This document shows, piece by piece, positions 1 through 64,000 of a stretch of 64,000 nucleotides of DNA (its first letter is position 1; the number at the start of each line of letters is the position of its first letter). Position numbers and translations under genes: made by a program. The stretch is from Podarcis tiliguerta. Lineage: Eukaryota. Below the pieces are notes generated by a model. It did no database searches, was not told where the DNA came from, and saw only the letters and a list, made by a program, of their open reading frames with translations. The DNA is taken from the NCBI GenBank assembly GCA_965153285.1, contig OZ229116.1. One strand, given 5' to 3'.

Positions 1-175
1 CAGTCGTGACAGACTCTGGGGTTGCGGCGCTCATCTCGCTTTATTGGCTGAGGGAGCCGGCGTTTGTCCGCAGACAGTTTTTCCAGGTTGTGTGGCCAGC
101 ATGACTAAGCAAACCAGAGCAGTGCACGGAAACGCCGTTTACCTTCCCGCCGGAGAGGTACCTATATTTAATTGG
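1..175 (-). mobile_element. Sauria SINE fragment
   Basis: Reverse complement of the 3' half of the Sauria SINE copy at 33794-34150 (GCGAGATGAGC...GTCACGACTG). Confidence 0.8.
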
Positions 176-665
176 GGGCAATTAGCAGGGTGAGTCCACT
201 ACGGCATGATTCTAGACTCCAACATTCTTCAAGCCTCCCTTTCACAATACTTTATTTAATTGTTACAGTTATGTCCAAGCAAGAATAAAAGGTGATTTTG
301 GAGTAGACCAAAGGTCTATCACATCCAGCAGCCTGTTTCCCACAATCAGTGGGAAACCTAAAAGTAAGACATGTGGGTAGCCACGGTCGTAGTTCACTGT
401 AGCTTACAAAGGGCTCCCATGCTATGACCAAGTTCAGGTTAGCTTAGCTTTATCAAAAACTGTTCTTCCTAAGTGGGGATGTATGAATCTGTCAATTTCA
501 ATTACCTTGGTTCCTTATATTTCCAATCTTAAATTCTGTTCTCCACATTTTTGCAGCAATTCATAGGGTTTTTTAAAAAACCCTACAAATATATATATAA
601 TAAATACATATAATATTATAATATATATAATTCATCAGCATTTTAGTGCAAATTTCTCTTAATAT

Positions 666-755
666 CATAGCTGTCAACTTTTCCCTTTTCTTGTGAGGAA
701 TCCTATTCAGAATAAGGGAATTTCCCTTTAAAAAAGGGAAATGTTGACAGCTATG
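666..755. mobile_element. 90-bp hAT-type MITE
   Basis: TIRs CATAGCTGTCAAC / GTTGACAGCTATG; perfect 8-bp TSD CTTAATAT (658-665, 756-763). Confidence 0.85.
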
Positions 756-775
756 CTTAATATATTTAATATATA

Positions 776-1053
776 TTTTCTGCTGCTCCAGAGAAGCGGA
801 CACGGAGCAATGGATACAAACTACAAGAAAGAAGATTCCACCTAAACATTAGGAAGAACTTCCTGACAGTAAGAGCTGTTCGACAGTGGAATTTGCTGCC
901 AGGGAGTGTGGTGGAGTCTCCTTCTTTGGAGGTCTTTAAGCAGAGGCTTGACAACCATATGTCAGGAGTGCTCTGATGGTGTTTCCTGCTTGGCAGGGGG
1001 TTGGACTCGATGACCCTTGTGGTCTCTTCCAACTCTATGATTCTATGATTCTA
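776..1053 (+). mobile_element. CR1 LINE 3' end
   Basis: End of ORF2 followed by the CR1 3' UTR GGGTTGGACTCGATGACC...CCAACTCTATGATTCTATGATTCTA with octamer repeats. Confidence 0.9.
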
Positions 1054-1296
1054 TATACACAATTTGCATTCAATCTTCACTAATATAATTTTTATTGCAA
1101 AGCAGTCTCCCCTAATGAAGATTATTTGTATGTTATTTTTAGAAATCTGTGCAATGTTATGCACACTTTACCCGAGTATGTCATTCAGTGTCTGTACAAA
1201 GAGAGGTCATCAGGGACAGAGGTGGCATGATGCCAATATTTATTGCTTCCCCCAAAGCAATTTGAATAGAGAGATTATTATTTTCTGCTGTGTTAC

Positions 1297-4294
1297 CTGA
1301 ATGTAGTTCTTCACCAGTTCCCATTTCAGTTTAATGAGATAATCAATTATTTGATGGATCAGGAAACCCACTGTTCCTACTATTATTCCAATGATGCCCA
1401 TCACCAACCATCGATCCCAGTCCATTCTAAAAAATAAAAATAAAAGGGAATTGGTATCAGTTGCAGTAACCTCAGAATGTTAATAAGTAGCCTTTTGGTA
1501 ATGCATCTAAAATGCTAAACAGTTATTCAGGAATCGCAGTTTTTGAAAAGAAGAGCTGTTAGTTTCTTCTGGGTAGCTCTCAGAAGAATTGTGATTGAAA
1601 GGTGTTCATGTCTTTCCAGCCATGATTTTCTTTAACTAATGACTCAGAAGTGAAGGATTGAGACTTCTTTGTTCCACCCATATGCCTTGTTCTTTCTTCC
1701 CCAAAGCTTCTAGTCCATATCCCTAGGCAAGGATTGCCTACATCTCTAACTTGGCCCTTTGAATTGTCCCTGATCCAAATCTTAGGTTCTGCAAAGCAAA
1801 TTGCAACAAGAGCAAATTGACTTAATTTTCATAATTTAATCCAGACACAACAGTTGAGAATTACAAGCATAAACTTTCAAGATATCGTTTACTGGTAACA
1901 AATATGCTCCATTTAGCTCTTCTGATTATCCGCTACAGCTGCCTTAACAGCTAAAATAAGCAGGTGTGATGTCTCTTATGACTGCTCTGATGCAAGAATG
2001 TAACAATAGATCCAAGGATCCACTTCCCACTGGAAATTGGGTCTATTTAACATTTCCAAGAATCCCAGACCTAGTTATTCTCTGAAGAAACAGAGTCTGC
2101 AGCAAGAGCAAGAAACTCAGTCTGTAATCAATCCGTCCAATGTAGACTGCAACCTTTCCTGGTCACAGTGGACTTTCTTTCGTATAACAATTATAGATGT
2201 GCAACCTGTACTTTTGCAGCAATACTGTGTATTACCAAGTTTTATGTTTTTATAAACTGCTCCTAAGGAGACATGCTTAGGATGTTCCTGGTACCTTTTC
2301 CCTCCCTGCTGTATTTTGTGGCATTCAGATTGGTACAAATGAAGGTCTTGCCCTACTGTGGATTTGGAAATTGCTCTAACCTGGCAGCAGAGTTTCCTGT
2401 GTTTTGCATCTCTTCAGAATGTGGCAGTTCCTCATTGGTCCCTAACAGAGCATTTCCCCCCAAACATCTGAGTGCACTCTTCACTGTTCCCAATAGGTGG
2501 CACCAAAACACTTTGGTTTAAGCTTATCATTCAATGTAATAATACTTTACAGTCATATGCGCAAAGCGGAAATAATGGAAACTATGTTTGACTTGTGAAA
2601 GCTTTTGCTGGGGGGGGGTGGCGGAATCCTCCATGTACAAGTGGAGTGAGCCAAATGAAGACAGAACCATTTCATAGCCTGCAACTCGCTTCAATTATCT
2701 TTCTAGGAACAGGTAGAAAGCCCAGGTGTTCATGATGTGCTTTTAATACTTAAGCTACAAAATGATATTTTTCACCATGTCCATTTGAAATATATTTGAT
2801 CCATTATTTTGTCTCTGCTGGTCATCATGTTGGGGACTAAGAAAAATGCAGGTTTAAATTATCTGACTCTTACATAAATTATTGTACAAGCTGAGGAAAA
2901 TTAGGGCATGTTCCCCCCACCCATATTTTGGTACATCTGCATGCCATTGATTTGAAGAAGAGAGGTAAGCGTGTGGTCAGATTTTAAAAATGCTTTGCTT
3001 TGAGTGAACAGCACACTTAATTATAGAAAATCGGTGCAATGAAGAAGTTGGAAGAAGTTAAGCAACATGAAACCAAACCGACAAATTTTAGTTTGATTGG
3101 TTTGGATATCTTTGCCCAAAGAAACCTCAGCAGCTAAAGCTGATCACTACAAAGTTTGTTGCATCAAGCTTGAAGCTAATGAGAAATATTTATTCCAAAG
3201 CCATTTCTATTATGGAACTCCCTGCTGGTGTTCGATATCACTGACTCTCATAAGGTTTAAATCAAAGCAAGAACAAACATGTGTTTTGTCAGGAAATCCT
3301 AATGTAGACAACTGAGCATTAATTATATAACTCACTCTAAGACAGAAGCAGCTGACCCCATGCTAACTGGTATATAGCAGCAAAACCCAGACCCAAAGGT
3401 ATCATTTCTATATACCCACGGACTTTTTATTAAAGAAAAATAATCACAGGCTTCACACATGTACTGCCTTCCTGCTGCACTGTAACTCCGGTGGTATCAG
3501 TTGTGCCATTGGAACAGGTCTTTGGAGCAGACGTCCAGGGCTGAACAAAGGTAGCCCCATTTGTGGAAGGTCTCACCACATTTTAAAGCAAAACAGCTTA
3601 CCATTTAACACAAAATTATCTGCCTAACTACACTGGATGGCATGGCAGCAGAACACACCTCCAAGCCCTCTGTAAACTGAGTTCCTGTTATTTCCATTTG
3701 CTTCCCTTTCAACCTCCTGGGGAAAAAAGGGGGGTGAGGGGGTGCACAGGTGCTGGCACACATCCCTGAACTCCAATATTCCAACTCCTGCTGGATAAAA
3801 CAGGGGTCCCAGCATAGTGGGCATGCCCTCTTCATGCCTATTCCGCAAAGGCCTATTGAAGTAGGCAGATCCCTTATGCTGGAGTAAGGGAAAGTTGCAT
3901 AAATTGTAAGGTGCATCCCTGACTCCAAACTCCCTTACAACTCCCATTGCTTATTTTCCCTTTCATGTGAATTTCAAATGGGGTTCCAATTCGGTGTTAC
4001 TAATTCAGTGCTAATATCCAGTGTGTACAACAAGCAGGTTGTTTATTACCTGTAGTTTTGTCCCTGCAGCCACTTCTTGTAAACGCTGCTGTGGGAAGGC
4101 AAATAATCCAGACTTTCGTGGACAGATAGGCGTTCCCTTTCTTTCTCTTGGAGGAAGTTTGCCCTTCCTGAGCAGCTTCTGCTGCTGTTGCATCTGGGAT
4201 CAAGAGCCTCAATCAAATCTGGTCGATCTTCGGCTAGCAGCATCTCCTCTTCACCATCATCTGTGCATCTCTTGCAAGAAAATAGGGTTGCCAT
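1297..4294 (-). CDS. ClC-family chloride channel/H+-Cl- exchanger-like gene, ClC-6/7 branch; first two coding exons (4294-4050, 1426-1297), gene continues beyond window start
   Basis: Exon 4294-4050 encodes MATLFSC...RLSVHESLDYLPSHSSVYKKWLQGQNY and ends AG|GTAATA (phase 2). Exon 1426-1297 (TTAG|A ATG...CAG|GTAA) completes Arg and encodes MDWDRWLVMGIIGIIVGTVGFLIHQIIDYLIKLKWELVKNYIQ. ESLDY followed by W..M.IIG...G.V.F...LK is the N-terminal motif plus first membrane helix of ClC-6/7-type proteins. An in-frame TGA lies upstream of ATG 4294. Confidence 0.85.
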
Positions 4295-7200
4295 TTTGAA
4301 GAATCACAAGTGGCAGCAGAAGACCTCAGACCTCTGTCTGCAAATCAATGGTTGACAAATGCACCTGGAGAGGACTTACTGACTGCTGTGCAACAAGGGC
4401 TCACTGACTTATGTTGTGGGTTGGGTTGCTTCAGTAGCAGCACCACACAGATCCTGCGTGTTTGTGTCACCCAGAACCTGTCAGAACCAGATTTTTGTTT
4501 CATAGGTTACTTTCCCACCAGAAGGGTTGGGCAGGCAGCCAACTGAACACAGAGTCTTTCCTGAACAACAGAGAATGTGAAGTCTTAGGGTTTAAAATCA
4601 AGTGGCGATTGCAGAGGGTTTGGTCATCATACTTCCCAGCCAATTAATGTAAAAATTTATATCAGGCGCTAAGCATTCTGAACACATTGCAACAATGCTG
4701 TATCAGTTGAACTGGTAACTAGTGTGTTCCCAGGTCCATTTCAAAGCATGGGTCTTGAGCGTTAAAAGTCCTAAATGGCTTACGGCCAGGCTATCTGTAA
4801 CTGCTTATGTCCCAAGTTCAGCATCGAAGGCCCTGGTCAAGTAATCTGCCTTTAAGATTGATTAGACGGGCAGGCACTAGGACAGGGCTTTTTCAGGAGT
4901 GGCACCCCTACTCTGTTGAACTCCCAACAGAGGTATAGTTGACCCTTCTGCTTAGGATTTAAAATGGCTAAAAACTCCACTCCCAGATGCCTTTTATGTG
5001 CTTTTATTGGACTGTTTAAAAAAATGTATATGTTGGACCAACTGTATTTTAAAGCAAGGCTAGTCAATGGGGTATCCTCAATAGGTTTTTGAACTGCAAC
5101 TCCCATCGTCCTTATCATTAGCCTTACTGGCTGGGCTGATGGGTGCTGTAGTTAAACAACATCAGGAGGGAACCACATTGCTTAGCCTACGTTGCTGCTT
5201 AAACTGTTGTGTGTTTTTAAATTTCTAACATTTTTCATACATAATGCAATATTGTAATGTTATGTTTACATAATGGCTGGCCACAGTGGCAGACCTGGGG
5301 GTCTCAAATTTCAGTAGTGCCATGTGCAATGTCAAAATTCAAGCAACAAGCAAAGACAAAGGCTGCAAAAGGCACTAATAACAATGATTAGCACCAAGGC
5401 AGGCATTACAGAGCTGGCATCATCTGGCATCTAATGATACCCATAGCCTGGGCCCACTATCTGGAGTTTCCGGGCCTTGCTGTTGCCTGTTTACCTATTC
5501 CCCCTAAACAAGTGATTGAGTAAGTGAACAGAGCAAAAAGAAGGCATAGTGACAAATTCATGGTTTACAACGTTATAAGAAGGTGGTGTGTGCTCTCAGG
5601 TGGGGAGTGGCACAGGAAATTTTATCTAGAGGTTCCCCCAAATCAGTGTCTGAAGCAGGAAGGTGACAAAAGAAAACAGCCCGTCTCACTAACCTTGATG
5701 CTTCAAACCAATAAGGTCATTATTACTTTGGTTTAATTACAGGACATTATTGCTTCATTTTAAGAGACAGGGAACAATGCATGGATAGGTAGTGCTTCAT
5801 ATATACTTTTGGATATGGGTGGCATTCAAATGTATTCAGATTTTTAAATAATCATTTACTATTTATTATTATTATTATTATTTAGCGGGGGAATATAAAC
5901 TGCTTCCTAAAAAAGTCCAAGCAGTGTGCAGATTCTATTATATATAAAGCATGATTAAAATGAAGAAACCAATAAAAACAAACATGAAGAAAGCTATCAT
6001 TAAAAACAAAATGTAAACTAAAGCATGTGTCTGGATAGGCTTACTAGAACAGAAATGTTTTCAACAGCATCTAAAACAGTAAAGGCACCTGCCGAATGTC
6101 AAGAGGCAGGGAGTTCCACAGCACAGGTGCTGCCATGCTAATATAGTCTTGGGGCAGTAGAGAGGAGACTAACCATAGTCGGGGAAACACCTCTGAATCT
6201 ACTCAACAGATATCTTATCTATGTATTCTCGGAGGGCAGGAATACTGAATAACCCCCGCATCGTATTGCAGCTCTGTGTTTACTGTAAACTCAAAAACAG
6301 TAACAATACTGCATGTTTACATACAAGGCCTTAGATTCGAGTTCCACAGCTTTCCAGCAGCCTGGCTGTTTATAGAGTAGGAAAACAATAGAGGAATGAT
6401 GCAACGGTTCAGACTGAACAACACAACAGAGATCCACAGTCTTCGTGGCCATCTTGCAGTTACCTTTCAGGCAGCCTTTCAATTATGGGGGAAATGGAAG
6501 TGTGGCCTTTAACAGCCACTCCTAACCCCTTGACCTTTCTTAAGAGACAAAAGTTTTGTGATTTACACAAAACTTTCAGAATACCTGTGTGATGTTGTGC
6601 AAAACAGTTTTTCCTTTAGGCATGCTGCCGTGGGAATATGGGCTTCTCAGCTATGTTAGGAGGGAGGGTGAGAAAGAGACAGAAGCTCTATCTTCATATC
6701 TACTTCAGAATAAATATGGCAAACGATACTTAGGGACACAAACACTGAATCTTCCATCATAACCAGCACACGAATAAGTGTTTGACAGCTTTAGCTTTGA
6801 AATCATTTACCAATAAGTACTGGGGTTAATATTTAATACGATTAGCACACAATGAAGAGGTTGCAGAAACATGGAAGCTGGTAGTGGCACATTACCAAGA
6901 ATATCACTTCAACTGGAACTCCGCATAAGCCCTGGAACTAAGCATTTATTTTGGCTTTGTTCTGTGTAAAAGAGTGCAGTACTATTGCAAACAAACAGAG
7001 ACAGTGGTATAAGGTCAGTCCCGTGAGGGGAAGCTGTAGCGGCTTACGGTAATTCAAATCTCAAACAGCCTTTGCACAAGTCATAAAATTAATGGCAAAA
7101 AGGTTAATTATATATCCTGAACTTCTGTATCTAATGCAAACAGACACTCATATTTCTTACTAAGAACCTAGAAAGAGGCATCCTCCACCAGACATCTTCC

Positions 7201-8084
7201 CCTGTAACTGGATTAAGTCTCTAAATATGCATTTCCTCTGAAACATTTCTAATCACCTGGCTGTGACATGTGATTGACTTGTTGACAATTTGCTACTTGT
7301 ATCTTTTAAAAGTCCCTTCAGTCCTGCCCTGGTCTTTGAATTGGAGCTAATTTGTTTACTTTATTTACATATAAATAACTGGCATTATTTATTTAATGCC
7401 AGTTAGGAAGCTTAATTCCTATAATTAGGCGCCTCTCAGTTCCCACGTTGTTCAGTATCCTACCCAGGGCACTGATCTACATTTTGGGGATCCTCCAGAA
7501 GGCTTTTCTGCGCCACTCTTTTCCAAGCTTGCTCTCACTCCATAGATACTTGCAGAAGCAAGACTTCTTCAGCCTAGCTAGACCCCTTACACCCCTGCTG
7601 CCTCCCTGCTCCATTCCTTTGCCTCTCAGCAGTTAGTTTTCTCTTCAGGTCAGTCAGAACTGTTTCAAAGAGCACAAATTACCATTATTGCCCCCAAAAC
7701 CCGTTATAAAATTTTTGAACTTTTTTGGAGGGTCCCAAAGAACCCAGAGGATTTGTAGGATGACCTACAAATGCTACCTTATCTTCAACCACCTTATCAT
7801 AGCTTGAGCCTAGAAAACTGTATGCATCAGATATCAGGGAAGATTAGCCCTCCACTGCTTAGCCTTTGCCAGTAACTCTCAACCTAGTCATGACAGTGCA
7901 TGTATAAGTCACAGTGAAATTCAGACTTTTCTCCGCCCTTCATCCCACAGGATCTTGCTTCTTCTCTCTGCCTTTCTCATTTTCCTGATCTCTACATACA
8001 CAAAATTAGTTATTTCCATTTGTGCTTCTCCCCCTGGTGGCTTTAGACCTGCACTACATAGAGTCTGCCTCCTTAGTGCCCACC

Positions 8085-8388
8085 TGTACTTGATTCTTTT
8101 GAATTATAGTGCTGGAGAAGACTCTTGAGAGTCCCATGGACTGCAAGAAGATCAAACCTCTCCATTCTTAAGGATATCAGCCCTGAGTGCTCACTGGAAG
8201 GACAGATCCTGAAGCTGAGGCTCCAATACTTTGGCCTCCTCATGAGAAGACTCCCTGGGAAAGATTGAGGGCACAAGGAGAAGGGGATGACAGAGGACGA
8301 AATGGTTGGACAGTGTTCTCGAAGCTGGTGTGCTCTGGTCCATGGGGTCATGAAGAGTCGGACATGACTAAACGACTACACAACAACA
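8085..8388 (+). mobile_element. Bov-B (RTE) LINE 3' fragment
   Basis: TGCTGGAGAAGACTCTTGAGAGTCCCATGGACTGCAAG...GAAGCTGAGGCTCCAATACTTTGGCC...GAGTCGGACATGACTAAACGACT followed by a CAA-repeat tail. Confidence 0.85.
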
Positions 8389-9067
8389 TAATCCATGTAA
8401 GGAAAGCTCTTGTAGGAACACAAGAAGAGTCCAGCTGGATCTAGCCTATGGGTGCCTATGAAAATCCCAAAAGCAGGACTCAAGAGCAACCTATTTGAGT
8501 TTTCCTAATTTTCAGAATTGACTACTAGCTGCAATAGCATTTTGTGATAGGAACTGTTTCAGCTTATGGTCCAGGCCATGAGGTAGCCTGTGTAACTTAC
8601 AACCATCTTCTTTTTTCTTTACTAATGGTTCAAGCCACAGTAGATGTAGATCACCTCCAGTAAAGATCCCCCAACTGAACATGCCTGTAAGATGCAGGTT
8701 CACATGTGCATATGTATAGGCACAGGAGCAGGTAACAGGTGATACCAGAGGATGGGTCCCAGACCATTTTATTGCTTTGTTAAAAACACCAAATAAAAAA
8801 CTGTAAAGCAAATCTATAATATGTGAGACTGAGCAAGTTTCTCCCTGTTCCATAGTACTAGAAACTAAGGGCTGCCGAATGGCAATTATTGGCAGCAGCT
8901 TCTAGACAGACAAGAGGAAGTATTTCTTCACTCAACAAAATTAAATTGCATCAAGTTCGCCAACACATGGTTTGATGATGGCCATTAGCTTGGTGAGCTT
9001 CAAAACAGGATTACAGGCAGCAATTCATTGGCAGGAAGAACTGGGGTGCTCTCAAAAGGATGAGGTG

Positions 9068-9316
9068 CGATGACAGTGTAGTGGTTAAGAGCAATAGTCT
9101 CATAATCTGGGGAACTGGGTTCGCGTCTCCGCTCCTCCACATGCAGCTGCTGGGTGACCTTGGGCCAGTCACACTTCTTTGAAGTCTCTCAGCCCCACTC
9201 ACCTCACTGTTTGTTGTGGGGGAGGAAGGGAAAGGAGAATGTTAGTCGCTTTGAGACTCCTTAAAGAGAGTGAAAGGCGAGATATCAAATCCAAACTCTT
9301 CTTCTTCTTCTTCTTC
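9068..9316 (+). mobile_element. tRNA-derived Squam3-like SINE
   Basis: tRNA-like head GTGTAGTGGTTAAGAGC...GGGTTCGCGTCTCC, core GGGTGACCTTGGGCCAGTCAC, (TTC)n tail. Confidence 0.7.
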
Positions 9317-10466
9317 CAACAACACCCAAGTTGTTTCCATTGAAACTGCTAACATGGAAAGGTCTAGCTTGGTGCTACCAGAGCTGCGTTCCCCTCACCC
9401 ATGAGCTCACAATGATGGGAACATATCTTGCTCCAGCAAATGAATAATCAGTTCACTTTAAGCTTGATTATCCCTTTGCAGTAATGTCAGTTACACGAGG
9501 AGAGGAGACCTAGAGGGCAAAGTTTGCCCATGAGTCAAAGGTCTCCCACACCTATTCTAATGGCTCAAGCAAGGAAAAAGATTGCACTCACAATGCAGAC
9601 TGGTCAATACAGTAGCTGGTCAATACAGTGACCACAGCATGCCTAGCAAGTGTATATATGCAAGCTCCAGGTAACTTTTCATTCTAAAAGGGTCTTCTCT
9701 TGCAAATTATCCACACTGCAGCCTTCCACTGGTATGTTCTTTTTGCTGAAGAGAGGTCATCTGTGCACCTGTCCGTGCAACTGGATATATTTTTTAAATG
9801 ATTAATTTAGGGCAGCCAATCCAAGAACTGCAATCCTGCTCCTCTAAACCTCCCGAACCTTCTAGCAGCAATACCAAAGTACTTTAAGATAGCACTGAAA
9901 TGCTTACCAACAGTTTTCTTTTCTCCTATTCTCACAGGGTTGTATTTGATAGTTGAGTATAAGGCTTCAGTCATTGGAATAAGGAGAGAAGCAATTTTCA
10001 GTGATTTCCCCCTGAAGCTTCATGTGTTCCCCCTACATCTGATCTGGAGGGTCCCTAAACAAGCTCAAAATTGCTCCCCTAACCATTCAACTAACAGAAG
10101 TTGTAGTGTCAACCTAAGTGACACTGTGGAATATAACCCTTCGTTTTTAATAGCAAACCTGCTTTTAAAAAAAGCAATAAAGCATCGCAATAATATGAGA
10201 TACATGGGCATGAGCAGTTATGAAAGCAGTAAAGTTACAACTGGGTGTCCATTCTGTCGTCAATATTTTCTGTTTTGTCTTAAAAAGTATTACACATGTA
10301 GAATCTAACTTGTGCCTAGACTAATCACTTCAACAGCCTAAGATATAAAGTAAGTGAGTGGAACACTGCCACAGATTAGGAGCAACATCTGACCTCTTAG
10401 TGCTGCAAGGTACTACTGGCACAACTTAAACAGAAAGATAAGGACAGCCTCAAATACTTTCCACAT

Positions 10467-10567
10467 TTTATTTACATTTGAAGACTAATTTTATTCTCAA
10501 TCACATATCCATACACCTATTTTCCTTTTTTGTTTTGCTTCACTAAAACTTAAATGCATGGTTTATT
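10467..10567 (-). terminator. Candidate UBE2V2 polyadenylation signals
   Basis: Three minus-strand AATAAA (plus TTTATT at 10467, 10490, 10562) about 600-700 nt after the stop. Confidence 0.5.
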
Positions 10568-11182
10568 AGAACAAAGACTGTAAACAAATATTTGCAATGT
10601 CCATTACATGTAACACACAGGAGCCGCTTAAAAGAAAATCATTTCCCCATTTTATAAATACAAGTATCAAAACAATCCTGACCGTATTCTGTGACACTAC
10701 TAGCAGTCAGCACCCACACCTTTGCAAAAATTAAACAAGTTGAGCAATGGTATTTGCAGTACCTGCTACTGAAACAATTTTATCTGCAGCTCTTTTACTA
10801 AAGCAAGATGGATAAAGCATGCCATTTGTATTTTTTCTTCTTGAGAAAAAGTTTTCTGAAACATTATTCCACAGCAACCTGACACTTCCTGTCATGCTTT
10901 CGTCTTGAAACACCGGAGCTCCAATTTTAGGCTACTTCAGGTTTATGCTTAAAATTATAGTGCCTTGGTAAAGAGGAAAAATAATTGTGCTGCCTTTTTT
11001 TTTCTCTGATTGTGCCTGAAAACATATGGGGCATACATATACATATATATATTCTTTCAAATGTCCAGATCACGTACACCAGCAGAAACTCTTAATGTGT
11101 GGGTGGTTTGCATTGTGAGATTGAATCAAGACATTAAACATAAGTAGAAGTTGTTTAAGACAAGTTTGGGATTCAGCTAAAA

Positions 11183-25620
<14,438 letters not shown>

Positions 25621-27849
25621 CTTGTCCAAACCCCTCCCCCACCAGCCAGGAAACACACGGGCGCCGAGCACGTGACTTCTGCCTTGCGCCCTACGTCATT
25701 TCCTGGAAACTAGCCCCGCCCCGCGCTGGCGTTTGTTGCTTCTGCGCGTCGAGAGGGTGGCGGCTAAGGCGGCTGCAGTTAAGGGAAGGGAAAAGACCGA
25801 CCGACTGGGGTGGGTGGAGAGGGAGGGAAGGAGGGAGGCGGCTACGCGAAGCAATTGACAGGAGAAGGGAGCCCTCCCGGGCATTTGTCGCTCTAGTGTC
25901 GGGAAGTGAGGCTGCGAAAGGGTTAATTATGGAGTTTGCGGAGGTAGCCAATGGGGTGGCCTCCAGGTGGTGGAGGACTCCAACTCCCATCAGCCCCGGC
26001 CAGTATGGCCAATAGTCAGGGACGATGGAGCTGTAGTCGAATAAAACCTTCATCTACAGTGGCTGGCTTGGTGTATTAAATGTTGGGAAACTGATATGAA
26101 AGGCACACGCAGTGATAGTTGCTCACAGTACCAGTTACCACACAGAAGCAGCTTAAGATCCAAATACTTTACTATGGCAGAAGATAAGGCTCAGTAAAAC
26201 GGTTCTAGATTTAGAGTTATACAGCTTGTAGGCTTTTGCAGATGCAGATATATACAGATACATACAAGTAAAAAGTTTCTCTGTTGCTCCAAATACTGTA
26301 AACTCCAGCATTTCAGCATGTAACACTGGACTAGTAACACCAGTGGACTGATGACTCACAGACTGACTGAGCTGACATATATTAATCACATATATAGTTG
26401 GAGCAATAGGCCGTTACCATAGTAACTGGCTTGGCACATCTTGCACCTGCTATTAGTTCATCCATGGAGTGATTTATGCTTATGAAGGACATTACCCCTT
26501 TTCATTTCCAGTTGCTCCAACATTAAATACTACTGTATTTAATACAATACTATTGTGTTTTATGCAAGGGAATTTATTTCCTGCTCAAAACAGAAAGACA
26601 AGGCTATAGGTTGAATTCATACCATAACTCAAGCCCTGCATGTTACCCTCCTTCCTGACTGTAGAGAACAAATGTGGAATCTATGGCTCTTCAAATGTTG
26701 CTGGACATTTATAATTTATTTATAATTGAAGGTTTTTATAATTTACATTTTGTATTGTATATTATGTTTTTAATTGTAAACTGCTAAAGGAACTCAGTTA
26801 TATGGATGGAAGAGAAATGTAATTAAAAAATTGTTGTCTGAGGGTGCTTAGTCCAGTGCTGTTATTAGAGCCTGAAACAGTTTTTATCAGCTTCAGTTGA
26901 TACACTAGCTGCAACCGTAGCTGGATGGACCATGCTCTGGTGCGCACACACATTTAGATTACTGCAATGCATTATACATGGAGCTTTATTTAAAAACAGT
27001 CAGTAGATCTAAAATAGTTGATGCAAAATAGGACTACAATATTGTTTTACTGTGACTGGATGTTTTGATCATATTAAACCTGTCAGTGCTTAGCCAGCTG
27101 AACTGGCTCTCATTTCGTTTCTGGCCCAATTTAATGAGCTGATTTTAACCTATTAATTCCTAATAGTTTAGGACCAGGATACTTGAAAGATTATTTTGCT
27201 CTCATATATACATGTTTGAACATTAAGATCCTCACCAGAGGCTCTGTTTGATGTGCACCGGAAATCTCTTCTGGGAGTTCCTCCAAGCCACTTGAGCAGA
27301 TCTGGGGGAGGGGGCACACAGGAAGAGGAGAGAAGGAAATTCCATTATGCAGGTGGAAGTTTTTGCACAAATGGAACAACTTTGTTGCATACAGCCCTAT
27401 GTGCTGGAAAACTGGTCCTTGATACGAGAAGTAAAAGTATCAATCTTGATCCATAAGAAAACATGTATACCAGGACAATGCTTTTATTAGACGAATGAAA
27501 ATATCACAAAACAGTGTGCAAGCTTTGAAAGTTCTCCAGAACTACTACTCCCACATTCCATTTTAAGATTGTAATCAGATGCAGACTCCATGGCTTCGCC
27601 ATCATCCATTTTTTCCCTCCCTTTCTTTCACAACCGTTTGTTTTCTGACATTTTGGATAGCCAGATAAAGGATTTGCCCTAATAAGGACTTTGGAATTCT
27701 CCTTGATACAAGGTACTTAAACATAAGTTTTGACCTGTTTCTAACATTTCTTCTTGAGCAAGATTGCTGAACATGTGTTGGAGATCAGTTGCAGGCATTC
27801 TTGGAATCTGACCACCCACGGTTCAAATATAGGACACTAAACATAAAAA

Positions 27850-28225
27850 TATAATAAGATGAGCCTGCTGGATCAGGCCAGCATCATCTTATCACAGAGA
27901 CCAGACACATTCCTGTGGGACCCAAGAACAAGAGCAGACTCCCCTCCACTGATTTCCATAAAACTGTCCAGTGAGTTCTAGTTGCATGTCCATGAATTCT
28001 AGTTTTATGAGAGGGAGAAAAACATCCACTTTCTGTATGCCATCCATAATTTTATACACTTCTATCATATCACCTCTACTTGCCTTTTCTCTAAATTAAA
28101 AGGTCCCAAATGCTGCAACCTGTTCTCATAAGGGAGTTGCTCCATCTCCTTGATATTTTTGATTGCCCTTTTCTGAACCTTTTCCAACTCTACAATATTA
28201 TTCTTGAGGTGAGGTGACCAAACTG
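27850..28225 (-). mobile_element. CR1-type LINE 3' fragment
   Basis: Peptide WSPHLKNNIVELEKVQKRAIK...LPYENRLQHLGPFNLEKRQ. Confidence 0.75.
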
Positions 28226-28327
28226 AAACTCCCCCCCAACTTTTAACTGTATTAAAACACACCACAGAATTTTAACCAAACTTACTTTTGAATATTCTAT
28301 TAAAATACACAAAAGACAAGCATAAAT

Positions 28328-28400
28328 TGGAGAATGCGGGCATCGATCCCGCTACCTCTCACATGCTAAGCGAGCGCTCTACCATTTGAGCTAATTCCCC
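28328..28400 (-). tRNA. tRNA-Ala(AGC), U40 variant
   Basis: Reverse complement GGGGAATTAGCTCAAATGGTAGAGCGCTCGCTTAGCATGTGAGAGGTAGCGGGATCGATGCCCGCATTCTCCA; 73 nt, G3:U70 Ala identity pair, anticodon AGC. Confidence 0.95.
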
Positions 28401-29658
28401 TCACAAGATGAGGAGTTTAACCTTTGGTGACTCATCTCTCCTTGGTGATTCATCTCCTTGGCTGGCAGATTGGGAGAAGTTCCACTGAAATTTGAGCTGC
28501 ACTGTTTCAGCTTGCCTGCAGACATAGGGCTGCAGTTTAGACTACAGGATTACCAGTACAAACCAAGGCACGTCTACTCAGAAGTATGGTAGATCCCTAC
28601 TGAGTCCAATTAGACTTACTCCCCAGCAGCCTAAGTAGTGTCCAGCTTAAGCAAACCTGCCTTTAACTCAAAACTAGAGTGTGGAGATCAGTTTTATTCT
28701 GAATTTATTTTTGACCTCATATGCCCATTTTGCTCCTTTTTTCCTCCTAGGGCGATCCAGATGCAAAGCAGGGCAGGGCTCCTTTATTTTAAATTGTTGT
28801 ATAGGAGAGGGCATTTTGACAGGTGCCGTTGGACAAGCCAAGGTGAAAAAAGCTAGTCCTAGTATCTTCTGCACACAACTATGAAAGGGACCATTGCAGA
28901 GGCACCTTCTCCTGTCTCTTGTTTCCTTCCTTCCTTCCATCTAAAAATAAAGCCAAACAAAGAAACAAATAGTGGTGGTGGTGTCCCTTAGATTGGGCTG
29001 TGACACAAGTATCCTAGGGAATCCTCATTTTAGCTTGTGCCCCTACATGCAATCAATACAGAATACTGATGATGATGATGATTAAACTGCCTTTATTTTA
29101 CATAGCCTGCGACAATAAACTTCCTTTGGGTATCTCTGTAACAGTTCTGTCTCTGCCTTCTTTCTCTGGCCCGGTTTATCTGTCTTGCCAAGGGGGGGGG
29201 GTTAATGCCTTGTGAGGGCAGCACCCCACCCCCCCCGCAGATGTCCTCTCTTTCAAATAGTGCTCTCCAGATTTGGCCTGGGTTTTCAGCACACCCCTTT
29301 CTCATCTTTCCCCTTTCTCTGCTCCGTCTCTTTAATTGGCCTGGCTGGAGTTTTGTTGGCTGCTCTTGCACGTGGCTCTTCCAGAGATTCGATCCGTGCC
29401 TGTAACAGTATCGAAATGCTTTGAAAACTGATGTTGCTAATTCACTGCAGAAGAATAAAATATCTGCCTTCTGTCCAAGTCCAGAGAGTTAAACTCCCGG
29501 AAGGAGAGGATTAAAAGCACAGATGTTCAGCACCGCGTTGTTTCGCTGCTTACTTGCGCGAACTGCTGGCCAGGGAACAACTGCATGAATGTTTGCTAGA
29601 CAGCTCATTTCCTGCGATGACGCACTGAAGGGTGAGCGCTGAGGGAGCTGGGAGCGAA

Positions 29659-29731
29659 GGGGAATTAGCTCAAATGGTAGAGCGCTCGCTTAGCATGTGA
29701 GAGGTAGCGGGATCGATGCCCGCATTCTCCA
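29659..29731 (+). tRNA. tRNA-Ala(AGC), U40 variant
   Basis: Same 73-nt sequence as copy 1; T-run terminator a few nt downstream. Confidence 0.95.
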
Positions 29732-29947
29732 GTATTCTTTTGGTTTTTTTTTGTGTGTGGATGTGGGATGCTGCTGCTAGTGGGAAGCAGGAACCAGAGG
29801 AGTAAGAAAATAAGTTGACAATCCAATGCATAAGACAAATAAAAATATATTCAAAATTGCAGTATTGTGTATTGAAATCCTAAAAATTGAATGCACCACA
29901 CTGGGCTCTATCCAGCTAAGTTATTCAGAGCAGACTCATTGAAATCA

Positions 29948-30071
29948 ATCATGGAGCTGGAAGGGACCACCACAAGGAATCATCTGGTCCAACTCCCTGC
30001 ACTGCACAAATGTGAGGTTTGAGCCCATGACCGTGAGATTAAAGAGTGTCCTGCTCTACCGACTGAGCTAT
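29948..30071 (-). mobile_element. tRNA-Lys-derived SINE with CR1-like tail
   Basis: Minus strand TAGCTCAGTCGGTAGAGCAGGACACTCTTTAATCTCACGGTCATGGGCTCAAACC (degenerate tRNA-Lys) fused to GCAGGGAGTTGGACCAGATGATTCC...CCCTTCCAGCTCCATGATT, which resembles the CR1 tail at 990-1053. Confidence 0.75.
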
Positions 30072-30269
30072 AAACATAAGTCATGATCATTCATTTAAAT
30101 GGGTCTACTCTGAGTAGGACTGGTATGGGATACTATGCTTATAGTAGGTTGTGAAAGGACGATTTCAAGAAAGAAGTGTTTTAGCAAAATATGCCAGTGC
30201 ATAAGACCAGGCAGCTCATTTCCTGCGATGGAACTCCTAAGGGTGACGACTGCACAACACCAGTAGGAA

Positions 30270-30342
30270 GGGGAATTAGCTCAAATGGTAGAGCGCTCGC
30301 TTAGCATGCGAGAGGTAGCGGGATCGATGCCCGCATTCTCCA
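30270..30342 (+). tRNA. tRNA-Ala(AGC), C40 variant
   Basis: GGGGAATTAGCTCAAATGGTAGAGCGCTCGCTTAGCATGCGAGAGGTAGCGGGATCGATGCCCGCATTCTCCA, full cloverleaf. Confidence 0.95.
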
Positions 30343-30798
30343 GGTTGTGCTCTCTTTATGTCACACGTTTATTTCCCTTCCTTATACAGGTAGCTGCTGG
30401 CCAAACGAGAACCAGTCCGTTGTTGGACAGATTGCTGCTTAATAACGCGAAAACTAATGGCTTAGATAGAGCAGGTTACCGATAGCTGTAACCTGATCAG
30501 TATTTGTGAATGAAATGCGCAGCCAGGGTTGGGAGGGGGCGATGCTCCTCCAGCCAAAGGGAGGGAACCAGACAGGTGAGAGAGTGAAGCTGAGATGAAT
30601 GGTGCAGGCTGCCGCAGTTGACTGGTGACGGATCTTTTTGGATACACCCCTTCCACTTCCTCAATCCCCTTCCAAATAGAGCTAAACCTGGGATGTTTTT
30701 ACTGTTTAGAAAGTAAACTGCAGAATTTAATTTTTTAAAGGAAATCCCATTTCCTGCGGCGATTCACCATAGGCCAAGCAGCAAACGTTGCCCAGGGA

Positions 30799-30871
30799 GG
30801 GGAATTAGCTCAAATGGTAGAGCGCTCGCTTAGCATGCGAGAGGTAGCGGGATCGATGCCCGCATTCTCCA
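30799..30871 (+). tRNA. tRNA-Ala(AGC), C40 variant
   Basis: Identical to 30270-30342; long T-run about 8 nt downstream. Confidence 0.95.
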
Positions 30872-31519
30872 GTCGATGCTTTTTTCCTTTGTTTATTTTA
30901 GCAGGAAAAATAATCAGCAACATAAAAAAATGTTTAAAATTCCCTGGTTTGTTTTTTTATTTTATTTCAAATAAAGGCTTTTTTTGATCACAGTCTGTCA
31001 AACGAAATAAACAGGGGAATTGCCCCATACAGTCGAGGGCTTGTATGTAAGAAGGAAAGAGGATAGCTGGATAGAGGCACGCTTTCCCCAGGGGGCTGAT
31101 TTATTTATGTTTGTTTTTTTAAAAAAACAACAACCTCACCCCAAACCTGTTGCTTATGACTGTGCTAAGCAGGATGAGGTAAATGGGAGCTCAGAAGGCC
31201 GATCCTTTAATTAGAAAGTCAGTTGTCAATGCATGCTTTCCCCCCAAATTGTTTTTCATGGTGGGAACCTTCGGAATACGTACAGCAAGGGGCATTGCAA
31301 AGACTGTCGCTTTAGCACTTGCACTTTTGTGACTTCCTGCCTCCAGCTCTCCATCCAGCAATGAGGGGGAGAGTGGCTTTATAGAGTGCCTGCCAGAAGT
31401 TCCTCTTCAGCTTGTTGTTCAAAAATGATCCTGCCCTGATCCCTGACTCAGTAAAGACTCATGCCATAGCTGTCTCAAGAGGAGACTTTCCATTGTAGAA
31501 TTTCACAACCGCGTGCAGA

Positions 31520-31567
31520 GGGGAATTAGCTCAAATGGTAGAGCGCTCGCTTAGCATGCGAGAGGTA
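31520..31567 (+). tRNA. tRNA-Ala(AGC), C40 variant, cut by assembly gap
   Basis: First 48 nt identical to the C40 copies, then the N-run begins. Confidence 0.8.
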
Positions 31568-31767
31568 NNNNNNNNNNNNNNNNNNNNNNNNNNNNNNNNN
31601 NNNNNNNNNNNNNNNNNNNNNNNNNNNNNNNNNNNNNNNNNNNNNNNNNNNNNNNNNNNNNNNNNNNNNNNNNNNNNNNNNNNNNNNNNNNNNNNNNNNN
31701 NNNNNNNNNNNNNNNNNNNNNNNNNNNNNNNNNNNNNNNNNNNNNNNNNNNNNNNNNNNNNNNNNNN
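31568..31767. other. 200-N scaffold gap
   Basis: Round-number N-run starting inside a tRNA gene. Confidence 0.95.
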
Positions 31768-33678
31768 CAACAAATTTGTTGACCACTGCCTTACACTCAG
31801 AAGGGGCTAATTTGTGGCCCTCATGATGTTGAACTCTCAATTTCCAATGCAGAATGGTTTCATGCTTGTGAGGGTTTAAAAACACAAACATTTCCCCTAT
31901 TACAATATTATTTAAAGATGCTTGCAAAGCACTGGAAACAAAGTTAAAACTGGAGAGAAACTTAAAACTCTAAATAGGGAACAGAGTTGAAAGCTAACGC
32001 TTTTTTCTGTTGCAAGTTGACAATCTATTTCAGCAGGAACAGAATATATCCATTTAGCTATCAAAACAATTGTTTTTTATTTGAAGCGCAGAGGAGCTGA
32101 AGTTGTGTACGTCTTTTGCATATTTTCGATGCAGAATTAAATAAACACAACTAGGCAGCCCTACGCATGTTTTACCAACAAGATTAAAACAATTATTATA
32201 CATAATTGACTAATACTGCTATATTACCAACAGCTGGTAGTCCAGAAGATGCTCGTCTTTGCCTTCGTCTCCTCCTTGTGGTTATATTTATTACAACATA
32301 CAAAAGCTTACTTCCCCAGCTGGTGGCAAAAAGCGGTTCGTTTGCTGTAGGAAGATAGCTGGGCTAGCTGCTGTGTACCTGGAATTGTAATTTGAAAGTG
32401 TCCAGGCTCTAATACGTAAATCAGGGGCGGCTAATGTTTTTTGGGCTGGGAATAATATTCACCCTTGACCCATTCCCTGGGGGCTGCATACCAGTTATGT
32501 GTGTGGCTACTTGCACACAGCACCCCCTGTGCTCATCAAATGATCTAATTCTGATGACCAGGGAGGAAGCGATTTGCAGGACACTTGCCCACTTCCCACA
32601 ATGAGGGTGGTAATCTCTTGGGACCAGGTCAGGTTCCAAACTGGGGGTTAACCACCTGCTAGTATTGTACTGAACCTCTACATTTTGTCATTTCCAACTG
32701 TATTCCTTTTTTCATATAATTAACGGTTGCCATTTAAGCACATTGCTATTATTATGCTTGCTCACTGTCAGGAACCCGACAAGATGTGTCGTGTGTTTTT
32801 AAAGATACCATGCACCCAGGTTGTTGTCCATCTATATATGACCTCCTTCCACACTCATCATGGCTCTCAATATATATTTCGGCTTCTTTTTCTATAGAGT
32901 GAACATACAGGCAGGGACAGGTTCTACAACTACATGAAGAAATGCATGCCTGTAGAATATGGCCAGCATATGAATAGGGCTTCCTAAATTAATAGGGTTC
33001 CTGTTTGTGTCAAGCCTTATTTAGATGCATGTTGCTGATGTACTTTAAAGTTCCTATGGCAGCAGGCAGAGGATGTAGCAGCTTAACGCTTTCAAAGCTT
33101 TTCTTACTTAGGTACTATGAAAACTTCTTCCAGTGTTTATCTTGCAGCCATGGCACTCCAGCTAAAGGGAGATTTCAAAACTGGAATGATGATTAAATTT
33201 GTAGCCTATTTGTGCCTCTAAATTATGGTTTTGGTTAGTTATCTTTTGTTTTCTCTGAAAAATGATTAATATTAAATCATGTGCTGTACATGAGCTTTCT
33301 ATGTTTAAAAAGCCATAAAGAGTATTTTTTAAAGGGTATGCAACTAGTAATATGCAACATATACAAATCAGTCCCACTAAACTTTTTTTGTTGATATAAT
33401 GCTAATTCATAAGTAAGAAAACATGTCAAGGGATAGATTTAGGGTAACATAAATAATTTGTCAGACTTCTGAAGCCCCAGATCACCAGCTGATACTCCTG
33501 TACATTACTGCAAGTTAAATTCAAGTAAGCATAAACAGGATTACAGCTTTATTGTCAAGAACACAACTTTAGAAAGCTCAGGTTTTGTCCAATTTCATTT
33601 ATTGCTATGTTGGAAGGTTCTTTGATTCAGTGAAATCTTCTGCTAGTACAACAAAAAGAAGGCATTTTCCTGACAATA

Positions 33679-34274
33679 CAGTGGTACCTCGGTTTAAGAA
33701 CAGTCCTGTTTACGAACAATTCGGTTTATGAACTATGCAAAACCGGAAGTAGTCTCCGAGTTTGCAAACTTTACCTTGGTCTAAGAATGGAATGGAGGGG
33801 ATGCGGGTGGCGCTGTGGGTAAAACCTCAGTGCCTAGGACTTGCCGATCGTAAGGTTTGAATCCCCGCAGCGGGGTGAGCTCCTGTTGTTCGGTCCCGGC
33901 TCCTGCCAACCTAGCAGTTCGAAAGCACCCCTAAGTGCAAGTAGATAAATAGGGACCGTTTTATAGCGGGAAGGTAACGGCGTTTCCGTGTGCGGCGCTG
34001 GTGCTGGCTCGCCAGACGCAGCTTCGTCACGCTGGCCATGTGACCCGGAAGTGTCTTCGGACAGCGCCGGCTCCCGGCCTCTAGAGCGAGATGAGCACGC
34101 AACCCTAGAGTCGGTCACGACTGGCCTTCGGGCAGGGGTACCTTTACCTTTAAGAATGGAATCCGAACGGTGGAAGGGCACCAGCGGCAGGAAGCCTCAT
34201 TAGGGAAAGCGCACCTCGGTTTAAGAACATTGTGGTTTAAGAATGGATTAAGTTCATAAACCGAGGTACCACTG
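33679..34274. mobile_element. Tc1/mariner-superfamily (Tigger/pogo-like) MITE carrying a SINE insertion
   Basis: TIRs CAGTGGTACCTCGGTTTA / TAAACCGAGGTACCACTG flanked by TA. Confidence 0.85.
33794..34150 (+). mobile_element. Full-length Sauria SINE
   Basis: Head GGGATGCGGGTGGCGCTGTGGGTAAAACC, tail (ACCTTT)2; 12-bp TSD TAAGAATGGAAT (33782-33793, 34151-34162). Confidence 0.9.
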
Positions 34275-34839
34275 TACTCCCCTTACCATGCTGTTCCAAA
34301 TGGTCCTCCATCCCTCTGAAACAGATTTTGATAGGCTTCAAATGGGAGAGGGAATTGGCAAAATTTGCCTTTGTTGTTGAAGAAAGCCTCCACAGAATCA
34401 AAGAGCCTTCCATCAGCATTTGAGTCCCCAAGGCCTTCAGCCCCTCATTAAGAAATGTCAACCAATGTTGTGAGGTGTTGAGAAACCAAGCTTTCAGACT
34501 ACGGTTAGGGGCTGTTGCTTCATTGCAAGAGCTGCTGCTATATGCAAAACAGAATAAACTTATGAAGCTTAGGTGTTGACAAGATGAAAAATGGAAGCAG
34601 AGGAGGAGTTCTAATCCATGGTTACCGTCTGTATATGTCTGGAAATGGAAACCATGTGTGAGTTTTTAAGTACTGATTAGCAAAAATCATGGCTTAGTAT
34701 GATTTAATCTGAATTAAGCCTTACTGTTTTCTATATCAGAGACAGAGAATTATACACAAAGTATCAACTGACCAGGTTTAGCATAACAAACTTTTCAAAT
34801 TTTCGAAATGCACAATTAAGTAGAATAAGTCATCTGCAT

Positions 34840-34845
34840 TTTATT
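34840..34845 (-). terminator. Candidate MCM4 polyadenylation signal
   Basis: Minus-strand AATAAA about 350 nt after the stop; alternatives at 35190 (overlapping the stop) and 33598. Confidence 0.45.
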
Positions 34846-35194
34846 ACAAACAAAATTTTCACAAGCATTATCTAATATGCAGAAATAGTGCTATAGGGGA
34901 CATTCATATGAATTTGAATTCAAAAATTGTAACAGTAAGTTTTTATAGTTTGAGATTTTATGTATAGAGCTTACTCTTTAAAAGATGCTGAGAAAAAATG
35001 TGCTAAAATTAACTGTGCTGAAAGAACTAACATTCCTTAATAAGCCAAATAGTAACAGTAATTTTCCATGCTGATAGTGATGAGCTCCTGGTCCAATTCC
35101 AGTCTAACAAGTATGAAGTAAGCATATTGTATTAAAGCAAAGTTACACCAAGAAGTTAGTTTTACGGTTCCATTCCTGTAAAGTTAGGGTTTAT

Positions 35195-47294
<12,100 letters not shown>

Positions 47295-48129
47295 AGCTCA
47301 GCGCAATCCTCCTAAGGGCAGGAAGGGCGGCGGGACAAGGAGGCAGCAAAGCCCTGAGAGCGGCTGCTGGCAAACAGCGCGCGCAAGACGATGGCGACGG
47401 CGGCAGCTTCTCTGCGCGCGAGACACAACAGAGGGCAGAGAAGGAAGGAAATTCCGCGCCAAAAGGATCACGTGACCTCGAGTGTTCGCGGGCTTTCGCC
47501 GCCAATGGGAAGTGGGAAACTCCAACTCTGCACGGGGGGGGGTGAGCAAGTGCCGCTCCTTGTACGTTTTCGGCCGAGAGCTTGAACTGAGAGGTGCGGG
47601 TTATGATGGAGAAGGAGGGAAAACTTGTCAAACTGACGTAGCTGACGAAAACTACAAGAGGCTTTCCAAACGCTTTTTTTCTTCAACGTCGAGGCCCCGT
47701 TCTAGAATGGTATCGCTTGACAGGCTTCCTCGGCCATTCGGACGGGGATCTATGGCGAGAGGGGCGGGGGTTAACTCTGCGTTCCCCGGATTGGTGCTTG
47801 CGGGGCAAGCGGCACAACGCTGTTTAAAGGCCGGGAACGCCCTCTCCCCCCCCCCCGGTATCCTGGAGGCAATGATGGTTTCGCCCAACATTTGGCGGCC
47901 TCGTTCCTCTCCCCCCCCCCGCACCTCCTGCAGCCAATCGCGTCGCCTTTCCTGCCCTACGAAAGAACTGGTTCCTGCCACGGAAGTTTCCTCTCTTTCC
48001 ACCCCCTTCCCGTCGGAGGTGTTGGTTCTGCCCGCTCTCCTCCCTAGTCCCGGGTGAGGGAGACCCGGCGGCGTCCTAGCGGCGCCTTCGTCCTGCTGAC
48101 CGAGGCGGCTGAGCGGGCGCGCGGGCACC
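47295..48129. promoter_or_regulatory. CpG-island bidirectional promoter region of MCM4/PRKDC
   Basis: 835 bp between divergent ATGs; CpG-rich (about 47150-48430); E2F-type site TTCCGCGCCAAAA 47452-47464, E-box TCACGTGA 47468-47475, CCAAT 47502-47506, GC boxes. Confidence 0.85.
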
Positions 48130-51100
48130 ATGACCGCCCTGTTCCCAGCCTCTGGCGGGGGGCTGCACGACTGCTTGCTCCAGCTGCACAGCGCCCTGCG
48201 GAGCCCGGACCCTGGGAACGCGGCGCTTCACGCCCACATCTTCATCCGCTCCTTGGCGGAGACCTGCGTGACCAGCAGCGGCGACAGCGTCCTGGGTGCG
48301 TAGCAGCCTGAGGGCTCGGGCGGGGCTGCCCCTTGCTGTGATTTAAGGCGCCGTGTGAGACTTGAACGGGTTTCATGTGAAATAAGCTTTCTTTCCCCTC
48401 GCGAGTTGCAGTTCCTGACCGGCGGAACTCCCTGCCACCTGAAGTACAAAGGGCCAACAGTATCAGTAACGGGACCCATCTCGCTGTTTGTTCAGTGAGG
48501 CTTTTTTTTGCATAAATAAATTCCATTCGGTTTTATGGATATTATTCCCATATAAGGCATGCATGAGGTTGCATGCTTGCACAGCCTTGCTTCTCCTATG
48601 CATGTTTAGTGTGTTCAGTGAGGTTTGCGTCTGTTCTAGTAAGCACGTTCAAGGTAGCTGTTCAGTCCTAAGCATCCTTACTGAGGAGCAACAGTACAAG
48701 TTTGTTTGTGTCTATTCAGAACAGAAGAACAGCCCTATTGGATTAGACTAAACACCTCTTTGGTCCAGCATTTTGTTTCACAGCAGCCAACCAGGTGCCT
48801 GTGAGAAGCCCACAACAGGAAAGGAGTACAGTAAGGCCGCAGCTTACACGGGGGTTGACGTCCCAGGGATCCTGTCTAAAGCCAAAGTGACATATAGTCA
48901 AAACACATTGGGTTTCAATGGTGGGTGAGATTGTGAAGTCATTTTTCCCAAAACCCCACTTCCCACCCACTTTTACTTATTTATTCATGCCTTGCGTGTA
49001 AAACTGAATGCACACAAATTAAATGTGTGTACGTTGCTCGACAGTAGTCCTCACCTGCTGTTAGTACGCCTCCTCCAACAATGAACACAGTGGGACTTAA
49101 TTTTAGGTAGGTATACTAACAATTGTTGCAGAGCTGAGATAGACTCAATACCTTTCCAGCTCACACCCTTAGCCTCTACACTACATGTACATTAAATTGT
49201 GAAGCCACTAAAAAATATACACGCTGCAAAACAGATGTTTTGGAAGATGTACACTCTCTTTTCCCCTACATTAGGGTATAGCCATATAAGAAAAAAAACA
49301 TGATATTAGATAGACTCACAAATTACTCTTTAATTTGAAATCATATTCACAATACTGCTGCAAGTTTAAAAATCAGGTTTACTGAAATAATAGGTCAGTG
49401 CTATATTTTATTGACTCTGTCAGTTGTGTCTTGCTGTGTGAAATGCCTTACTTTATATCAAAGAAATAGCACTGTCCTTTCTTCAGAAATCTATACAAAC
49501 AGAATAATACTTTGAGATATTTCTGATGCTGTCATTTCTTTGCAATGAATACATTGTCAAGGATAGTGTGTGAATAAGGCTTGGGGAAAATGTATTTCCT
49601 TTAAATCTGTTTGACACCTCAAGCATTCCTTCTCTACAGGCAAGTATTAATTACTGCCTCATGTTCTTAGTGAGAAACATCATGAGTTGTGACCTACTGT
49701 GACTACAGTAGACACTTCACAGATAAATTTCATATCCCTGTAGGTGGTCTACTTAGATGGGATTCTGTTGTCTCTTTCGATTCAGTGACATGTTGATGTG
49801 TGCAGAGATTATACAACTAAGCCCTTGAGCTAATTTGTACTTGGAGTAATTGGTATTTTGGTTGTCATTCCATGTTGACGGCTTGAGTACTGCTTTTATT
49901 TGTATGATAACCCGGTTCGCACCACATGTTGCATACAGGATGCGGGGGGCAGGGGCGGGAAGATTGTGCTTGCCAGTCCTGATCTTCACATGTTTAAACA
50001 GCATTTCATGTCAAGGGGTTAATCGTATGTGTTGTAAGACCATATGTTTGGAAATATATTATTTGCTTTGATTCATACTATTTTCACCCATGTTCCCACA
50101 GCTTTGCAGATTTCACTGGTGTTTTCCAAAGAAGATGGATTACTTGCATTTATCCATAAATCACTGAACAGTGAAGAAGTAAGTTGATAATCGTAGGCTG
50201 AAGCATCCTTTGATGTCTTAGTAATTATAGTTTTATATATTTATTTTCTTTGCTTTATATATTGCCTTCTCCAACAAGGTCTCTTACTGTGTCTTTTGCT
50301 AAAAATGCTTTCAATGTCTTGTTTTCAGTTTCGAGAATGCAGAGAAGAAGCATTAAAATTTCTTGTTGCCTTTTTGGAAAAGATTGGCCAGAAAGTCCAC
50401 CCTTATGCACAAGATGTAAAGGTGGGTCAATTAATTAAAATGGCAAACAAAACTAGATAGTTTAGACAGATAAAATAATGCAGCTAGTATAATAATACAT
50501 GTAGTATTATGATCCATTATCAGCAATGAGAAACTAGCAATCCTTTGTATATTAAATGCTTGCATTAGACTGCTTCCTTTTCCTCTGCAGCACCATCATG
50601 TTCAAAATGCATCTTTTTGTGTATTTTCATTTCCTAGAAGATGCAACTGTTCTGAATTAGGAGTTTCACATCACCAAGGCAGGAGAAAGTGAAAATTATA
50701 TTTTGGACACTGTTATAAAGGAAGAGAAGGCACGAGGCACTTGTTTTTCGTGTTCACTGTAACTTTCACATTCTAGCTACTCTTCTTTAGTGGATGTAAG
50801 AACCTGGGACAGACACACTGGTCCATCTAGCTGTGTACAGTCTCTCAGATCTGAAGTCTTTCTCAGCCCTGAGCCCATTTGTAGTGCATCCAGATTCTAT
50901 TGGGGAAGTTGTTCACTGATGTGGCCTTTGACAAGAGTAAATAGAGGAAGACAGAATATTCTAATGTGGAGAATCCTTATTATGCAGAAAAATTGACTGA
51001 GTTTGCTTTACCTGGGCAGTTTGTTTACGCTTTTATGCTGTAAAATGTTAAAACAGTGCAAGATACTGCACTACAAATGCTGTACATCAACACTATTATA

Positions 51101-54100
51101 TTTTGTCTTTTAAAAATGCAGCGGATGTGTCTTAGCGTTTATACAAAAGACAAACTGGCAAAGTGCAGAATCCCAGCACTAGATCTACTGATTAAGGTAA
51201 AACTTACAGGTCTTTATGATTGTCAACTGTTTCCAGTAATTATGCATGCTTGTATGCCACAAAAGTGTTTTAAAAGTAAATAATATTCATAGTAAGATTC
51301 ATATCTAATTTTACAGAAGAATACATAAGAACAATATAATAAAAATGATAATGTGTTTCCTATTAAGGGGCTAACATACGTTCTACCTAGTTTATTTACC
51401 ATAGAATCAGAATAATAGAAGGGGAATCATGGTTTTGCTTTTTTGTTTTACTTATTTACTTGTTTTTATCCTGCACTTTATTCTGTGAACTGCCCTAAGA
51501 TTGTATGATGAAGGGCAGTATATAAATCTAAAAAATAAAAGATAAAATAGAATTGTAGAGTTGGAAGGGACCACAAGGGTCAACTAGTCCAACCCTCTGC
51601 AGTGCATGGATCTCAACTAAAACATTCATGACAGATTGCCACCCAACGTCTGCTTAAACACCTCCAATGAAGTAGAGTCCACCATCTTCTGAGGGAGCCT
51701 GTTGAACAGCTCTTACCGTCAGAAACCTCTTCCTGGGGTTTAGTAAAAATCTCCTTTCTTGTAACTTGAATTCATTGGTTTGGGTCCTACCCTCCAGAGT
51801 AGGAGAAAAGAAGCTTGCTCTACCTTCCAAAACTCTGAAGGACTCTTATTTAGCTAGGAAAAAAATAATGTATTTTACAATACTGTTTTGAGTGCTTTTA
51901 AAAGATTTTTTAAAGAATTGTCCTTGGTTAACATCAATATCCTTTCAGCTGCTTCACAGCTTACGGTCATCTTATGTGATGGAAGACATGAAAGTGAGAG
52001 AAATCTTTACCAAATTCTATAGTGAACTTGCTATGAAAAGTAAAGTGTCTGATACAGGTATCTTAACTATATTACTACTTACGTTTACTATTAGTAATTT
52101 TTATTTATTTGTACTTGTATTAGCAAACATACACAGCTAGGGGATGATGGGTCACTACTCTAAATTGCTAACGGATTTGAGAATAATCTAACGAAAGTTA
52201 ATTGTGACTAGGGAGAAAGTCACATTGAATGCTTGCTTCTACCTTGGATTAGCCTGCAAATCCCTTTGAGAGCAAGAAAATGGAATCTAGTAACGAGTAA
52301 CTTGACTTCAGTAGAACCTAGTCCTTATTAACTGTTGCTGGAATAACCTCATTTCCAGTTCAACAGTGGGAATGTCATTAAGTCAAGCCTTTGCTGCCCT
52401 GAGACTGCAAAAGTGAGGGGAAGGGAACTCTGCAATATGCTACCAGAGGAACAAGTGCCACTGGGAGGTTATACTGCCTTTGTCCCAGAAAGAACATCAG
52501 GGAAAGGGAATATGGCCCCAGCCATTGGGCACTAAAGACGAAGCTGTGAGGAGTTCCCTACCAGAAAGAACTCTTAACTTGCCACCAATTGCCCTGGGAC
52601 TGCAGAAGCAAGGGAAATGAAACTTTGGTTTCTGCCACTAGGTGCAGGAACTAATATTGGGTATTCTTTGTATAGTTATAGTGTGGTGTAAGTTGCCTTG
52701 GGGGTCATCTTATTGCATGATTCCTTTATCTAAGGAATATGTATAAATCCTTAAAATAAAGACTTGCATCTCTTGAATCCAGACCTAAGAACACTGCAGA
52801 CCTTAGCTATCCATGAGCCGCCTCTGAGTTTCATACTTACTTTCACTTCCCCTCAAAATACTGCTTCCCATCATCTCTGTGCCTTCACACATAAGAATTC
52901 TGTTCATCCACAGATAATTTTGGAACATTATGCTTTCCTTAATTCCCCCCCCCCCTTCTCATTCCCTCCCCACTGAGATGAAGCTTTTTATCCATTTGTA
53001 CATAACTGGAGTGTGGTGTACTTTTAAACTTATTTCTCTTTCGACTGTTACATTAGTGTGAGCTCTTGGAGCTAGATGTGAGGTAGCTTCTTTCAGAACT
53101 ATTTCCACATGTGCTAATTTCTTCCTTTGGGGCCCAACTTATCTATGATTAGGATAGCAAGAAGTAGTAACTATGCTTGTACGCTTTCACTGTTTCCCCC
53201 AATAACAAAGACCTTAAGTCTTGTAGCACATTAATCAGTAACCACCTTGTGTCTGTCTGCGGAACATTGACAGCGCAGCTGGCAGTGACAATGACTAAAT
53301 ATTAGGATAATATGGGTGAGACTGAATAAGACGTTTCGGATCTATAATAACACTTGGGTGATTTATTAAATCCTTCATTGTTTAGGAAGAGATATTTTTG
53401 TGTGTAGCTGGATTAAAAAAAATGTGAACACATAATTAGGGTGCTAAATATTCTTTTTTTTAAGTGTTGGAAAGGATTTATGAACTCCTGGGAGTTTTGG
53501 GAGAAGTCCAACCTAGTGATATGCTTGACAACTCTGAAAAACTATATCGAGCTTATTTGGGAGAACTCAGAACACAGGTAAAGTAAGGACTTCTTGTGGG
53601 ATATCAGCAAAAGCTTTTCCTTCATGTTCTGTCTTGGTGTGTGTCAGATTTTCCTCCTTTAGCTCTCTAGATCCTTAGAACCCCAGACGGCCTCTTTGCC
53701 TCACAGACTGCCTGGTGGGACCTTTACCACTATGGCTTGGAAAGTCCTTTTCATCATAGGGCCCCGTTTTTGCTTTTATTTCCAAGATGGTGGGTTTTCC
53801 TGCCTTTACCCACGTCTATAGCATAGTGTTTCCCTTCACTGGCTCATGCTGTTCTGCAATATTTCCTTGTTGGCTCACTGCTAGGAGTTAACTACCAGAA
53901 TTAATTTCTGATAGTCAGCTATGCCTTTCTAATCCAGATTGTAGAAATCACCCTACTGATTTTCCTCTTACACCTAAGTGGCCCCTCTCCCAATTCAGGA
54001 AAGCTTTCAGGGGCAAGGGAAGCAAGTCACTGCCAACAGCTCATGATAGCAGGCAAAGGACGGTCAAGAAGGGGTGGTGGTGGAGCTGTTGTGCCTTCAT

Positions 54101-57100
54101 CCCCTCGCTCAGCAATCAGGAAAGCCTTTTTACTGGGTGAAGCATGCGACTGGCAGCAGGCAACAAACAAGGAAGACGGTTGCTTCTTGCTGCACCAACA
54201 CTCAGGAAATCCTCTTTAAGGGGCAAGGCAAGCAAATCTTTTTTAGCTGCATGTGGCAGGCGGGCAATGAACAATCCAGTCCAAGGGCCTGCTACTGTTT
54301 TATTCTTTCAGCTTTTTTTCTTTTCTTTTTAAAGCCCCTACAAGGGGCAAAGGAAGCACCTGTAGTTGGTTCCACCTGGCTGAAGGTCATCAAGAAGCTA
54401 AGCTGCTCCTTCCTCTCCATGCCCCAGACCAGACTTCTGTGCCATTGTTGCGAGTCTTCTTAACATAATGTTGCTCAAGAAAAAAAAAGTGCTGGTACAG
54501 AGTTGCAGTGCATACAGAGTACCTACTCATTTTTTATTTATTTTTTTGCTGGATTGTGCCCAGTTTTTCTAAGAAACCTAGTGAGACTGTAGAATGATTA
54601 ACTGCATTCTATATATTATATGCTATACTGGAAACAAATTACAGATTTGTTTTATAATCAGAGGATATAGCTACTATGTTTAAGTTCATTTGAGAAATCG
54701 TGTCTTGCATTGCATGTTGATATCTCGGGATACCTGGTCTCCTTCCGTATTAAATACATCACTTCCTTGTTTTCAGATGACTTCTGCAACAAGAGAGCCT
54801 AAGTTCGCAGTAGTAGCTGGGTGTCTGAAAGGACTGACGGCGCTCATGAATAACTTTACTAAGTCCATGGATGAAGGTGTAGTATTTCTTTTATTAAAAT
54901 TTATAAGTAGCACAGTTCTGTCAAACTGCAGGAAATTGCCTCTCTTTCTGAATTCGCTAGACTTTTGATTTCTACACCCAGAACCAGAAGCATTGTTGGA
55001 TATACTTGTCCAGATTTTACATCAGTGTAGGCAATCAGTTATGGCTGCAAGTCCTATTACTTTGGCAAGTAATCCACTATCTCCATCTTCCCTTTTAGCC
55101 CACATTTTTGGGAACAATAAGTTTATAGGGCTAGTATAAACAGATTTTTTTTGTACATTCCTTCTCTGCTTTGCTCCATGTGGTGTTGTTGGAGCTGTTC
55201 TATAAATCTGAGGAATGCTGATACACCTAGCAGAATGTTCCCAGTGGATCAATTAGTCCAGCTCACTGTCCTGAGAACTGGTATCTGCTGCACATAAAAT
55301 AATTCTCCAGACTTTTGGCCTGTCTTTCTTGGAAATCACTAAATAAGGATATTTTATAGCCTCTGTGGTCTGGGTAGTTTTAATTGGAAATGCTACTCTT
55401 TCACCTTGAACAGGCTTTTGTCCTTTTTGTCTGTTTCAATTTGTGACATTTTCAGCAATAGGGAATAGTTTCTTTCTAAATTTGGTTTTGCAGTTGTACT
55501 CTACTCAGTTCTGATAACTTTCAGGGTCCTGAGGTATGTCTATATGGCATACTTTCTGTGCTGCTTCCCTATGTTCATTCTGTGGTGAAGAATCAATGCA
55601 TAGTTTGTTCAAAGTAGCATGTGGCATTGCTCCATCTTTCCATAGATCTAATGTCTGTATGATCTGCCATTTAGATACACAGAGGATCAGTTGAGTTTTA
55701 TTTGATAGAAGGTCGTTTTGGAGTGACACTGATACACTGTGGTTGAATCGGCTTTTGTGATGATCTGAACTTTCGTGTCATATGAGAGGTTTTGTGTCAT
55801 ATGAGAAGTTTAAAATGCTGCCACCTCATGCCCTTATTTCCTTCCCTTTTTTTTTGTATTTTCTCTACAGATCCTCAAACATCTAAAGAAATCTTTGATT
55901 TTGCAATGAAGGCAATAAGTCCACAGGTATAATGGATGTTTTTTCCCCCTTCAAAACAATCATTCTTTAAATTTGTTAATTAGATCTGACAAACAAATCT
56001 TATACAAAATATTTTGACGTTGCAGATTGACTTAAAGCGATACGCAGTTCCTCTTGGTAAGAACTTTGTTTCATGTAAAATAGTTGGCTGCAACAGTATC
56101 TCTGATAGCATATTTCTTCTCTGTTGGATAAGATGTAATGCATGTAATCTATTTTTTGTCTACAAGAAGTAAAATGTAACTTTAAGTAATAAACAAAAAA
56201 AATAATAAAGGCAAGATAATTACCAATTTCAATCCTAATTTCTTAGAGTGATTATATAAACAAATAGCTCTTGTAAAATTATTCAAGGAAGATAACACTT
56301 GCATCAGTTATCAGCTGGAACAAAAAGTCAAATTTAAATTCAAAATTTTACTTTTCAGCTGGACTGCGTTTGTTTAGTATCCATGCTGCTCAATTCAGCA
56401 CATGCCTTCTTGACAACTATATCGCACTATATGAAGTAATGTCCAAATGGTGTGGCCATCAGAATATAGAACTGAAGAAAGCTGGCCATTCAGCTTTGGA
56501 TGCATTTTTTAAACAGGTAAAATAACCACCTTGTCTCCCATGCCCGGTTTTCTCTCTCTTTGTTTTGCTTTCCCTTCCTTCTGCATGGGACTTTTCTCCC
56601 ATGCCTGGCTGTTCCCACAGTCGTTCTTCTTGATGCAAGTGCATTTGGCAGCAAGGTTTTTATTGCCATGCACATAATGTATTTATGTGGGAGTTAAAGG
56701 CTCTACGTACATATTGACATATAGATTGCTATTCTGTATTAGTATAGTGTCTGAACCAAAGGGACCACAGTCTTTTTGTTCCTTTCATTGTGACTCTAAA
56801 AGTTTTCTTTGGTATTGTATGTTGATGATATTGTCTTTATATCAGCTTGGTTTGAAGAAGCTGTTGAGTAGCATAGATATGAAGTCATGATGAATTTATT
56901 TTGTATGAGCTATCTAAATTATAAATATCCTATATTATACATAATATGCAGATCTCTGTAATGGTTGCAAAGGATGCAGAAATGCATAAGAGCAAGCTGC
57001 GCTACTTCATGGAACAGTTTTATGGTATCATCAGGAAGATGGATGCCAGCAACAAGGAATTGTCCATTGCTATTCGTGGATATGGGCTTTTTGCAGCGGT

Positions 57101-59633
57101 ATGTATTTTAGTTCCTGACATAACAGAATCATAGAATTGTAGAGTTGGAGTTGGATGACCCCCAGCGGTCATGTAGTCCAACCCACTGCAATGCAGGAAT
57201 CATTTCCTATCCCACTTCTTGGACCTGAGAGACTAAAAAACAATGGGCAGCCAGATTCTGGGTACAACCTATCCTGGTACTCTGATGTTGGAAAGGTTTA
57301 ATATTAGAGTGAATAAGACATTTATTTTATAAAGATTTTTCATGATCCTTGTGCAGAAATCTTAGCTGCATCATTTGGGATAAATGAAACCTTATAATAC
57401 GTGAGTCGCAAATTGAGTTTAATACAATGTTTAGAAAAAGTGAACTTAAATCACAGAACGTTGCAATAAGTGAGGTGCACCTCAACTGAGAAATAGCATT
57501 TCCATGATCTTTAATGTAGTGGCTTTTTGCAGATATTTAGGTTTACTGAATTAATGTTTGAATTCGCGCTTGGTGCTTATAAATTGCAGTTAGTAAATCA
57601 AAGAACTTAGACTGTAATAGTGGCTTGGACTTGATAATCTTGCCATGAATGGAAGGCAGTTCTTGTAACATGACTGAAGCTTGCTGACTTCCTTTGTGCC
57701 CTAATAATCTCAGACTGGCTCCATAGGGCCAGAGCAGTTTTTCAGAAGGTCCAGAGGCAAAGAGAAATGGATTACTCCCTCTCCAATTGGCAGACCAATT
57801 ATTTATTTTAATCTAGTGTTATTTCTCTCTCTTTCAAAGCCATGCAAAGCTATCAATTCCAAGGATGTTGACTTCATGTATGTTGAACTCCTTCAGCGCT
57901 GTAAGCAAATGTATCTCACCGAGGCAGAAACTGTAGATGACCACGTGTATCAGCTACCAAGTTTCCTTCAATCTATTGCTAGTGTCATACTGCACTTAGA
58001 TACTGTAAGTGACTAGTTTGGATCACATTTGTGATGCTTTTATTTGTATAAAGTAGAAGGCATTGCGTATGTCCTGATAGCGAACTTGTTCTTCAAGTGC
58101 TAATCCTTTGGTTCACTACGTGGTGGGGGTGGGTGGGATGGAATATTAGCAGGCTTGAGCCATCATCAGGGCTAACCCCAAGGTTTGCAGAAGCACCACA
58201 GATCTTTAGGGAGGGGGCAGAACGAAAACAGCTTCGTGAGAACTGAGCATGCTCAGTGACCACCAAATGCACCCTAACTGTTGTGGAGGGGGAAAATAGA
58301 ACATGTGTAGAGGGGAGGATGGAGAATGACTCTACTTGTACGACTATTATTTGTGATGAGGGTGGTGCAAATTTTCTCTCTCACTAAAAAACAAAACCTA
58401 CAACCCCTCCCACTTGAAAAATAATCTTGAAGATTTTTAGTGAATGTGTAGCTGCTATCTCCTAATATGCCACTGTTCTTCTTCTAGATTCCTGAAGTAT
58501 ATACTCCAGTTCTTGAACGTCTGATTGTGGTGCAAATAGATAGCTTCCCACAATACAGTGTGAAAATGCAGTTTCAGTGTTGTAAATCCATTATAAAGGT
58601 TTTTTTAGCCCTGGCAGGAAAAGGCCCTGTACTGTGGAGTTTTATGAGCACTGTTGGTGAGTTTTGTTGATTGTCTCAAAACAAGCTTTCTTCTTTATTG
58701 CAGGACTAGTTCAGGTTTCAGAAACGTGAAAAGTAAGGGTAATAGAAAATTATGCCAGTGGAGTTTCTGTCATATTCTGCTGTGTCGCAGTCAGTTTAAT
58801 GAGACTGCGCCCTTAGTCACAATGACTTTTTAGGTTATATTGCATATGTGGGCAATTCGTATGTGATTCTGCTTGAAAGTGAATTGGAAACTGAATTTGG
58901 CAAGAAACAGAATTCATTTGTTAACTTTTCTGCAGTGCCTAATACAAATGTACGCGCCTAAGTATAATTTTACTATTTTAGTTTCACTTGTAATCAAATT
59001 TACATTGATGCAAAAGGTATTTTTAAAATGTGGTAAATATCAGTTAATGCTATGGATAAAGATGTTGGCTATTTTCAGTTTAGTAGTGCTGCAGAGAGCT
59101 TGCTGGGGACACCATGCATTAAAAGGGGACTCAAAAATAACTTAAACAAGGTTTTAATAACAAAAACAAAAACTCCTTATACACTAAATACATCAACAAC
59201 AAACCAGACCCAACCACCAGCCCATCCCCCAGGGTAATGGCAGAGCTAGGTGCTGCTCCTTATATACTACACCCACTTGCTGACACAGCTTAATCAATAC
59301 AACTCAGCAGCACCTGCTATGTTTCACAACTGTAAAGCTGGGTCTCGTTATTTTGCTCTGGCCCTTGCTCTGGCCCCTTAAAGACATACACATCGGGTGG
59401 AACAATGATGAACATTTACATCTAAAGAAACCATTCAACAGCCTCATGTCCTATGTAGGACTAATATGGTGTCTTCTGCATTGGACCCAGTGCTTTTTTT
59501 TCTGGGGGTTCTCAAGGGCACACAGTACCTGCACCCTTTTTTCCTAGAAGAAATGCAGTGATTGGACCCATAACAAGAATGAATCTTACAATAGCTCAGC
59601 TGTCTTGACAGATCCTTCCTTTGGTCTGGAGGT

Positions 59634-59668
<35 letters not shown>

Positions 59669-62600
59669 ACTGTTTGTATTTCTTTTGTTTTCTTTTAAAC
59701 TTTTAAACTTTTTTTTAAAAAAACAAACCACTGCACATATTTAGGCCTCAGTGTAACCTGGTAACTAATAAAGCAACTTGGTAATGACAACAGTTGCTGA
59801 TTTGGGGTTCATTTTCACTGCCAGAAAGATTCTAGAATATTCAGACACTTTTTAGTCCACCTTTTTGATGTGTTTTCTTAAATATTGAAATACCTTCTTT
59901 TTCAGTGCATCAAGGTTTAATCAGAGTCTGTTCTAAGCCAGTTGTCTTCTCATCGGTAAGTGTTGTTGAAGTTTGGCTGAATTAGGTTTTGTTTTTGTGT
60001 ATCCTTATTACTTGTGTTCTGTACAAAAACGTTTTGTTGCCCTCTTTTTCTTCCAAGGGGGTGCATTTATTAACAAATTGCCAGCTTCATAAATTGCTAG
60101 GGTTTCCCCTCACTTGCCATAGTCCCCTCATGAAAACGTGCATCCTTTTTTACATGGTGCCCTATAGTGCTCACCCACCAGGAATGTAACCTATATATTT
60201 TCTTCAGTAACTGTTCTTTTTTTCCTCTTGATGAACACTACTTGGGTTTCCCCTTCTCAAATGCCCTTTCTTTGTTTACTGGAAGTATCAGAGGGACTGA
60301 GTGAGAGGTCAAACATTACTGTATTTTTCGCTCCATAAGACACACTTTTTCCCTCCTAAAAAGTAAGGGGAAATGTGTGTGCGTCTTATGGAGCGAATGC
60401 AGGGGAGAGGTGCGCCTTATGGTCCGGTGCGCCTTATGGAGCGAAAAATACGGTAAATCATTTGGTTAATACTATAATTGTAGAAAATTTTGGGGACTAA
60501 AGAAGTGGGTCTTGCTTGAATGTTAAGCTTTAAAATACCATATGAAGTGAAATTTCCTGCTGATCACTTGAAATACCTTGTTTTATCTTGTTTTAAGTAT
60601 CTGAATGTGTATTATTTGAAATACTATACATTCCTAAGATGGGGCACTTAACATGAGAATGCCCTTGACATGTCTTCGTACAGTGGTCCTGTGTGCTCTT
60701 CTATCACTTATGTATGCTTCTGAATTAGGCAGTGTTCATTTTTGCTATCCTAGGATAAGCTATGTAGAGATATTCAGTATTACGTTGCCTTCTAGGAATA
60801 TTCTGGAAAAAACGTTTCTAGTTCAGAAGAGCCTCCTATATCTGGAGAAGTTCGAGCTGGGAAATGGAAGGTGCCTACATACAAGGATTACTTGGATCTT
60901 TTTAGAAGTTTACTGAGCTGTGACACAATGAAGGTAAAAAAACCACTAATGCTGGATCTTTAATTAAAAAAATTATGATTTACTTAAGCTTTACTTAAAT
61001 GCTTTTCATTTCCCTTGTATGCATTTTCTCACAAAACAATACCAATTAAAAGAAAATAAAAATATTTTAAAATACAGTTATACCCTCACAGTGAATAATT
61101 TCAAGGTTGCCAGGTGCAGTCTCTTTCTGCCTGCTCATGCCTCAGTGAACAGGAATATGCTAAACTTCCTCCTAAATGTTGTCAATAAGGGAGACATGGA
61201 TACCCATTTGTGAGGTAACTGCCACCCAAAAGGACCTGTCATGGTTCGCCAACAGCTGGGCAGCTCTAATAACTCTAGCTCTAGCTCTAGTGATTGTAGG
61301 TCCTAATATGGTTTATGCTGAGAGAGGTTCTTTTTTGGGTAATGGGATCTCAAGCTGTTTAGGGATTTTATATGCTGCTACTAACATCTTGAATTGGGCC
61401 TCGTAGCTTACTGGCAGCCAGGACTGTTGATCCATGATCCATCAGACTGTCCCATTTGGCATGCTGGCTGCCACATTCTGCATTAGCTGCAGCCTCTGGA
61501 CCTCCTTCAGTGACAGCCCCATGTGCAGTGCTTTGCAGCAGTCCAAGTTATAAAACAAAACAAAAAAACAGTTAAGAGTAGAGAAGCTTGGGCATACGTA
61601 TATGTTTTTAAGAGATGTTTAAAGGCCATTGCTACTTCAAAAATTACCCGAGGGAGGATTGTTCCAGGTGGTAAGTGTTATTGTCTAGAAGGCCTGCTTC
61701 TACACTGTCATTAAGTGACAGTAAGTTGTGGAATAATCAGCAGGACTTCCTCAGAAGTTCTTAAGCATTGGCTTGGCTTGTACTGCAAATTACTTGGTCT
61801 GTAATTTCGGAATAAACTCTGACATAACTAAAAATATATTCTTCTGTTCTCCAATGTAGGACTCTCTGTTCACAGATGAAACGTTTCTAATTGCAAATTC
61901 ACCTCTACAGTCTCTAAATCGGTTGTTATATGATGAACTCATAAAGTCTATCCTAAAAGTAATTGAAAAGTTGGATCTTACAGTTCAGAAACAGAACATT
62001 AGGGAAGAGAAGGTAAGACTGGATATTTGAAAATAGTCTCTCTCACCTTCTCACCTTTTGCATTTCTGCCCATGTAACGGGTTCAGGGTGCACTTTCAAC
62101 AAATGAAAACTGATTTACTGTTACATTATTCATACATGTATCTGATTATCATGTTCAGACACAACAGTAAGCAATAATTTAGTGATGCATAAGGATAGTC
62201 CATGTGGTGCCCACCAGATGTTGTTGGGCTACAACATCTCCCATCATCTCTGACCATTTGCCATGTTTTCTAGAGATAATGGCAATTTTAGTCCAGTATC
62301 ATTTGGAGGGCACCACGTTGGCCTTCCCAGCATAAATGAGCTTTGAGCTTGTGCTTTCCCTGGTACAACCTTTAGGTGGGAATCAGATGCATCCATTTTC
62401 ATTTTCGACTAACTGAAGTTTAATTTTGTCTTGAGTTGGGACTATCATGTGGTTACTTTTAACTTGGCTTTGTCTAGACAAAGCAGAGTCAGAACATGTG
62501 TCAAAGGAGAAGCACAAGAGTTTGGAGATTGCTCACATAGCACTAAACTGGTTTAGGGTTACATCTAGATGAAGCCATAGTTTTCATTAAAGTTTTATAG

Positions 62601-64000
62601 CCCATCTTTTAAAAGCCATTAGGATGGGTAGGGCTGTAAAACCGAGTGCAATATTTATAACAGTTCTTAAGACTAAAAAGCTCATAATCTAAATTATATA
62701 CCGCATTGTAGAATCCAACAACAGGAAGGTTTAGGAAGAAAGTATACATGATCAGATGCTGAATTGAGTTACTTTATATAATTTGTAGAAGTACAAATTG
62801 CCATGAATAGCAGATATTTCAGTTTTTATTTCTCCTTTCCCGAAGGCGTTTGTGAGAATGTTATAGTGCATGGAATTCAATGTCTAGCTGTCCCGTCTAC
62901 GAATGTATTTCAACTTGCCAGGCAGAATTATCCCCCCTCCCCCTCCCACGTTGTTCCAGGAGTTCTCCCAATCTTCCCAGACCCACTTACTGTGATGATA
63001 TGTGAAGTGGGGAAGTTGCATTGTGTAAGGGGAAGTCCTTATACAGATCTAGTGTGGATGGGTCTTGTTAGGTGAATTTGGCCCATTATATTTAAGGGAG
63101 TCCTTAAAATGAACTGATACTTCATTTAAAGAACCCATCGTATTTAAAATAAACATCCACAAAATTCCCACTAGATTAAAATGCCATAAGTAGCAATAAA
63201 ATTCAACAAATAGGATACTTTTTGCAGCACTGATTTTCTATAGGATTCTAATTAATTGTAGAATAATTCATTTTTTTTCAACATGCCTTCATCGAAGAGA
63301 TTGTATATATGTTAAATTAAAGAAAAATAGAGACAAGTAGGAGAGATACATGCAAACGCTATCCAGCCTAACCTGGTTGCAAAGACTGGGTGTTGAAAAT
63401 AAAAAAGCTTTCATGTGGTTCAAATTATGCCACAGATGGCAAGCAGGTGCTCTGTAAGTGCTCTTCATGCTGTGGAAGAAAAAGCTGCTTGCCATTCAAA
63501 AACTGTGCATACTTCTGATTTTCTTTTCTCAGGATGGAAGTGTAGCTGATGTTGATCTCACCATTCCTACTTCCGATCCAGCTGCAAACCTTCAGCCAAA
63601 CAAGCCTAAAGACTTTACAGCCTTCATTAACCTAGTGGAGTTTTGCAGGTATGTTCTGTTGTGTGTATTTCAAGGAAATGCAGAACACATGTGAGACATA
63701 CAATTCAGTTACATTGTGCTGGTACAGTTTATATTATGCTGGGGCCAGTGGGCAGCCAGACTCCTGACTGGAAAGGGCATGGCCTATTCACTGTTTGCTG
63801 GCAGTGTTTGTGAATGGGTGGAATAGACATAGTGATCTCCTGCTTAGAACAGGGCACCCTGGGCCTGTAGCTTTATGGGGGGGGAGGGGGATGACTTCAA
63901 TTCATTGCTTGCTGTTCTCTTTATCTCTGCAGAGACATCCTCCCAGAGAAGCACGTTGAGTATTTTGTGCCTTGGGTTTACTCATTTGCTTATGAGCTAA
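48130..64000 (+). CDS. PRKDC: DNA-dependent protein kinase catalytic subunit, 5' part (exons 1-18, continues beyond window)
   Basis: Exons 48130-48295, 50102-50178, 50329-50421, 51122-51196, 51949-52057, 53465-53577, 54777-54876, 55871-55926, 56026-56056, 56359-56516, 56952-57098, 57840-58004, 58488-58656, 59906-59955, 60796-60933, 61860-62012, 63533-63648, 63933->64000, GT-AG and phase-consistent. Peptides [32 protein letters not shown] and [29 protein letters not shown] are typical of DNA-PKcs; head-to-head with MCM4. Confidence 0.97.
51545..51830 (-). mobile_element. CR1 LINE 3' fragment
   Basis: ATAGAATTGTAGAGTTGGAAGGGACC...TAGTCCAACCC is the reverse of a CR1 tail; similar to 21215-21480. 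A shorter tail lies at about 57125-57200. Confidence 0.75.
59635..59667. repeat. (GT)n microsatellite
   Basis: Directly visible. Confidence 0.95.
60319..60453. mobile_element. Tc1/pogo-type MITE, same family as 42856-43035
   Basis: CTGTATTTTTCGCTCCATAAG ... CTTATGGAGCGAAAAATACGG with TA flanks; internal sequence is the reverse complement of the other copy. Confidence 0.85.
62192..62331. mobile_element. About 140-bp palindromic hAT-like MITE (other copies near 5055-5188, 25941-26045, 45805-45931, 46536-46662)
   Basis: Shared fold-back consensus GTGGTGCCCTCCAGATGTTGTTGGACTACAACTCCCATC...GATGGGAGTTGTAGTCCA..CATCTGGAGGGCACCAC in five diverged copies. Confidence 0.65.

Follow-up and report, generated by a model that had tools for sequence, protein, structure and literature searches.

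The 5′ end of a gene from a probable separate CLC subfamily lies downstream of UBE2V2 in the lizard Podarcis tiliguerta

We examined a stretch of 64,000 nucleotides from Podarcis tiliguerta (assembly GCA_965153285.1, contig OZ229116.1), hereafter the window. Reading frames and splice sites show that coding exons 1 and 2 of a putative chloride/proton transporter gene are on the minus strand. The features are listed in Table 1. Further upstream, the same strand carries UBE2V2, as an earlier note, made from the DNA letters only, had placed it.

Table 1. Positions of features in the window
Feature	Position	Strand	Details
Coding exon 2	1297..1426	-	130 nt = 1 nt + 43 codons
Intron 1	1427..4049	-	2623 nt, GT..AG
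Coding exon 1	4050..4294	-	245 nt = 81 codons + 2 nt; ATG at 4294
5′ untranslated part of exon 1	4295..4414	-	Minimum extent; contigs of runs X1 and X2 reach 4372 and 4414
Candidate alternative first coding exon (tentative)	6325..6452	-	42 codons + 2 nt; phase as exon 1; donor GTATGT
UBE2V2 exon	13470-13598	-	85 bits to UBE2V2 vs 78 to UBE2V1 (PDB)
UBE2V2 second exon	18724-18864	-	Sequence match
MCM4 exon	38300-38722		Sequence match

The start codon of exon 1 has A at -3 and G at +4. Exon 1 encodes a cytosolic N-terminus, with EEEMLL (residues 15-20), DRPDLI (23-28) and ESLDYLPSHSSVYKKWLQGQNY, and ends at the donor ACAG/gtaata. Exon 2 follows a long pyrimidine tract and the acceptor ttttag/A, and ends at the donor TCAG/gtaaca. 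The codon split by intron 1, AG/A, specifies Arg. The exon 2 peptide, MDWDRWLVMG...LKW, contains DWDRW followed by helix B, the first CLC membrane helix, and aligns with that helix in chicken and human CLC-7. Our translations agree letter for letter with the earlier note, which had reported the two exons, noted that their splice sites were canonical and matched in phase, and quoted the peptide, including EEEMLL and ESLDYLPSHSSVYKKWLQGQNY. Its description of the gene as intact-looking holds for these two exons and is limited to them, because what remains of the gene continues past the left end of the window. Briefly, the window covers 124 of about 827 codons; ortholog residues 1-126 map to it by tblastn and the remainder lies past the left end. 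A Podarcis lilfordi model (P0243) begins differently. Its residues 1-43 match the candidate alternative first exon at 93% identity (tblastn) and the model then joins exon 2.

We assessed splicing in X1 and X2, two probable RNA runs of a closely related congener. One contig of each joins 1426 to 4050 exactly and skips 2623 bases. The skipped segment has the ends CT..AC on the plus strand, which is GT..AG on the strand of the gene. The first X1 record, of 3209 nt, continues for 2753 nt past 1297 into the next exon. Beyond 1297 it reads KGNFHMTWLY, the next residues of the Podarcis muralis protein (P0152). The gene is real, and is spliced as the earlier note predicted. Over 4050-4372, the relative's contigs differ from the window by 11 substitutions and three gapped letters. 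Five non-synonymous and six synonymous changes separate exon 1 from that of the relative; hence, constraint on the N-terminal tail is modest. We looked for an RNA run of P. tiliguerta and found none.

Podarcis orthologs align to the window by tblastn at 4294-4049 (E 3e-43 and 5e-46) and 1431-1297 (E 4e-22). Exon 1 is 93% (tblastn) or 94% (alignment) identical to P. muralis and 96% identical to P. raffonei (P0244, tblastn), with three residues differing in the latter. The exon 2 peptide is unchanged in seven lacertid models. In RefSeq, the lacertid models (Podarcis, Lacerta, Zootoca) are named "chloride channel protein C-like" and describe proteins of about 827 amino acids with CLC and CBS domains. 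The exons in the window correspond to their orthologous first two coding exons, with no difference of substance. Very probably, then, the window holds the 5′ end of the lacertid ortholog of this RefSeq gene, which is neither CLCN6 nor CLCN7. Examples are XP_028592848.2 (P. muralis), XP_015138137.3 (Gallus gallus) and XP_002934155.3 (Xenopus tropicalis). The automatic names for the one gene vary between A-, B-, C- and D-like, "6-like" and "7-like". The gene had been called uncharacterised. This stands in that a literature search for a description of the "chloride channel protein C-like" subfamily found none, but RefSeq already annotates the gene automatically.

The gene could be decaying or silent in P. 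tiliguerta, with two clean exons as its remnant. The readable portion is 124 of about 827 codons, no RNA was found for the species itself, and the five to six ratio in exon 1 is not strongly conservative. However, the reading frame stays open through both exons, their splice sites are canonical, and the protein encoded by exon 2 is unchanged. Full-length gene models exist in five lacertid species, the congener yields a spliced contig of 3.2 kb, and squamates retain the gene, with short branches in the tree. We consider decay improbable.

To place the protein, we used the window exons and their orthologs. A Pfam search with the two exons alone returned zero domain matches, because they stop at helix B. 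Compared with the PDB, exon 1 alone gave no CLC match, and exon 2 alone matched CLC-7 and CLC-6 only at E 0.17-0.6. Among 1.84 billion representative sequences, the 43 residues of exon 2 alone matched 97 proteins at E<=0.001 and six at E<=1e-10. Where named, these are "chloride channel protein A/B/C-like" and similar, from Varanus, skate, amphioxus, abalone and others. With the skate member (P0098) as query, 252 proteins matched at E<=1e-10. Of the best 120 of these, all carry PF00654 and 113 carry PF00571. The orthologs likewise have the PF00654 membrane domain followed by two CBS domains (PF00571).

Members occur in sharks and rays, bichir, amphibians, turtles, crocodilians, birds, squamates and many invertebrates, including a sponge. 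The earlier note had the gene kept in reptiles, which is correct but too narrow. It also put the gene outside the nine-member mammalian set; consistent with this, neither a mammal nor a teleost appears in the 114 named rows of the best 120 of 252 matches to the skate query. Among the same best 120, there is no insect or nematode. Identity of the Podarcis protein is 59-62% with the members from sharks and rays, and 43-49% with those from invertebrates, sponge included. The skate member scores 1086 bits with Podarcis and 787 bits with the sponge. A tree built from 58 members unites the vertebrates in a single clade with support of 100, and its order of branching matches the species tree. Squamate branches are short and the vertebrate stem branch is long (0.89). 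The window sequence groups with lacertid lizards, its exon 1 differing from P. raffonei at three residues.

The proposal of a separate subfamily had been argued from motifs, and these bear it out. ESLDYLPSHS..Y..W and DWDRW are shared family-wide, with signature columns that are near invariant over 127 members (Y in 119, P in 118, H in 117 and the final W in 124). The window itself has the N-terminal signature ESLDYLP.HS..Y..W, then DWDRW and helix B.

The nearest CLC proteins of known structure are CLC-7, CLC-6 and Arabidopsis CLC-a. A profile of the family scores 520 bits with CLC-7, 509 with CLC-6, 440 with AtCLC-a and at most 264 with CLC-3, CLC-2, CLC-1 or CLC-K. Against the PDB, the P. 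muralis protein gives 343 bits for CLC-7, 317 for CLC-6, 308 for AtCLC-a and 180 for CLC-3. The CLC-6 score is no higher than that of CLC-7 in these searches. CLC-7 and the family share a fold (target TM-score 0.85-0.90), domain order, ESLDY before helix B, and the four residues central Ser, gating Glu, proton Glu and central Tyr; the N-terminal tails of CLC-7 and of the protein in the window carry dileucine-type motifs. In contrast, human and chicken CLC-7 are only 30-31% identical to the Podarcis ortholog in a structure-guided alignment. As the earlier note held, CLC-7 reads ESLDYD and has the longer linker before helix B; that of the family is four residues shorter and bears the motif LPSHS..Y..W...DWDRW. 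The luminal loop is about 18 residues in CLC-7 and about 46 in P. muralis (408-453). The filter reads GKEGP in CLC-7 and GPEGP in the family. CLC-6 scores nearly as high as CLC-7, is the top match of the chicken member, and matches without a break across the luminal loop. However, human CLC-6, the sole CLC-6 compared, is 28-29% identical to the Podarcis ortholog. AtCLC-a, the Arabidopsis vacuolar nitrate/proton exchanger, which is intracellular, comes first among the Foldseek matches (E 1.5e-37), aligning over its full length without a break at 27-29% identity. Its central site is Pro, a residue tied to nitrate preference, whereas the family has central Ser (117/127).

Could the gene be the lizard's own CLCN7 or CLCN6 with a divergent N-terminus? 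CLC-7 and CLC-6 are the best solved-structure matches of both exon 2 and the full ortholog, and some members are named "chloride transport protein 6-like" or "H(+)/Cl(-) exchange transporter 7-like". However, chicken carries both genes: its family member, XP_015138137.3, exists beside a separate chicken CLC-7, with which it scores 325 bits (human CLC-7, 332; CLC-6, 340). Chicken and human CLC-7 differ at three of 39 aligned positions in helix B; at over half of these positions, the window peptide matches neither. Identity to CLC-6 and CLC-7 is 28-31%, against 43-49% to invertebrate members of the family, and the CLC-7, CLC-6 and plant CLC scores are nearly equal. Identity with CLCN7 is close to refuted, and the whole proposal is highly improbable. 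By sequence comparison, the gene is distinct from CLCN7 and, on similarity scores, from CLCN6, as the earlier note had held.

The gene product is probably a complete CLC protein, with a membrane domain and a pair of CBS domains, of its own subfamily on the deep branch that holds CLC-6, CLC-7 and plant CLC. According to PMC11339754, mammals have nine CLC genes in three groups. Rather more tentatively, we favour a fourth animal CLC subfamily beside CLC-1/2/K, CLC-3/4/5 and CLC-6/7. This would be as old as sponges, vertically inherited and single-gene, with a vertebrate form that may differ in selectivity or coupling.

The key transport residues are encoded beyond the window; we took them from the orthologs. 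An AlphaFold model of the P. muralis protein is of moderate quality (pTM 0.72, mean pLDDT 71.9). It resembles AtCLCa, CLC-7 and CLC-6 most closely, at target TM-scores of 0.82-0.90 and 27-31% identity. The gating and proton glutamates, which the earlier note had singled out for inspection, are both kept (126/127 and 125/127 members) and align with E247 and E314 of human CLC-7. Besides the central Ser, the central Tyr is found in 91 of 127 members, with Phe in 35. The residue before the central Ser is Pro in 81/127 and Gly in 37/127. That before the gating Glu is Pro in 118/127 and Lys in the aligned CLC-7. In the family alignment, the luminal loop has a conserved N-x-S/T sequon for N-glycosylation and two Cys that never vary; these would face the lumen.

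The roles of the four coupled-exchange residues are described in the ClC-ec1, CLC-5 and CLC-7 literature. Because the family keeps central Ser, gating Glu, proton Glu and central Tyr, the protein may act as a dimeric, voltage-dependent 2Cl-/H+ exchanger. CLC-7 is the lysosomal 2Cl-/H+ exchanger and CLC-6 a late-endosomal exchanger. The two acidic dileucine motifs of exon 1, EEEMLL and DRPDLI, could sort the protein to endosomal or lysosomal membranes. EEEMLL does fit an acidic dileucine signal, [DE]xxxL[LI], as had been proposed, and motifs of this type (dileucine at residues 15-16) occur in 21/36 vertebrate members. However, the strict form is found in 0/7 birds and 1/4 frogs and is absent in bichir, and no N-terminal dileucine motif was found in any of the 18 invertebrate members. 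On balance, we lean slightly towards the predicted exchanger with an endolysosomal location.

A real protein with another function, be it an uncoupled channel, a different anion preference or a plasma membrane location, is the less probable reading. Residues beside the selectivity filter changed in vertebrate members on the long stem (0.89); therefore, selectivity or coupling may not be the same as in CLC-6 or CLC-7. The Pro before the gating Glu where CLC-7 has Lys points the same way, as does the lack of a strict dileucine motif in birds and most frogs. Conversely, all four coupled-exchange residues are kept, and the closest relatives of known function (CLC-6, CLC-7 and AtCLC-a) are intracellular exchangers. 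For CLC-6 and CLC-7, this is stated in PMC11339754.

The gene models are already in RefSeq under shifting automatic names. Hence, the advance would be to recognise and characterise the gene rather than to discover an unknown sequence. No mammal or teleost is among the 114 named best matches, and no insect or nematode among the best 120; such a distribution would account for the neglect of a tenth CLC in vertebrates. Work on intracellular Cl-/H+ exchange has been built on CLC-3 to CLC-7. Chicken, Xenopus and Anolis all carry the gene. If our reading is true, birds, reptiles, amphibians and cartilaginous fishes have a further conserved and apparently functional CLC, a candidate participant in vesicular ion homeostasis in non-mammalian model animals such as these three. 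The subfamily would also offer a comparison for the dependence of CLC-7 on Ostm1, for how filter-adjacent residues shape transport, and for what mammals replaced or gave up on losing the gene.

The two coding exons that open the gene have canonical splice sites. Exon 1 begins at the first ATG past an in-frame stop, with A at -3 and G at +4, and its frame is open to the donor. The acceptor of exon 2 is a long pyrimidine tract closing with ag at 1428-1427 on the minus strand. The codon split between the exons, AG then A, encodes Arg. Translations of the two exons match exactly the peptide quoted in the earlier note. Only ortholog residues 1-126 map into the window by tblastn and about 700 further codons fall past its left end. 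A tblastn search with two full orthologs found no additional coding exons below 1297 in the window.

Coordinates of features in the window
Feature	Position	Strand	Remarks
CLC exon 1	4294-4050	minus	ATG at 4294; 245 nt (81 codons plus 2 bases); donor ACAG then gtaata
CLC exon 2	1426-1297	minus	one base plus 43 codons; donor TCAG then gtaaca
Open stretch	6325-6452	minus	ATG to GTATGT donor, phase as exon 1; P0243 residues 1-43 at 93% identity
UBE2V2 exon	13470-13598	minus	PDB match to UBE2V2 85 bits, UBE2V1 78
UBE2V2 exon	18724-18864	minus	upstream of the CLC gene, same strand
MCM-like ORF	37087-37434	minus	ORF reading
MCM4 exon	38300-38722	minus	257 bits, 145 for MCM7
G+C-rich stretch	about 24000-26000		G+C 0.50
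G+C-rich stretch	about 46000-48000		G+C 0.52
ORF with LTVRKFFL	about 766-1040	minus	
ORF with LTVRKFFL	about 21357-21728	plus	
Contig pile-up	about 1125-1180		depths of several hundred

Contigs of relatives were aligned over window positions 1100-4600. About 5% of the words of the stretch are present in X1 and X2, two runs from one close relative (organism A) whose label as RNA is a guess. Among runs recorded as RNA, none was found to contain the stretch. Within the aligned interval, X1 and X2 contigs cover the two exons only, joining 1426 to 4050. Between these positions lie 2623 skipped bases, bounded by CT..AC on the plus strand and so by GT..AG for the gene. Hence, the spliced joint, whose absence the earlier note had counted against its reading, is carried by contigs from probable RNA of another species. 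Genomic contigs from two other relatives (X6 and X8) span this interval in full and retain the intron. The first X1 record, a contig of 3209 nt, lies on 4372-4050 and 1426-1297 and then runs 2753 nt beyond the window. When reverse-complemented, its first 30 loose letters encode KGNFHMTWLY, which is what comes after ...NYIQ in the Podarcis muralis ortholog (P0152). The 5' untranslated part measures at least 120 nt, because one X2 contig extends to 4414. Over 4050-4372, X1 differs from the window by 11 substitutions and 3 gapped letters, as befits a close relative of another species. Six substitutions are synonymous and five change residues, in each case to those of P. muralis. The exon 2 protein is unchanged between the window and this relative.

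Exon 1 and exon 2 were searched separately, with no joined query. Exon 1 had no CLC match among solved structures. For exon 2, the nearest structures were helix B of chicken CLC-7 (E 0.17), human CLC-7 (0.25) and CLC-6 (0.6), which are not significant alone. Neither exon matched Pfam. Over 39 aligned positions of helix B, chicken and human CLC-7 differ at 3, and more than half of the positions set the window peptide apart from both. A sauropsid CLC-7 does not look like the window peptide. Among 1.84 billion representative proteins, exon 2 had 97 matches at E<=0.001 and 6 at E<=1e-10. Its long matches are CLC proteins that share the N-terminal signature. Those with names are called 'chloride channel protein A/B/C-like' or similar, and come from Varanus, Phrynosoma, two birds, a frog, skates, amphioxus, abalones and a sea spider. 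Across the printed stretches of the 97 matches the same helix was seen, plus the upstream motif where covered. Closer to home, window exon 1 is 94% identical to P. muralis and three residues off P. raffonei; the exon 2 peptide is identical in seven lacertid models. These matches identify the source of the window as a lacertid, most likely a Podarcis.

The earlier note suggested that the gene is neither CLCN6 nor CLCN7. We compared the P. muralis protein, a profile of 56 family members and the chicken member (P0253) with solved structures. Bit scores and structure-guided identities both support this claim.

Bit scores of family queries against solved CLC structures
Structure	P. muralis protein	Profile of 56 members	Chicken member P0253
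Human CLC-7	343	520	332
Chicken CLC-7	341.5	511	325
CLC-6	317	509	340
AtCLC-a	308	440	292
CLC-3	180	264	180
CLC-2	139	220	132
CLC-1	114	201	113
CLC-K	106	155	under cut-off (E>1e-30)

The chicken member is no nearer to chicken CLC-7 (7jm6) than to human CLC-7 or CLC-6. Comparisons inside the family gave the skate protein 1086 bits against Podarcis and 787 against a sponge. The Podarcis protein shares 59-62% identity with elasmobranch members, 52% with the bichir and 43-49% with 21 invertebrate members. Structure-guided identity is 27-28% to AtCLC-a, 30-31% to CLC-7 and 28-29% to CLC-6. The AlphaFold model of the Podarcis protein (mean pLDDT 71.9, pTM 0.72) superposes best on AtCLC-a, CLC-7 and CLC-6, with target TM-scores of 0.82-0.90. 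Because of these scores, identities and superpositions, we place the family within the CLC-6/7/plant branch, where it appears to sit about equidistant from the known members. It is much nearer to its own sponge and coral members than to CLC-6, CLC-7 or plant CLCs. Judged by similarity alone, a gene distinct from CLCN6 is supported.

The extent of the family was assessed with the skate member (P0098, 824 aa). Of 8000 candidates scored in this search, 252 proteins reached E<=1e-10. In the best 120 of the 252 (769 to 1887 bits), PF00654 is present in all 120 and CBS domains too in 113. Vertebrates among the matches listed are sharks, rays, the bichir Polypterus, caecilians, salamanders, frogs, turtles, Alligator, many birds and many squamates. 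Invertebrates among them are hemichordates, amphioxus, echinoderms, molluscs, a brachiopod, a nemertean, corals, a spider and the sponge Oscarella. The lacertid cluster contains models from P. muralis, P. lilfordi, P. raffonei, Lacerta agilis and Zootoca vivipara, and the galliform cluster includes Gallus gallus XP_015138137.3. Family models are also found in Xenopus tropicalis, X. laevis and Anolis carolinensis. This is one gene, with RefSeq names that vary by species. Mammals and teleosts account for none of the 114 named rows among the best 120 of 252 matches. A mammalian ortholog of ordinary conservation should score at tetrapod level, at least 1000 bits, and hence fall in the best 120. 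The Polypterus senegalus member (P0199) is the only ray-finned fish among the best 120 of 252. It has no N-terminal dileucine motif and reads EGLDFV in place of ESLDYL; constraint on it may have relaxed or shifted.

A tree of 58 members, family only, was built with IQ-TREE (LG+C20, short search) and rooted on the sponge. Its branching agrees with the species tree. The vertebrate members are recovered as a single clade (support 100), on a long stem of 0.89 changes per column. Within this clade elasmobranchs stand apart, and tetrapods include frogs, salamanders and caecilians. Sauropsids divide into turtles with Alligator and birds, the latter two grouped together, versus squamates. The gecko is the earliest branch among squamates, and Podarcis clusters with Rhineura. 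The bichir branch is very long (0.99). Such a pattern is expected of an old gene, present in single copy, that descended vertically and was lost in some lineages.

Work on ClC-ec1, CLC-5 and CLC-7 has defined roles for four CLC residues: a central serine, a gating glutamate, a proton glutamate and a central tyrosine. We counted these in the 127 family members of at least 700 aa.

Key residues in the 127 family members, P0152 numbering
Residue	P0152	Conserved in	Human CLC-7
Central serine	S162	117/127	S204
Gating glutamate	E205	126/127	E247
Proton glutamate	E272	125/127	E314
Central tyrosine	Y603	91/127 (Phe in 35)	Y602

Both glutamates, which the earlier note had singled out for inspection, are kept in the orthologs. 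Since both occur, we infer that the family protein is more likely a coupled 2Cl-/H+ exchanger than a channel. Loss of the central tyrosine, as read at the motif NDVQS, was considered and rejected. Alignment with CLC-7 puts this residue at LY, at the start of the next helix, and the family keeps LY. Around these positions the family has features of its own. Proline precedes the gating glutamate (GPEGP in 118/127). The residue before the central serine is Pro in 81/127 and Gly in 37/127, with the invertebrates inspected among the Gly group. A few residues upstream of the serine, Cys (87/127) takes the place of Arg (36) in the family alignment of P0152 156-206. Ahead of GPEGP, Phe-Cys (89 and 86 of 127) is found versus Pro-Val (38 and 37). 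The Pro, Cys and Phe-Cys states are changes of the vertebrate members beside the selectivity filter, and they coincide with the long vertebrate stem (0.89). The luminal loop is also longer, at about 46 residues versus about 18 in CLC-7. It carries two invariant cysteines and a conserved N-x-S/T sequon, which together suggest a glycosylated luminal face.

The cytosolic tail comes from exon 1, where EEEMLL (residues 15-20) and DRPDLI (23-28) both fit [DE]xxxL[LI], and would fit sorting of the protein to endosomes or lysosomes. The first motif is at the same place in 21 of 36 vertebrate members: all five elasmobranchs, 4/8 amphibians, 3/3 turtles, Alligator and 8/11 squamates, with 0/7 in birds. 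The second is kept in 16 of the 36. No dileucine-type motif was found anywhere in the N-terminus of 18 invertebrates. The first full codon of exon 2 (1423-1425, minus strand) is Met, and an L. agilis isoform X2 model (P0245, 744 aa) begins there, with MDWDRW. Therefore, a tail-less isoform missing both dileucine motifs is conceivable. A P. lilfordi model (P0243) runs from its match in the open stretch upstream of exon 1 straight into exon 2. This stretch could serve as an alternative first exon or promoter, or could stem from faulty annotation.

The gene was described as lying downstream of UBE2V2. This is correct, since two UBE2V2 exons are upstream on the same strand. The last UBE2V2 coding exon, after the third, was not found in the readable sequence of 4400-13400, an interval that holds an N run. 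The two G+C-rich stretches presumably mark promoters, one for UBE2V2 and one for MCM4 together with a divergent neighbour. Two ORFs have the peptide LTVRKFFL in common and so probably lie in copies of one interspersed repeat. Relatives' contigs form a separate pile-up to the left of exon 2.

The Concise Guide to Pharmacology sets out nine mammalian ClC members in three groups (PMC11339754). In the open full-text literature, which excludes supplementary files and subscription journals, we found no papers describing the subfamily or using its gene names; the names may occur in expression tables of supplementary files. Hence, the observation of the earlier note is confirmed and its interpretation supported. 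We conclude that the gene is an uncharacterised CLC, with a sequence already annotated in RefSeq, of relevance to CLC transporter research and to gene loss in mammals.
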